Shown: positions 1 through 64,000 of the stretch, piece by piece
Numbering within the stretch: position 1 is the first letter of the stretch
Layout: the number at the start of each line of letters is the position of its first letter
Assembly (NCBI GenBank): GCA_963826115.1
Contig: CAWGVS010000005.1
Location: 2,048,001-2,112,000 of the forward strand
Length of the DNA: 64,000 nt
Direction: 5' to 3'
DNA from: an uncultured Candidatus Rokubacteria bacterium
GTDB lineage: Bacteria; Methylomirabilota; Methylomirabilia; Rokubacteriales; DASRDR01
The notes under the pieces: generated by a model
The model's database searches: none
Told to the model about the DNA's origin: nothing
Seen by the model: the letters and a program-made list of their open reading frames with translations, nothing else
Made by a program: the position numbers and the translations under genes

Positions 1-1
1 A

Positions 2-433
2 GACGTCCCCGCCGAGCGGGCGCTCGACTACATCTGGGGCTACGTGGTCGTCAACGACGTGAGCGCGCGGGACTTCCAGATGGCGACCTCCCAGTGGATG
101 GCCGGCAAGGCCTGCGACACCTTCGCCCCGATGGGCCCGTGGATCGCGGATCGGGCCGAGGTTCCCGACCCGCACACCCTCGAGCTCCGCACCTGGGTGA
201 ACGGGACCAAGCTCCAGGACGGAAACTCGAAGAACCTCATCTACAACATCAACTATCTCGTCGCGTTCCTGTCCGCGAAGATGACCCTCTTGCCCGGCGA
301 CCTCGTCATCACCGGAACCCCCGCCGGCGTGGGCTTCACGCGAAAGCCGCCGGTCCTCCTCAAGGGCGGGGACCGCGTGCGGATGGAGATCACCGGGCTC
401 GGGACCCTGGACAACCCCGTCGTGGAGGCCTGA
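2..433 (+). CDS. Fumarylacetoacetate hydrolase family protein (5' partial)
   Basis: Frame open from window start; motifs NDVSARDFQ, GKACDTFAPMGP, TGTPAGVG. Confidence 0.9.
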   Translation, partial: DVPAERALDYIWGYVVVNDVSARDFQMATSQWMAGKACDTFAPMGPWIADRAEVPDPHTLELRTWVNGTKLQDGNSKNLIYNINYLVAFLSAKMTLLPGDLVITGTPAGVGFTRKPPVLLKGGDRVRMEITGLGTLDNPVVEA

Positions 434-772
434 CCTTCGCGCGGTTCCCCGGGTGCAGAGCGCGGACGCCGGGACGCTTCTGGCTGGCCGACGCGCTCCC
501 CGGTCTTGCGGGTCCGACGGACCTCCGGGTCCGTACCGGGCTCGCTTCCACAACCCCGTGGGGCTGACCGTTCGGTCACCTCGTCCGTCTGGCACGTCGC
601 CTGCAGTCCTTCTCCGGGGAGCCGCGCGGCGACGACGACGGTCGTTGTCTCGGGAGGCCCCGTCACCGGGCGCCGGACTTCCGCCAAGTGAGCATCGCGG
701 CTGGTGATTCAGCGGACAATCGAGGCCTACACGGAGCGCGCCGGGGACTGATGGCGGCGGCTCCATTGTGGC

Positions 773-3643
773 GTGGGGCACCCGAGAAGGAGACGCACCT
801 TGTCAGTCGGTCACCGGCTGAGTTGGCTCGGGCTGAGTCTCTGGGGCCTCTGTCACCTCGCCTCTCCAGTCGACGCCGCCACCCTTGGAATCGGCCTCGA
901 GCCCGTGGCCGGCCTGACGAACATCCCCAGTCCAGTGGCTCTTGCGCACGCCGGCGACTCGCGGCTGTTCATCGTCCTGAAGGGCGGCAAGATCCGCGTC
1001 TTCGATGGCACCGACACCACGACGTTTCTCGACATCTCCGGGCTCGTCAGCACTGACGGCGAGCGGGGGCTGCTGGGTCTTGCCTTCCACCCCAACTACG
1101 CGAGCAACGGCTTCTTCTTCGTCTACTACTCCAACTCGGGCGGGAACGAGGTCATCGCACGCTACAGCGTCTCCCCCGATCCGGACCTTGCCGATGCCGA
1201 CTCGGCACGGATTCTCTTGACCATCCCTCACCCGGGCCAGTCGAACCACAACGGCGGGGGTCTCGCATTCGGACCTGATGGTTACTTGTACGCCGCGGTC
1301 GGGGACGGTGGCAGCGCGGGCGATCCGCCGAACAACGCTCAGAACCTCGGAAAGTTCCTGGGCAAGATCCTTCGCCTCGACGTGGACGTGGCCGCCGGCT
1401 GCCCGCCAACATGCTATGAGATCCCGGCCACCAATCCCTTCCTCGAGTCCCCTGTCGACAACCCGGCGACGCTCCCGGAGATCTGGGCGTACGGTCTGCG
1501 CAATCCGTGGCGCATCACCTTCGACCGCTTGACCGGAGACCTCTTCATCGGCGATGTCGGTCAGGGCGCTCGGGAGGAGATCGACTTCCAGCCCGCCACG
1601 GGCTCAACGGGCGGGAGAAACTACGAATGGCGGTGCAAGGAGGGATTCGCGGACTTCAGCCCCTCGACGACCTGCTCTGGAACCCTGGTCCCACCGATTC
1701 TCGACTACGATCACGGCGAGGGCTGTGCCGTCACCGGCGGGTATCGCTACCGCGGGGCCCAGCTCCCCTCACTTCAGAAGGTGTACGTGTTCGGCGATTT
1801 CTGCAGCGGCACGATCTGGGGCGGGATCGAGGGGACCCCGGGTAACTGGAGCAGGGTCGTCCTGGTCGCCTCGGGGCTCCACGTCAGTAGCTTCGGCGAG
1901 GACGTGGACGGCGAGCTGTACGTCCTGGATCTCGGCGGCGGCGTCTATCGGATCGTGCCTCCGCGAGTCATCGTGACCCTGGCGGGGCCAGGCACCGGCG
2001 GCGTGTCGGGGGCTGGTGGCCTGGACTGCCCGGACACCTGCGCGGCCGAATACGAACCAGGGAGCCTCGTGGACCTCACCGTGAACGCCGCCTCTGACTC
2101 CCTGTTCGCGCAGTGGAGCGGCTCCTGCGAAGGTTCGGGGGCCTGTCACCTGACGATGGATGGAGACAAGGCGGTCACCGCGACGTTCAGCCTGCGGCCA
2201 TTCCTCGAGTTCAGCGCGGCCGGCTACACTGTCGGGGAAGGCGGCAGCGCGACGATCATGGTCAAGCGCCTCATCTCGACCGTGGGGACGGTGATGGTCG
2301 ATTACGCAATCCTGCCGGGGAGCGCGACCGCTCCCGCCGGGCCGGATCCCGACTACGGCATCCCTCAGACCGGCCTGGCCGGGACGCTGACGTTCACCCC
2401 GGGCCAGTCGAGCCGGACATTCACCATTCCGACCGTCAACGACACGCGCGCGGAGGGTCCGGAGACGATCCTGCTCGCCCTGAGCGGTCCGACAGACGGG
2501 GCGATCCTCGGCGCCCAGCACACGGCCGTCCTCACGATTCAGGATAACGACAGCGCGGGGAGCCTCCAGTTCGAGAAGGGCACGTATACCGTCAATGAAG
2601 GCGCGGGCACACTGACGATCAAGGTCAAGCGTTCCGGCGGCAAGGCGAGCGACGTCTCGGTGGATGTCATGGTGACCGGTGGAACCGCGACGCCCGGAGC
2701 GGACTACGCGATTCCGGACGCCCTAATCCCCAACTCGCTGGTGCGCCTCACCTTCGGAGCGAAGCAGACGTCGGCCAGCTTCACGATCGTGCCGGTCAAC
2801 GACGGCGACGTCGAGCCCGACAAGACCATCGAGCTCGGTCTCCAGAACCAGACGGGCGGCGCGGCGCTCGGAAGCCAAAAGACGACGACCGGCACGATAG
2901 TGGACAACGACCGTGTCGGGACGTTCCAGCTGACCAAAGCCGCCTACACAGTCGTGGAATCGAACGGGACAGTGCCGCTGGTCGTGACTCGAACTGGACC
3001 GACCGGGACGCCCGCGTCGGTGAACCTCGTCTTCAGTCCCGTTGATGCCGCCGCGGGAGTCTGCGGCGGCGCTGCCGACTACACGCCGCCCTCGTCACCA
3101 ACGGTCAGCTTCAGCACGGGACAGTCGAGCCGGACGATCGATGTTCCGATCTGCGTCGACACGACCCTCGAGCCGACGCCCGAGACCTTCACCGCGGAGC
3201 TGCAAGACCCATCCAGCGGGTATGTCCTCGGCGCGGTGAAGCAAGCGGTGGTCACGATCGTCGATGACCGGGTCCGGTTGAGCGCCGACAGCTACACCGT
3301 GGGCGAGGGTTCCGGTAGTGTGAAGCTGACGCTCCTCCGGCCAGCCGGCACGAACCAGCCCCTCACCGTCAACTACGCCGCGACAGCCCTCGGGCCAGGG
3401 CCGGGACACGCCACCGCGGCGCCCACTCCATCGGCCTGCGCCCCGGGCGCGGACTTCCGGCCCGTGAACGGGGCCGTCACGTTCGGGTCCGGCCAGACCT
3501 CGATGACCGTGAGCATCCGCCTGTGCCCCGACAGCCTGGTGGAGGGGGACGAGACGTTCACGGCTGCCCTGACCGGCCCGTCGACCGCCGTAGGCGACCC
3601 CGGGAGCGCGTCCGTCAAGATCCTGGACAACGATGGCCCCTGA
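773..3643 (+). CDS. Secreted PQQ-dependent sugar dehydrogenase-like beta-propeller with InlB-B-like repeat and about four Calx-beta domains
   Basis: Signal-peptide-like N-terminus; ERGLLGLAFHP, HNGG, YGLRNPWR motifs; Cys-rich bacterial repeat; repeated LTF.PGQ..(D/E)..EG.ET Calx-beta motifs. Start uncertain. Confidence 0.85.
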   Translation: MGHPRRRRTLSVGHRLSWLGLSLWGLCHLASPVDAATLGIGLEPVAGLTNIPSPVALAHAGDSRLFIVLKGGKIRVFDGTDTTTFLDISGLVSTDGERGLLGLAFHPNYASNGFFFVYYSNSGGNEVIARYSVSPDPDLADADSARILLTIPHPGQSNHNGGGLAFGPDGYLYAAVGDGGSAGDPPNNAQNLGKFLGKILRLDVDVAAGCPPTCYEIPATNPFLESPVDNPATLPEIWAYGLRNPWRITFDRLTGDLFIGDVGQGAREEIDFQPATGSTGGRNYEWRCKEGFADFSPSTTCSGTLVPPILDYDHGEGCAVTGGYRYRGAQLPSLQKVYVFGDFCSGTIWGGIEGTPGNWSRVVLVASGLHVSSFGEDVDGELYVLDLGGGVYRIVPPRVIVTLAGPGTGGVSGAGGLDCPDTCAAEYEPGSLVDLTVNAASDSLFAQWSGSCEGSGACHLTMDGDKAVTATFSLRPFLEFSAAGYTVGEGGSATIMVKRLISTVGTVMVDYAILPGSATAPAGPDPDYGIPQTGLAGTLTFTPGQSSRTFTIPTVNDTRAEGPETILLALSGPTDGAILGAQHTAVLTIQDNDSAGSLQFEKGTYTVNEGAGTLTIKVKRSGGKASDVSVDVMVTGGTATPGADYAIPDALIPNSLVRLTFGAKQTSASFTIVPVNDGDVEPDKTIELGLQNQTGGAALGSQKTTTGTIVDNDRVGTFQLTKAAYTVVESNGTVPLVVTRTGPTGTPASVNLVFSPVDAAAGVCGGAADYTPPSSPTVSFSTGQSSRTIDVPICVDTTLEPTPETFTAELQDPSSGYVLGAVKQAVVTIVDDRVRLSADSYTVGEGSGSVKLTLLRPAGTNQPLTVNYAATALGPGPGHATAAPTPSACAPGADFRPVNGAVTFGSGQTSMTVSIRLCPDSLVEGDETFTAALTGPSTAVGDPGSASVKILDNDGP

Positions 3644-3790
3644 GGTAGAGCGCCATCAGCTACACGGTGCTCGGCCAGCCGGGGTAGTCGCGGGAAGCTG
3701 CGGAACCCACGCCAGTCGGCGGGAGTGAACGACGCGCGCAAGCGCCAGATACGCTGGAGAGGTCCACGGGAGTCGCGGACGGCGAAGCGG

Positions 3791-4705
3791 TTATCGCGAG
3801 CGGCTGCGAACGACCCGGGCGATGAGACGGATGTGCTCGGGCGTCGACCCGCAGCACCCGCCGACCACGGTGGCGCCCGCGTCGAGAAGCGCCGGGTACT
3901 CGCGAGCCATCGCCTCGGGGTCGAGCTCGTAGGTCACCTGGTCGCCGGTCGTGATCGGGAGGCCCGCGTTCGGATAGGCCACCAGCGGCGCGTCGGTCAC
4001 TGCGCGCATCTCGCGGATGATGGCAATGGCGCGGTCGGGTCCACGGCCGCAGTTCATTCCCACCACGTCGGCCCCGGTGGCGAGGAGGTTCTTCGCGACC
4101 TCGGCGGGGCTCTCGCCCCACATGGTCCGGTCGCGGTCGTGGAGCTCCTCGTACTGGAAGAACATCGTGGCCATGACGGGCAGCCCCGTCGTCCTGCAGG
4201 CGCGCACCGCGGCGACGGCCTCCTGCGGGAACATCATCGTCTCCACGGCGAAGAAATCGACGCCGCCCTCCGCCAGGGCCTCGGCCTGCTCGCGGAACGT
4301 GTCGAGGTACTCCTCGTCCGTCGTGTCACCCAGGGGCTCGTACTCGGCCGGGAGGCGGCTGGTCGGGCCGACCGACCCGGCCACGTAGCCGTGGGGGGGC
4401 GCCGCCGCGCGCACCAGCCGCGCGCCCCGCTCGTTGAGCTCGCGAGTTCGGTCGCCGAGCCCGTACTCGTTCAGCTTGAGGCGCGAGCCACCGAACGTGT
4501 TGGTCTCGACGAGGTCCGAGCCGGCATCGAAGTAGCCCTGGTGGATGCTCCGGACGACATCGGCATGCGTGTCGTTCCAGAGCTCGGGGCATGCGCCATT
4601 CGCGAGACCGGCCGCGAACAGCATCGTGCCGTAGCCCCCATCGAAAACGAGCAGCTCGCCGGCTCGGACGCGCGCGAGCCACTCCCGGCCCCGGCTCGCG
4701 CTCAT
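3791..4705 (-). CDS. Homocysteine S-methyltransferase family protein (stand-alone MetH N-terminal-like domain)
   Basis: DGGYGT, ETNTFG, GMNC, YPNAGLP, GGCCG Zn ligands. Confidence 0.9.
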   Translation of the reverse strand: MSASRGREWLARVRAGELLVFDGGYGTMLFAAGLANGACPELWNDTHADVVRSIHQGYFDAGSDLVETNTFGGSRLKLNEYGLGDRTRELNERGARLVRAAAPPHGYVAGSVGPTSRLPAEYEPLGDTTDEEYLDTFREQAEALAEGGVDFFAVETMMFPQEAVAAVRACRTTGLPVMATMFFQYEELHDRDRTMWGESPAEVAKNLLATGADVVGMNCGRGPDRAIAIIREMRAVTDAPLVAYPNAGLPITTGDQVTYELDPEAMAREYPALLDAGATVVGGCCGSTPEHIRLIARVVRSRSR

Positions 4706-4720
4706 CCCCGCGTCTCCACC

Positions 4721-5398
4721 CTACCCGGGCGCCGCCACCGGGGCGGTCGACAGCTCTTTGGCCCGCACCACGGCGAGCGTCGCGTCCCTGGCGTGGCCGT
4801 CGGCGCCGATCTCGTCGGCGAAGGCCGGGCTGACCGGCGCTCCGCCGACCATGACCTTCACGCGGTCCCTGAGCCCCGCGCGGGTGAGGGCGTCGAGCGT
4901 GCGCTTCATCCCGGGCATCGTGGTGGTCATGAGGGCCGAGATGCCGACGATGGTGGCGCCGTGCTCCTCGACGGCGGCGCAGAACTTCTCGGGAGAGACG
5001 TCGCGACCGAGATTCACGACCTTGAAGCCCGCGCCTTCCAGCATCATGGCGACCAGGTTCTTGCCGATGTCATGGAGGTCGCCCTGAGCCGTGCCGATCA
5101 CGACTGTGCCGAGATATTCAGTCGTCGAGCCCGCGGTCAGGAGCGGCTTGAGAAGGTCGAGGCCGGCGTACATCGCCCGTGCCGAGAGCAGCACCTGCGG
5201 CACGTAGTACTCGTTGCGGCGAAACTTCTCCCCGACCACGTCCATCCCCGGGATCAGCCCCTTGAAGATGATCTGCTTCGGATCGAGCCCGGCATCGAGC
5301 CCCTCGCGGGTCATCTGGCCGACGGTGTCGCGGTCGCCCAGGATGAGGGCGCGCGCGATCCTCGGGTAATCGTAGCGAGTGTCGTCGGGAGCCGTCAT
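4721..5398 (-). CDS. Stand-alone corrinoid (B12-binding) protein
   Basis: Cap domain (LIPGMDVVGEKF) plus GDLHDIGKNLV and SALMTTTM, VGGAPV motifs. Confidence 0.9.
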   Translation of the reverse strand: MTAPDDTRYDYPRIARALILGDRDTVGQMTREGLDAGLDPKQIIFKGLIPGMDVVGEKFRRNEYYVPQVLLSARAMYAGLDLLKPLLTAGSTTEYLGTVVIGTAQGDLHDIGKNLVAMMLEGAGFKVVNLGRDVSPEKFCAAVEEHGATIVGISALMTTTMPGMKRTLDALTRAGLRDRVKVMVGGAPVSPAFADEIGADGHARDATLAVVRAKELSTAPVAAPG

Positions 5399-5553
5399 CG
5401 CTCCGGGTTGTATCACGGGGCATGGACCGACACAAGCTTCGCGGCCAAAACCTGGTCGGTCGGTGGCCTTCGTGGCCGGGAGGGGCGCGACGCGCGCCCG
5501 CATCGCCGCGCCGCTCTCCGGACGCCAGCGTCAGGACATCAGGCCGAGGTGCG

Positions 5554-5700
5554 TCAGGGCGCCACTATGACGAGGTTCCTGACCCGCTCGAAAACTGGCT
5601 CCGGCACGGCCTTCTTCAGGTCCTCGACCTGCTTGAATGGCCTCGTGGCCTTGATCTTCTTGACCATGTCGTCGCTCCCCACCCGGCAGCGCCGAGCACC
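5554..5700 (-). pseudogene. Remnant or frameshifted ComEA-like helix-hairpin-helix protein
   Basis: ALPG followed after a frameshift by GSDDMVKKIKATRPFKQVEDLKK; N-terminal part not recognisable. Confidence 0.5.
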
Positions 5701-5799
5701 CCGGACATTCCCAGTGTGTCGCGCGGACCGCCCCGCGTTCATGGGACTTTGGTCCAACTCCGCCAACGTCAGCAGGGAATGGGAACATCCGCCCGCTGG

Positions 5800-6741
5800 C
5801 TATCTCGCCGGGTCGTGGGCGAGAAGATCCACCCGACGCGCCGAGAGCACGCAGCGCTCGTTCTCCAGGCAGTCCGGCGTGACCGGCTCGGCGTGCACGA
5901 CGACGTGAGCCCCCGGGATCGTCGCCGCGATCTCCTTCTCGACGTGGTCCACGAGGTCGTGCGCCTCGCCGAGCGGCAGGTGCCGGCAGGCCAGGATCGT
6001 GAAGTCGATCTGCCGCTGGGAGCCGGAGCGCCGAGTCCGGAGGCTCCTGTGGCCGACGACGAACCGGTGGCGGTGGATCACCTCCTCGATCGCGCGCTGC
6101 TCCGCCTCCGGGAGGGCCGCGTCCATCAGGTCGTTGATCGAGCGCACGAGGAGCCGGTATGCGGAGCCGAGGATGACGCAGGCCACCGCGATTCCGATCA
6201 CGGCGTCCCACACCCCGGAGCCAGTCACCCAGAGGAGCGCGAGGCCAACCATCACGCCGGCGTTGGTCCAGACGTCCGTCTGGTAGTGGAGCGCGTCGGC
6301 GATGAGGACGACCGAGTCGGTTTCCCGGCCGACCCGGCGCAGATGCCGCGTGACCAGCCAGCTGACCACGGTTGCCACGCCCATGACCGCAATGCCCCAC
6401 TCCGCGTGCTCGGGCCGGGCGCCCCGGAGCAGCCGCCGGACCGCCTCCACCAGTAGCCCGCCACCCACGACCGAGATGACCGCCGTCTGCAGGAGCCCGG
6501 CCAGGTTTTCCGCCTTGCCGTGCCCGAAGGGGTGCCCCTCGTCGGCGGGAGAGTCGGCGATCCGGATGGACAGGAGGTTGAAGCTCGAGATCGCCACGTC
6601 GAACAGGGAATCGGCGGCGGCCGAAAGAAGGCCGATCGAGTTCGTCGCGAGCCCGACCCCGAGCTTTCCCGCCGCCAGCGCCGCGGCGGCGCCGATCGCC
6701 ACTCGCTCGGCGCGAATCTTCGGCGAGGCCGCCGTGCTCAT
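5800..6741 (-). CDS. Cation diffusion facilitator (FieF-like) metal efflux transporter
   Basis: HPFGHGKAE, ADALHYQTD, HDLVDHVE, VVVHAEP. Confidence 0.92.
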   Translation of the reverse strand: MSTAASPKIRAERVAIGAAAALAAGKLGVGLATNSIGLLSAAADSLFDVAISSFNLLSIRIADSPADEGHPFGHGKAENLAGLLQTAVISVVGGGLLVEAVRRLLRGARPEHAEWGIAVMGVATVVSWLVTRHLRRVGRETDSVVLIADALHYQTDVWTNAGVMVGLALLWVTGSGVWDAVIGIAVACVILGSAYRLLVRSINDLMDAALPEAEQRAIEEVIHRHRFVVGHRSLRTRRSGSQRQIDFTILACRHLPLGEAHDLVDHVEKEIAATIPGAHVVVHAEPVTPDCLENERCVLSARRVDLLAHDPAR

Positions 6742-6747
6742 ACGCCG

Positions 6748-6756
6748 ATCTTAGCA
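6748..6756 (-). promoter_or_regulatory. Extended -10 element (TGcTAAGAT) 6 nt before the CDF start codon; probable leaderless transcript
   Basis: Minus strand reads TGC TAAGAT CGGCGT ATG with no Shine-Dalgarno. Confidence 0.55.
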
Positions 6757-6799
6757 GCCCCGCGTGAGACGACGCGGGGTTCGATCGGCGGGCTGCCGC

Positions 6800-7591
6800 T
6801 CAGCCGCGAGCGGCCTTCCAGGACTCCAGGAGCTCGGCGAGGTCCCGGACGACCATGTCCGCCTGCCCAGGCTCGTGGCGCTCGCCCACCGGATCGACCC
6901 ACACGGTGACCATCCCCGCCGCGCGGCCCCCGGCAACGTCGGTCGTCAGGCTGTCGCCGACCATCATCGCCTCCGGGGGCCGACAGCCAAGGCGCTCGAG
7001 GGCCATCTCGAAGATGGGGGCGTGGGGTTTCCCCACCACGACGGGACGGGCGCCGCCGGCCACGGCGACGGCCTCCGTCAAGGCGCCGCAGCCGGGGTCG
7101 AACTCTCCCGGCGCCACCGGGAGGCGCGGATCGAGGTTGACCGTGAAGAGCGTCGCGCCCGCGGCCACGGCGCGCGAGGCGGCCCGCAGACGGCCGAAGT
7201 CGAAGAGCGGATCGTTGCCGACCGCCACGACCCGCGCCCGTCGCCAATCATCGAAGTCCACCACGCTGTGCCCGGCCGCTTCGAGGACTTCCCGCATCTC
7301 CCGGGTGCCGAGCGGCAGCACGGCCGCGGGTCCGACCCGGCGCCGGATCGCCTCTCCCAGGAGGTCGAGGGCCGCGAGCACGTCCTTCGCCTCCGCCGTG
7401 ATACCCAGCCGCGAGAGGCGCTCCGCGATCTGACTCGCGCGCTCCCGCGAGCTGTTGGTGACGAAGACCACCCCGCGGCCGTCGGCGCGGAGCGCCTCCA
7501 CCAGCTCGCGGGCCCCGGGAAGCAAGGTCGACCCAGCCCAGATGCAGCCGTCGAGATCGAACGCAAAGCCGCGAAGCGCGGCGAGCCGCAT
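6800..7591 (-). CDS. HAD-IIA family hydrolase (NagD-like)
   Basis: FDLDGC, VTNSS, VGKPH, MVGDSLTTDV. Confidence 0.9.
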   Translation of the reverse strand: MRLAALRGFAFDLDGCIWAGSTLLPGARELVEALRADGRGVVFVTNSSRERASQIAERLSRLGITAEAKDVLAALDLLGEAIRRRVGPAAVLPLGTREMREVLEAAGHSVVDFDDWRRARVVAVGNDPLFDFGRLRAASRAVAAGATLFTVNLDPRLPVAPGEFDPGCGALTEAVAVAGGARPVVVGKPHAPIFEMALERLGCRPPEAMMVGDSLTTDVAGGRAAGMVTVWVDPVGERHEPGQADMVVRDLAELLESWKAARG

Positions 7592-7596
7592 CGGAC

Positions 7597-7881
7597 TCAG
7601 GTCCTGACCTTCTCGGCGTTCGGACGCCCGAAGGGGCAACCGACGAGCTGGGCGACCCGCAGGCAGACGAGATCGCGAAGCTCCGCCGGAAGCTGTCCCG
7701 ACTTCTCAAGGGCGATCGACAGCCCTGCCGCTGCGCGCACCAGGGGCGGGCAGTGCGCCATCACCAGCGTGGGCGCGAGCGGGGCGCCCCACTGCCGCGT
7801 CTGCCGCCCCAGGACCTCTTGGATCTCGGGCGGGGCCGCCGCGGAATCAATCGGCGGAATGCGGCCGGTGACCTCGCCCAT
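7597..7881 (-). CDS. Carboxymuconolactone decarboxylase/AhpD-like protein, apparently truncated after CPF
   Basis: MAHCPPLVRA...LPAELRDLVCLRVAQLVGCPF; the typical CxxC and C-terminal half are absent. Confidence 0.7.
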   Translation of the reverse strand: MGEVTGRIPPIDSAAAPPEIQEVLGRQTRQWGAPLAPTLVMAHCPPLVRAAAGLSIALEKSGQLPAELRDLVCLRVAQLVGCPFGRPNAEKVRT

Positions 7882-7940
7882 CGCCGACTACCCGGCCAGT
7901 ACCGGGGCCGACCGCGGGAGCGTGACGCGCGGCCTGCGGC

Positions 7941-8723
7941 TCATGGGCGGATGTCCTGACGGAATCGCGTGACGATGTCCTGACTCCCCTGCACCACCAG
8001 CGAGGTATCCGAGCCGAGCGTCAGGAACTGGTAGCCCTTCCCGTACAGCTCGCGCGCCTGCTCCCAGCCCCGCGTGATGTTGCCGAGGGCGAGGCCGGCC
8101 GCGCGCGTCGACGCCTCCACCCGAGCGAAGGCCGCCTGCACGTCCGGGTGGGCGGGATTCCCCATGTGTCCGAGCGCGGTCGACAGGTCTCCCGGCCCGA
8201 TGAAGATCACGTCGATCCCGGGAACCCGCACGATCTGGTCGATCTCCTCTACGGCCGTCCGCGTCTCCACCTGGAGAACGACGAGGATCTCCTCGTTTGC
8301 GCGCTTCCAGTACTCCGCCGCGTGCCGCCCGTAGCCGCCGGCGCGATGGCTACCCGCGATTCCCCGGATGCCATCGGGCGGGTACTTGGCGGCGCGCACG
8401 GCCGCCTCGGCGTCGGCGCGGCCCCCGATCCATGGCACCATGACGCCGTAGGCACCCATGTCGAGCACTCGCTTGATGATGGCCGGGTCGTTCCACTGGA
8501 CGCGGACCACCGGGATCGCCTCGCTCCCCTCGATCGCCTGTAACTGGGCGAGCAGCGTCTGGAGGTCGCCGTGCCCGTGCTCCATGTCGACGAGGAGCCA
8601 ATCGAAGCCGGCTCGGCTCATGATCTCGGCGCTGATCCCGCTGCACAAGTGGAGCCAGGCGCCCGAGGTCGGGCGCCCCTCGCGGAGCGCGCGCTTGACG
8701 TGATTGGTCTTCACCCAGCTCAC
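7941..8723 (-). CDS. HpcH/HpaI aldolase family protein
   Basis: GFDWLLVDMEHG, KYPPDGIRG, QVET, FIGPGDLS; GGAGG before GTG 8723. Confidence 0.9.
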   Translation of the reverse strand: MSWVKTNHVKRALREGRPTSGAWLHLCSGISAEIMSRAGFDWLLVDMEHGHGDLQTLLAQLQAIEGSEAIPVVRVQWNDPAIIKRVLDMGAYGVMVPWIGGRADAEAAVRAAKYPPDGIRGIAGSHRAGGYGRHAAEYWKRANEEILVVLQVETRTAVEEIDQIVRVPGIDVIFIGPGDLSTALGHMGNPAHPDVQAAFARVEASTRAAGLALGNITRGWEQARELYGKGYQFLTLGSDTSLVVQGSQDIVTRFRQDIRP

Positions 8724-8908
8724 TCGGTCCTCCACGCGAGCGCCGTGAAGACACTCGCCAAACTTGACTTTTCTCGGTGTGCTGTGGGATATATCCCCGA
8801 CACGGACGGGATCTCTGGGCTCGCCAGACGGCGGGCCATCCACGAGGGGGCGGCCACGGCACCGGTCACTATACGGCAGGGCGCGAGGGCCTGACAACCG
8901 TCGCCCTT

Positions 8909-9679
8909 ATGCTCCTCGAGATCCTCGGCTGCCATGGTGGCAGTGTGCCGAAGCGGCGCCTGCCCAGCTTTCTCATCAACGGCCACGTCCTCCTCGAGGC
9001 GGGCTCGGTGACGAGTGCGCTGCCCCTCGGCGCCCAGGCCGGTATCGAGCATGTCCTCGTCTCCCACGCTCATCTCGACCACACGGTGGGGCTGGCGTTC
9101 CTGGTCGACAACATCCAGTCGACCCAGACCGCAGCCGGTCGGAACGCCGCCGTGACGGCAGCGTCCATCGCGCCCGTGGTCGACGACCTCCGCAGCTACT
9201 GCTTCAACAACCGCCTGTGGCCGGACTTCACGAAGCTACCGACGCCCGAGGACCCCGCGCTCAGGCTTCAGACCCTGCGCGAGCGTGAGCCGATCGAGTT
9301 CGGATCGCTGACAGTGGTTCCGGTGCCCGTCCACCACACCGTCCCTGCCACCGGCTTCATCATCCACGACGGCACCGCCGGCCTGGTGTTCTCGGGGGAC
9401 ACGGGTCCCACCGACGAGATCTGGAAGGTGGCCCGAGAGTTCAAGGGCATTCACGCGATCATCGTGGAGACCGCCTTCCCGAACCGCCTGGAGGACCTTG
9501 CCACCGTCTCCGGCCACTTCACGCCGGCCCTGCTCCAGCGCGAGATGGACAGGATGCCGGACGCGCCACTGTGGATCTACCACATCAAGCCGGCTCACTT
9601 CGAGGAGACGGCGGAAGAACTCGAGCGGCTGGGTGACCGCATTCACATCCTGGAGCAGGACCAGACCCACACCTTCTGA
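8909..9679 (+). CDS. Metallo-beta-lactamase fold, class II cyclic-nucleotide phosphodiesterase-like protein
   Basis: ILGCHGG, SHAHLDH, FNNRLWPDF, SGDTGPT, YHIKP. Confidence 0.85.
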   Translation: MLLEILGCHGGSVPKRRLPSFLINGHVLLEAGSVTSALPLGAQAGIEHVLVSHAHLDHTVGLAFLVDNIQSTQTAAGRNAAVTAASIAPVVDDLRSYCFNNRLWPDFTKLPTPEDPALRLQTLREREPIEFGSLTVVPVPVHHTVPATGFIIHDGTAGLVFSGDTGPTDEIWKVAREFKGIHAIIVETAFPNRLEDLATVSGHFTPALLQREMDRMPDAPLWIYHIKPAHFEETAEELERLGDRIHILEQDQTHTF

Positions 9680-9818
9680 GGCCAGCCCCGCGCGCGACCG
9701 CGCGCCGCCGGCCGGCCCGCAGCGAGCGGGACCACCCGGGACCGCCGCGCTCACCGGGCAGCGCCCGCGCCGGGTCGGTGCGGGGGTACGGCCTTCGGCC
9801 TACGCTCCCTTCGAGGGC

Positions 9819-10649
9819 TCACGGGCGAACACCCACCGCCCCGTAGTAGTTGAGGCTCATGAAGAAGTCCCCACGGGCAGCGGCCGCCTCCGCGCTCCGG
9901 AGCCAGCGGAGGCCGTCCCGGGCGGCGACGACGCGCCACTGCGTCGCAAGGTCCACACGGCGCTCCAGCATGGCGCGGACGTAGTCGTCGTAGGCCCGAT
10001 CCACGACGACGAAGGCCTGGCTCCGGACGCGCGAAAGCCCGGCCAGCCGCAGGCGGCGCGCGAGCGTTCGCCCGCTCCACGGCTCGGCGTAGAAGCGCTC
10101 CGCGTGTCCATCGACGATCCGGCGGGTCAGCGCGCGATCGGGCACGTCCAGGACGAATGTCCCGAAGTCCTGATCGAGGACCGCCACCCGGCCTCCCGGC
10201 CGCGTGACACGCATCATCTCGCGGAGAATCCGGTCGCTCTCGGGCACGTGGAGGAGGACCGTGACCGCGAGCGCGACATCGAACGACGCCGACGCGAGCG
10301 GCAGGGCGAGACCGTCACCGTGACGGAACAGCGGCCGGGGGCCGGAGCCGGTGATCCGCGCCTGCCGCCGTGCCTCTCCGAGGAGCGCCCGGCTCGGATC
10401 GACGCCCACGACGGCGCCCCCGGCTCCCACACGCGCGGCGGCATCCCGCGTCACCACGCCCGTTCCGCAGCCGACGTCCAGCACGCGCATCCCGTCCCGG
10501 ACGCCCGCCAGCGACAGGAACGCCCGTCGAAGTCGCGCCTGATTCGGTTGCCTGCCCCGGGTTTCGAGAATCCGCGCGAATCGCGCGGGATCCGCCTCGC
10601 GATCGATCGCGCGATACGGGTCGACGGCTCCTGGCACCGCCGAGCTCAC
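9819..10649 (-). CDS. Class I SAM-dependent methyltransferase (UbiE-like)
   Basis: VLDVGCGTG, GVDPS, RVTRPGG. Confidence 0.85.
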   Translation of the reverse strand: MSSAVPGAVDPYRAIDREADPARFARILETRGRQPNQARLRRAFLSLAGVRDGMRVLDVGCGTGVVTRDAAARVGAGGAVVGVDPSRALLGEARRQARITGSGPRPLFRHGDGLALPLASASFDVALAVTVLLHVPESDRILREMMRVTRPGGRVAVLDQDFGTFVLDVPDRALTRRIVDGHAERFYAEPWSGRTLARRLRLAGLSRVRSQAFVVVDRAYDDYVRAMLERRVDLATQWRVVAARDGLRWLRSAEAAAARGDFFMSLNYYGAVGVRP

Positions 10650-10665
10650 GGGCGCGGGCCGCCGG

Positions 10666-10926
10666 TCACGAGCGGGCGGCGTACTTGTCGGCGCAGGTCG
10701 CGCTGCAGAAGTAGCGGGTCGCCGGGCCGCTCCCGCGGCTGATCGCCTTTTGGCGCGGGATGTAGGTCTCGCAGACGGGATCCTTGACGAGCTCGTCGAG
10801 ACCCGCGCGCCGCTTCGGCTCGGCGCGAGTCGCGCCGCGGAGCCCTCCGAGGAAGGAATACAGGCTCGCCCGAATGATCAGGAAGAGCAGGAAGGCCAGA
10901 ACCGCGAGGGCGAGAAAGCGGACCAC
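10666..10926 (-). CDS. Membrane-anchored YHS/TRASH domain protein
   Basis: N-terminal TM; KDPVCETY...YFCSATC. Confidence 0.8.
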   Translation of the reverse strand: MVRFLALAVLAFLLFLIIRASLYSFLGGLRGATRAEPKRRAGLDELVKDPVCETYIPRQKAISRGSGPATRYFCSATCADKYAARS

Positions 10927-10956
10927 GGCGCCTCGGGGTTCGCGGCGAAAGGACCG

Positions 10957-11298
10957 CTACCCGCTCTCCGGCTGGATGCGGACCGTGCGCAGGAAGTCCC
11001 GGTCGAGCTTCGTCAGCTCGTAGCGCAGGTCGCGCGCGTCTTCGCTGTCTTCCTCCGCCGCCTCTCCGGCGTCGGATGCGCGGTCCGCGTCCACGACCTC
11101 GGTTGCCTCGTCGGTCGCATCGTCGGCGGCCTCGTTCGAGCGGGCGGTCGCATCCGCCAAGAGGATGAGCCGCGGCTCGAAGCCGTTGCGTACGAGCTCA
11201 TCGAGCGCCTCGCGCACGGCGGAGGAGCCATCGAGCGAAGCCTCGACGGCCTCGATCAGCTTCGCCACCAGGTCGCGCACGACGTCCCGCTCGTCCAT
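10957..11298 (-). CDS. Hypothetical acidic protein
   Basis: Co-directional ORF with protein-like composition, ending ELTKLDRDFLRTVRIQ. Confidence 0.65.
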   Translation of the reverse strand: MDERDVVRDLVAKLIEAVEASLDGSSAVREALDELVRNGFEPRLILLADATARSNEAADDATDEATEVVDADRASDAGEAAEEDSEDARDLRYELTKLDRDFLRTVRIQPESG

Positions 11299-11338
11299 CA
11301 CGATGCTGCGCCCAGGATAGCCGTCGCTCGGGTCGGTG

Positions 11339-12151
11339 TCAAACTTCGGGACGTCGCCGGATGGCGTCTTCGAGGCGCCGGAAGCGTCGGCGGAGCGGCT
11401 CGAGCGCCTCGTCGTGCGTGATCACGTAGAGCGCGCCGGTCCGAATGGCCGCCAGCGTCTGCGCCGCGACGTCGTCGGGATCGAGGGTGCGCCCGATCAG
11501 CGTTATCTCGTTCCTTTCCTCGGCGCCCGCGGCGCTCCGCAGAGCGGAGGGCCGGTTCCGTCCCGCCTGCCGGATGCGCGTCGCGACACCCATCGGGCAC
11601 ACCACTGTGACCCCGATGCCGTGAGAGCGAAGGTCCTTGGCGAGGGTCTCGGAGAGCCCGACGACGGCGTACTTGGTGGTGTTGTACACCCCGAGCCCCT
11701 GCGAGGCGATCAGCCCCGCCATGGAGGCCGTGTTCACGATGTGCCCACCCTCCCCGCCCGCAATCATGCGCGGCACGAACGCCAGGAGGCCATGGACCAC
11801 GCCCCAGAGGTTGACGCCCACGACCCATTGCCAGTCCTCCCACGTGGCCGCCTCGAGCCCGCCGTGCACGACGACGCCCGCGTTGTTGCACAGGATGTGG
11901 GTCGCGCCGAAGTGGTCGAACACGCGGTCGGCCAGGAGATCCACCTGACGCCGGTCGGCGACGTCCGCGCGGACCGCCAGCCCCTCCGCGCCGGCAGCCG
12001 CCGCCTGTCGCACGGTCTCGGCGGCGTCGGCCTCGTCGATGTCGGCGACGACGACCCGGGCGCCTTCCCGGGCCAGGGCCAGGGCCAACGCACGGCCGAT
12101 GCCACTTCCTCCCCCCGTGACGACCGCGACCTTCTTGTCGAGGGTCTTCAT
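11339..12151 (-). CDS. Short-chain dehydrogenase/reductase
   Basis: TGGGSGIG, NNAG, YNTTK. Confidence 0.92.
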   Translation of the reverse strand: MKTLDKKVAVVTGGGSGIGRALALALAREGARVVVADIDEADAAETVRQAAAAGAEGLAVRADVADRRQVDLLADRVFDHFGATHILCNNAGVVVHGGLEAATWEDWQWVVGVNLWGVVHGLLAFVPRMIAGGEGGHIVNTASMAGLIASQGLGVYNTTKYAVVGLSETLAKDLRSHGIGVTVVCPMGVATRIRQAGRNRPSALRSAAGAEERNEITLIGRTLDPDDVAAQTLAAIRTGALYVITHDEALEPLRRRFRRLEDAIRRRPEV

Positions 12152-12825
12152 GGGTCGCGGGGCCGTTCGCCCCGCGCCTGGTGGATCGCGCGAAGCTGCG
12201 GGGCGACGACCTGCTCGTAGCACTGGGGACAGACCCCATGGCTGAACTGGGCGTCGGTATGGACGCTCAAGTATTCCTCCACCCGCTGCCAGTAGTTCTG
12301 GTCGTTCCGGATCTTCTTGCAGTAGGAGCAGATCGGCAGGAGGCCATGGAGCTGCTTGACGCGGGTCATGGCCACCTCGAGCTCGCGCACGCGCTCGGCC
12401 AGCTTGCGCCGGAGCTCCACCACGCGCATGGCCACGATCAGGCGGGCATGGAGCTCATCGTGATCGAAGGGCTTGCCCATGAAGTCGTCGGCCCCGGTCT
12501 CCAGGCCCCGAACGACGTTGGCCCGATCGGCATTGGCCGTGAGCAGGATCAGGTAGGGAGGTGTCGGGCTTCCCTGCGCTCGAACGCGCCGGCAGATCTC
12601 CACGCCGTGGATGCCCGGCATGACCCAGTCGAGGATCGCCACGGACGGGGCCTCGGGCCGCTGGAGCGCCGCCCACGCCTCGTCCCCGTCCACCGTGACC
12701 ACGACCCCGTGGCCCCAGCGCCGGAGCGTGGCCTCGAGAAGGCGACGGGACGCGGCGTCGTCCTCGGCGATGAGGACGGGGGGCAGCGCCACAGGGCTTG
12801 CCGCCGGGGAATCGAGCGTCGTCAT
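12148..12825 (-). CDS. Response regulator receiver protein with C-terminal Cys-rich (ICSYCK...SHGVCPQC) domain
   Basis: AEDD, LDWVMP, LLTA, KPF; overlaps the SDR start. Confidence 0.88.
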   Translation of the reverse strand: MTTLDSPAASPVALPPVLIAEDDAASRRLLEATLRRWGHGVVVTVDGDEAWAALQRPEAPSVAILDWVMPGIHGVEICRRVRAQGSPTPPYLILLTANADRANVVRGLETGADDFMGKPFDHDELHARLIVAMRVVELRRKLAERVRELEVAMTRVKQLHGLLPICSYCKKIRNDQNYWQRVEEYLSVHTDAQFSHGVCPQCYEQVVAPQLRAIHQARGERPRDP

Positions 12826-12959
12826 GGTGCGTCCCCTCCACCCTCAGGACGGCACGAGCGGTTCCGGGCGTCCCGAGTCGGCCTCCGCCTCCTCTAACAT
12901 GCCCCGCGAGAAGCCGGCGGGCACTCCTTCCACCGGGTCGGGACACTCTCCCATCAAAC

Positions 12960-14006
12960 CTACACCTCCGGAGCCTCGGAGCGGCCGGTCTCGAGCGACC
13001 GGTACGCCGCCAGCACCACCGCCAGATCGACGCGGGCGGATTCCGGAGGGAGAGCGGGCAGTCGTCCTTCCCGCACCGCCGCGACGAACTCGCCCAGCTG
13101 GGCCACCAGCCCCCGCTTGTCGCGCACGAACGCGCGGGCGCGCCTGATGGAGCGACCCCGGAGCCAGAGAGCGCGGCCCCGGTGGTCCACGCCAAGGGAT
13201 CCCTCGCTGCCGGTCACCCAGGCCCACTGGAGGCGGGGCAGGCCGGGGGCCGCAATGGAGTTGACCAGCGTCGCCACCGCACCACCTTGGAACCGGACGA
13301 GCAGGAAGACCGTGTCCTCGCCTTCGACCGTGGGGAACAAGTTCGGAGGCGCCTGGGCGAAGATCTTCGCGATCGGTCCCGCCCAGTCCTGCAGGAGGTG
13401 CAGGTAGTGGATGCCGCCGTCGATCAGGAGCCCGCCTCCCATCTCGGCGCGCCGGCTCCGCCAGCCCACGGGTCGCCGGTGGCCGCGCGCCGCCACGACG
13501 ATCTGACGCACCTCGCCGATCGCTCCGTCCCGCAGATAGCCACGCACCGCGACGAAGCCCGGCGCGAAGTGCACGTTCTCGGCCACCATCAGCACCACGC
13601 CCGCCGAACGCGCCGCCGAGAGGATGCCGTCGGCCTCGGCGAGAGTTCGCGCGATCGGTTTCTCGAGCAGGATGGCCTTGCCGTGCTCGGCGGCCAGGCG
13701 CGCGTGCGCCTCGTGCAGGTGGTGAGGCGTGCAGACGACGAGGGCATCGACGCGAGGGTCTGCGGCCGCAGCCTCGTAGGAGCCGAAGGCGGCGAAGCCT
13801 CCGAAGCGCCGCCGGTAGGCTTCCGCCCGGTCCGCATCGCGGCTCGCGAACGCGATCCGCACCGCGCCACCCAGCTGCCGGGCGGCGCGAGCGTGAAACG
13901 CGGCGAAACGGCCGCATCCCACGACGCCAAGCCCGAGCGGGCCCGAGCCCGGCCACGCGCGGAGCGGGCGGATCGAAGGGCCACCGCTCGCGTGCGGCAC
14001 CGCCAT
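12960..14006 (-). CDS. Gfo/Idh/MocA family oxidoreductase
   Basis: GVVGCG, TPHHLH, LEKPIA, GGGLLIDGGIH. Confidence 0.9.
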   Translation of the reverse strand: MAVPHASGGPSIRPLRAWPGSGPLGLGVVGCGRFAAFHARAARQLGGAVRIAFASRDADRAEAYRRRFGGFAAFGSYEAAAADPRVDALVVCTPHHLHEAHARLAAEHGKAILLEKPIARTLAEADGILSAARSAGVVLMVAENVHFAPGFVAVRGYLRDGAIGEVRQIVVAARGHRRPVGWRSRRAEMGGGLLIDGGIHYLHLLQDWAGPIAKIFAQAPPNLFPTVEGEDTVFLLVRFQGGAVATLVNSIAAPGLPRLQWAWVTGSEGSLGVDHRGRALWLRGRSIRRARAFVRDKRGLVAQLGEFVAAVREGRLPALPPESARVDLAVVLAAYRSLETGRSEAPEV

Positions 14007-14049
14007 GTCGCGCATCCTACGCACCCTTCCGAGGCCGCGCAACGTCGGA

Positions 14050-14055
14050 TACAAT
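14050..14055 (+). promoter_or_regulatory. -10 element TACAAT 6 nt before the thiolase ATG; probable leaderless transcript
   Basis: TACAAT CGGGGC ATG. Confidence 0.55.
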
Positions 14056-14061
14056 CGGGGC

Positions 14062-15222
14062 ATGCGAAGGATCGCGGTCGTCGGCGTCGGCGTGACGAAG
14101 TTCGGCAAGCACGATCGGACGTGCGCGGAGCTGTTCGCGGAGGCCGGGCTCGACGCCCTGGTGGACGCGGGAATCCGCCCGCGTCAGGTCCAGGGCGTGT
14201 ACGTCGGCAACGTCGTCGGCGAGGCCGGCGAGCGGCAGCTCCACCTCGGCCCGCAGGTCACCTCGGCGCTGGGCATCCCGGAGGTGGCGGCGACGCGGTT
14301 CGAGACCGCCTGCGCCTCGAGCCACGCCGCCTTCCGCCACGCGCTGTTCGAGATCGCCTCCGGCGCGGCGGACGTGCTGCTCGTGGGCGGCACCGAGCGG
14401 GTCCTGACGATGTCCACCGAGCGCTCGACCGAGGTGTTCGCCTACGCCTCCGATGCGATCTTCGAGCAGCCGGCCGGCCTGACGTTCCCGGGCGTCTTCG
14501 CGCTGATCGCCCGCGCCCACATGGCGAAGCACGGCACGACCGAGGAGCAGATGGCGCACGTAGCCGTGAAGAACCACCGCCACGGCGCGCGCAATCCCAA
14601 GGCCCAGTTCCAGAAGGAGATCACGCTCGACCAGGTGCTGCGTAGCGCCAAGGTCGCGGATCCGCTCAAGCTCTACGACTGCTGCCCGTTCTCCGACGGC
14701 GCGGCCGCGGTCGTCATCGCCTCCGAGGAGGTCGCGGCGAGGACGCGGAAGCCCGTGTGGGTGCTGGGCTCGGCCCAGGCGGGAGACTCCATGTGCCTGC
14801 ACGACAAGCGGGATCTCGCGCGGGCCGTTGCCACGGAGCGCGCGGCGCTGGCGGCCTACCAGCAGGCCGGGCTCGGGCCCCGGGACGTGGACGTCGTCGA
14901 GCTCCACGACTGCTTCACGATCGCCGAGATCGTCGCCACCGAGGGCTTGGGCCTCTGCGAGCCGGGCACGGGCGGGATCGCGGCGGAGAAGGGGGAGACG
15001 AGCCTGGGGGGCCGGATTCCGGTGAACGTGTCCGGCGGCCTCAAGGCCAAGGGGCACCCGATCGGGGCGACCGGCGCGGCGCAAGTGGCCGAGATCGCCA
15101 CCCAGCTCCGCGGCGAGGCTGACCGGCGCCAGGTCGAGGGGGCCGCGGTCGGGCTCACCCACACGCTGGGCGGGAACACCGCCACCGTCCTCGTCAGCCT
15201 CTTCGGCCGCGAGCCGCGATGA
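14062..15222 (+). CDS. SCP2-type (PhlC-like) thiolase family protein
   Basis: ETACASS, SDGAAA, ELHDCFT, SGGLKAKGHPIGATG. Confidence 0.9.
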   Translation: MRRIAVVGVGVTKFGKHDRTCAELFAEAGLDALVDAGIRPRQVQGVYVGNVVGEAGERQLHLGPQVTSALGIPEVAATRFETACASSHAAFRHALFEIASGAADVLLVGGTERVLTMSTERSTEVFAYASDAIFEQPAGLTFPGVFALIARAHMAKHGTTEEQMAHVAVKNHRHGARNPKAQFQKEITLDQVLRSAKVADPLKLYDCCPFSDGAAAVVIASEEVAARTRKPVWVLGSAQAGDSMCLHDKRDLARAVATERAALAAYQQAGLGPRDVDVVELHDCFTIAEIVATEGLGLCEPGTGGIAAEKGETSLGGRIPVNVSGGLKAKGHPIGATGAAQVAEIATQLRGEADRRQVEGAAVGLTHTLGGNTATVLVSLFGREPR

Positions 15223-15626
15223 GCGTGCCGGCCGCGACGTCGGACGCGACGCGCGGCATGACCACGCGCGAGTTCTTCGAAGGCGTGCGAGAGGGTCGCC
15301 TCGTCGTCCAGCGGTGCGCAGCTTGTCGAGCGCTCGCGGTGCCTCCCAAGGCGGTCTGTCCGAGCTGTGAAGGCGTCCGCTGGGAGCGTTCGACGCTCGA
15401 CGGTGACGGCGAGATCGCCTCGTACACGGTGATCCGCGTCCCGCCCGCCCAGTTCGCCGCCGAGGCGCCCTTCGTGGTGGCCGTCACCCGAATGGTCGAG
15501 GGCGTGTCGCTTCTGGGCCGCCTGGCCGGCATGCCGATCGACTCCGTGCGCGTCGGCATGCCGGTTCGCTTCGGCGGTTCGGCCACGAGCACCGACCCGC
15601 CCGTCATCCTGTTCCGTCCCCGCTAG
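15219..15626 (+). CDS. DUF35 Zn-ribbon/OB-fold protein (thiolase partner)
   Basis: QRCAAC...CPSC, SYTVI; ATGA overlap with thiolase. Confidence 0.88.
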   Translation: MSVPAATSDATRGMTTREFFEGVREGRLVVQRCAACRALAVPPKAVCPSCEGVRWERSTLDGDGEIASYTVIRVPPAQFAAEAPFVVAVTRMVEGVSLLGRLAGMPIDSVRVGMPVRFGGSATSTDPPVILFRPR

Positions 15627-15768
15627 CCCGTCGAGCCTTCTCGCCCCAGGATCATGTCTCCCTCGGCGGTGCATCGAGGGAACTCGCCTCTCGCCCGCAG
15701 GGTTGCATAATGGAGAGGAGCGCTGCGGAGCTATGACGACTGCGACGCCGCGCTCCAGGAGGCCAAAC

Positions 15769-16791
15769 GTGCAGACGCCCCGCATCGTCGCCACCGGCAC
15801 AGCCGTGCCCGCCCGGCGCTTCACCCAGGAGGAGCTCGCCGACCTCTTCGGCTATGGCGATGGGCTTCAGCGCAGCTTCTTTCACAACAGCGGCATCGAC
15901 GGAAGAAATCTCTACATCACCGCCGCCGAACCCCGGCGCGAGACCATCGACGAGCTGTCGGCCCGATTCGCGGAGGGCAGCGTGCGGTTGGGCGTCGAGG
16001 CCGTCGAGACCTGTCTCGCCCGGGCCGGGCTGGGCACGGCGGACGTCGACTTTCTCGTGACGACGACCTGCACGGGCCGACTCGTCCCGAGCCTCGACGC
16101 ACACCTGATCGGAGCGCTCGGCCTCCGGACAGACGTGCAGCGCGTTCACGTAGGAGACACCGGCTGCGCCAGCGCGATGGTCGCCCTCCAGCAGGCGTGG
16201 AACTATCTCCGTGCCTTCCCGGAGCGTCGCGCGCTCGTCGTGTCGGTCGAGCTGTGCTCCACCACCTACTATCTGGACGACGAGGCGGAGACCGCGGTGG
16301 CGAATGCAATCTTCTCGGATGGGGCCGCCGCGGTGCTCCTCAGCACGAGCGGCGACGGGCCAGAGGTCCTCGGTCACCGGACGCTGATCCGTCCGGAGTA
16401 CCTGGATCGCATGGGATTCACCTTCCCGGGCGGCTCCTATCGCATCCGCTTGTCGCCAGAAGTCCGGCGGATCGCGCCGGCGATGATGGACGAGCTGACC
16501 GGTACGCTCCTCAAGGACCACGATCTCACCAGGGAGGACGTGAGTTTCTGGGTGCTCCACTCCGCTGGCCGGCGGGTGATCGAGAACGCGCAAGCCCTGC
16601 TGGGCCTGTCCGACGCCGATGTCGCCTACTCCCGGGACGTTCTCCGCCGGCTCGGGAATCTTTCGTCCGCCACCGTGCTCTTCGTCCTCGAAGCGGTTCT
16701 CCAGAGCGGCCGGCCGCGGCCGGGCGACGTGGGTCTCATGGTCGCGCTCGGCCCCGGTTTCGCGGCCGAGGGCGCACTGCTCCGATTCTAG
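15769..16791 (+). CDS. Type III polyketide synthase
   Basis: Cys-His-Asn triad: TGCASA, LHSAG, GNLSSA; AGGAGG before GTG; C-terminal GPGF. Confidence 0.9.
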   Translation: MQTPRIVATGTAVPARRFTQEELADLFGYGDGLQRSFFHNSGIDGRNLYITAAEPRRETIDELSARFAEGSVRLGVEAVETCLARAGLGTADVDFLVTTTCTGRLVPSLDAHLIGALGLRTDVQRVHVGDTGCASAMVALQQAWNYLRAFPERRALVVSVELCSTTYYLDDEAETAVANAIFSDGAAAVLLSTSGDGPEVLGHRTLIRPEYLDRMGFTFPGGSYRIRLSPEVRRIAPAMMDELTGTLLKDHDLTREDVSFWVLHSAGRRVIENAQALLGLSDADVAYSRDVLRRLGNLSSATVLFVLEAVLQSGRPRPGDVGLMVALGPGFAAEGALLRF

Positions 16792-16799
16792 GTCTCGTC

Positions 16800-17531
16800 G
16801 TGGCGCCGCTGGCCCGCGAAGCCTCACGCACCGAGTTGATGGATCGGCTCGAGGCGTCCCCCGCCGAGCTCGCCCGGAACCTCGCCGACATCGCCCGTCT
16901 GAACCGGATCGGCGCCACCCAGGCCATCCTGCGGCACGTCGCGCCGTTTCTCGCGCTGCTCTCCCCGGGCGAGACCCTCCGGATCCTCGACGTCGGCACC
17001 GGGGCGGCGGACATCCCGCTGGCCCTCGCGGGATGGGCCCGGCATCACGGTCATCGCGTGCGGATCGTGGCCCTCGAGCTTCATCCGACCATCCTGCGGT
17101 ACGCCGCGCGTGCCGCGACGGGCACGCCCGAGGTGAGCGTCGTCGCGGGCGACGCGCTCGAGACACCGATCCGCCCGGGTTCAGTCGACGTGGCGATCTG
17201 CTCGTTGGTCCTCCACCATCTGCCGGAGGAAGCCGTGGTCGCTCTGCTCCGACGGCTCGCCGACCTGGCGCGCCTTGGCTTCGTCGTGAGCGATTTCCGG
17301 CGGGGACGGGTCGCCTGGGCCGCTGTGTGGCTCGTCACGCGGGCCGTCTCCCGGAGCCGGATGACCCGACACGACGGGCCCCTCTCGGTGCGACGGGCCT
17401 ATACCCCGGAGGAGCTGGCGCTCCTGTCACGACGCGCCGGGCTCCCCGACATCCGGTGGCACCGGGCCCCTGCATTCCGTCAGATCGGCGTCTGGACCCG
17501 CGCGAGCGCCGGGACCGGTCATGACGGCTGA
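16800..17531 (+). CDS. SAM-dependent methyltransferase (type III PKS-associated)
   Basis: ELMD, ILDVGTGAADIP, SLVLHH, TRHDGPLSVRRAYT. Confidence 0.85.
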   Translation: MAPLAREASRTELMDRLEASPAELARNLADIARLNRIGATQAILRHVAPFLALLSPGETLRILDVGTGAADIPLALAGWARHHGHRVRIVALELHPTILRYAARAATGTPEVSVVAGDALETPIRPGSVDVAICSLVLHHLPEEAVVALLRRLADLARLGFVVSDFRRGRVAWAAVWLVTRAVSRSRMTRHDGPLSVRRAYTPEELALLSRRAGLPDIRWHRAPAFRQIGVWTRASAGTGHDG

Positions 17532-18783
17532 TGCCGTCATAGTCGGCGCGGGGCCGGCGGGGGCCGCCACCGCGATCTTCCTCGCTGAGCAGGGGCTTTC
17601 CGTGGTCCTTCTCGATCGCGCGCGATTTCCCCGCGACAAGGTCTGCGGCGAGTACCTCTCGCCGGCGGGGCGCCGGATCCTGGACCGCCTGGGCGTCCTC
17701 TCCAGGGTGGAGGCGCGCGGGGCGCGTAGGCTCCGAGGGATGCGCATCCTCGCGCCCGACGGCACCCTCCTCGTCGCCGACTACCCCACCGATGAACCCT
17801 GGCACGGCCGTCGTCCGTACGCTCTCGCCATGCGTCGTCGGGCGCTCGACCTGGCGCTCGTGGAGCGCGCACGGGAGGTCGGCGTCACGGTCCGCGAAGG
17901 GATGCGCGTGAACGATCTTCTCCGCTCAGGCAGGCGGGTGAGCGGCGTGGTCGCCGAGCCCATCGAGGCCGGAGGACGGGGCCCCGCGGAGCGCGTCTCC
18001 GCGCGGCTGGTCGTCGCCGCCGACGGCCGCACCTCGGTGGTCGCCGAGCGGCTGGGACTCCGGCGCCCGCACCGCTGGCTCCATCGGCTCGCGCTGGTCG
18101 CCGACGTGGCAGGCGCGTGCGGCGACCCCGAGCGAGGCGAGATCCTCCTCGCTCCGCCCCACTACTCGATCCTGAATCCGGTGGCCCCCGGCGTGGGAAA
18201 CCTGAGCCTCGTGGTCCCGATCGAGGAGGCGCGGCGGCAGAAGGCCGATCTTGCTGGCTACTTCGACAGGGCCACCCGGGCCCTGCCGGGATTCCGAGAA
18301 CGACTGCGCGACGCTCGGCGTGTGGGACCGGTCCGCGCCCTGGGCCCTCTCGCCTACCGTGTCGATCCCCCGTCCCAGGACGGGGTTCTCCTGGTGGGGG
18401 ACGCCGCCGGCTTCCTCGATCCCTTCACGGGCGAGGGGATCTACGCGGCCCTCCGCTCCGCCGAGCTCGCGGCGGAGGTCGGAACCCGGGCCCTACGGAC
18501 CGGCGACGTTTCCGCTGCCGCGCTACGGCCCGCTCACGTCCGGCGCGCGGTGGAGTTCGCGGCCAAGACCCGGGTGACCCTTCTCCTCCAGCGTGTCATC
18601 GCTCACCGGGCCCTCTCGGTCGCCGCTGCACGGCTCCTGGCTGCCCGGCCCGCCCATCTTTCGCGCCTGATGGGCGTCCTCGGTGACTTCGTGCGACCGG
18701 GCGCCCTCCTGGCGCCGGGATTCCTCGCCGGTCTCCTTGCACGCCCCCGGTCCCGCCTGGTGCGGTCACCGGAGATCCGCTAA
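17521..18783 (+). CDS. FAD-dependent oxidoreductase (geranylgeranyl reductase-like)
   Basis: VGAGPAG, FPRDKVCGE, ADGR, GDAAGFLDPFTGEGI. Confidence 0.9.
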   Translation: MTADAVIVGAGPAGAATAIFLAEQGLSVVLLDRARFPRDKVCGEYLSPAGRRILDRLGVLSRVEARGARRLRGMRILAPDGTLLVADYPTDEPWHGRRPYALAMRRRALDLALVERAREVGVTVREGMRVNDLLRSGRRVSGVVAEPIEAGGRGPAERVSARLVVAADGRTSVVAERLGLRRPHRWLHRLALVADVAGACGDPERGEILLAPPHYSILNPVAPGVGNLSLVVPIEEARRQKADLAGYFDRATRALPGFRERLRDARRVGPVRALGPLAYRVDPPSQDGVLLVGDAAGFLDPFTGEGIYAALRSAELAAEVGTRALRTGDVSAAALRPAHVRRAVEFAAKTRVTLLLQRVIAHRALSVAAARLLAARPAHLSRLMGVLGDFVRPGALLAPGFLAGLLARPRSRLVRSPEIR

Positions 18784-18796
18784 GCTTCGGGCCGTC

Positions 18797-19621
18797 GTGG
18801 ATCCGCGCAGCCGGCTCGTGGCGCTGGCCGGGACGGTCGATGCTCGCTCGCTCGCCGAGGGAGCGCTCTGGATCGCCGCCGAGGCTTGTCCCGGGCTCGA
18901 CGTCCCGCACTGGATGGGACGCCTCGATGCACTGGGGCACCGCGCGTCCGAACGGCTCACGTCGGAGATGGACGTGGACCGGGCGGCCTCCGCCGTGGCC
19001 GGGTTTCTCTTCGAGGAGGAGGCGTTCCGGGGCAACACGGAGGACTACTACGACCCTCGCAACAGCTTCCTCAACGACGTGCTCGACCGCCGGCTCGGCA
19101 TCCCGATCACGCTCTCCGTGGTGTACGTGGCCGTCGCGGCCCGGGCGGGGCTCGAGGCCGCCGGCGTGGGCCTGCCGGGTCACTTCGTCGTGCGGGCCGA
19201 GCGCGGCGGCCGCCACCGGCTTCTCGATCCCTTTCACGGCGGCAGGCTCCTCGACCGTGCCGCCTGCGAGGCGCTGGTCTCGCGGGTCCGCCCCGGCGGC
19301 GGCCCGCTCGACCCGCGCTGGCTCACGCCGGTCACGACGCGCCAGATCTTCGTCCGGATGCTCAGCAATCTGAAGGCCGTGTACTCGGCGCTCGGAGACT
19401 GGGCGCGCGCCCTGGCCGCCGTGGAGCGCATCCTTCTGCTCCTTCCCGACTCACTGGAGGAGATCCGCGATCGCGGCACGCTCAACGCCCGGCTCGGGAA
19501 CGCGGCGGCGGCCGTGCAGGACTGGGACACGTATCTCCAGCGCGCGCCGGAGGCGTCCGACGCCCGCGTGGTCCGAAACCGGCTGCGCGCGCTGCGCCAG
19601 GCCCTGGCCTCCCGGAACTGA
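18797..19621 (+). CDS. SirB1-like transglutaminase-core/TPR protein
   Basis: FRGNTEDYYDPRNSFLNDVLDRRLGIPITL, GLPGHF, RDRG. Confidence 0.9.
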   Translation: MDPRSRLVALAGTVDARSLAEGALWIAAEACPGLDVPHWMGRLDALGHRASERLTSEMDVDRAASAVAGFLFEEEAFRGNTEDYYDPRNSFLNDVLDRRLGIPITLSVVYVAVAARAGLEAAGVGLPGHFVVRAERGGRHRLLDPFHGGRLLDRAACEALVSRVRPGGGPLDPRWLTPVTTRQIFVRMLSNLKAVYSALGDWARALAAVERILLLLPDSLEEIRDRGTLNARLGNAAAAVQDWDTYLQRAPEASDARVVRNRLRALRQALASRN

Positions 19622-19769
19622 TCACCACGCTCAGCGGGACTCTGATCACCTCACGCGGACTCCGGTCGCTCAGCAGCATCGCCGCCTGGTCGTCCATGAG
19701 GGCCCGCTCGAGGGCCAGCCTCCGATGATCAGCGTCGAGATTCCTTGCGGCCGGCCGGGGGCGGTCACT

Positions 19770-20057
19770 GCCCGTCCCCTGGCGCGCCAGGCGAACTCTG
19801 GCCGCGATCGCCCGGGGTCGGGCATCCAGAACGGCACCGGACACCCGGCCGCCCAGACGCTCCGCCAGGCCGCCGACGAGATCGTAGATCGGCACCCGTC
19901 GGCAGCCCGCCAGGCCGAGGACACGCGCCACGCGCAGAGCCTCGAACGGAGGGATCCGGAACGCGAGCACGCAGTCACCCGTGAGCGTCTCCACGACCAG
20001 CACGGCCTCCGCCTCCCGCGCCACTCCTTGCAGACCACGCACTCGCACCGGCGTCAT
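19770..20057 (-). pseudogene. Bifunctional nuclease (DUF151)-like N-terminal portion; C-terminus degenerate
   Basis: AVLVVE...RIPPFEA...PIYDLV...LGGRV pattern; the frame then runs into the convergent SirB1 gene without the expected C-terminal motif. Confidence 0.5.
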
Positions 20058-20107
20058 CGTTCGCCTCCAGTCTGCCTCAGCGTGGTTCGTGTTACCAAAT
20101 ATGTATG

Positions 20108-20123
20108 ATTAGGTGACCTTAAT
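20108..20123. promoter_or_regulatory. AT-rich imperfect palindrome ATTAGGTGACCTTAAT; candidate operator
   Basis: Core AGGT-G-ACCT in an AT-rich patch next to a minus-strand TTGACA (20133-20138). Confidence 0.45.
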
Positions 20124-20176
20124 CCATCATCATGTCAAGACCTTCTTCGAGAGGGACGGGGTGGGCGCGGGAACGA

Positions 20177-20371
20177 CTAGTGCCGGACGAACCGGCGGAG
20201 GTTCTTCAGGTAGTACCCCATCACGAGGGTGATCACCGCGGAGATGAGAGCGATCACGAGGTGGCTCACCTCGCGCGTCTCGCGATAGGCAAGCGCCTCC
20301 CACCCCGTGTAGAACACGCCGAAGCAGATCGCCGTCCCGATCAAGAGCCGGTGCGCGATGATGATGAGCAT
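20177..20371 (-). CDS. Small two-helix membrane protein
   Basis: 64 aa, two hydrophobic segments, GGAGG upstream. Confidence 0.7.
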   Translation of the reverse strand: MLIIIAHRLLIGTAICFGVFYTGWEALAYRETREVSHLVIALISAVITLVMGYYLKNLRRFVRH

Positions 20372-20388
20372 CGGTCAGCCACCCTCCG

Positions 20389-21180
20389 TCATCCGATCAC
20401 CCAGCCGCCGTCGACGCGCAGGACCTGGCCCGTCACGTAGTTCGAGGCGGGCGACGCCAGGAAGAGGACGGCCTCCGCAATGTCTTCCGCCTGCCCCATC
20501 CGCGGGATCGGAAGCTCCTGGGCCGCGTAGGCGTATCCACGGGTCATCTCCGTGTCGACACCGCCCGGGGCGACACTGTTGACGTAGATCCCGTTCTGAC
20601 CCACGTCCTTGGCGACCCAGCGCGTGAACGCGATGACACCCCCCTTGGCCGCCGCGTAGGCGGGGCCCGAGCGGCCGCCTCGAGCGTCCGGACTGTCCCC
20701 GGACCGTGACACCACACCCCCGATGATCCCTGAGATCGACGAGATCGTCACGATCTTGCCGTAGCCCTGGTCGCGCATCACGGGCACCACAGCCTGGACG
20801 GCGTGAAAGGTCCCCGTCAGTACCACCTCGACGACGCGGCGCCATACAGTCTCGGTCGTCTCCTCGAGCGGGTCCCGGTGAATGATCCCGGCCGCGGTCA
20901 CGAGGATGTCGAGGCGCCCCAGCGTGGCCATCACGCGCCCGACCACTGCACGGACCGCCTCGGCGTCGGTCACATCCAGGGTGAGGCCCATCGCCCGCCT
21001 GCCAGTCGCCGAGATGCCCGCCTCGGCCTCACCGGTGGGCAGGAGATCTGCCACGGCGACATCCGCACCGGCCCGAGCCAGAGCCACGGCGGACGCACGA
21101 CCGATCCCCCGAGCGCCTCCGGTCACGAGCGCCACCTGGCCACGAAGATCGGCCGGACCGCTCGACCGGGGAATCGGCAT
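20389..21180 (-). CDS. Short-chain dehydrogenase/reductase (FabG-like)
   Basis: TGGARGIG, YAAAK, VTGQVLRVDGG. Confidence 0.92.
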   Translation of the reverse strand: MPIPRSSGPADLRGQVALVTGGARGIGRASAVALARAGADVAVADLLPTGEAEAGISATGRRAMGLTLDVTDAEAVRAVVGRVMATLGRLDILVTAAGIIHRDPLEETTETVWRRVVEVVLTGTFHAVQAVVPVMRDQGYGKIVTISSISGIIGGVVSRSGDSPDARGGRSGPAYAAAKGGVIAFTRWVAKDVGQNGIYVNSVAPGGVDTEMTRGYAYAAQELPIPRMGQAEDIAEAVLFLASPASNYVTGQVLRVDGGWVIG

Positions 21181-21183
21181 CGG

Positions 21184-23613
21184 CTACCCCTTCCTCCGCG
21201 GCACCGCGAGGGCGCCCGGGGCGAATCCCAGGGCCGACATGAGAGGCGCCAGCGCCTCCCGATCGCCCGGGGATCCGTCGCGCCACAGACGGGCGACGAC
21301 GTTCTGGGCCTCCCAGAGATCCGGGGGGGCCTCGAGCCCAGCCCCGAGCGCCAGGAGCGCGAGCCCATCGGTGACGGCCGTGGCCGTGGCAGCAGCCCGG
21401 AGCGCCTCGAGCACGCGCCCGAGGGCCGACTGGATCGACGGCACGACCTGCTCGGCGGTCAGCTCCAAGGAGATTCCCAGCGACCGCGTCTCGGCGACGA
21501 GCTCGCGAAGTCTTTGCGCGGCTTGGGTCACGGGACCGCCGGCGGCGAGCACGGCGAGCTCCTCCCTCGCCGCCCGAGCCAGAAGGCGACGGGCCACGTC
21601 CGCGAGAGACGGCGGGATGGGGCCCTCCACCAGGCGAAGCTCGGCCAGGAGCCGGCGGCTGCCGGCGTCGATCCACTCCCCCGCACCCTCCGGGGCCGCC
21701 AGGGCACGCTCGGAGAGACGGGCCAGAAGACGGCGGCGCTCGTCGGGAAAAACGTCATCGGCGCCGTATGACCGGCCGCCGAAGTGCCGGTCGAGCGCGG
21801 CAGGCAGGTCCCCCTGCCCTCGGCCCGAGAACTCCCGCAAGAGCGCGTCCCGAGCGAGCGCGAGCGCCTCCCCCTCCGATCCCGTTCGCACACGGCAGTG
21901 GACGTGGCCGTCATGGGCGTGCAGCACGGCCAAGTCCGCCTCCTCGCACTCGGTCGTGAGGCGCGCGGTCACGCGCACCCGGCCGACCGCGAGCGAAGCC
22001 TCGCCCGCGGCCACGCGGGACCACCGGAGCCGCTCGACCCGAAACGCGTGGACGTCGGCCGGGTCTCCGTAGCCCTCTGACGGTCCCGCGATCGCGTAGT
22101 GGGCGGCCACGCGCGCGAGATCGGTCACGGCGGGTAACACGTGGCGCCGCCACACGACGGCGCCGTCCTGCAGCTCGGGAACGTTCGATGGAGCGACCGC
22201 CAGACGCCGGACCAGCTCCGCCTCGAGCCCGGCGTCGCCGCCGAGCGCATTCGCCAGCTGCAGCACGCGCGCCGCGTACCGGAGCACCTGGACCGTCTCG
22301 ATTCCCGAGATCTCGTCGAAGAACCAGCCGCACGACGCGTACATGAGCAGGCGGTGGCGCTGGAGCTCGAGACACCGGAGCGCCTGGACGCGGCCCGCCG
22401 CGTCCAGCGGGCGGAGCGCGTGGCGCTCGAGGAAGGCCTCCACGGACGCGGGGCTCCGGTCGAGGACCACCTCTACGTATGCGTCACGCGCGGCCCAGGG
22501 ATCCTTGAGCAGCGCGCCCGCTCGCGCCTCGTAGAGCGCGTCCACGGAGTCGCGCAGCCAGTCGAGCGCCTCGCGGAGGGGCGCCCGCCAGCGCTGCGTC
22601 CAGCCGTGATGGCGGCCGGCCCGGCATCCGCAATCGCCCCGCCACCGCTCGACGCCGTGCGCACAGCTCCACGAGGACCCCTCGACCACCCGCGCCTCCA
22701 GCGTGGGGGGATGAGCCGCGAGGAAGGCAGCGTGGTTGGTCAGGCTCGCGGCGCCGCTCGCCTCGATCCGGGCGGACGCCGCTGCCAGCGCCATCTCGCC
22801 GAAGCGATGGTGGTGGCCGTAGCTCTCGCCGTCGGTGGCGACCTGAACGAGCTGAGGGTGCGCGCCCTCGTCGAAACCGGCCAGGAGGCGCGTCGCCATC
22901 GCCTCACCTGATCGGAGAAGTCCGTCGAAGGCGACCGCGTGGGAGATCGCCCCGTCGTAGAAGAAGAGCGCGAGTGCCCGGCCCTGCCCTCCTTCCCAGC
23001 GGTACGCCCGTCGCGGATCGAGCGCCAGGGCTCCGGGCCGCCACTCCCCATCTGGCTCCCGCACGCCGGCGGCCTGCCCCGGCGCGAGGAGCGTGAAGCG
23101 CACCCCCTCCTCGGCCAGCACGTCGAGGGTCTCGCGATCCGCGGCGGTCTCGGGAAGCCACATCCCGGCCGCCTCGCGACCGAAGCGGTGCCGGAAGTCG
23201 GCGAGACCCCATCGCACCTGAGTGACCTTGTCGCGCCGGCTGCAGAGCGGAAGGATGGCGTGCCCATATGCCTGAGCGATCGCGTTCCCGTGTCCGCGGT
23301 CCCCCCGGCTCACCCGGTCCGCTTCCAGGATCGCGCGGTAGACGTCGGGACGCTCCCGCTCGAGCCAGGCCATGAGCGTGGGGCCGACGTCGAAGGCGAG
23401 CGCGGCGAAGTTGTCGACGACGTCCAGGATCCGGTTCTGCGCGTCCACGCGGCGCGCGGCCGTGTTGGGCGCGTAGCACTCCGCGGCGACGCGCGCGTTC
23501 CAGTCGTGATACGGGGCGGCGGAGTCCTGGGTCTCGACGCGCTCGAGCCAGGGGCTCTCGCGGGGAGGCTGGTAGAAGTGACCGTGGATCGCGACGAACC
23601 GCGGGCGACTCAT
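21184..23613 (-). CDS. Glycoside hydrolase family 57 / DUF3536 protein
   Basis: HGHFYQPPRE, GMWLPETA, ATDGESYGHHH, SWSCAHGVERW, SCGWFFDE. Confidence 0.92.
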   Translation of the reverse strand: MSRPRFVAIHGHFYQPPRESPWLERVETQDSAAPYHDWNARVAAECYAPNTAARRVDAQNRILDVVDNFAALAFDVGPTLMAWLERERPDVYRAILEADRVSRGDRGHGNAIAQAYGHAILPLCSRRDKVTQVRWGLADFRHRFGREAAGMWLPETAADRETLDVLAEEGVRFTLLAPGQAAGVREPDGEWRPGALALDPRRAYRWEGGQGRALALFFYDGAISHAVAFDGLLRSGEAMATRLLAGFDEGAHPQLVQVATDGESYGHHHRFGEMALAAASARIEASGAASLTNHAAFLAAHPPTLEARVVEGSSWSCAHGVERWRGDCGCRAGRHHGWTQRWRAPLREALDWLRDSVDALYEARAGALLKDPWAARDAYVEVVLDRSPASVEAFLERHALRPLDAAGRVQALRCLELQRHRLLMYASCGWFFDEISGIETVQVLRYAARVLQLANALGGDAGLEAELVRRLAVAPSNVPELQDGAVVWRRHVLPAVTDLARVAAHYAIAGPSEGYGDPADVHAFRVERLRWSRVAAGEASLAVGRVRVTARLTTECEEADLAVLHAHDGHVHCRVRTGSEGEALALARDALLREFSGRGQGDLPAALDRHFGGRSYGADDVFPDERRRLLARLSERALAAPEGAGEWIDAGSRRLLAELRLVEGPIPPSLADVARRLLARAAREELAVLAAGGPVTQAAQRLRELVAETRSLGISLELTAEQVVPSIQSALGRVLEALRAAATATAVTDGLALLALGAGLEAPPDLWEAQNVVARLWRDGSPGDREALAPLMSALGFAPGALAVPRRKG

Positions 23614-23752
23614 GGAGGCAGGAGACGCTCGGCCGCCCGGGCGCGTCGCGCGCGCCTCGGGACGGCGAGGTGACTCGCGTACGACCATGCCCAGCCGCTG
23701 GCCAGGACCCGTGCAGATCCGGTCAGGGCGATCGAAGACGAGGTCGCGGAAG

Positions 23753-24088
23753 CTACCAGCGTGGGGGCCGGCCCGAGCCTCCGCGGCCACCGCCGCCCAT
23801 GCCCGACCCGCCGCGGCCACCGCCACCGCCACCGCCCGCCCCCTGCGGGTTGGCGAGCTCGACCTTGATCGTGCGACCGTCGAGTCGCTGGCCGTTGAGC
23901 ATGCTGACGGCCTTCTGGGCTTCCTCGTTGGTCGCCATCTCGACGAAGCCGAACCCTCGCGACTGCCCAGAGTATCGGTCGGTGATGACCGTCGCCGACT
24001 CCACCGTCCCGCACTGGACGAAATGCTCGCGCAGGGCCTCGGAGGTAGTCGAGTACGAGAGACCGCCCACATACAGCTTGACCGCCAT
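23753..24088 (-). CDS. RRM RNA-binding protein with Gly-rich tail
   Basis: KLYVGGL, SRGFGFVEM; AAGGAGG RBS. Confidence 0.95.
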   Translation of the reverse strand: MAVKLYVGGLSYSTTSEALREHFVQCGTVESATVITDRYSGQSRGFGFVEMATNEEAQKAVSMLNGQRLDGRTIKVELANPQGAGGGGGGGRGGSGMGGGGRGGSGRPPRW

Positions 24089-24130
24089 GGGACCTCCTTT
24101 GGTGACGGGTCGGAGCGTTCTTAGCCCCGA

Positions 24131-24139
24131 AGCATAGCA
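24131..24139 (-). promoter_or_regulatory. Extended -10 promoter (TGcTATGCT) of the RRM gene
   Basis: TGn plus TATGCT about 43 nt upstream of the ATG. Confidence 0.5.
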
Positions 24140-24467
24140 CGGTCACCGGGTCCCGGGTCGAGGGCTCCGGCCACCGGTCATCCCACTCCCGAAACCTCGT
24201 GTGGCCGGTCTCGGTTCCCGTCGCCAGGGCGCTCAGGCGAGTGGTCACGGCGGGGTCGACCGCCCGGCTTCCTCGCGGAGCTTCCATCCGCGACGCTGAG
24301 CGTGGGCGGGGGGCCGCCCGGCGCGAGGCTTGTCCGGCGGGCGTGGAATTCATCCGGGCGGGTCTAGGAAGCCGGACGAGGTCCACGGCCGAGGCGAGCC
24401 GGTCCGGGTCGTCGCTCGGGCCGCCGCCGCCGAGCCCCCGCGCGCCTGCGCAGGAGCAAGACGGCAC

Positions 24468-25841
24468 CTAGCCGAACGGGAGGAGCAGCTTCGTCAGGGT
24501 CGCGCGAACCTCGTCGGGCGTCGTGACCCCGACGGCCCGCACGATCCCCTTCTTGTCGACCACGACGTTGTGCGGCACGCCGCGGAGGCCGAGCCGGGCG
24601 ATGTACTCCCCGGTCGCATCGATGAGCACGGTGCCCTGGATGTTGTGGATCTTGCAAAAATGGAGGGCCTCACGCCGTGGATCAACGTGCTCCCACACGT
24701 TGACCATGACGATTTCGAGCCCGAACTTCGCGGCCCGACGACGCACTTCCTCGAGTAGCGGAGCCTCCGCGTTGCAGGGTCCTCACCAGCTGGCGAAGAA
24801 GTTCAGGATGTACTTCTTGCCTCGATACTCCTCCGACGTGCGCGGTTTCCCGTCCGCCATGTCCGGCAAGCTGAACGACGGGAGGGGCTTTCCGATCAGA
24901 GGATGCTGCCAGTCCTTCGGGAGCTCGGCCGGCTCACCGTCCAGCCGATCCTGGAAGATGCTCACCGTGCTGGTGGCCGCGTCCGAGACGTACACGGTTC
25001 CCGACTGCTGGTCGACAGCGAGGTCCCCGGGAGCCTTGCCGACCGGAACCCGCGCCCACTCCCGGCCCGTCTGACGGTCGATCACGCTCACCCGCCCCGT
25101 CCCCCGGTTGGCCGCGTAGATGCGATCACCCGCGCGCCCCAGACCCATGCCTACGGGGGCGCGCTCCACGGTGAGGGTGTCCACGACCTCCTGCTTGTCC
25201 AGGTCCACCACCGCCACCGTGCTGACCAGCGAGTTCGCGACGTAGGCGCGCCCCCGCGGCGCGTCGATGGCGATCTTGCAGGGCGCGTAGTCGAGCTTGA
25301 TCTCCCCGATGGGCTCGTTCGACTGACCGTCGATGACGGTCATCGACGCGTCCCCGAAGTTGACGCAGTAGACGCGGTCCCGCACCGGGTCGGAGCCGAG
25401 GCTGCCCGCCGCGGTCTTGGCCGGCACGGTCGCGATGACCTCCAGCCGGTCGGCGTCGATGACGCTCACGGTGTTGTCCGCCGTGTTCCCGACATAGACC
25501 TTGCGACGCTCCGGATAGAAGCCCGCTCCGGCGGGGTAGTGCTGGACGGGGATCTGCGTGATGGTCTTGAGGGTCGCCGTGTCGATGACGGACACGACGT
25601 CCGAGCGCGCGTCGGTCGTGAACACGTGGCCACCCTGCTTGTCGTGCACGAGCCCGATCGGCTCGCGGCCCACCGGCACCTGGGCCACGACCTCGCGCGA
25701 ATCGAGGTCGAACACGGCGACGCTGTCGCTCCGCGCGCACGCCACGTACCCTCGCCGACCCTCGCCATCGACGGCGATGCCCTCGGGCCCGTAGCCAACT
25801 GGAATCGCGCCTGGCGCGGGGAAGCTCTCCGACGTGCCCAT
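24468..25841 (-). CDS. Predicted selenoprotein: YVTN/YncE beta-propeller fused to TlpA/AhpC-TSA thioredoxin domain with UxxC (Sec TGA at 24783-24785)
   Basis: ORFs 24783-25841 and 24468-24746 are in frame; readthrough gives ILNFFASW-U-GPCNAEAPLLEE, later LRGVPHNVVVD (cis-Pro motif). Confidence 0.85.
24758..24770 (-). promoter_or_regulatory. Candidate bacterial SECIS hairpin
   Basis: GCGGA-GGC-TCCGC beginning 12 nt 3' of the UGA, with G in the loop. Confidence 0.55.
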
Positions 25842-25982
25842 GTGCTCTCCTCGAGACCAAACTCGCTCGTGCTAGGTGAGGGCCGGCGTTCCCGGCTCTG
25901 AGCCCGGCACACTATGCCCGATCACCCTTGGCGTCGCAAGTGATTCATGCCTCGTCGAGGGCTCGGCGCAAGGGGGCCGCCG

Positions 25983-27027
25983 TCACCCCTGCCCCTGCCC
26001 GCCCGCAGGATCCGCGAGCGAAAGCCGACGTCGACGGGCCAGCCCCCGGAGGCGCGCCGTCGCCTCGACCAGTCCGCCGGGAAGGAGGAGCACGATCCCG
26101 ATGAACAGCACCCCGAAGATGAGCAGGTGCAAGTCGACCCAGCGCAGCGCCAGATACTCCCGCAGGAAGACGAAGAGGGCCGCGCCGAGGACCGGCCCGT
26201 GCACCGTGCCCACGCCCCCGATGAAGGTGATCAGCACGGCATCGAAGGTCCACGTCGGGCTGAACGCGTGCTGCGGGTAATAGCTGATGTGATAGAAGGC
26301 GAACAGCCCTCCGGCGAGCCCGGCGAGACCCGTGGACACGGCCACGGCGGCGAGCTTGACGCGGAAGGCCCCCACACCGGACGCCTCGGCGGCCGTCTCG
26401 TCCTCCCGGATGGCCTCCATGGCGAGCCCGAGCCGCGAGGCGGCCAGCCACGTCACGGCCAGCGTTGTCCCGACCGCGAGCGCGGCCGCGGCGTAGTAGC
26501 GGTCCGTGAGCCGATAGGCCGCGATGGCCTTCGCCGGACAGCGTGGAGATCTCGGGGAGCAGGTTGCCGACCGCGATCCGGAGCACCTCGGCGAGCGCCA
26601 GGGTCCCGATCGCGAAGTAAGCGCCGCGCAGCCGGAACGCGGCGAGCCCGACGGCCACGCCCGCCACGGTCGCGAGCGCGGCCCCCGCCGCCATCGCGAC
26701 GGGAACCGCCACGCCACCCGCCCACAGATGGCGCGTCGCCAGAGCGCCGAGCCCGAAGAAGGCTGCGTGGCCGAGGTTCACCTGGCCCGCCTGCCCGCCC
26801 ATCACGTTCCAGCTCTGAGCCAAGGCCACCAGCAGAAAGAACACGACCCCCAGGTTGAGCCAGTCCTCCCGGGTGACGGCGAGAGGCGCGAGCCCGAGGA
26901 GAGCCAGGGCCACCGCCGTCCCCGCGGCGCGGCCGACCCCGACGCGACGCGCGCCCGCGCTCCACCGGGCCATTCGGGCCCGGCGTGAGAAATCGATCGG
27001 ACCGCCGGCGGCCTTGGCGGGGGTCAC
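25983..27027 (-). CDS. livM: Branched-chain amino acid ABC permease LivM (frameshift near 26540)
   Basis: SWNVMGGQAGQVNLGHAAFFG, RLRGAYFAIGT; second frame AIREDETAAEASGV, GGVGT. Confidence 0.8.
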
Positions 27028-27897
27028 GCGCGCCCGAACAGGCCCTGTGGACGCGCCACCAGGACGCAGAAGAAGAGGAGCAGGCCCACCACCTCGCGGT
27101 ACGCGCCTCCGAACACCACCGCGCTCAACGCCTCGGCACACCCGAGCACGATCCCGCCCACGAAGGTGCCGAATGCGGACCCGAGTCCGGCCAGCACGAT
27201 CACGATCAGCGCCTTGAGGGTCCACTCGAGCCCGATGGACGGGCTGATCGAATAACCCAGGCTCACGAGCGTCCCGGCCGCCCCGGCGAGGGCGGTGCCG
27301 ATGGCAAACGCGAGCCCGTAGGCGCGGCGCACATCGATCCCGACCAGGCTCGCCGCTTCCCAGTCCTCGGCCGTCGCGCGGATCGCCTGGCCCCACCGAG
27401 CCCGGCGAAGGAAGGCGTGCAGGAGAGTGAGTCAGCCCGAGGGCGACGAGGAGACTCAGGAGGCGTCCCAGCGGAACCACGACGCCCCCGACCGCGAGGG
27501 TGCGGCCTCGGTAGGCCGTCGTGATCGAGCGCTCGTCCGCGGTGAACAGCCGGACGGCCAGCGCCTGGAGGGTGAGGGCGAGCCCGAAGCCGACGAGGAG
27601 CGAGTTCTTGATCCGCGTCTCCTCGCCGTGGCGCACGATGAAGCGGAACACGCCGCCGTAGAGGAGAGCGCCCAGCGCCCCCGCCATCGGGATGACGAGC
27701 AGCAGCGCCACGAATGGATCGAGCCCGAGGAGCGCGACCAGCCAGAAGGCGCCGTACCCGCCCAGCATGATCAGCTCGCCGTGGGCCACGTTGAGGACCC
27801 GCAGGACGCCGAACACGAGCGAGAGCCCTGCGGCCGCCAGGCCGTAGAGCCCTCCGAGCAGGATGCCCAGGATCAGTTGCTGCGCGAGCGCCGTCAC
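27024..27897 (-). CDS. livH: Branched-chain amino acid ABC permease LivH (frameshift near 27425)
   Basis: GLSLVFGVLRVLNVAHGE; second frame KALIVIVLAGLGS, RPQGLFG. Confidence 0.8.
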
Positions 27898-27910
27898 GCC
27901 CGCCTCGCCG

Positions 27911-28630
27911 TCATGACTCGACCGCCAGCGGCCCGAGGTAGGCTCGCCGGACCTCGGGATCGGCCAGGACCTCCGCGCCCCGGCCCTGCCCCACCACCCG
28001 GCCGTGCTCGAGCAGATATGCGCGGTGCGCGAGGTCGAGCGCAGCCCGGACGTTCTGCTCGACGAGAAAGACCGCCACCCCTGCCCGGTTGATCTCCGCG
28101 AGCACGGCGAGCAGCGATTCCACCACACGGGGCGCGAGCCCCAGCGAGGGCTCGTCCAGCATCAGGAGACTCGGCTGAGTCATGAGTGCCCGCCCGATGG
28201 CGGCCATCTGCTGCTCGCCGCCCGACAGAGCGCCCGCCGGCTGCCGGCGTCGCTCGGCCAGACGCGGGAAGATCGCGTAGACGCGGTCGAGGGTCGCCCG
28301 GCGCCCGGCACGCGCCCGGGAACTGAAGGCTCCGAGCGAGAGGTTCTCCTCGACCGTCATGTGGCCGAAGAGCCGGCGGCCCTCGGGTACCATCGCCACG
28401 CCGCGCTCCACCACCCGGTGCGGCGGGAGCCCGCCGAGATCCTGGCCCTGCCAGAGGACGCGTCCCGCGCGCGGCCGCGTCAGGCCCGCGATGCAGCGAA
28501 GGAGTGTGGTCTTCCCCGCTCCGTTGGATCCGACCAGCGCCACGATCTCGTCGGAGCCGATCTGGACGCCGACTCCGACGAGGGCACGAAGCTCCCCGTA
28601 GGCCGCGTGGAGATCCCGCACCTCAAGCAT
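27911..28630 (-). CDS. livF: Branched-chain amino acid ABC ATPase LivF
   Basis: GSNGAGKTT, LSGGEQQM, LDEPSLGLAP. Confidence 0.93.
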   Translation of the reverse strand: MLEVRDLHAAYGELRALVGVGVQIGSDEIVALVGSNGAGKTTLLRCIAGLTRPRAGRVLWQGQDLGGLPPHRVVERGVAMVPEGRRLFGHMTVEENLSLGAFSSRARAGRRATLDRVYAIFPRLAERRRQPAGALSGGEQQMAAIGRALMTQPSLLMLDEPSLGLAPRVVESLLAVLAEINRAGVAVFLVEQNVRAALDLAHRAYLLEHGRVVGQGRGAEVLADPEVRRAYLGPLAVES

Positions 28631-29390
28631 CCGTCCTGCTCCCGGTTCTCTTCCCGCTTCCCCCGCGACCTAGATAGGCGTCGACGACAGCCGGATCGAC
28701 CGCGACCGTGGCCGGCGCCCCGTCGGCGATCTTCTCGCCGGCGCTCAGGACCACGATCCGGTCGGAGAGGTCGAGCAGGGCCCACACGATGTGCTCCACG
28801 ATCAGGAGGGTCGTCCCCTCACCGCGGACACGCCGGATGACGTCCATGGCGTCGCCGGTCTCGGCAGGGGTCAAGCCGGCCATGAACTCGTCGAGCAGGA
28901 GAAGGTCTGCCCCGGTGGCAAGCGCGCGGGCCAGCTCGAGCCGCCGCCGCTCGATGAGGCTCAGACGGGTGGCCATGAGGTGTGCCTTCCCGCCGAGTCC
29001 AACCAGGGCCAGGAGGTTCGCGGCCGCGCGCTCCGGGTCCCGCCTCTTGCCCCGCAGGCGGCCGTGCAGAAGACCGACGAGGACGTTGTCGATCGCCGTG
29101 AGGCCGAGGAACGGCCGCACGTGCTGGAAGGTCCGCGCGACACCGTCAGCGCAGCGCTGATGCGGCGGCAGCCGCGTGACGTCCCGGCCGCGCAGGCGGA
29201 TGCGGCCGCCGTCGGGACGGAACATCCCTGCGATCAGATTGAAGAGCGTCGTCTTGCCGGAGCCGTTCGGCCCCATGATGCCGACGACGCTGCCGGCCGA
29301 GACGTCGAGGGTCACGCCCCGAACCGCCTGCACGCCCGCGAAGGCCTTCGAGACGCCTTCGAGGGCGAGCAGGGGCTCGGCGCGCGTCAC
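28623..29390 (-). CDS. livG: Branched-chain amino acid ABC ATPase LivG
   Basis: GPNGSGKTT, ARTFQ, LLDE, VVDAYLG. Confidence 0.92.
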   Translation of the reverse strand: MTRAEPLLALEGVSKAFAGVQAVRGVTLDVSAGSVVGIMGPNGSGKTTLFNLIAGMFRPDGGRIRLRGRDVTRLPPHQRCADGVARTFQHVRPFLGLTAIDNVLVGLLHGRLRGKRRDPERAAANLLALVGLGGKAHLMATRLSLIERRRLELARALATGADLLLLDEFMAGLTPAETGDAMDVIRRVRGEGTTLLIVEHIVWALLDLSDRIVVLSAGEKIADGAPATVAVDPAVVDAYLGRGGSGKRTGSRTDA

Positions 29391-29415
29391 GCGAGGTTCA
29401 GGCGCCGGCCACGGC

Positions 29416-30618
29416 TCACCGCTTGGAATAGGCCGGTGCCGGGTAGGCCAGCGGCTTGGTGGCGAACTCCTTCGGCCAGACCATCTCCTGCTGGCCGTCG
29501 AGCCACTGAAGGAAGGCTCCCTGCACGACGCCCGTGCCGTCGGCGCGGAACTTCACCGGTCCGACCACGGTCATCATGTCCGTGGCGGCGATGGCGTCGC
29601 GCACCTTCTCACGGTCCAGGGCACCGGCCTTCGTGAGCGCCGCCGTCAGGATCTGCACGCACGCGTACGCCGGGCCGGTGATCGGGTCGGAAGGCCGCCC
29701 GATCTTCTTCACGTGCGCGGCGTTCAGCTCGGTCACGCCCGGATACTTGAACGCGTGATGCCAGCCCGGGGCGAACACGACGTAGTCACCGTCCTTGCCG
29801 AGGTTCTTCGACCAGACGGGCGCGTCGGGCGCGCGGATCATGAGCGCCAGCTTGGGATTGAAGTCGAGCTCGTGCATCTGCTTGACGATCGCCATGCCGT
29901 CGGGCGGGGTCGGGAGGGCGAACACCGCGTCGGCCTGAGCCGTCTTGGCCTTCAGGATCAGGTCAGAGTAGTCCTTCGCGCCTGGGGCATACTCACCCTG
30001 GACGACCACTTCGTACCCGGCGGCCTTCCCCGTCTCCACCCACGCCGCGGCCATCTCCCGGCCCCAGTCGGTCTTCTCGAGGAAGAGCGCGACCTTCTTG
30101 GGACGCTCGGCGGCCGGAATCGAGGTCAGCATCGGCACCATCTGCTGGCCGATGTCCGGCGACTTCCAGAACGGGGAGAAGAGGTATCGGAACCCCTGCT
30201 GGTGGATCTTGTGGAGGGCGAAGGCCACGCCAAGATACGGGATCTTGTTCTTCTCGGCCGCAGACGCCGCCGCCGCGTGGAGATCCGAGCCGAACGTGCC
30301 CAGGTACGCCACGACACCCTGCGTGGCCAGGCTCTCGTAGCGGGCCACGGTCTTCGTCGCGTCGGACTCGTCGTCCAGGAGCACGAGCTCGAGCGGCATC
30401 TTCGCCCCGCCCACCGTCACGCCCCCGGCCCGGTTCACGTCCTCGATTGCGAGCTCGTAGCCGACCCGCACCTGTGAGCCCGGAGCCGCGTACCGCCCCG
30501 TCAGCGGCACGACCGCTCCGACCTTGATCGTCTGGGCGGAAACCGCCCCCGGCCAGGCGAGCCAGCCGGTCGCCAACACCGTCACGAGCCCGCTCAGGAT
30601 CCATCCTCGTCGCGTCAT
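29416..30618 (-). CDS. Branched-chain amino acid-type ABC substrate-binding protein
   Basis: Signal peptide, IKVGAVVPLTG, DDESD; upstream of the liv genes. Confidence 0.9.
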   Translation of the reverse strand: MTRRGWILSGLVTVLATGWLAWPGAVSAQTIKVGAVVPLTGRYAAPGSQVRVGYELAIEDVNRAGGVTVGGAKMPLELVLLDDESDATKTVARYESLATQGVVAYLGTFGSDLHAAAASAAEKNKIPYLGVAFALHKIHQQGFRYLFSPFWKSPDIGQQMVPMLTSIPAAERPKKVALFLEKTDWGREMAAAWVETGKAAGYEVVVQGEYAPGAKDYSDLILKAKTAQADAVFALPTPPDGMAIVKQMHELDFNPKLALMIRAPDAPVWSKNLGKDGDYVVFAPGWHHAFKYPGVTELNAAHVKKIGRPSDPITGPAYACVQILTAALTKAGALDREKVRDAIAATDMMTVVGPVKFRADGTGVVQGAFLQWLDGQQEMVWPKEFATKPLAYPAPAYSKR

Positions 30619-30894
30619 TGCGCCCCTCTCTTTCGGTGAGAGCTCCGGGCCAGACGGCGCCGCGCCGAGCGCCCGTGCGTCGGGCGCACCGACCCGGCGC
30701 TCGGCGCCGGCTCGTCGTGCCGTGCCTCGTAGAAGGTGACGTTCAAGAAGCTCGGAGGCGTCGGGGCAACAAGAAGCCGGGCGACCCCGGGCCGACGTCC
30801 ACCGGTGTGTCTCGCGCCCATCTCCCCGATCAGGGCCGCCCACCGATCGCGCCGGCGCCCGGACCGCTTGACAGATTCCATCGAATGGTGTGTG

Positions 30895-30924
30895 ACACTA
30901 GCGAACCAAGCTTGCCGCTGTCAA
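30895..30924 (-). promoter_or_regulatory. Sigma70-type promoter TTGACA-N18-TAGTGT for the liv operon
   Basis: Near-consensus hexamers on the minus strand, about 280 nt upstream of the SBP start. Confidence 0.5.
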
Positions 30925-31221
30925 CACGCCTGCCGGGCGCCCAGTCTGCCAGGTTGCTCGGCAAGCGGCGTGCGTCGGCCCGGGCCGGCCCGGGCCGCGA
31001 GGGAGGATCGTGGCGTCTGTCCAGTCACACGGGAGCGGGACGCATCCCGCATCCGACCATGCCCGCGCCGGACCAGCCAGGATCGCCTCCCCCCCACCAT
31101 CCCGGAGGCGGACCCCAGTAGCTGGCCCAGGCCGAGCGCGGCAGCGCCGCGCCCCCGAAACCGCGACGGCCCGCGCGAGCCGGGAAGATTCCGGCCCCGC
31201 GTGGCGCCAGGAGGTCCCGCG

Positions 31222-32322
31222 ATGACCGCGCCCTACCGCGCCGATCAGGTCGGCAGCTTCCTTCGCCCCGCCGGGCTCCTCCAGGCGCGCAGCGACCCCG
31301 CGACACGGCCCGAGCGCCTGCGGGAACTCGAAGACCGCGCCATCCTCGAGAGCCTCGCCCGCCAGCGCGAGCTCGGGTTCGAGATCTTCACCGACGGGGA
31401 GCTCCGGCGCTCGAACTTCATGAGCGACTTCTGGGACGCGGTGGCCGGCCTCGACCACGGCAACGCCGTGGCCCGGACGTGGCAGGCCGGCGGCGCGGCC
31501 GAGGCCCCCGTGAGCCGGGTCACCGGCATCGTGACGCAGAAGCTGCGGCAGCTCCGACGGCTCACCGCGCACGAGCTCCCGTTCATGAAGCAGCACAGCC
31601 CCGGCGCGATCAAGATCACCCTTCCGAGCGCTACGCAGTTCCCCGCCATCACCTACAAGCGAGGCATCTCCGACCGCGCCTACGCGAGCCCGTCCGAGTT
31701 TCTGTGGGACGTCGTGGCGATCCTGAAGGCCGAGGTGCGGGCGCTCGTCGACGACGGGGTCTCGTACATCCAGATCGACGCGCCCCGGTACAGCTACTAC
31801 ATGGACCCGAAGTGGCGCGAGTGGATCCGCACCGAGATGGGCCAGGACCCCGAAGCGGCGCTGGACGAGGCGGTCCGAGCGGACAACCAGTGCCTGGAGG
31901 GGGCGCACCGGCCGGGTGTGACCCTCGCCATCCACCTCTGCCGAGGCAACAACCGGAGCCACTGGTACGCCGAGGGCGGCTACGACGCCATTGCCGAGAA
32001 GCTCTTCACCACGCTCGACGTCGACCGCTTCCTCCTCGAGTACGACGACGCGCGCTCCGGAACGTTCGAGCCGCTCCGGTTCGTGCCCCCTGGGAAGGCG
32101 GTCGTGCTCGGTCTGGTCTCGAGCAAGTTGCCGAAGCTCGAGTCGCCCGCCGAGCTGCGCCAGCGCGTCGAGGCCGCGGCGCGCCACGTCCCGCTGGACA
32201 ACCTCGCGCTCTCGCCGCAGTGCGGCTTCGCCTCGACGATGGAGGGCAACCTCCTCACCGAGTCTGACCAGTGGGCGAAGCTCGGCCTGGTCGTGAGGAC
32301 GGCGCGCGAGGTCTGGGGCTAG
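31222..32322 (+). CDS. Core cobalamin-independent methionine synthase-like protein (YxjH-type)
   Basis: RADQVGSFLRP, TDGELRR, HLCRGN, LEYDD, SPQCGFAS. Confidence 0.88.
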   Translation: MTAPYRADQVGSFLRPAGLLQARSDPATRPERLRELEDRAILESLARQRELGFEIFTDGELRRSNFMSDFWDAVAGLDHGNAVARTWQAGGAAEAPVSRVTGIVTQKLRQLRRLTAHELPFMKQHSPGAIKITLPSATQFPAITYKRGISDRAYASPSEFLWDVVAILKAEVRALVDDGVSYIQIDAPRYSYYMDPKWREWIRTEMGQDPEAALDEAVRADNQCLEGAHRPGVTLAIHLCRGNNRSHWYAEGGYDAIAEKLFTTLDVDRFLLEYDDARSGTFEPLRFVPPGKAVVLGLVSSKLPKLESPAELRQRVEAAARHVPLDNLALSPQCGFASTMEGNLLTESDQWAKLGLVVRTAREVWG

Positions 32323-32458
32323 TCCCCCCGTCGGCGGCGCCGCACGGACGCGGCCTTGCCCATCGGGGGCGTAGTCGTCTATTCTGCCCTCGTTCTAAAG
32401 CCACCCGGCGAGGACGGCGCCGTGCGGAGTGGCGCGCGCCTCGCGTAGGAGGGACGCC

Positions 32459-34093
32459 ATGGATCGTGCGCGAGCTCGGTACTCCAGCATCGCCACCCTG
32501 CCTGTCCTGTGGGGGCTCGTCGTCACCGTGCTGTCGGTCGGGCTCGGGAGTGTCGCGCCCGGGCGCGTCGAGGGCGCGGACCCGGTGCCCGGTGGCACCC
32601 TCGTCATCGCGCTCGACCAGGAACCCCCGACGCTCGATCCCCACGCGTCCCCGTCGGCGGTCACCTATCAGATCATCGCCTCGGTGACCGAGAGCCTCCT
32701 CTATCACGGTCGGGACGGCAAGCTCGTGCCGTGGCTGGCCGAGTCCTGGACCCCGTCGGCCGACGGGCGGAGTGTCACGTTCAAGCTCCGCCGGGACGTC
32801 AAGTTCCACGACGGGACACCTTTCAACGCCGCCGCGGTGAAGTTCAACTTCGACCGGATCGTGGACCCCAACTACAAAGCCGGGGGCTCGCGGGCCCAGC
32901 TGGCCGGCTACGCGGAGTCCACCGTGATCGACGAGTACACCGTCCGGGTCAGCTTCCAGGCTCCCAACGCCCCGTTCGTCACCTACGCGGGCGCGGGCAC
33001 CCTGAGCCTCGTCTCCCCGAAGGCTGTGCGGGAGCTGGGCGACCAGTTCCACACCCAGCCCGTCGGGACCGGCCCCTTCATGGTCAAGGAATACGTGGCC
33101 AAGGACCACGCGACGATCGTCCGCAATCCGGCCTACACGCGGAAGGCGCCGTGGAGTGACCGGGCCGGGCCCGCGTACCTCGACGCCATCGTCTGGAAGT
33201 TCGTCCCGGAGGCCGGGACTCGCGTCACGACGCTCGAGAGCGGCGAGACCCAAGGGATCTACCTCGTCCCCGCCCAGGCGCTCCCGCGCCTGGAGAAGGA
33301 CCCGAACATGCGCGTCGAGAAGATGCCGTGGCCGGGAGCACCCCGCATCTGGATGCTCAACGTGACCAAGCCGCCGCTCGACGACATTCGAGTGCGCCAG
33401 GCCATCAACTACGCGGTCGACAAGGAAGCTTTCCTCGCGACCGTCTACAAGGGCACTGCGGTCCGCGCAGCCGCGCCGCTCACCGCCGTCATGCTGGACG
33501 AGCCAGCGGTGCGTCAGGCGTACCCCTTCGACCAGGCCAAGGCCAAGGCTCTCCTCGGCGAGGCCGGGTGGCAGCCGGGCGGAGACGGAATCCGCCAGAA
33601 GGCCGGCCAGCGCCTCGAGCTCGTGCTGAACGCCATCGAGTACGGCGGCGGCGCAGATCCCACGGCCCAGCTCATCCAGGCGTCGCTCCGCGACGTCGGA
33701 ATCGACCTCAAGATCAAGGCCCAGGCGCGCCCGCCGTTCTACGAGGACAACTACCGCTGCTCGACCCACGGGCCGGTGATGTTCTTCCGGGCCACCGACC
33801 CCGACGCGTTGTTCTCGCTGTTCCACTCGTCGCTCGTCGGCCAGAACTTCAACTGGTCCTGCTACAAGAGCGCGAAGGCCGACCAGCTCCTCGACCAGGG
33901 CCGGCGCGAGTCCGACGCCGCGAAGCGTCGCGCCGTCTACGTCCAGCTCACGCGGCTCCTCCTCGACGACGCGGCCAGCGTCCCGCTCGTCGACGAGCTG
34001 GCGGTGTGGGCGTTCCGGGCCACCGTGCAGGGCACCAAGTACAACTTCAATGCCTACCCGGTACTGAGCGACGCCCACCTCGTCCGGCGGTAG
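32459..34093 (+). CDS. ABC peptide/nickel family 5 substrate-binding protein
   Basis: LAESW, FKLRRDVKFHDGTPF, GTGPF, VRQAINYAVD. Confidence 0.92.
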   Translation: MDRARARYSSIATLPVLWGLVVTVLSVGLGSVAPGRVEGADPVPGGTLVIALDQEPPTLDPHASPSAVTYQIIASVTESLLYHGRDGKLVPWLAESWTPSADGRSVTFKLRRDVKFHDGTPFNAAAVKFNFDRIVDPNYKAGGSRAQLAGYAESTVIDEYTVRVSFQAPNAPFVTYAGAGTLSLVSPKAVRELGDQFHTQPVGTGPFMVKEYVAKDHATIVRNPAYTRKAPWSDRAGPAYLDAIVWKFVPEAGTRVTTLESGETQGIYLVPAQALPRLEKDPNMRVEKMPWPGAPRIWMLNVTKPPLDDIRVRQAINYAVDKEAFLATVYKGTAVRAAAPLTAVMLDEPAVRQAYPFDQAKAKALLGEAGWQPGGDGIRQKAGQRLELVLNAIEYGGGADPTAQLIQASLRDVGIDLKIKAQARPPFYEDNYRCSTHGPVMFFRATDPDALFSLFHSSLVGQNFNWSCYKSAKADQLLDQGRRESDAAKRRAVYVQLTRLLLDDAASVPLVDELAVWAFRATVQGTKYNFNAYPVLSDAHLVRR

Positions 34094-34308
34094 CTGGCTT
34101 GGAGGGGGACTCTCCCCCCACCGCCTTCGACCGTCACCGCGGGCGCTCACCGGCCGAAGACCGTCGGATGATCGCGGTCTTCGGCGGCGACAGGGCATCG
34201 GGGCGGGGCTCCCCGGCCTGGGGCGGGCACTCCTCCGTCCCTCGTGATGGACCGGCCGTGAGCTGGGGGACGAGGGCAACCGCCCTCTCCCCTGTGGCCT
34301 GACGGTCG

Positions 34309-35232
34309 GTGCTCACGTTCGTCGTCGCTCGCAGCCTGGCCTGCGTACCCGTTCTCGCCGGGGTGACACTGGCGGTCTTCAGCCTCCTCTTCCTCATACC
34401 CGGTGACCCCGTGAAGATGATGCTGGCCGAGTTCGTCACCTCTCCCGAGCAGGTCGCGCGGATGCGGTCGCAACTCCATCTGGACGAGCCGATCCTCGTC
34501 CAATACGGACGCTTCGTGGGCCACGCCGTCGTGGGCGACCTCGGAACTTCGATCAGGAGCCGCCGACCGGTCGCCCAGGAGATCAGCGAGAACCTCGGGA
34601 GCACGGCCGTCCTGGCGACGGCGAGCATGGCGGTCGCGGTGGTGCTCGGCGTGGCGCTGGGGCTGGTCGCCGCCATCTTCCGTAACTCGTGGCTCGACGT
34701 CCTCGCCATGCTCGTGGCGCTGCTCGGGGTGTCGATGCCCAGCTTCTGGCTCGGTCTCCTCATGATCCTGGGATTCTCGCTCCATCTCGGCTGGTTCCCC
34801 GCAACCGGCGGGGGCGACGCTCGCCACCTCGTCATGCCGGCGCTCACCCTCGGGCTCATCGCCTCGGCGATCATCGCGCGGCTGACCCGCTCCTCCCTGC
34901 TGGAGGTCCTGGGGCAGGACTACGTCCGCACGGCGCGGGCCAAGGGCCTGGGGGGGTGGAGCGTCATCGTCCGGCACAGCCTCGCCAACGCCCTCATCCC
35001 TATCGTCACGATCTTTGGCCTCCAGTTCGGCAACCTCCTGGCGGGGGCCGTCATCGTGGAAACCGTCTTCAGCCGCCCCGGGCTTGGCCGGCTCCTCGTC
35101 GGCGCCATCCTCAACAAGGACTTTCCCCTGGTTCAAGGAACGATCCTGTTCGTGGCCATCGCCTATGTGCTCCTCAACCTCCTGGTGGACCTGGCCTATG
35201 CCGTACTCGATCCGCGGATCCGTCTCCGCTAG
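34309..35232 (+). CDS. ABC peptide permease (DppB-like)
   Basis: PGDP, GDLGTS, DYVRTARAKGL, LDPRIR. Confidence 0.92.
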   Translation: MLTFVVARSLACVPVLAGVTLAVFSLLFLIPGDPVKMMLAEFVTSPEQVARMRSQLHLDEPILVQYGRFVGHAVVGDLGTSIRSRRPVAQEISENLGSTAVLATASMAVAVVLGVALGLVAAIFRNSWLDVLAMLVALLGVSMPSFWLGLLMILGFSLHLGWFPATGGGDARHLVMPALTLGLIASAIIARLTRSSLLEVLGQDYVRTARAKGLGGWSVIVRHSLANALIPIVTIFGLQFGNLLAGAVIVETVFSRPGLGRLLVGAILNKDFPLVQGTILFVAIAYVLLNLLVDLAYAVLDPRIRLR

Positions 35233-36046
35233 CCGGCTCCTCCGTCACCGGGGAGCGCAGGTCGGCCTCGCGATCCTCGGCCTCCTGGTCGTCCTCGCGG
35301 CCGCGGCACCGTGGCTCAGCCCCCACGATCCGATTCGGACCGCGCCTCGCGACGCCCTGCGGCCGCCGGGCGCCACCTTCCCCCTCGGGAGCGACCAGTA
35401 CGGACGCGACGTCCTGAGCCGCGCCCTCCACGGCGCCCGCATCTCGCTCGTCGTCGGTCTCGTCTCCGTTTCCATCGCGATCGGGCTCGGGGCGCCGATC
35501 GGCCTCGCCTCGGGCTACTACGGGGGCCGGCTCGACCTCGTGCTGATGCGGTTCGTGGACGTCATGCTGGCTTTCCCGGGCATCCTGCTCGCGCTGGCGA
35601 TCGTGAGCGTCTTGCGCCCGAGCCTGGCCAACCTCATGATCGCGGTCGGGGTCGCCGCGGGACCAACGTACGCCCGCCTCGTTCGCGCCAGCGTGCTCGC
35701 CGCCAAGGAGCAGCTCTACGTCGAGGCCGCCCGCGCCGTCGGCTGCCCCGACCGGGGCATCCTCGTCCGCTACCTCCTGCCCAACGTCGTCGCGCCGCTC
35801 ATCGTGACTGCGACCCTCGGCCTGGGCACCGCGATCCTGTCCGCAGCGGCCCTGTCCTTCCTCGGGCTCGGGAGTCAGCCACCCGAGCCCGAGTGGGGCC
35901 GAATGCTCTCCGAGGGCCGCGACTACCTCCGCGAGGCGTGGTGGATCGCGACCTTCCCGGGCCTGGGCATCATGGCCACCGTGCTCGGAATGAACCTGCT
36001 GGGCGACGGACTGCGCGACGTCCTGGACCCGCGTCTGCGGGAATGA
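35198..36046 (+). CDS. ABC peptide permease (DppC-like)
   Basis: LGSDQYGRD, YVEAARAVG, PEWG, GDGLRDVLDPR; start approximate. Confidence 0.88.
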   Translation: MPYSIRGSVSASRLLRHRGAQVGLAILGLLVVLAAAAPWLSPHDPIRTAPRDALRPPGATFPLGSDQYGRDVLSRALHGARISLVVGLVSVSIAIGLGAPIGLASGYYGGRLDLVLMRFVDVMLAFPGILLALAIVSVLRPSLANLMIAVGVAAGPTYARLVRASVLAAKEQLYVEAARAVGCPDRGILVRYLLPNVVAPLIVTATLGLGTAILSAAALSFLGLGSQPPEPEWGRMLSEGRDYLREAWWIATFPGLGIMATVLGMNLLGDGLRDVLDPRLRE

Positions 36047-36193
36047 CCGGAGGCATTCCCGCAGACGCGGAGCAGCTTGGCGTGGGGATTCCGTGACGGC
36101 GCAGGGCCGGCCTTCCTCCGCAGGCTCCGCCTCGCAGGAACGAACGCGTCCCGTGGACACAGCGCGGTTGGCGCGGTGCCGCGGCGGGCCGCC

Positions 36194-37729
36194 ATGGATA
36201 CCGTCAGGCGCCTTGACCGCCTGCCCACGGTTCTTCCACACTTGGCGGCAAAGATGATCATCCACGTGAATCACATGGGGCCCGGAGGATCCGGGCCGGC
36301 AGCCGTCGACGCGCGGGCCGCCGAGGTCGTCCGCACCCTCCTCGGGCTCGTCGCGACCGGCCACGGAGACCCACGCCTCCTGCCGAGCCTCCGCGTCCAC
36401 CTCGACTGGATCCAGTACCGCGCCAACTTCCGCGAGCCGATCCTCGTCCGGCGGGCGGCCGACCGCCGGGAGGACGATCGCCCGTGGCCGAGGTCGCCGT
36501 GGACGTCCGGCGGGTCGACCCGCCGACCTTGAGCGAGGCGCTCGCTCGGCGCTCGGGACGCCGCGACCGACGGCGCCGGAGAGCCGGCCCGAACGACGCG
36601 GGGCGCCCTCGAGGACGTGGCGCCCGTCCGCGGGACAGCGTGATCTGGCGGTTCAACCGGCTCTTCTGGCAGCAGGTCTCGGCCTGGGAGGTCGCGGCCG
36701 GCCGCCGCTTCGAGGAGGCCCTGCCCAGCGGCCAATCGGACGCCAGCCATCCCGAGGCGGTGGCGGACTCGGTCGCCGACTTCTGGACGCTCCTGCGCGA
36801 TCTCGAGAAGAAGGGCCACCTCCCGGCCGAGGTGTTCGCGCTCGAGATCGGCGTGGGCATCGGCGCCACGCGCGGCGCTCTGGCTCGACCGCTTCCGGCG
36901 CCCTCGACGAGGAGCGCGGGACCAGCTACTACCCCCGCCTCCGGTTCCTCCTGGGCGACTACGCGCTCCCCACGCTGAACGGGCCCTGGCGTCCTGGGCC
37001 GCCACCGGGAGATCGTCAGCGTGATCCCCATGGACGCGCTGGATCCGCTGAAGACCCTGTCGTTCCTCCGCTACAAGGTCCTGTACGTCCACCTCACCAA
37101 CGTCTACGACAACCTGCCGCACGACGAGGTGGTGCGCCGGGACGGCCGGCTGTACCTGGTGGAGGTGCGAGCCTAGCTTCCGCCGCGAGGACGTGCGAGG
37201 GGATCGCCGCCGTCCGGGCTGTCCCGGCCGAGGTGGGCCCCGAGACGGTGGAGCGGCTGCTCCGGGCCGGGCCGGAGGCGCTCGGCGACCGGCGCGCGGG
37301 GGTGGCCTTCTGGCGGGCGGCGTGGGACGGCGCTCCGGCTGGAGGAGCGCCTGGTCGGCGCTCGAGGACTCTGCAGGTGCCGCTGCCGCCGGGCCTCGAG
37401 CAGGCCACCTCGAGGACCTCCTCGCCGGCGCGCCCGACGACGTCCGCTTCCACCTCTCCCGCGGCGCGGCGGAGAGCTTCGTCCACACCGTGCCGCTCTT
37501 GCACCCGCGCGGCTACCTGCAGGTGCAGGACATCTTCGTCACCGACATGCACGAGTACCGCCAGGGCTTCCGGGGACCCGGAAAGCTCGACGGCTCGGTG
37601 GTGAACTGGGTCAACGGCGCCCTGCTGCGCGCCATCGGCGCGCGGACGGGGTTCGACGTGCACTTTGCGCCGTTCCGGTATCGCCCGGGATCGCGGACGT
37701 CGATCCTCTACACCACACCGCGCGAGTGA
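36194..37729 (+). CDS. Uncharacterised protein of about 500 aa with SAM-methyltransferase-like motif; several frameshifts and an in-frame TAG near 37174
   Basis: Protein-like segments across frames: HLDWIQYRANFREP, FNRLFWQ, ALEIGVG, FLLGDY, HLTNVYDNLPHDE, GYLQVQDIF, FRGPGKLDGSVVNWVNG. Confidence 0.6.
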
Positions 37730-37783
37730 GGGGGCCAGGTCTTGACTCTGCCTTCGACGGCGCGTTCCGAGCCAGGGAGCACG

Positions 37784-38797
37784 ATGTCAAAGTCAAAGCC
37801 TGACCCCATCCTGCTCACGGCCGTGGTCGGCAGCTACTCGATGTCCGGCTGGCTCGAGCGGGTCAAGAACGACTATCTCCACCGTCGCCTCTCCCGGCAC
37901 GACCTCGAGGAGATCCACGACGCGGCGGTCAAGGCGGCGATCAAGGACCAGGAGGCGGCGGGGGTTGACATCGTCTCCGACGGGGAGCTGCGCCGGGACA
38001 ACATGATCGACCACTTCACGACGCGGCTCCCGGGGGTGCAGATCGACCACGCGTCGAAGAAGTTCTACTACGACTTCTACGACTGCGCGGTCCGGGGGCG
38101 GCTGCCGACCGGGTCGCTCGGCCTGGTCGACGAGTTCCGATTCCTCCGCCGCTTCACCGAGCACCGTGCCAAGGTGTCCGTGACGGGGCCGCTCTCCCTC
38201 GTCAAGCGCATCCGGAACGAGTACTACCCGAGCGAAGAGGCGCTCGCCCTCGACATCGCCCGGGTCATGAACGTGGAGCTCCGCGAGCTGGTGCGGGCGG
38301 GGGCCGCCGACATCCAGGTGGACGAGCCTTACTATTCGGGCTTCCCCGAGGATCTGCCGTGGGCGGTGCGGGCCCTGAACGCCCTCGTCGACGGGGTCCT
38401 GGCGCAGGTGTCCCTCCACGTCTGCTACGGGAACCGCTACGGAAAGCCGTCCTGGGAAGGAAGCTACCGTTACCTGTTTCCGGCGATCCTCGAGGCCCGC
38501 ATCCACCAGCTGACGCTCGAGTTCGCCCGGCGAGGCGAGGACGACGTCCGGCTGTTCAAGGACTTCGCTCCGCAGTTCTCGCTCGGGCTTGGCGTCGTCG
38601 ACGTCAAGAGCCACGACGTCGAGACGCCGGCCGTCGTCGCCGAGCGCATCCGGGCCGCCCTCGAGCTCGTGCCCGCCAAGGGGCTGGCCGTCAACCCCGA
38701 CTGCGGCCTGATGCACCTCCCGCGCGACGTCGCCTTCGCGAAGCTCAGCGCGATGGTGGAGGGCACTCGGCTCGTGCGCGCGGAGCTCGGCGGCTGA
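37784..38797 (+). CDS. Core methionine synthase-like protein (MetE C-terminal domain only)
   Basis: VVGSY, SDGELRRDN, QVDEP, HVCYGN, LEFA, GVVDVK, NPDCG. Confidence 0.88.
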   Translation: MSKSKPDPILLTAVVGSYSMSGWLERVKNDYLHRRLSRHDLEEIHDAAVKAAIKDQEAAGVDIVSDGELRRDNMIDHFTTRLPGVQIDHASKKFYYDFYDCAVRGRLPTGSLGLVDEFRFLRRFTEHRAKVSVTGPLSLVKRIRNEYYPSEEALALDIARVMNVELRELVRAGAADIQVDEPYYSGFPEDLPWAVRALNALVDGVLAQVSLHVCYGNRYGKPSWEGSYRYLFPAILEARIHQLTLEFARRGEDDVRLFKDFAPQFSLGLGVVDVKSHDVETPAVVAERIRAALELVPAKGLAVNPDCGLMHLPRDVAFAKLSAMVEGTRLVRAELGG

Positions 38798-38880
38798 ATC
38801 CACACGCCGCTCCGATGCGCTTCAAGTGTCTATCGTATGGCTCTTAACGTGTGGCGCCCTGCCGCGTACGCCGAACTTCG

Positions 38881-38959
38881 TCCGATCGAGGCCGTCCGAT
38901 CCGCCGAACGTGGAGCCCCAGGGCACCACAAGCTGAGGGCCATCCGATCGAGGCCGTCC
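38881..38959 (+). repeat. Two identical 17-bp direct repeats TCCGATCGAGGCCGTCC (38881-38897, 38943-38959)
   Basis: Read directly; the second copy abuts the TAAGAT -10-like element upstream of metF. Confidence 0.85.
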
Positions 38960-38973
38960 TATAAGATGGCCTA

Positions 38974-40600
38974 GTGAGCCCCGCAACGGAGCCGCCGCCC
39001 GTATCCCCCCCGAACCCGCTCGCGGAGGCGCTCCGCGCGGGCCGCTTCTGCTACGTGGTCGAGCTGGTCGCCTCGGGGCTCCAGCGGGAGGCGAAGCTCC
39101 TCGAGGTGGCCTCGCGGCTGGCGCGGGTGGCGGACGTGGTCGCGGGCAGCATCACGAGCTATGCCGGCGGGGCGATGGGGCACGATCCGATGCGGGTGGG
39201 CACCGCCGCACGGGCGCGGGGGCTCACCCCCAACGTGCACGTCACGTGCGTCGGGCAGGACCGCGCGGGCCTCCGGAAAACGCTGGAAGACCTCCAGGCG
39301 CTCGGCATCCAGAACGTCTTCGCGCTCACCGGCGACTGGCCGCGGGCCCGGCCGGCGCGGTCCCCCGCCCGAGTCGCCGGTCTTCGACCTCGATTCGGTC
39401 CACCTGGTCAGGCTGATCGACGAGCTGCGCCGGTCGGGCCGACCCTTTCACGTCGCGGTCGCCGTGTCCCCATTCAAGTACGTGGAAGGCGACTGTGCGT
39501 GGCAGTACCTCAAGCTCGAGAAGAAGGTCGCCGCCGGCGCCGACTGCGCGATCACGCAGGTTGGGTGGGACTCGGAGAAGTTCCGGGAGCTCAAGCGCTA
39601 CCTCGAGGAGCAAGGTCTCCGGACGCCGCTGCTCGGCAACGTCTACGTCCTCGGTCCGCGCGCCGCCGAGCGGATGGCGCGAGGCGAGCCGCCGGGGTGC
39701 TGGGTGTCTCCGGAGCTCCTCGAGATCGTGCGCCGGGAGGCGCGGGGCAAGGACGGCGGGCTCCGGGCCCGCCTCGAGCGCGCCGCGCAGACGGTCGCGG
39801 TGCTGCGCGGGCTCGGCTACGCCGGCGCCTATGTCGGCGGCACCCACGACGCCGACCACGTCGCCTGGATCATCCGGCGAGCGCGGGACCTCGGACCGCG
39901 CTGGGAGGAGCTGGCGGAGGGGCTCCGGTACGGACCCGAGGGGGGCTTCTATCTCTACGGCCCGCCACCCCGGGCAGGCATCGCCCTCGGTGATCCCGCC
40001 TCGACGGTCCCGGGCTCGTCAGCGCCGGACCACGCCCCGGCCGTCGGATCGGTCCCCGCGTCCCTCGTGGCCACGCGTGGGCCGGACCCGGTCCCGGGCT
40101 CGAAGCGCTTGGCGGTCCCAACGGACGAGGAGGCGTCGTGGCGGCGGGGAGTCGCCCGCCTGCTCGACCGCATGGGCCGCCTGTTCCCGGTCACGCGCGA
40201 TACCGCGCTCCGTCGGGTGCTCGTCAGATTGGCCGTCTGGGCCGACCGACGGCCGGCCGTCGCTCGCGGCGTCGAGAGGCTCGAGCTGGCGATCAAGCGA
40301 CCGCTCTTCGGCTGTCAGGCCTGCGGCAACTGCGTCCTGGGCCATCTCGAGTACGTGTGCCCGGAGACGTGCCCGAAGCACCTCCGGAATGGCCCGTGCG
40401 GCGGCACCTACCTCGGCGGCTGCGAGGTCGCCGACCAGCCGTGCGTGTGGACCGGCGTCCACGCGCGCGCCCGCGCCGAGGGTCGTGAGCGCGATCTCAC
40501 CGTCTACGTTCCGCCGCCCGACCGCACGCTCCGGGGCACCAGCTCGTGGATCAACTACCTCCTCGATCGCGACAGCCGGCCTCGCGCGGGTCCCGGCTGA
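38974..40600 (+). CDS. metF: Methylenetetrahydrofolate reductase fused to C-terminal MetV-like Cys-rich domain (frameshift near 39360)
   Basis: [29 protein letters not shown]; CQACGNC...[16 protein letters not shown]...CE...CVW. Confidence 0.8.
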
Positions 40601-40719
40601 ACGTGGGCGCCCGCCCGCCAGTCTGATCCGACCGCCACCCGTGGCGTGAGTCGTCGCGGCGGGTCGCGCCATGACGCCTCGCCAGCCGTCGACCCGGTCG
40701 CCGCACATGAGCCAGCGTG

Positions 40720-41464
40720 ACGGGCCGCGGTCCGCCCGCTGCGCCTTCCAGGCCTCGTACTCGGGGCGCGCGGCGTCGGAGAGCGGGTAGTAGCGGCGCA
40801 GATCGCCGCCCCGCGCCAGCATCTCGCGCGAGAAGTCCTCCCACTCGTGGTCCTTCCTGGCCCTGGCGATGCACGCCTCGGCGAGGCCGGCCGGAACGAC
40901 CACCGCACCGTCGTCGTCGGCGACGATGATGTCGCCGGGAATCACGGTGACGCCGCCGCAGGCGATCGGCCCGTTGACGGCGAACGGCATGAGGTCGGTC
41001 TGGGTGTGGAAGTTGGGCGTCACGCCGCGGATCCACAGCGGCACGTCGAGCTTCGCGATGTTGGGCCAGTCGCGGAGGCAGCCGTCGATGACCATGCCGG
41101 CGCCGCCCTGCCCCTTGAAGTAGGTCATCATCATCTCGCCGAACACGCCGCTCCGCATGTCGGCGCGCGCGTCGACGACCACCATGTCGCCGGGCTCGAC
41201 GTGGTAGAGCACGTGGCGGTGGAGCTGCTTCTCGACGTCCTTGTACTCGCCCTCGCCGTAGAGATCCTCGCGCTTGGGCATGAACTGGAGCGTGAGCGCC
41301 GGCCCCGCGACCGCGCGGCCCTTCGTCCACGCGACGGGGCCGGTCATGGCGGCGCAGCGGATGCCCATGTGGGCCGAGGTCGCGCTCGCGGTGGCCGCGC
41401 CGATCGCGCGGATCGCGTCGACGAGATCGCGCCGCGGGCGCACGATCTTCGGCGTGTCGGTCAT
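40720..41464 (-). CDS. RraA/HMG-aldolase-like (dimethylmenaquinone methyltransferase family) protein; stop not resolved
   Basis: [39 protein letters not shown]. Confidence 0.8.
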
Positions 41465-41553
41465 GCGTCGATCTCCCCTGCCGGCGTGGAGCCGGTGCTC
41501 ATGCTGGGTCACCGAGGCCCGTCGAGCCCGGCGCGCGGTGCGCGGGCCACGTC

Positions 41554-42654
41554 CTAGGACGCCGCCAGCGCGCTTCCGGTCGCGGCGTCGAACAGGTGCA
41601 TCTTCTCCTGGTCGAACGCGAGCCAGATCGGCTGGTTCGGCGCGAGCCGGGCGTGCGGCGGCACGCTCACGACGACGGTATCCGCTCCGAGCCGGACGTG
41701 AACGTAGGTCACGTCGCCGGTCGGCTCGACGGTGTAGACCTGACCCAGGATGGCGTCCGCGACCGATTCCGGCGACAGCCGGAGCGTGCTGTGGCGCGCT
41801 CCCATCACCACCTCGGCGCGAGGACGCGGCCAGCGCGCGGCGCGCGTTGCGGGGGGACAGCGCGACACGCCAGCCGTCCGTCCCCTCCAGCGCGGCGCCG
41901 TTCGCGTCGCCGACGACGCGCGCCTTCAGCAGGTTCATCGCCGGGCTGCCGACGAAGCCGGCGACGAAGAGGTTGACCGGGTGGTCGAACACGCGCTCGG
42001 GCCGGTCGTACTGCTGCAGCACGCCGCCGTCCATGACCGCCATCCGGTCCGCCATGGTCACGGCCTCGAGCTGGTCGTGCGTCACGTAGATCACGGTCGC
42101 GCGGAGGTCCTGGTGGAAGCGCTTGAGCTCGGCGCGCATCTGCACGCGCAGCTTGGCGTCGAGGTTGGAGAGCGGCTCGTCCATCAGGAAGACCTTCGGG
42201 TCGCGGACGAGCGCGCGACCGAGCGCGACGCGCTGCTGCTGGCCGCCGGAGAGCTCCCGCGGGCGCCGCTCGAGCAGGTGCCCGATGTCGAGCACCTTCG
42301 CCGCCTCGCGGACCCGGCGGTCGATCTCGGCCTTCGGCGTCTTGCGCATCTTCAGCGGAAAGGCGAGGTTCTTGTAGACCGTCTTGTTCGGGTAGAGCGC
42401 GTAGTTCTGGAACACCATCGCGACGTCGCGGTCCTTCGGGTCGAGGTCGTTGACCAGGCGGTCGCCGATGCGGATCTCGCCCGCGGTGAGCTCGATCAGC
42501 CCGGCCACGAGGTTGAGCGTCGTCGTCTTGCCGCAGCCCGACGGCCCGACCAGCGCCACGAACTCGCCGTCCTCGACGGTCAGCGAGACGCGATCGACGG
42601 CCAGCGTGCCGGCCGTAGGTCTTGACCACGTCGGTGCAGCCTCACCTCGGCCAT
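41554..42654 (-). CDS. Sugar ABC ATPase (MalK-like), frameshifted near 42600-42630 and 41815
   Basis: [38 protein letters not shown]; TOBE tail in another frame. Confidence 0.85.
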
Positions 42655-42686
42655 CGCGCGCCCCGCCGGATCTCGCCGCACCCCGT

Positions 42687-43570
42687 TCACGACTTGACCG
42701 CGCCCTCGGTCAGCGCCTTGACGAAGTATTTCTGCAGCACGAGGAAGAGCACGACCACCGGGACGCTCATGATGAACGACGCCGCCATCAGCCCCGGCCA
42801 GTTGCTCGCGAACTCGGTGAAGAAGCGCTGGAGCCCGACCGGCAGGGTCAGCCGGCTCTTGTCGTTCAGGAAGGTGAGCGCGTAGACGTACTCGTTCCAC
42901 GCCGTGATGAAGGAGTAGATCGCGGTCGCGATGATCCCCGGCGCGGAGAGCGGCATCACGACCAGCAGGAACGCCTTGAAGCGCGACGCGCCGTCGATGC
43001 GCGCCGCCTGCTCGAGCTGGACCGGGATGTTGTCGTAGAAGCCCTTCAGCAGCCAGATCGACAGCGGCAGCCCGAAGGTGAGGTAGGTCAGGATCAGCGA
43101 GGCGTGCGTGTTCACCAGCCCCATCCAGCGCATCATGATGAAGAGCGGCATGAGGAACACGACCGCCGGGAACATGTTGCGGACCAGCACCGCGTAGAAG
43201 AGCAGGTTGCGGCCCGGGAAGCGGAAGCGCGAGAAGGCGTAGGCCGCGGGGACGCCGACCAGCACGCCGAGCACTGTGGTCGCGGTCGAGACCCAGAGGC
43301 TGTTCAGCAGGTAGCGCGAGGAACTCGCGCCCGACCTCGTTCGCCGGCGAGAGCAGCCGGCGGTACTGCTCGAGGGTCGGGTTGCGCGGGATCCACTCGG
43401 GCGGGTACTGGACCGCGGCGAACTGCGTCTTGATCGACGTGAGCAGCATCCACGCCATCGGCAGCACCGAGAAGACCAGCAGCAGGACGAGCAGCGACGG
43501 CGCCGACGAGCGTCCACGGCTCGATCCGCCGTCGCCCGGCGCGCGCGGTGGCCGGCGTCGCGGCGCTCAT
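42687..43570 (-). CDS. Carbohydrate ABC permease (MalG-like), frameshifted
   Basis: [30 protein letters not shown]. Confidence 0.8.
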
Positions 43571-44464
43571 CCCGGCCTCCGGTCGTCGCCGCGCGTGAGC
43601 GCGCGGACGTAGAACTAGCCCATCGCCATCATCACCACGAACAGGATCACCGAGTAGGCCGACGCGAGACCGAAGCGGATGCGGCCGAAGGCGAGCTGGT
43701 AGATGTGCGTGATCCAGATCTCCGACGCCCCCGCGGGCCCGCCGCCGGTCATGATCCAGGGAATGGTGAAGCTGTTGAGGTTGGTCACGAGCAGCAGCAG
43801 CACGGTGACCAGCGACACGCCCTTGAGGTGCGGCACGGTGACGTGCCAGAAGCGCTGCCACGCGCTGGCGCCGTCGACCTGGGCGGCGCGCAGCAGCTGG
43901 TCGGGCACGGTCTGCAGCCCGGCCAGCATCATGATCATCGCGAAGGGGAACTCCTTCCAGACGTTGACCACGATCAGCGACGGCATCACCCGCGCGCGAT
44001 TGTCGAGGAAGTTGATCGGCCCGTCGGTGAGCGCCGAGCGCCACCAGGAGCGCGCCGATGACGCCGAAATCGCTGTGGTAGAGCCAGCGCCAGACGTAGG
44101 AGGCGGCGACCGCGCTGATCACGTAGGGCACGAGCAGCGTGCCGCGCAGCACGCCGCGCCCGAAGAGCTCGCGGTTGAGCGCGATCGCCGCCCCGAAGCC
44201 GAGCACGAAGGCGAAGAGGGTCGAGAAGACCGTCCAGACCAGCGTGTTCCAGGTCGCCTCGTGGAAGCTCTCGGCGGCGAGGATGCGGCCGTAGTTGTCG
44301 AGGCCGACGAAGATCTTGTCCTCGAGCGCGAGATTGGGCGGCGTGTTGAAGAACGAGAGATAGACCGTGAAGTAGATCGGGTAGGCGATGACCAGCGCCA
44401 TCACCCCGAGGGCGGGCAGGACGTAGAGATAGTCGGCGCGGTGGCGGACGACGCGCGCCAGCAC
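43567..44464 (-). CDS. Carbohydrate ABC permease (MalF-like), frameshift near 44035 and in-frame TAG at 43615
   Basis: FVGLDNY, NVWKEFPF, AAQVDGASAWQRF, MTGGGP. Confidence 0.8.
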
Positions 44465-44535
44465 GCCCGCCGGGCCGCGGACGCGAGGCGGCCGGCGGTC
44501 GTGGCTACCGGCCGCTCGCGCGCGGCGAGCGCGTC

Positions 44536-44579
44536 AGAGGTCGCCAAGCAGGTCCTTAGAGATCGCCAAGCAGGTCCTT
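44536..44579. repeat. 22-bp tandem duplication of the 3' end of the SBP gene
   Basis: AGAGGTCGCCAAGCAGGTCCTT followed by AGAGATCGCCAAGCAGGTCCTT (1 mismatch). Confidence 0.85.
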
Positions 44580-46047
44580 GATCTTCTTCGCCGCGTCGTC
44601 GGTCGCTTCGGCCACCGTCATCTTCTCCGTCAGCGCGTTCTGCATCATGTTCGGCATGACGATGTTCATGATCTCCGCGGACTGCGGCATCACCGGGAAG
44701 GGGATGCCGTACGGCAGCATCGACGTCGTCACGTTCAGGAACCTGATCTGCTCGAGCCGCTGCTTCATCCACTTGGTCCGGAAGCCGCGCAGGTTGCCCG
44801 GGTTCGAGCCCACCCACGCCATCTTGGTCGACCATTCCGGGCCGGTGGCGAAGGCGATGATGGCCTTGGCCGCGCCGAGGTCGAGGCCGCCGTCGACGAG
44901 GTCCGGCCGGAAGATGTGCACGTTCGATCCGCCGAAGACGACCGCGCGGCGCGCCGGGCCCTTGGGGATGAGCCCGTAGCGCATGTTGCTGACCACCGCG
45001 TCGGCGGTCTTGCGGTCGTCGCCGGTGGCCTTCCGCGCGCGCTCGACCATCACCGCGTACTCGCGCGGGATGGGCGATCATCATCGCGAGGTTGCCGGCG
45101 ATGAAGGGGTCCTGGTTCTCGACCTGGGTGTTGGTCAGCGCCGAGACCGGCACCGACTTGTCGCGCACGTACATGTCGTAGGAGGCCTGCAGCGCCGCCC
45201 GCGTGCCCGCGTTGTTGACGTAGATGGTCTTGTAGGTCGGGCTGGCCTCGGCCTCGTCGAGCGCGCCGCCGCCGTAGGCCCAGACCTGCGGCATGAAGCG
45301 GAACGGCGTGTTGCCGGCGTTGACGCGGGCGACCATGCCGTAGCCGTTCTTGCCGGTCTTCTCCTTGATCTTGCGCGAGTAGGCGACGACGTCGTCCCAG
45401 GTCGCCGGCGGCGACTCGGGGTCGAGGCCCGCGTCGCGGAAGATGCCCGCGTTCCAGATGATCGCCATCGTCTCGTTGTTGGTCGGCACGCCGTAGGTCT
45501 TGCCCTTCCACGTCACCGACTTCATCGCGCCCGGCCAGAACTCGTCGGCGCCGTAGCCGACGTCCGCCGGCCCGAACTCGCGCAGCTGGCCCTTGGCCGC
45601 GAACTCGACGCCCCACAGGATCGGCAGCCGCGCCACCATCGGCGCCGCCTTGCCCAGCGCGGCGGTGCGCAGCTTGTCGAGCATCTCGTTGTAGCTGAGG
45701 TTCTGCTTGGTGACCTTGATGTTCGGGTAGAGCTTGCCGAAGGCGTCCCAGAACTGCGCGTCGAGCTCGTGCTCGATCTGCGGCGAGGCCTGGGTCGGGC
45801 CGAAGTACCAGTAGGTCAGCCGGCCGGAGTGGTTGAGCGGCACGACCTTCGCGCACTCCGCGGCGGTGTCGTACTCGGCCGTGCCGGCGATGCTGGCGAT
45901 GTGCTGCGGCGTCCACGTCGCCGCGTCGATGCCGGTCTTGCTCCCCTGCGCGAGCGCCTCGCCCGCGAGGCCCGCGACGGCCGCGCCGGCGGCGCCGGCG
46001 AGGAAGGCGCGACGGTTCATCTCGGGACGGCTCTCGGAATGGGTCAT
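44556..46047 (-). CDS. Tat-exported sugar ABC substrate-binding protein (frameshift near 45070)
   Basis: MNRRAFLAGAAG Tat signal; YGVP, PPATWDD; C-terminus in second frame. Confidence 0.8.
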
Positions 46048-46160
46048 GGCGTGATCCTCCTCATCGTTCTCGTCGTTGCGCTCATCGCTCCCGTTCGTCC
46101 AAGTCGGTCGCGACGCCTCCTGCCGTGCCAGGCCGGCGCCTGCGCGAGGATGAAGTCGGC

Positions 46161-47361
46161 TCAGTCGAAGAAGGTCGCGTCCTCCGGCGACAGGTGGCGC
46201 CGGGCGCGCTCGGGCACGAGCTCGACCCCCATGCCGGGCCGGTCCCAGACCGTGATGTGGCCGTCCTTCACGATCGGGTTCGGCAGCCCGTCGACGATGT
46301 CGTACCACCACGCCGGGTCGCCGGCCGGATACTCGAAGGCGATGAAGTTCTGCGGCAGGGTCGCGCTGACCTGCACCAGGGCGGCGAGGCCGAGCAGCCC
46401 GTTCCCGGTGCCGTGCGGCGCCATGAGGATGCCGTGGAGGTCGGCGTACTCGGCGATCCACTTGAGCTCGGCGATGCCGCCGACGTCGCACGGATCCGGG
46501 CCCGACCACGCGCACGGCGTGACGCTCGATCAGGTCCTTGAAGTTCTGCCGCAGGTAGATCTGCTCGCCGGTGTGGATCGGCGTCGAGGTGGCGCGGGTG
46601 ACCTCGCGCGTAGACGTCGGCGTTGACGAAGGGGATGTAGTCGCCGGTGATCATGTCCTCGAGCCACATCAGGTTGTGCTTCTCCACCGCGCGCGCGAAG
46701 CGGATGGCGTCGGGCACCGTCCAGCCCGGGCCGCAGTCGAGCGCCAGCCCGATCCCGTCGCCGAGCGCCTCCTTCATCGCCGCGACGCAGTCGAGCACGT
46801 GGCCGAGCCCGCGCTCGGTCAAGAGCCCGCGGTCGGTCCAGGCGTGGAAGGCGCTCGGCACCATCTCGCCGTAGAAGAAGTTCGGGACCTCGTGCTTCAT
46901 CGGGCTGTGAAAGGCGATGCCCTGCTTGACGATGGTGAAGCCCTCGGGCAGCGCCTTCATCCGCCGCATCTCGTCGGCGTAGTGCTTCGGGGTCTGGCCG
47001 GTCGAGCGGCTTGCGCAGCGCGCCGTTGTAGACGCGCACGCGGTCGCGGATCTTGCCGCCGAGCAGCCGGTGGACCGGCAGCCCCGCCGCCTTGCCCGCG
47101 AGGTCCCACAGCGCCATCTCGATCGCGCTGACCGCCGACCCGTAGGGCTTGAAGGCGCCGCGCTGGCGGATCTTGAGCATCACCCGCTCGACGAGGGTCG
47201 GGTCCTCGCCGATCAGCGCCTCGCGGAGATAGAGCACGAAGGGCTTGAGGTAGGGCTTGTACTGCTCGACCTCGCCGTAGCCGCTCGAGGCCCTCGTCGG
47301 TGACGAGGCGGACGATCGGGTTCTTGCCGATCACCGCGCAGCGGAGATCGACGATCTTCAT
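46161..47361 (-). CDS. Mandelate racemase/muconate-lactonizing enolase-superfamily enzyme; several frameshifts
   Basis: [46 protein letters not shown]. Confidence 0.8.
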
Positions 47362-47798
47362 GCGTCGCGGCTCTGGCTCACAGCGGACATTTGGCCTCCG
47401 GAGGCTGCGGAGCGGCGAAGATCGGGTCCGACAGTGGCGACCGTCGGCCGCGCCGCCTCATGATGGCGGGGCAGACGCGTCGAGGCACGGCGCGACAGGG
47501 CAGCCGACATCATGCCCCTTCTCGGCCCCCATGGGAGCCGACGAACGGTGGCGCAACGGTGGAGGTCCTCGGGCCGGAGAGGTCCGGCAGGGTCCTCAGG
47601 CGGATCGTAGGAGGGGGCTTCCACCCTGTCAAGGGACCGCGTCGGCCCGAGACCTCGGTTCCCCAGGGCTGACCCGTGTCGCAGCGGCAGCAGCGGACGA
47701 GCATAGCCCCTTGCGGTGCCCAGCAAGCACGCGCTATTCTCGCCCCGCCGCCGGCCAGTTCCTCGGACAGGGACATCAAGCGAACGGAGGAGCACACC

Positions 47799-49403
47799 AT
47801 GAAGGGCACATCAGGACGACGCGCACGAGGCATCGGGATGGCCATCTTGACGGCGCTCTTGATCGCCGCCCTCGGCGCGCCGTCGGTGCAGGCGCAGTCG
47901 ACCCTCCGGGTCGCCGCCGAGTCGGATCTCAAGTCGCTCGATCCGATCTGGACCACGGCCGCCATCACCGCGAGCCACGGGTTCATGATCTACGACCAGC
48001 TCTTCGCCGAGGACTCGAAGCTCGATGTCAAGCCGCAGATGGTGGAGCGGTGGCAGTCGAGCCCCGATGGCCTCGTGTGGTCCTTCACGCTGCGGCCCGG
48101 CCTCAAGTGGCACGACGGCACCCCGGTCACGTCGAAGGACGTCGTGCCGTCCATCAACCGCTGGGGGGCCCGGATCGCCTCCGGTCAGCTCCTGATGACG
48201 CGCGTGCGCGAGGTGGTGGCCACGGGAGAGCGGACCTTCGAGATCCGCCTCAAGGACAAGTTCCCCGCGGTGGTGGACATGCTGGGGGCGTCGGCCCAGC
48301 CGCTCTTCGTCATGCCGGAGAAGGACGCGCTGACCGATCCCTTCAAGCAGGTCGAGGCGACCGTGGGGTCGGGGCCGTTCATTTTCCTGAAGGACGAGTG
48401 GGTGCCCGGCAGCAAGTGGGTCTACCGGAAGAACCCCCAGTGGGTGTCGCGATCCGAGACTCCCGACGGCTACACGGGGGCCAAGCTCCCCAAGGTCGAC
48501 AGGGTCGAGGTGACGTACATCCCGGACGGCTCGACCGCCGTGCAGGCGCTGAACGCGGGCGAGGTCGACGTGTACCAGTTCCCGCCGAACGACCTCCTCC
48601 CGATCCTCGAGCGAAATCCGGACATCGTCGTGCGCATCACGAACAAGTTCGGATACATCCCGATTCTCCGGCCCAACCACCTGGTCCCCCCGACGAACAA
48701 CGTCAAGGTCCGCCAGGCCATGCTGTGGGCGGTCGATCAGAACGCCTACCTGGCCGCCATGGTCGGCAACCGCTCGATGGAGCTCCGCTGCTGGGCGGTG
48801 TTCACCTGCGGCAGCCCGCTCGAGTCCAAGGCGGGCCTTGGTGGCTGGGCCAACGGGCCCAACGTCGAGCGCGCGCAGCAGCTCCTCCGCGAGGCCGGTT
48901 ACAAGAACGAGCCGATCGTCCTGATGAACCCGACCGAGAACCAGATGATTTCCGCGATGGCCGTCGTGAGCAGCCAGCTCCTGAAGAAGGCCGGCTTCAA
49001 CGTCGACATGCAGAACATGGACTGGGGGACGCTCGTCACCCGGCGCGCGGTCAAGGACGACCCGGCCAAGAACAAGTCCGGCTGGCACGTCTTCCACACC
49101 TGGGGGACCGCCAGCTACCTCGCCAACCCGCTCCTGAACAACACGATCCCGACCCCCTGCGACGGGAAGAACTGGTTCGGCTGGCCGTGCGAGGAGACCC
49201 TCGACAAGGTCCGGCAGGAGTACATCCTGGCGAGCTCCCTGCCGCAGAAGAAGGAGATCACCGAGCGGTTCCAGGCGCGCTTCTACGAGGTCGTGCCCTT
49301 CATCCCGCTCGGCCAGTACTACACGAAGAGCGCCTTCCGCAAGAACCTGAGCGGCGTCCTCGACAACGCGCACCTGGTGCTCTGGAACATCGAGAAGAAG
49401 TAG
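47799..49403 (+). CDS. ABC peptide family 5 substrate-binding protein
   Basis: GGAGG RBS; LDPIWTTA, LRPGLKWHDG, GSGPF, WFGWPC. Confidence 0.92.
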   Translation: MKGTSGRRARGIGMAILTALLIAALGAPSVQAQSTLRVAAESDLKSLDPIWTTAAITASHGFMIYDQLFAEDSKLDVKPQMVERWQSSPDGLVWSFTLRPGLKWHDGTPVTSKDVVPSINRWGARIASGQLLMTRVREVVATGERTFEIRLKDKFPAVVDMLGASAQPLFVMPEKDALTDPFKQVEATVGSGPFIFLKDEWVPGSKWVYRKNPQWVSRSETPDGYTGAKLPKVDRVEVTYIPDGSTAVQALNAGEVDVYQFPPNDLLPILERNPDIVVRITNKFGYIPILRPNHLVPPTNNVKVRQAMLWAVDQNAYLAAMVGNRSMELRCWAVFTCGSPLESKAGLGGWANGPNVERAQQLLREAGYKNEPIVLMNPTENQMISAMAVVSSQLLKKAGFNVDMQNMDWGTLVTRRAVKDDPAKNKSGWHVFHTWGTASYLANPLLNNTIPTPCDGKNWFGWPCEETLDKVRQEYILASSLPQKKEITERFQARFYEVVPFIPLGQYYTKSAFRKNLSGVLDNAHLVLWNIEKK

Positions 49404-49433
49404 CCGGACGGGACGCGACTCGCCTGGCCCGGG

Positions 49434-50324
49434 CTAGAGCCGCCGGGCCAGGCGAGGATCCAGCGCCGTCCGGAGGCCGTCTCCCACGAGGTTGACCGAC
49501 AGTACCGTCGCCGAGAGGGCAAGGCCCGGGAAGAGGATCATCCAGAAGGCAACCTGGAAGAACGTCCGTCCCTCCGCGATCACGTTGCCCCACGTGGGCA
49601 CGTGGGACGGCGTGCCGGCGCCGAGGAACGAGAGCCCCGCCTCGATGAGTACCGCGGCCGCGAAGACGTAGGTCGCCTGGACGATCAGCGGCGCCACCGT
49701 GTTGGGAAGGACGTGGCGCGCCAGGATCCGAGGCAGCCGCGAGCCGCTGGCGACCGCCGCCTCGACATAGGTTCGCTCCCGGAGGCTCAGCACCAGGCCA
49801 CGCACCAGCCGGACGACCCGCGGGATCTCGGCGATCGTGATCGCGAGCACGACGTTCCGGACGCTCGGCCGGCTCAGCGCCATCAACGCGATCGCGACCA
49901 GGATCGCGGGGATCGCCATCATCCCGTCCATGACCCGCATGATGATCGCGTCCGCCGGGCGGCTGTATCCCGACACGAGCCCGAGCAGGAGGCCGATCAG
50001 GACGCTCGAGACGGCCACGCTCAGGCCGACGAAGAGTGAGACACGGCCACCGTAGACGGTGCGGCTGTAGACGTCGCGGCCGTACAGGTCCGTTCCGAAC
50101 CAGTTCTGGGCCGAGGGCGGGCGCAGGCGCTGGATGGGGTCGATCTGGACGGGATCGGTCGTGCCGAGCCACGGGGCAAGGATGGCGACCACCGCCGTCG
50201 CGAGCAGCAACATCAGGCCGAGCGCCGCCGTCGGATGGCGGCGGGCGAGCCGAGCGAGGTGGAGCCACCGGCCGTGAGGGGCCGGAGCCGATCCGGGGGC
50301 CGGTTCCGCCTCGGGTGCGCTCAT
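49434..50324 (-). CDS. ABC peptide permease (DppC-like)
   Basis: WFGTDLYGRD, YVEAA, HVLPN, GDGLRTALDPR. Confidence 0.9.
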   Translation of the reverse strand: MSAPEAEPAPGSAPAPHGRWLHLARLARRHPTAALGLMLLLATAVVAILAPWLGTTDPVQIDPIQRLRPPSAQNWFGTDLYGRDVYSRTVYGGRVSLFVGLSVAVSSVLIGLLLGLVSGYSRPADAIIMRVMDGMMAIPAILVAIALMALSRPSVRNVVLAITIAEIPRVVRLVRGLVLSLRERTYVEAAVASGSRLPRILARHVLPNTVAPLIVQATYVFAAAVLIEAGLSFLGAGTPSHVPTWGNVIAEGRTFFQVAFWMILFPGLALSATVLSVNLVGDGLRTALDPRLARRL

Positions 50325-50328
50325 CGCG

Positions 50329-51270
50329 TCAGTAGCGGATCCTGGGATCCAGCATCGTGTAGAGAAGGTCGACGGCCAGGTTGATGAGGACGTAGACCGC
50401 CGAGAAGACCAGCACGACGCCCTGGATGATCGGATAGTCACGCCGCAGGATGGCGTCGACCGTGAGCCGGCCGACGCCGGGAATGGCGAACACGCTCTCG
50501 GTGATCACCGCCCCGCCGATGAGCAGGGCGACGCCGACGCCGATGGTCGTGGCGATCGGCACCGCGGCGTTCTTGAGCGCGTGGCCGACCAGGACCCGGA
50601 CGGCGGCCAGGCCCTTGGCGTGGGCGGTGCGGACGTAATCCTCGCTCAGCACCTCCAGCACCGTCGCGCGGGTCATGCGCGCGATGAGGGCGATGTAGAC
50701 GGTCCCCAGCGCCAGCGTGGGCAGGGTGATGCTCCGCAGGAATGGACCGAGGCCCTGGGCGATGGGCACGTAGCCCTGGACGGGAAACCACCGAAGCTGG
50801 ACGGCGCCGCCGTAGATCAGCAGGTAGCCGAGGACGAACACCGGGCAGGAAAAGCCGAGCACGGCCAGGAGCATGATCGCCTGATCGATCCAGGAGCCTG
50901 CCTTCCAGGCCGCGACCACACCCATGGGCACCGCCAGGGACACGGCCACGACCAGGGTCGCCACGCTGAGCGCCAGCGTCGGCTCCGCGCGCTGCCGGAT
51001 GAGCCGGCTGACGGGGACGTTCGAGAACACCGAGACCCCGAGGTCGCCGCGGAGGAGCTGCCCGACCCAGGTGACGAACTGGACGTGCAACGGAGCGCTG
51101 AGCCCGAGTCGCTCGCGGATGCGCTCGACGTCCTGCGCGGTGGCCAGATCTCCGGCGATCAGCGCGGCCGGGTCGCCCGGCGCCAGGTGGAGGAGCGCGA
51201 ACACAAAGAGCGCCACCACCCCCATCACCGGCACGGTGGCAAGGATCCGCCGGAGCAGATAGACGGCCAT
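50329..51270 (-). CDS. ABC peptide permease (DppB-like)
   Basis: APGDPA, EDYVRTAHAKGL, LDPRIRY. Confidence 0.92.
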   Translation of the reverse strand: MAVYLLRRILATVPVMGVVALFVFALLHLAPGDPAALIAGDLATAQDVERIRERLGLSAPLHVQFVTWVGQLLRGDLGVSVFSNVPVSRLIRQRAEPTLALSVATLVVAVSLAVPMGVVAAWKAGSWIDQAIMLLAVLGFSCPVFVLGYLLIYGGAVQLRWFPVQGYVPIAQGLGPFLRSITLPTLALGTVYIALIARMTRATVLEVLSEDYVRTAHAKGLAAVRVLVGHALKNAAVPIATTIGVGVALLIGGAVITESVFAIPGVGRLTVDAILRRDYPIIQGVVLVFSAVYVLINLAVDLLYTMLDPRIRY

Positions 51271-52925
51271 CAGGAGGCCGATCGAGGCGGGGCGGCGGCG
51301 GCGGTCAACCGTTCGAGCACGTTTGCCGTCACGCGCGAGACCGCCGGGTCCACCGGCATCGACGCGACGTAGGTGATCGAGCCGACCGAGAACACGGCGC
51401 CGCCGCGCGGGGTGTCCCGGTAGACGATCTCCGCGCCGCCGTCGTCGGGATTGAGGCCCTTGGCCAGCAGCATGGCCTCCGGGTGCGACGACGGGCTCAT
51501 CTTGTCGGTCTCGTGGCCGGAGGCGCCACCGGGCACGCGCTCGTGCAGGCTGGCCGCACCGAACACGTCGCCGTCCCGGAGACCGGTGCCGGCGAAGATC
51601 CAGTGGGAGGCGTCGCGCACCCGGTAGGGCGCGGCGGTCATGATCCCGGTGTCGGTCGTCACGACGCCGAGGAGACTCGCCTCGCTCTCGAGCGTCCGAT
51701 GCATGCGGCTCTCGAAATAGATGCGGGGATCCCGGGGGTCGCGCATGCCGAGCTCACCGTCGACGCTCAGGAGCTGGGTCTTGCACCGCATGGTCGCGGC
51801 GTCGAGCCACTCCACCTCGCAGTTGAGCCCGTTGCCGCCGAGGTACATGAGCCGGCCACCGCGCTCCTCGACCCACGCCTTCACGCCCGTCGTACATGCG
51901 CCGTGTCCAGTACTCCGGATGCACGCTGAGGACGAGCACCCGGTAGGCGTCCAGGTCGAGCAGCCCGTCGTCGAGCTGCGTCTCCGCATAGAGGTCGTAA
52001 GGATACCCCTCGCGCTCCAGCCACGCCGAGCAGGCGCCACTCGGCCGGGGCCATGCCGCAGGCCAGGCGGCCGCGGATGGGGTCCGTCACCTGCATCTCC
52101 TCCGGGACGTGATTGCCCATCTCGGGTCGCTCGAAGGAGAGCGGCGCGTACGCCGCGTCGGGAGCGGCCCACACGTTGAACGCGCCGCTCTCCGTGTAGC
52201 GCGGCAGGTCCAGGCGGGCGTTGACGATCGGGCGCTCGGGCAGCCGGTCGGCGTTGATGTAGTTGCTGCGGCCCCCGAAGTTGTTGTAGGCGTTCCAGGT
52301 GTTGTTGGAGGCCAGGACCGCAATCGGGGCCTGCGGCCGGGCCGGCGCCACGACCCACGGGAACGAGAAGAAGGCCCCCGACCATTCCCCCTTCGCGTGC
52401 ACGTAGTAGAGCCCGGAGCGCTCCGGGCCGGTCACCAACTGGGTGTGGTGCGGGTTCCCGTATCCGCTGCCGGTTCCACTGGACGCCGGTCTGCGTGTAG
52501 TCGCCGTCCGGCGTGATCTGCATCGTCGGCGCGTGGCCCGTGCTCGTCGAACCAGCCGATCATGCGCACGAATTCCTTCTGCAGCCCGTAGCGCCACAGC
52601 GTCAGCCGGTACGGCTCGACGGAGTGGACGCGGAACTCCGACCGCTCGCCCGCGCGGCACCACTTCGGCCACACGTATCCGAGGAGGCGGTCGGCCAGCA
52701 GGCGGAACTGGTATGGCCTCCGGGGTCGGCGGACACCGTGACGCTCTTCGAGCCGAACCCGTCCTTCGCCAGCGTCACGCGGTACTCGCCCGGCCCGAGA
52801 TCGGCACGGATGGCGCCGCGAGGCGACGAGCGCACCACGGCGACGCTCTGGCCGTCCCGCTCGATCTCGACCAGCGCGTCCGCGATGGCCATGTAGCGTT
52901 CGTCGCTCACGTATCCGAGCAGCAT
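51270..52925 (-). CDS. N,N-dimethylformamidase large-subunit-like protein with N-terminal carboxypeptidase-regulatory-like domain; several frameshifts
   Basis: NTWNAYNNFGGRSNY, PLSFERP, HPEYWT, LMYLGGNG, GHETD, GAVFSVGSITY. Confidence 0.75.
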
Positions 52926-53082
52926 CGACAGCTTTCTCCGGCGCGACGCCGTCGCATCGGTGCCCGCATGGGGAATCGCCGCCATTGGCTCGATCCGGGG
53001 CGGCGCAAGGTGGCTCCCGAGGCTACCCCAGGTCGTCGGCGGCGTTCAAGGTGGATCGGACGGGCCGGCGGCACAGGCCCAC

Positions 53083-54168
53083 CTACGGGCGGCCCGCGTC
53101 CAGCTCCTTCGCGAGCTCCTCTCGTTGAGCGCTGACCTCGGCGGGGACGTCGCCGTAGACGTGGTCAAACATGTCGATGAGGCGCGCCGCCCGCATTCTC
53201 GCCTCGGCGCGCTCGATGGCGGCTCGCACCTCGGCGTCCACCTCCGCCTCGAACCGAGCATGCAACGCGTCATCGACGAGACCCTTCGTCTCGAGATAGC
53301 GGCGGAGGCGCGGGAGCGGCTCCCGCGCCTCCCACGCCGCGACCTCGGCATCCTCGCGATACTTCCTCGGATCGTCGGCGGTCGAGTGAGGCGTCAGGCG
53401 GTACGTCACGGCCTCGATGAGCGTGGGGCCGCCGCCCTCGCGGGCCCGCGCGACCGCCTCCCGCGTGACGGTGACCATGGCCAGGAGGTCGTTGCCGTCG
53501 ACCTGGATCCCCGGAAGGCCGTAGGCCAGGGCCCGGTGCGCGAGCGTCTTGGCCCGCGTCTGCCTCGACCGGGGGATCGAGATCGCCCACTGGTTGTTGA
53601 CACACACGAAGACGATGGGCGCCTGGAAGCTGCCCGCGAAGTTCATCGCCTCCTGGGTGATCCCTTCGGAGCTGGCCCCGTCGCCGAAGTAGCAGAGGAC
53701 GACGCTGTCCTCCCGCCGGGCGCGGGCGGCGCACGCCAACCCGACGGCGTGAGGGACGTGAGTACCCATCGGGACGCAGACCGGCAAGTCCCGGATGCCC
53801 GCGGGGACGGAGGTGCCTTCCGAGAGGCCCGCGTAGAGGAGGATGAGGCTCTCGAGCGGCCAGCCCCGCCAGACGTAGGCGGCCCACTCGCGCCAGACGG
53901 GAACGAGCCAGTCGGTCGAGCGCAGGGGATACACGCTGCCGAGAACCGCGGCCTCGTGTCCGCGTGCCGGCAGATAGGTGCCGATCCGGCCCTGACGCTG
54001 GAGGAGGAGCATGCGCTCGTCGAACCGGCGTGCGAGCAGGAAGGTCCGGTAGAGGCGCCGGAGGTCGTCGGGTGGGATCAGCGGCTCGAGGTCACGGTCC
54101 AGCTGTCCGTCCTCGTCGAGGATCGAGAGGGCGGCGATCGGGTCCAGGTCGATTCGCTGGCGCGGCAT
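53083..54168 (-). CDS. pdhA: Pyruvate/2-oxoacid dehydrogenase E1 alpha subunit
   Basis: LQRQGRIGTY, FGDGASSEG, NNQWAIS, VDGND, YRLTPHSTADDP. Confidence 0.9.
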   Translation of the reverse strand: MPRQRIDLDPIAALSILDEDGQLDRDLEPLIPPDDLRRLYRTFLLARRFDERMLLLQRQGRIGTYLPARGHEAAVLGSVYPLRSTDWLVPVWREWAAYVWRGWPLESLILLYAGLSEGTSVPAGIRDLPVCVPMGTHVPHAVGLACAARARREDSVVLCYFGDGASSEGITQEAMNFAGSFQAPIVFVCVNNQWAISIPRSRQTRAKTLAHRALAYGLPGIQVDGNDLLAMVTVTREAVARAREGGGPTLIEAVTYRLTPHSTADDPRKYREDAEVAAWEAREPLPRLRRYLETKGLVDDALHARFEAEVDAEVRAAIERAEARMRAARLIDMFDHVYGDVPAEVSAQREELAKELDAGRP

Positions 54169-54171
54169 GCT

Positions 54172-55021
54172 CTAGGGCTCGACGGGTACGTCGTCGCGGC
54201 CGCCCCATTCGGTCCAGGACCCGTCGTAGACGGCGACGTCCGGGCGCCCGGCGAGATCGAGTCCCAGGGCGAGGACGCAGGCCGTCACTCCCGAGCCGCA
54301 CGACGTCACGATGGGCCGGTCGAGCTTCACGCGAGCCGCCTCGAACACCCGTCGGAGGTCCGCCTGCGGGAGCAGCGTCCCGTCCGGTCGGAAGAGCCGA
54401 TCGTAGGGCAGGCTCAGGCTTCCGGGAATGTGTCCTCCGCGGAGGCCAGGGCGCGGCTCGGGCTCGGTGCCCGCGAAGCGGCCGGCCGATCGGGCATCCA
54501 CGACCTGCGCGAGCCCCGTCCCCAGGTTGCGGCGGACGCCGTCCAGGTCCGTCACGAGCCCGGGATGGAAGCGCGCGGTGAAGTGGCGGCGCACCGGGGT
54601 GGGCTCTCCCGCCTCGACGGGCCGGCCTTCCTCCCGCCATCGCGGGAAGCCACCGTCGAGGACGGCCACGCGATCATGTCCGAACACGCGCAAGGTCCAC
54701 CACACGCGGGCCGAGGCGGTCAGGTGCTTCCCGGCATACACCACCACCCGGTCGTCGTCGCCGATGCCGAGGGCGCCCGCCGCCTCGGCGAAGGCTGCCG
54801 CGTCGGGCAGCATGTGAGGGAGCCCTCGCTCCCGGTCGGCGATCGCGTCGATGTCGAAGTAGACGGCGCCGGGAATGTGGGCCGGCGACGAACTCCGCCC
54901 GCGCGTCGCGCCGGAGCTGTGGCATGTACCACGTCGCGTCCACGATGCGGAGAGCGGGGGCGCCCAGATGGTCGGCGAGCCAAGCCGTGCTCACCACGGG
55001 GCCGAAGCTCGTGTCCGTCAT
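54172..55021 (-). CDS. sseA: 3-mercaptopyruvate sulfurtransferase (frameshift near 54885)
   Basis: VSTAWL, DATWYMP, DARSAGRF, GHIPG, SCGSGVTA, YDGSWTEW. Confidence 0.88.
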
Positions 55022-55116
55022 CGCGCGTTCCCCTCCGGGTCGAAGCGTCACGCCCGATTATGGCACGGAGGTGGCCGCGGCGCGGGCGGCCGCCAGGGTC
55101 GCCCGGCGCGCGATGG

Positions 55117-55791
55117 TTAGCCGGCCGGTGCGGAGGCGAGCAGGCCTCCGAAGATCCGCCGACCGAGCTCGAATGCCTCGGCGAGGAGCAGCCCCGCCCC
55201 GTCGCCGTCCGGCGTCTCGCGGCGCCACTCCGCGAGCTCCTCTTCCGACCGGAAGAAGTTGAGGCGGGTTCAGAGGAAGCCCGAGAGGCGGTCGCCGCCC
55301 CATCGACTCCGCTCGACCCACGCGAGGCTTCCGGGGGGAGCCTGGCGGGGACCGGCCACCGGATCGACGTCGAAGACCAGCGGGGCGCGGCTCCGGTGAC
55401 AGCGCGACCTGAGCGTCACCGGACTCCCGGTCATCGGCGCGACGCCGAGGGCGTCGATCGCGCAGCACGCATAGCGCGTGCGGCCACCGGGAAGCACCAC
55501 CGCGAAGTCGTTCGGCTCGGCCGTGAACGGGTACGCGAGCGTGACGCGGTCTCCATCCAGCCCGATCAGGTCCGCGGCGTCGAGCGACGCCGCTCGCGCT
55601 CGGAGCGCCTCGGGCCCGAGCCCCGCACCAGCCAAGCACACGGCTTCGAGGGCAACCGGCCCGCCGGCCTCCACGAACTCTCGCCAGATGGCGCGGAGCA
55701 GCGGATCGTCCCGCTGTGCCCGCCGGGCCGCCCATTCCCCCGCCCGCTCGGGCGTGAGGATCTCGGCGGCGGTCCGGATCTCGACTCTCAC
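55117..55791 (-). CDS. merB: Predicted selenoprotein: MerB-like organomercurial/organometal lyase (Sec TGA at 55270-55272, residue 174 of 224)
   Basis: [17 protein letters not shown]; readthrough gives [20 protein letters not shown]...[11 protein letters not shown], matching the MerB C-terminus; GTGA overlap with upstream gene. Confidence 0.85.
55239..55258 (-). promoter_or_regulatory. Candidate bacterial SECIS hairpin
   Basis: CTTCTTCC-GGTC-GGAAGAGG 8-bp stem starting 11 nt 3' of the UGA, loop starting GG. Confidence 0.7.
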
Positions 55792-57401
55792 GCCCCCGAG
55801 CTTCGCACGACGCCGGCCGCCCGGGCGAGCCGTCCGGCGAGCGCGCCGGCGCCGAGGCAGACCACGGCGACCCAGATCGCTCCGCCCACCAGGGGCAGCA
55901 CGGTCGCAAGCGTGACGAGGGCCAGGCCGAGCACCAGCGCCCGCAGCGCGTCGCGTCTCGGGTCGCCGCGCGGCCGGAGCAGCGCCTTCCCGACGGCGAG
56001 ACCGACCACGATCTTCGCCGCGTAGAGACCCAGGAGGTAGAGCCCGAGGAGGACCAGCGCCAGCGGAAGGCCGACGAGGGTCACGGCGAGGAGCAGTATC
56101 AGGACGGGGCCCCCGACGAGGGTCGCCACACCCCACCCGAGGGATCGCTTCCAGCTCCGCACCCCGTTGGCGCTCTCGACGACCAGGCCAGGCACGAACA
56201 GGAGCGCGGCCCAGCCAAGGAGCGCCGCGCCAAAGAAGCTCGTCGCCGCCCAGAACCACGCGCGCGGCTCTCCATACCACCCGGCGGCGCGCGATGCCAC
56301 GCGCGTCAACACCGGGCCTGTCACGGTCGCGCCGCCGTCGACGGTCACGGCCGACGGTCGGACGACGTCGGCCCGGACCGTCCCCTCGAGACGGGCCGGC
56401 GCCCTCACCACGAGCCGGTCCCCACGGAAGCGGAGGTCCCGGCGGACGCGGCCGCTCACCTCCGCGTCGTGAGCCACGATCGTCGCGCCGCGTCCGATCT
56501 CGCCGCCGAGCGACAGGCTCCGACCGGCGAGCGTGAGGTCGCCCCCGACGCTTGCGCCGGGCTCGATCACCGTCACGCGGTCGGCGGCATAGAGCCCCCG
56601 GCCGACTCGGCCCCGGACAGTCAAGGAGCCGGCGGCGGCATAGACACTGCCCTCCACCCTGCCGGTCACCTCCACGGTTCGCGCCACGACCACGAGGTCG
56701 CCGCGGACCGTCCCGCGCACGTCGACCTGCGCCGCGGCGACGATCAGGTCACCATCGATCGTCCCGTCGACCCGAACGCTCTCGGCGGCGGCGACCAGCG
56801 TCGCGTCGACCGTTTCCCCTGCCGCGATCGCCACGTCCCTCCCGCTCCGTGTCTCCAGCGCCTCGGCGGGCGGCGAGGCAACCCCCGCAGCGGCTCCGAG
56901 AGCCAGCGCGAACGCCGCGAGCGCGCGCGGGGGAGTCCGCCCGAGGTAGAGCCCGCCCGCAAGGGCCAGCCCGATCATCATGGTGATCGCTCCTGTCGCG
57001 AGCGCGAGCTCCAGCGTGGCGGCGTTCGTCACGACGAAGAGCACGCCCTCCACGGCGAGGCCGATCCAGTCACCCGGAAGGTCGCCCCACCCGGCGAGGC
57101 GCCCGACGCCCGCGGCGCCCAGCAGCGCGGCCAGAGTGAGCCCCCACGCGCCGGCGCGTCGCCCGTTCGTCGGCGCGCCCAGACGCCCGAACATCGACGC
57201 GGGCCGCCCCGCCGGCGCGAGCGCCGTCTGCTCGCCGAAGGCCGCGCCGAGGATCCGGTTCTCCTCGCGAAGCGCCGCGACCAGCGCCTGGCAACGCGTG
57301 CACTCGGCCAGATGACGTTCAGCGGCCCGCGCTTCCTCCGGGGACAGCTCCCCATCCGCATACACCGCACAGGTGAGCTCGCTCAGGCACGTCATCGTCA
57401 A
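55788..57401 (-). CDS. Zinc-binding anti-sigma factor fused to polymer-forming (bactofilin-like) repeats and multi-pass membrane domain
   Basis: HLAECTRC (HxxxCxxC), TM segments, repeated (V/I)xGx(V/I)xGD motifs, C-terminal TM helices. Confidence 0.85.
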   Translation of the reverse strand: MTMTCLSELTCAVYADGELSPEEARAAERHLAECTRCQALVAALREENRILGAAFGEQTALAPAGRPASMFGRLGAPTNGRRAGAWGLTLAALLGAAGVGRLAGWGDLPGDWIGLAVEGVLFVVTNAATLELALATGAITMMIGLALAGGLYLGRTPPRALAAFALALGAAAGVASPPAEALETRSGRDVAIAAGETVDATLVAAAESVRVDGTIDGDLIVAAAQVDVRGTVRGDLVVVARTVEVTGRVEGSVYAAAGSLTVRGRVGRGLYAADRVTVIEPGASVGGDLTLAGRSLSLGGEIGRGATIVAHDAEVSGRVRRDLRFRGDRLVVRAPARLEGTVRADVVRPSAVTVDGGATVTGPVLTRVASRAAGWYGEPRAWFWAATSFFGAALLGWAALLFVPGLVVESANGVRSWKRSLGWGVATLVGGPVLILLLAVTLVGLPLALVLLGLYLLGLYAAKIVVGLAVGKALLRPRGDPRRDALRALVLGLALVTLATVLPLVGGAIWVAVVCLGAGALAGRLARAAGVVRSSGA

Positions 57402-57970
57402 GCCCTCTCATCCAGATCCGCGAGCAGCCGGCGCAGAGCCTGCTTGCCGCGGAAGATCAGGATTGCCACGTGGTTGCGCGTCACCCCGAGCTGGCTCGCG
57501 ATCTCCTCGTAGCCCAGCTCGCCGTAGTAGCGGAGGGCCAGCGACACTCGGTACCGCTCGGGCAGACGCTGAAGGGCCCTACGGACCCGATCCCGCCCCT
57601 CGTCGGTCAGCACGGTCGCGAGGGGCGACGGCCCGCCCTCTCCTTCCGCCGCCCCGCCGTCGGCCTCGTCCCACTCCGCGGCGAACAGCCGGGACTCGAG
57701 CCGGCGGCGCCGGAGCACGTCGAGGCAGTGGTGGCTCGTCACGCTGAGGAGCCAGCGGTCGAAGGGGAGGGCCGGCTCGTACCGGCCGATCGCGTGCGGC
57801 AGGCGGAGGAATACGTCGCTCCGGGCATCCTCGGCCGCATCCGGGGAGCCAAGGATGTGGCGGCAGAGACCCAGCACGCGCCGCCCGAATTCCTGGTAGA
57901 GCTCGGCGAAGCCCTCGCGCTCTCCGCGCCGGGCTCGCTCGACGGCCCCCGCCACCTCGGTCGAGTTCAT
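57398..57970 (-). CDS. ECF RNA polymerase sigma factor
   Basis: DAAEDARSDVF, FDRWL, LPERYR, YEEIASQLG; GGAGG RBS; ATGA overlap with anti-sigma. Confidence 0.92.
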   Translation of the reverse strand: MNSTEVAGAVERARRGEREGFAELYQEFGRRVLGLCRHILGSPDAAEDARSDVFLRLPHAIGRYEPALPFDRWLLSVTSHHCLDVLRRRRLESRLFAAEWDEADGGAAEGEGGPSPLATVLTDEGRDRVRRALQRLPERYRVSLALRYYGELGYEEIASQLGVTRNHVAILIFRGKQALRRLLADLDERA

Positions 57971-57986
57971 GGTCCTCCGACGAGTC

Positions 57987-58013
57987 TACGAACCGGCCCC
58001 CCCGGGAGTTACA
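57987..58013 (-). promoter_or_regulatory. ECF-type promoter TGTAAC-N17-CGTA (putative autoregulation of the sigma operon)
   Basis: Resembles AAC...CGT ECF promoter consensus; lies 16 nt upstream of the sigma ATG. Confidence 0.7.
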
Positions 58014-58063
58014 CGGGGACCCGCGCCTACGGTCACCCGGGCCTCGTGGCCGGCGGCCCCGGC

Positions 58064-58090
58064 CGTAACGGGGCGGGGCGCCCGTCCGTA
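58064..58090 (+). promoter_or_regulatory. ECF-type promoter CGTAAC-N17-CGTA for the divergent desaturase operon
   Basis: Same GTAAC/CGTA boxes and same spacing as the opposite-strand copy. Confidence 0.65.
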
Positions 58091-58144
58091 TGACTGTACG
58101 AGCGCCCGATCGGGGCCCAGCTAGCCAACCAGGAGGAAACGCGC

Positions 58145-58972
58145 ATGTCTTTCGAACGCATCCTGACGGACTACGGAGAGCCTCTGCAATACGTGACCTA
58201 TTTCGGTCTGCTGGCAGGACTCGGCGCGATGGAGGCCGTGGCCCCTCGATGGAACGGCCCGGCGGAGCGCACGCGTCGGTGGCCGGCGAACTTCGGCCTG
58301 ACGGCGCTCAACATCGTGGTGCTGGGAGCCCTGCCGGTCAGCGGTCTGGCGGTGGCCGCCATCGCCCGGCAGCAGGGCTGGGGGATCCTCCAGCGCTACC
58401 CCTTGCCCCCCGCCGCCACGCTCGGGGTGGCGCTCCTCGCGCGAAGCCTCGTCTCGTACGCGGTCCACGTGGCGATGCACAAGGTGCCCGCGCTGTGGCG
58501 CGTGCATCGTGTCCATCACACCGACGTGTTCCTGGACATCTCGACGACCGTCCGGTTCCATCCGCTCGAGTTCCTGATCCAGCTCGGGCCGACGGCCCTC
58601 GTCATCCTGGGCCTCGGCCTGCCGCCGTGGACGATCATGCTCTACGAGCTGGTCGATACGGCGACGAACCTCTTTATCCACGCGAACGCCCGGGTGCCGG
58701 CCCGCCTCGACGCCGGGCTCCGCCTCCTCCTCGTCACCCCGGACATGCACCGGGTCCATCACTCGGCCCTCGGGCCCGAGACGGACTCGAACTACGGGGT
58801 GGTCCTGCCGTGGTGGGATCGGCTCTTCGGCACCTACCGCGCCGCCATCGGCGCCCCCCGGGACACGCGGCTCGGCCTCGAGGAGTGCCAGGATCGGCGG
58901 GCATCGTCACTCGGCTGGCTCCTTGCGCTCCCGTTCCGGGGGCGTCTCGAGCGCGTGGCGGAGCGCACCTGA
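58145..58972 (+). CDS. Sterol desaturase/fatty acid hydroxylase family protein
   Basis: HVAMH, HRVHH, RFHPLE, HAN, HRVHHS, SNYG. Confidence 0.92.
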   Translation: MSFERILTDYGEPLQYVTYFGLLAGLGAMEAVAPRWNGPAERTRRWPANFGLTALNIVVLGALPVSGLAVAAIARQQGWGILQRYPLPPAATLGVALLARSLVSYAVHVAMHKVPALWRVHRVHHTDVFLDISTTVRFHPLEFLIQLGPTALVILGLGLPPWTIMLYELVDTATNLFIHANARVPARLDAGLRLLLVTPDMHRVHHSALGPETDSNYGVVLPWWDRLFGTYRAAIGAPRDTRLGLEECQDRRASSLGWLLALPFRGRLERVAERT

Positions 58973-59015
58973 GATGCAACGCTCAACGCCCTGCCCCGTG
59001 ACGGAGGGTCTCGAC

Positions 59016-59537
59016 ATGCCCCCTGATCCGGTCGCCCATGCTGGTCCGTCCGCCACGACGAGCGTCGCCGACGACCATCCTGGCGTCGTCGCGCGGCCGC
59101 CCCGGATCGCCTACCTCTTCCTGGGGATCGGAGCGATCCTGGGATGGGTCAGGCCTCTTGCCCTTTTGCCGCTCGGCTCACCGGCGGCCCTCCGTTACGG
59201 CGTCGGCGGCGCGCTCGTCGGCCTGGCCCTGGCCGCCATGGCCCTGGCCCTCCGAGCCTTCCGGCAGGCGGGAACCAACGTCGAGACGCCCAAGCCGGCG
59301 ATCGCGCTCGTGACCGGCGGGATCTACGCCTGGTCGCGGAATCCGATGTACGTCGCCCTCGCGCTCCTCTTCGCGGGCATCGCCGTGCTCGCCGACAGCG
59401 GCTGGCTCGCGCTGCTCCTCGTCCCTTACGTGGCCGTCCTGAGGGTCGGTGTGATCGCGCGCGAGGAGCGCTACCTCGACCGGAAGTTCGGGGCGCCCTA
59501 CCGTGTCTATCGCGCGAGCGTCCGGCGGTGGCTCTGA
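59016..59537 (+). CDS. Isoprenylcysteine carboxyl methyltransferase/PEMT family membrane protein
   Basis: LVTGGIYAWSRNPMY, REERYL, VRRWL. Confidence 0.9.
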   Translation: MPPDPVAHAGPSATTSVADDHPGVVARPPRIAYLFLGIGAILGWVRPLALLPLGSPAALRYGVGGALVGLALAAMALALRAFRQAGTNVETPKPAIALVTGGIYAWSRNPMYVALALLFAGIAVLADSGWLALLLVPYVAVLRVGVIAREERYLDRKFGAPYRVYRASVRRWL

Positions 59538-59568
59538 GCGGCTCGGGCAGGTCTAGAATGAGAGGGCG

Positions 59569-60033
59569 ATGCGCGAGTACCAATACCGAGTCGACGCCGA
59601 GGGGCGGGTATTCCACGACGGAAGCGAGGTTCTCGACCCCCTGACGCTCCGCTTCTTCCTGCGCGCCATGACGCGCACGCCTGAGGGACGCTGGCTCGTG
59701 GTGTGCCAGGGGGAGCGGAACTGGTTCGAGTCCGAGGGCACCCCCTTCGTCGTGCAGCGGGTGCGGCCCGTCCTCCGCGAAGGGGCGCTGGACGGCCTCG
59801 AGCTCGTCCTGGCCGGCGACCACCGGGAGCCGCTCGACCCGGCCACGCTCGAGAGCGAGGGGGGCCGACTCTGCTGCCGGGTCCGGCGCGGCGCGTTCCC
59901 GGCGCGGTTCGGCCGCCTCGCGCTCCAGCAGCTGGGCGCCCATCTCCGCGACGAGGACGGGCGGCCCGCCCTCGTTCTTGGCGGCGGCCGCCACATCATC
60001 ACCGACCATGAAAGGACTCCCGAGCTCACATGA
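59569..60033 (+). CDS. Hypothetical protein (DUF1285-like)
   Basis: VDAEGRVFHDG, TPFVV, EPLDP, ARFGR pattern. Confidence 0.65.
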   Translation: MREYQYRVDAEGRVFHDGSEVLDPLTLRFFLRAMTRTPEGRWLVVCQGERNWFESEGTPFVVQRVRPVLREGALDGLELVLAGDHREPLDPATLESEGGRLCCRVRRGAFPARFGRLALQQLGAHLRDEDGRPALVLGGGRHIITDHERTPELT

Positions 60034-60815
60034 CGGACGCGGAGACCGACCCCACTCCAGGCATCCCTGAGCGCGGCAAGAAGACGCGGACGACGGGCGA
60101 GCCCTCACCCCCCGCCCGCGCGATGAGCATCCACGCCCATCCGGACGATCAGGAGTTCACGGTCGGCGGCACCCTGGCCAAGTGGGCGCGCGCCGGCACT
60201 GCCATCGTCACCGTGTGCATCACGCGCGGCACCGGCGGGTCGAATCGATTCACGCCTCCGGAGATGACCCGGGAGGCCCTGGGGCCGATCCGGGAGGTCG
60301 AGCAGCGGAGCGCGTGCCGGGTGCTCGGATCGCGGACACGTGGTTCCTCGACTACGACGGACGGGATGCTCGAGTCGACCATCGCGCTCCGCCGGGACCT
60401 CACGCGCCTCATCCGGCGCTTCCGGCCGGACGCGGTCGTGTGCGGCGATCCCACGGTCCGGTACTACGGGTCCACGTACCTGAACCACCCCGACCACCGG
60501 GCGGCCGCCGACGCCGCCCTCGACGCCGTCTTCCCGTCGGCGGGCACGCGGCTGATCTTCCCGGAGCTGCTCGCCGAGGGGCTCGAGCCCCACGAGGTCC
60601 GCCAGGTCTACATCCACGGGGCCGAGCGGCCCGACACGTACGTCGACATCGCCGGAACACTCGACGTGAAGCTGGCCGCCCTCCGCGAGCACCGGAGCCA
60701 GATGGGCGAGTGGGACCCCAAGGAGTTCCTCGTGGAGTGGGCGCGCGAGCAGGGCGTCAAGGCGGGCCTCGAGGCGGCGGAGTCCTACCGGCGAATGGTG
60801 CTGGAGGGACCCTAG
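60030..60815 (+). CDS. PIG-L family deacetylase (compensating indels near 60330-60360)
   Basis: AHPDD, NHPDH, HRSQ; the alternate frame gives ADTWFLDYD. Confidence 0.88.
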   Translation: MTDAETDPTPGIPERGKKTRTTGEPSPPARAMSIHAHPDDQEFTVGGTLAKWARAGTAIVTVCITRGTGGSNRFTPPEMTREALGPIREVEQRSACRVLGSRTRGSSTTTDGMLESTIALRRDLTRLIRRFRPDAVVCGDPTVRYYGSTYLNHPDHRAAADAALDAVFPSAGTRLIFPELLAEGLEPHEVRQVYIHGAERPDTYVDIAGTLDVKLAALREHRSQMGEWDPKEFLVEWAREQGVKAGLEAAESYRRMVLEGP

Positions 60816-60863
60816 GCAGGCAGGCCGACAGATCTCAGCGAGCCCGCCCGCAGCCCACCGCCC

Positions 60864-61938
<1,075 letters not shown>

Positions 61939-61946
61939 GAGTGTCC

Positions 61947-62738
61947 TCAGTGCGCCCCGGCGGTCTTGCCGGGGGCCCGGCGGCCCAGCACCTGGATGAG
62001 CGCCATGCACCCCCACGTGATCGCGAAGGTCATGATCGCCAGCGCGGACGGCTCGTACGCGCGGTTCGCACCGATGAGCTGGATGTAAGGCCCGAACGCG
62101 GGGCGATTCAGCAGGCTCGCCATCGTGAACTCACCGATGACGATCGCGAACGTCAGGAACGCGCCGCTCAGCACCGCCACCTGCACGTTGGGCAGGATCA
62201 CGCGAAACAGAATGGTCCCCCAGCTCGCGCCAAGGCTCTGGGCCGCCTCGGTCAAGGTTCGCACGTCGATGGCGCGCAACCCGGTATCCACGGCGCGGTA
62301 CATGTACGGCAGCGCCAGCGTGATGTAACTGCACACCAGCAACACGTCGGTCCTTCGCTCACTGCCCGTCAGGGGCAGGAGCGAAGAGCTGTTGTACATC
62401 CGAAGGTACCCGAACACGATCACGATCGCCGGGATGACGAGCGGCAGCAGAGTCACGAACTCCACCACTGGCCGCAGTCTCGGCAAGCGCAGCTGGATCC
62501 AGTAGGCCGTCGGCACGATCAAGAGGATGCCCATCACGATTGTCGCGATCGCCATGACTGTAGAGTAGAGGAACGTCTCTTGAAAACGCGGATCCGCAAG
62601 CACGATGCGATACGCTTCGAAGCTGTACACCCCGCGCTGGTAGCGGAGCGAGAATTCAAACGTCCCCAGCAGCGGCACGAAGAAGTACACCACGCCGATC
62701 ATCAGGATCAGCCAGGAACCGAGCCGGCCACGCATCAT
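61947..62738 (-). CDS. ABC permease (PotC-like)
   Basis: EAAQSLGA, IGEF; ATGA overlap with upstream permease. Confidence 0.9.
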   Translation of the reverse strand: MMRGRLGSWLILMIGVVYFFVPLLGTFEFSLRYQRGVYSFEAYRIVLADPRFQETFLYSTVMAIATIVMGILLIVPTAYWIQLRLPRLRPVVEFVTLLPLVIPAIVIVFGYLRMYNSSSLLPLTGSERRTDVLLVCSYITLALPYMYRAVDTGLRAIDVRTLTEAAQSLGASWGTILFRVILPNVQVAVLSGAFLTFAIVIGEFTMASLLNRPAFGPYIQLIGANRAYEPSALAIMTFAITWGCMALIQVLGRRAPGKTAGAH

Positions 62739-63637
62739 CGGAGCCATCTTTCGCTACGCGCTCGAAGCCAGATGTACACGGCATTCGACAGCCCGGTGAT
62801 GACGATCATCCCCAGCGCAATGGCATATCCAAGGTTGGGGTTGTGGAGGACATCACCTCGGATCTGCGCAAACAGGAGGATCGTGATGATGTTGATCGCT
62901 CCGCCGGTGAGCGCGTACGCGGTGGCCACCGCACCGAAAGCATTGGCAAACAGCAGGAGCGTCGCGCCGAGCAGCGGTGGCCACACGATCGGAAAACCGA
63001 TGTAGCGCCAGTACTCCCATGCGGTCGCACCGAGATTGGCCGAGGCCTCTCGCCACTCGCGCTTGAGCCCGTCGAACGCGGGCGCCATGATCAGCACCAT
63101 CAGCGGAATCTGGAAGTACATGTAGGTCAGCGTCAAACCCCAGAAGCTCAGGAGATTGAACCCCGTGCTGTAGATGTTGAACCCGAACAGGTTGACCAGA
63201 AGAACGGTGACCAACCCTGTGCGTCCGAGCGTTGCCAGGAACGCGAAGGACAAGGGAACGCCGGCGAAGTTCGAGGCAACACCGGAGAACGTCATGAGCG
63301 TGGGGCGCACCCACCTAGGCAAGCCACCGCCAATCGCCGCATAGGCGAGGAAGGAGCCGATGATTCCCCCTCCGATTGCCGAGGCCGCGCTGATCTCGAT
63401 GCTGATTCGGTACGCTCGCAGCACATTGGGCTGGAACAGATCGAGCACGTTCTTGAGGGTGAACCGACCGTCGTGATCCTGAAAACCCCCAACCACCAGG
63501 AAGGTCGTTGGCAGGATCAAGAACATGAGCGCAAAGCGAGAAAGGGAACGACGCCCACCCACGCCCAGGACCGACCGCGGAACCATCCGGACGTCACGAC
63601 GGGCGGGGAGGTGTCCGTTTGGGACTGCGCGCTCCAT
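62735..63637 (-). CDS. ABC permease (PotB-like); N-terminus probably affected by indels
   Basis: NFAGVPL, YFQIPLM, EASANLGA. Confidence 0.85.
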   Translation of the reverse strand: MERAVPNGHLPARRDVRMVPRSVLGVGGRRSLSRFALMFLILPTTFLVVGGFQDHDGRFTLKNVLDLFQPNVLRAYRISIEISAASAIGGGIIGSFLAYAAIGGGLPRWVRPTLMTFSGVASNFAGVPLSFAFLATLGRTGLVTVLLVNLFGFNIYSTGFNLLSFWGLTLTYMYFQIPLMVLIMAPAFDGLKREWREASANLGATAWEYWRYIGFPIVWPPLLGATLLLFANAFGAVATAYALTGGAINIITILLFAQIRGDVLHNPNLGYAIALGMIVITGLSNAVYIWLRARSERWLR

Positions 63638-63751
63638 GGGGATCGAGGCTCAGGTGAAGTAGCGGCTACCGGAAGCTACCTCACCGGGGTGGATCTCCCA
63701 CCGCAGCTTCCACATCGGACGATCTCCCTCCTCGGTCGCGGCTGAACAGAC

Positions 63752-63787
63752 TGGACCCCTCCCCCGCAGATATGGGAGAGGGGTCCA
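63752..63787. other. GC-rich intergenic hairpin between SBP and permease genes
   Basis: TGGACCCCTC ... GAGGGGTCCA inverted repeat. Confidence 0.55.
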
Positions 63788-63871
63788 CGATCCTCAGTCC
63801 AACAGGACCAAAAGCCACCACGTGTGTCGATCACTCGGTCGCCCGCTCGTGACCTCGCCCAAGAGGGTGGC

Positions 63872-64000
63872 TCACTTCGCCACGTCGGCCCCGACGACAG
63901 CATCCCACTGCTTGGTGATGATCTCCTTGGAGCGATTCTGCTGCTCGAGAGTCGGAAACACTGCCTTCTCGTACGCATCCGCTGGAGGCAGCTTCGAGAG
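63872..64000 (-). CDS. ABC substrate-binding protein, C-terminal end (partial)
   Basis: LSKLPPADAYEKAVFPTLEQQ...ITKQWDAVVGADVAK-stop, upstream of the permeases. Confidence 0.75.
   Translation of the reverse strand, partial: LSKLPPADAYEKAVFPTLEQQNRSKEIITKQWDAVVGADVAK

Follow-up and report, generated by a model that had tools for sequence, protein, structure and literature searches.

The question raised by this locus is whether an open reading frame (ORF) that closes at a TGA, together with the frame that follows it, encodes two proteins or one selenoprotein, and what such a protein might do. The window analysed here, a stretch of 64,000 nucleotides from an uncultured Candidatus Rokubacteria bacterium, had previously been interpreted from its letters only, and this sequence-only reading proposed that a 352-residue ORF runs on past its TGA into the next ORF as a protein of 457 residues. 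Our analysis confirms that frame and supplies its strand, which the reading had not given: on the minus strand the frame opens with an ATG at 25841 and ends with a TAG at 24470-24468, the 352-residue ORF closes with NFFASW, and the sequence after the TGA (24785-24783) reads on in frame as GPCNAEAPLLEE..., giving 457 residues with selenocysteine (Sec, U) at position 353 (Table 1). A scan for promoters and terminators found none.

Table 1. Features of the propeller-redoxin gene in the window (positions are those of the window)
Feature	Position	Strand	Basis
Full gene, 457 residues, in-frame TGA read as Sec353	24468..25841	-	Same frame and length in relatives
Shine-Dalgarno-like GAGGAG, 5 nt ahead of the ATG	25847..25852	-	Sequence
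Seven-blade YVTN-type beta-propeller, residues 11-298, seven 42-residue repeats	24948..25811	-	TIGR02276, model, fold match, blade register
TlpA/ResA-type redoxin domain, residues 313-453	24483..24905	-	PF08534 and PF00578 over cut-off
In-frame TGA, inferred Sec353, position 1 of W-U-G-P-C	24783..24785	-	TGA in 25/25 and 78/78 copies
Cys356, resolving position of UxxC	24774..24776	-	54/54 full-length members
Inferred SECIS hairpin, 5 bp, loop GGC closed by A-U, 12-nt spacer	24758..24770	-	Synonymous-site invariance, fold, consensus fit
Cys35, invariant, blade 1 top face, in place of the YVTN Asn	25737..25739	-	54/54 members
Cys188, invariant top-face Cys, blade 5, in predicted redoxin active-site interface	25278..25280	-	54/54; interface list
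Cys159, conserved, mid-strand, probably structural	25365..25367	-	53/54; absent from interface list
Cys396, third conserved redox-capable redoxin residue, insert helix	24654..24656	-	52/54
R420-G-V-P423-H424 loop, thioredoxin cis-Pro loop by homology	24570..24584	-	G421, V422, P423 invariant; lowest-error contacts

Conservation of the TGA in close homologs was one of three points on which the sequence-only reading could have failed; none of the three went against it, and the codon is retained in every copy in which we could read it. The 25 genome copies comprise the window, a copy on contig C11 and 23 further loci from Rokubacteria, Armatimonadota and unclassified bins (64-96% identity), the closest of which belong to Ca. 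Rokubacteria/Methylomirabilota genomes and are up to 96% identical. A scan of metagenomes confirmed 490 stretches, the best 80 of which were examined; 78 of these reach the site and all carry TGA, 77 continuing in frame with GPC and one being frameshifted. The scan patterns stopped before the codon or sat elsewhere, and since the query carried Cys at the site a Cys form would not have scored lower. Genome and metagenome copies are kin, overlap and are partly duplicated, so that these counts are not independent. A Cys version of the fusion was not found in more than 100 DNA copies, nor was a Cys ortholog present among 11 protein-database matches of 251-800 residues, in the best 120 of 147 shorter matches (by identity and coverage, with seven sequences read), or in the best 150 matches from the representative set, which are mostly long YVTN repeats.

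In the protein databases the gene has a different appearance. All 17 homologs P0003-P0019 (43-52% identity) terminate at FASW, and the C-terminal half is deposited as many 'hypothetical' proteins of 79-97 residues. This annotation as two separate proteins is what one would expect if the TGA were a true stop, a sequencing error, or a codon for Trp or Cys, leaving two ORFs or a decayed gene; one entry indeed carries Trp at the site (P0294), which may reflect the gene caller's choice of code, and a few copies are frameshifted (L013, L020, L022, L070). Two further database proteins, P0021 and P0260, appear degenerate. A genuine stop, however, would mean that in three phyla every copy encodes a thioredoxin fold broken off at the active site. 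The residues straight after the TGA (G354, P355, C356) are invariant in all 54 distinct full-length members (62 rows minus shortened, frameshifted and duplicate ones), although no start codon precedes them; the synonymous sites of the hairpin that follows are fixed; and the carriers possess Sec machinery. As to a Trp codon, the host has tRNA-Trp(CCA) and tRNA-Sec(UCA), and the scan showed no further tRNA with a UCA anticodon. In alignments with TlpA-type proteins, both from the host and from databases, the TGA stands at the first Cys of WCxxC. On these grounds an explanation without recoding is almost surely wrong, and the internal UGA is in all probability read as Sec, which would make the protein a selenoprotein. 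RNA-library contigs of relatives, which we did not count as evidence, span the UGA with two or three differences, none of which falls at 24783-24785 among those listed; a search of sequencing runs for the gene returned none that matched even one fifth of the query words. The earlier suggestion that Sec is the nucleophile is in keeping with the Pfam and NCBIfam matches, which place it at the first position of WUxxC and from which we infer its role.

The hairpin that had been noticed 12 nt past the UGA, GCGGA-GGC-UCCGC, is located at 24770-24758. Its folding energy is -7.0 kcal/mol with two flanking bases per side (17 nt; z -2.2, with 7 of 200 shuffles doing as well) and -5.6 for the bare 13 nt, against a SECIS criterion of -7.5, and such values depend on the window and the program. 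Other folds have lower energy once the window is widened (z -0.32 for 81 nt, +0.26 for 50 nt), and we dropped folding energy as evidence for a SECIS because it is not significant at those widths. A different kind of evidence comes from codon choice. Across 30 collinear genes with 84 four-fold sites the third base is invariant at only three, namely the hairpin codons 358, 360 and 361; Glu359 is GAG in 30 of 30, with the nine other invariant Glu codons mixed; and codon 360 is GCT, a codon used at 66 of 1309 other Ala positions. Because this synonymous-site conservation exceeds chance, the 13-nt hairpin is very likely a SECIS. In the parts of PMC13188914 that deal with the element, the bacterial consensus has G at the first two loop positions, a flanking pair and a spacing of 16-37 nt; the hairpin agrees with the criteria given there, with 5 bp, loop GGC, an A-U closing pair and a distance of 17 nt from the UGA. 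In the host, selD, fdh and two other redoxin genes likewise have, at the same distance past their UGA, a hairpin of the same geometry. A scan against Rfam gave no match at E<=1.

All four genes whose presence the sequence-only reading had proposed to verify are found in the host genome (G000): selA (C8:83339-84706), selB (C8:81424-83304), tRNA-Sec, the selC product (C8:85942-86039), and selD (C5:561687-562604). The profile scores of selA, selB and selD exceed their cut-offs, and selA, selB and tRNA-Sec lie within 5 kb on C8. The host's selD contains an in-frame TGA of its own, and so does its fdh alpha subunit. Carriers elsewhere are likewise equipped: selA was detected in all eight other carrier genomes tested, five of them Armatimonadota, and in the three from the class of G256 selA, selB and selD all exceed the cut-offs. 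Within the phylum Methylomirabilota selA is present in 215 of 251 genomes, including 20 of 20 relatives from the host's family, and Sec use looks near-universal in this phylum. The fusion gene is much more narrowly distributed, being found in 16 of the 251 genomes, all of the host's family (15 of the 20 relatives, and the host). Our literature search found no relevant paper on selenoproteins of Rokubacteria.

Several minor observations concern the host assembly. It holds further unannotated redoxin selenoprotein candidates with the motifs WUPDC, WUGC and WUPYC (C6:536722-536360, C6:242060-242392 and C2:161010-160636), and a minus-strand match near 917 kb on C5 is a DipZ-like selenoprotein candidate with YGUINC. 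A tRNA-Pyl(CUA) called by ARAGORN at C12:686301-686373 is probably false, as no pylS match was found in the genome. The copy at C11:51788-53158 (89.5% identical, with TGA) was rejected as a paralog: contig C11 matches C5 over 156.5 of 239 kb at 83.5% DNA identity and is collinear with the window over the 45 kb compared, so that C11 is most likely a co-binned sister genome, which fits the contamination figure of 5.3%.

Outside Methylomirabilota and Armatimonadota the gene is associated with Actinomycetota. In the class of G256, which is recorded as Actinomycetota, the fusion was found in 3 of 401 genomes; the pattern for this class included the TGA, and its three carriers were left out of the conservation counts. 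In the phylum of G256 it was found in 0 of 401 genomes by protein search (up to four candidates scored per genome) and in 0 of 401 by pattern search, and plasmids and viral contigs gave no match. In G256 itself (locus L022) the 90%-identical gene sits on a 1.1-Mb contig with Rokubacteria-like neighbours, and this contig is probably misbinned. The members of a distant branch (44-53% identity) are actinobacterial where named (MDA8070135.1; Streptomyces coelicoflavus WP_381569886.1), and the Atlas cluster (score 0.98) is commonest in Actinomycetota. The homolog of the cultured S. coelicoflavus (P0150, WP_381569886.1) ends at FASW and is annotated just as a YVTN propeller; some Streptomyces reportedly possess selABCD (PMC4498112). 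Most proteins of the distant branch (among P0004, P0006-P0008, P0010-P0019, P0148 and P0150) have an N-terminal extension of 20-80 residues, with one extra conserved Cys (of the GPSCRVD or GAACLVP type) that is absent from the window protein. A tree of 70 rows, inferred with a quick method, divides into a near and a far group; the long branches meet at its root, for which reason neither a donor nor a direction of gene transfer can be inferred from it.

The distant branch (L071-L120) also differs in what follows the UGA. The short near hairpin is not kept; a long hairpin occupies roughly +12 to +49, and its loop, of the UCGA type, is without the consensus G. All 40 distinct sequences have, further on, a distal 6-bp hairpin with loop GGUCN or GGUUC that begins at +56 or +59, at a distance of 55-58 nt from the UGA. 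The Arg codon within it is always CGG (42 of 42, against 457 of 1455 overall), and pairing is kept in 225 of 240 cells with changes on both sides; 0 of 2000 shuffles match this, a figure inflated by kinship. The distal hairpin is also present in L141-L143, and L141, without a near hairpin, has yet retained the distal one. The loop GGUCU is the same as that of the host's fdh SECIS, and the fdh genes of the three actinobacterial carriers have their hairpins at the usual +13. It is possible that the distal hairpin is a displaced SECIS outside the 16-37 nt rule, a lead rather than a finding; the one paper that a search for such a case returned, PMC13449736, does not describe it in its SECIS passages. 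This branch lends itself to testing directly how far from its UGA a bacterial SECIS can be placed.

The two parts of the protein can be assigned to known folds. The propeller scores 160.4 bits against a cut-off of 27.85 with TIGR02276, as expected for YVTN repeats with seven 42-residue blades, and the redoxin scores 71.1 against 26.6 with PF08534 and 67.7 against 26 with PF00578; the latter domain also carries the W-U-x-x-C and the G-x-P loop of the TlpA/ResA type. For the whole protein no NCBIfam model reaches its cut-off. It is not a TlpA, ResA or DsbE proper (NF002854 60.4 of 170, NF047696 42.5 of 230 and TIGR00385 61.3 of 123.15 bits), nor a YncE (NF052280, 101 bits against 400), nor the ResA-like WAxxUGC protein (NF041054, 47.6 bits against 300), its motif being UGPC and not UGC. 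An AlphaFold model with Cys substituted for Sec has a mean pLDDT of 90.8, a pTM of 0.90 and a propeller pLDDT of 92-98. The best fold match to the propeller is 1l0q (Z 38.8, rmsd 1.7, 276 residues aligned); fold searches gave matches to the propeller alone, and no solved chain among them matches both domains. A signal-like or membrane stretch was not found in the 457-residue protein by a crude hydropathy scan, in which the first 60 residues peak at 1.14 for a 12-residue window and at 0.86 for the best 19-residue window, in line with the earlier remark that a signal peptide is not evident.

Conservation among the 54 members is concentrated on one face of the propeller. Invariant positions make up 17 of 56 in the top loops and 1 of 68 in the bottom loops, although part of this top-loop invariance (P, G, N) is a general property of the propeller fold. 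C35, R37, E60, F162, C188 and R246 are invariant, E20 is 98% conserved and R79 is kept in 48 of 54. In 241 generic propellers position 35 is Asn in 178 of 230, and residues at the others of these positions are mixed. In the redoxin, W352-U-G-P-C356, W383-E384 and G421-V-P423 are invariant and C396 is found in 52 of 54. The relation of these two sets was modelled with a split chain, in which the propeller (1-302) was docked against two redoxin pieces. The score was 0.74, the best of three controls reaching 0.00, the runs share at least 62% of contacts, and the partner pLDDT is at least 90. Of solved complexes 116 of 157 reach the docking mark, and of mismatched pairs 2 of 215, figures that apply only roughly to a split-chain job; such a pass supports binding but does not show it, and residue 353 is missing from the docking model. 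The predicted interface comprises, on the redoxin side, its active-site face (350, 352, 354-355, 358-359, 382-386, 420-424 and 438-443) and, on the propeller side, the top face (17-20, 36-37, 162-163, 185-188, 204-207, 227-230, 246-250, 268-270 and 288-291), with the R420-H424 loop as the main predicted contact of the redoxin. The models thus predict that the active-site face of the redoxin docks on the conserved top face of the propeller.

The sequence-only reading had further suggested that several Cys of the propeller could be redox targets. There are three (35, 159 and 188), and the suggestion fares differently for each. It is strengthened for Cys188, which is invariant and named in the interface list, albeit outside its 25 lowest-error pairs. 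For Cys35 it is plausible: this residue is invariant, and its neighbours 36-37 lie in the predicted interface, which names neither Cys35 itself nor Cys159, Glu60 or Arg79. For Cys159 it is weak, as this mid-strand position is outside the interface and 188 of 239 generic propellers have Val there. A direct disulfide between Cys35 and Cys188 is not expected, since blades 1 and 5 are, from propeller geometry, probably too distant.

What function such an arrangement would serve can be stated with reserve only. Our leading, still tentative proposal is that of a single protein in which the Sec site is predicted to lie over a conserved propeller pocket and would re-reduce the protein's own Cys188, forming a self-contained relay. 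The protein would be cytoplasmic; a small oxidised, probably anionic substrate would bind among Arg37, Arg246, Arg79, Glu20, Glu60 and Phe162 and oxidise Cys188, perhaps with Cys35; Sec353 would then attack the oxidised Cys, Cys356 would resolve the mixed bond, and a cytoplasmic reductant, possibly by way of Cys396, would reset the UxxC. Taken together, these steps would make the protein a self-contained selenium-dependent reductase, an interpretation to which we lean without pressing it. The single-chain pTM and the split-chain score support docking of the active site on the pocket, and the plant protein SOQ1 provides a precedent, in the abstract-level account of 10.1101/2024.11.01.621559, for a thioredoxin-like domain that supplies a second, reductase domain of one polypeptide with electrons. 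Against the relay stand the occurrence of R79 in only 48 of 54 members, the missing Cys35, Glu60 and Arg79 in the interface list, and the fact that NHLRC2, the closest architecture, showed no insulin-reduction activity (PMC6107167).

The same predicted cleft could be put to other uses. Propeller top faces commonly bind peptides, and the protein may instead be a selenoprotein disulfide reductase, in which a client binds the cleft, Sec353 attacks the client's disulfide, and the propeller Cys serve in binding or structure. The redoxin retains the loop Pro of disulfide reductases (G421-V422-P423, invariant), and the TlpA-like/propeller cleft of NHLRC2 is conserved and proposed as a ligand or partner site in the corresponding part of PMC6107167. 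In the model, however, the redoxin loop 420-424 is filled with propeller loops 246-249 and 268-270, which would leave little room for a client unless the cleft opens, and two invariant top-face Cys, one of which replaces the Asn of the fold, would be superfluous on a passive platform; we consider this alternative unlikely, if a serious one. The invariant cluster of Cys and Glu at the interface also recalls a soft-metal or arsenical site, made of Sec353, Cys356, Cys188 and Cys35 with Glu20 and Glu60, that would bind, sense or detoxify; contacts of Sec with Hg, As and Zn as ligands are predicted for other selenoproteins in the main text of a 2026 review (PMC13188914). Yet metal-resistance or transport genes do not recur as neighbours in the annotated clusters, and the redoxin has an ordinary WUGPC motif whose flanks are canonical, which renders a metal site improbable. 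A third possibility takes up Cys396. Some peroxiredoxin Q enzymes have their resolving Cys in the helix that corresponds to that of Cys396, and the redoxin alone might act on peroxides with this Cys, conserved in 52 of 54, as the resolving residue and with the propeller just for localisation; the match to PF00578 is compatible with this. We give it little credence: Pro423 occupies what we take to be the position of the catalytic Arg of peroxiredoxins, the motif is UxxC and not TxxU, and the conserved pocket of the propeller would be left unexplained.

If the reductase relay and the displaced hairpin are read jointly, the gene would represent a Sec-only family with a new active site, in which a propeller pocket with Cys188/Cys35 and Arg/Glu residues reduces a small oxidised molecule and a selenothioredoxin lid recycles it; in the actinobacterial branch, a displaced SECIS at a distance of 55-58 nt, which the intervening hairpin would bring to the ribosome, would direct UGA recoding and form a new class of bacterial SECIS. 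This combination is doubtful.

UxxC redoxin selenoproteins as such are known (Table 1 in the main text of PMC13188914) and have in common with the present gene a TlpA/ResA-type domain, Sec at position 1 of UxxC and a SECIS just past the UGA. The window protein differs from them in its additional 300-residue seven-blade propeller with invariant Cys of its own, and in having no signal-like stretch. It shares the fold and the 42-residue repeat with the seven-blade YVTN/YncE propellers (archaeal surface-layer protein 1l0q, E. coli YncE, hydrazine synthase beta), but where generic YVTN propellers have Asn at 35 and are variable at 37, 60, 188 and 246, its family is invariant. A pairing of thioredoxin-like domain and propeller also has a counterpart in NHLRC2, known from human and from bacterial homologs and, in the relevant passages of PMC6107167, described as having the active site of a TlpA-like thioredoxin domain turned toward a six-bladed NHL propeller, with a conserved cleft between them, and as having no conserved operon. 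Common to NHLRC2/SOQ1 and the window protein is an active-site motif turned toward a conserved interdomain cleft, which for the latter is predicted from the modelled interface and conservation. In NHLRC2/SOQ1, however, the thioredoxin domain comes first, is followed by six NHL blades and has CCINC without Sec, whereas in the window protein the order is reversed, with seven blades and WUGPC; also unlike the window protein, SOQ1 has its reductase Cys in a domain at the C-terminus. Profile comparison with NHLRC2 gives no more than an E of 1.6e-4, over one propeller stretch. The window protein resembles NHLRC2/SOQ1 in layout and is not a member.

The earlier remark that the architecture was unfamiliar stands as far as the fusion itself is concerned, which is absent from the full-text literature searched (subscription journals lie mostly outside it) and from NCBIfam; it does not stand for the pairing of a thioredoxin-like domain with a propeller, as NHLRC2 and SOQ1 demonstrate. 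A propeller is unmentioned in the main text of PMC13188914, including its table of 119 families, and in the available portions of bioRxiv 10.1101/2022.07.06.499078 and of the BSepDB paper (PMC13326102). According to the same portion of the latter, BSepDB searched more than 64,000 genomes with known families, and the UGA of the window may be filed there as a redoxin. The propeller-redoxin family is real and very probably Sec-containing, with an architecture that we did not find described. As an addition to the selenoprotein families, it has been split by gene callers in every database entry retrieved, and the lineages that carry it, from aerobic soil (Rokubacteria, Armatimonadota, Actinomycetota), receive little coverage in the selenoprotein literature found. 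Nearly all selenoproteins have Cys homologs, as the main text of PMC13188914 puts it; here, in contrast, no Cys form turned up in the more than 100 DNA copies, which is unusual and suggests that the chemistry needs selenium. The predicted lid-on-pocket arrangement names residues that can be tested (U353, C356, C188, C35, R37, R246), and the protein would be a compact bacterial counterpart of human NHLRC2, which likewise combines thioredoxin and propeller and whose function is termed undetermined in the text of the 2018 structure paper (PMC6107167).

Gene neighbourhoods vary by lineage, and among the annotated clusters none of the neighbours is common to the whole family. A function based on an operon was rejected for this reason, and adjacent genes for an ABC transporter, an RRM protein and a GH57 protein reflect lineage synteny. 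At seven loci of an Armatimonadota-type lineage (L007, L049, L050, L051, L058, L068 and L099) a PEP mutase gene lies directly downstream on the same strand in 7 of 7. Where the contig extends further, genes for thiamine-diphosphate decarboxylase subunits, a class-V aminotransferase and an iron alcohol dehydrogenase complete a phosphonate biosynthesis cluster, which was not seen in other branches; hairpins are present in between. In the window itself, the plus strand at 15703-18783 carries adjacent ORFs that, judged by eye, resemble a type III polyketide synthase, a methyltransferase-like protein and a flavin oxidoreductase.
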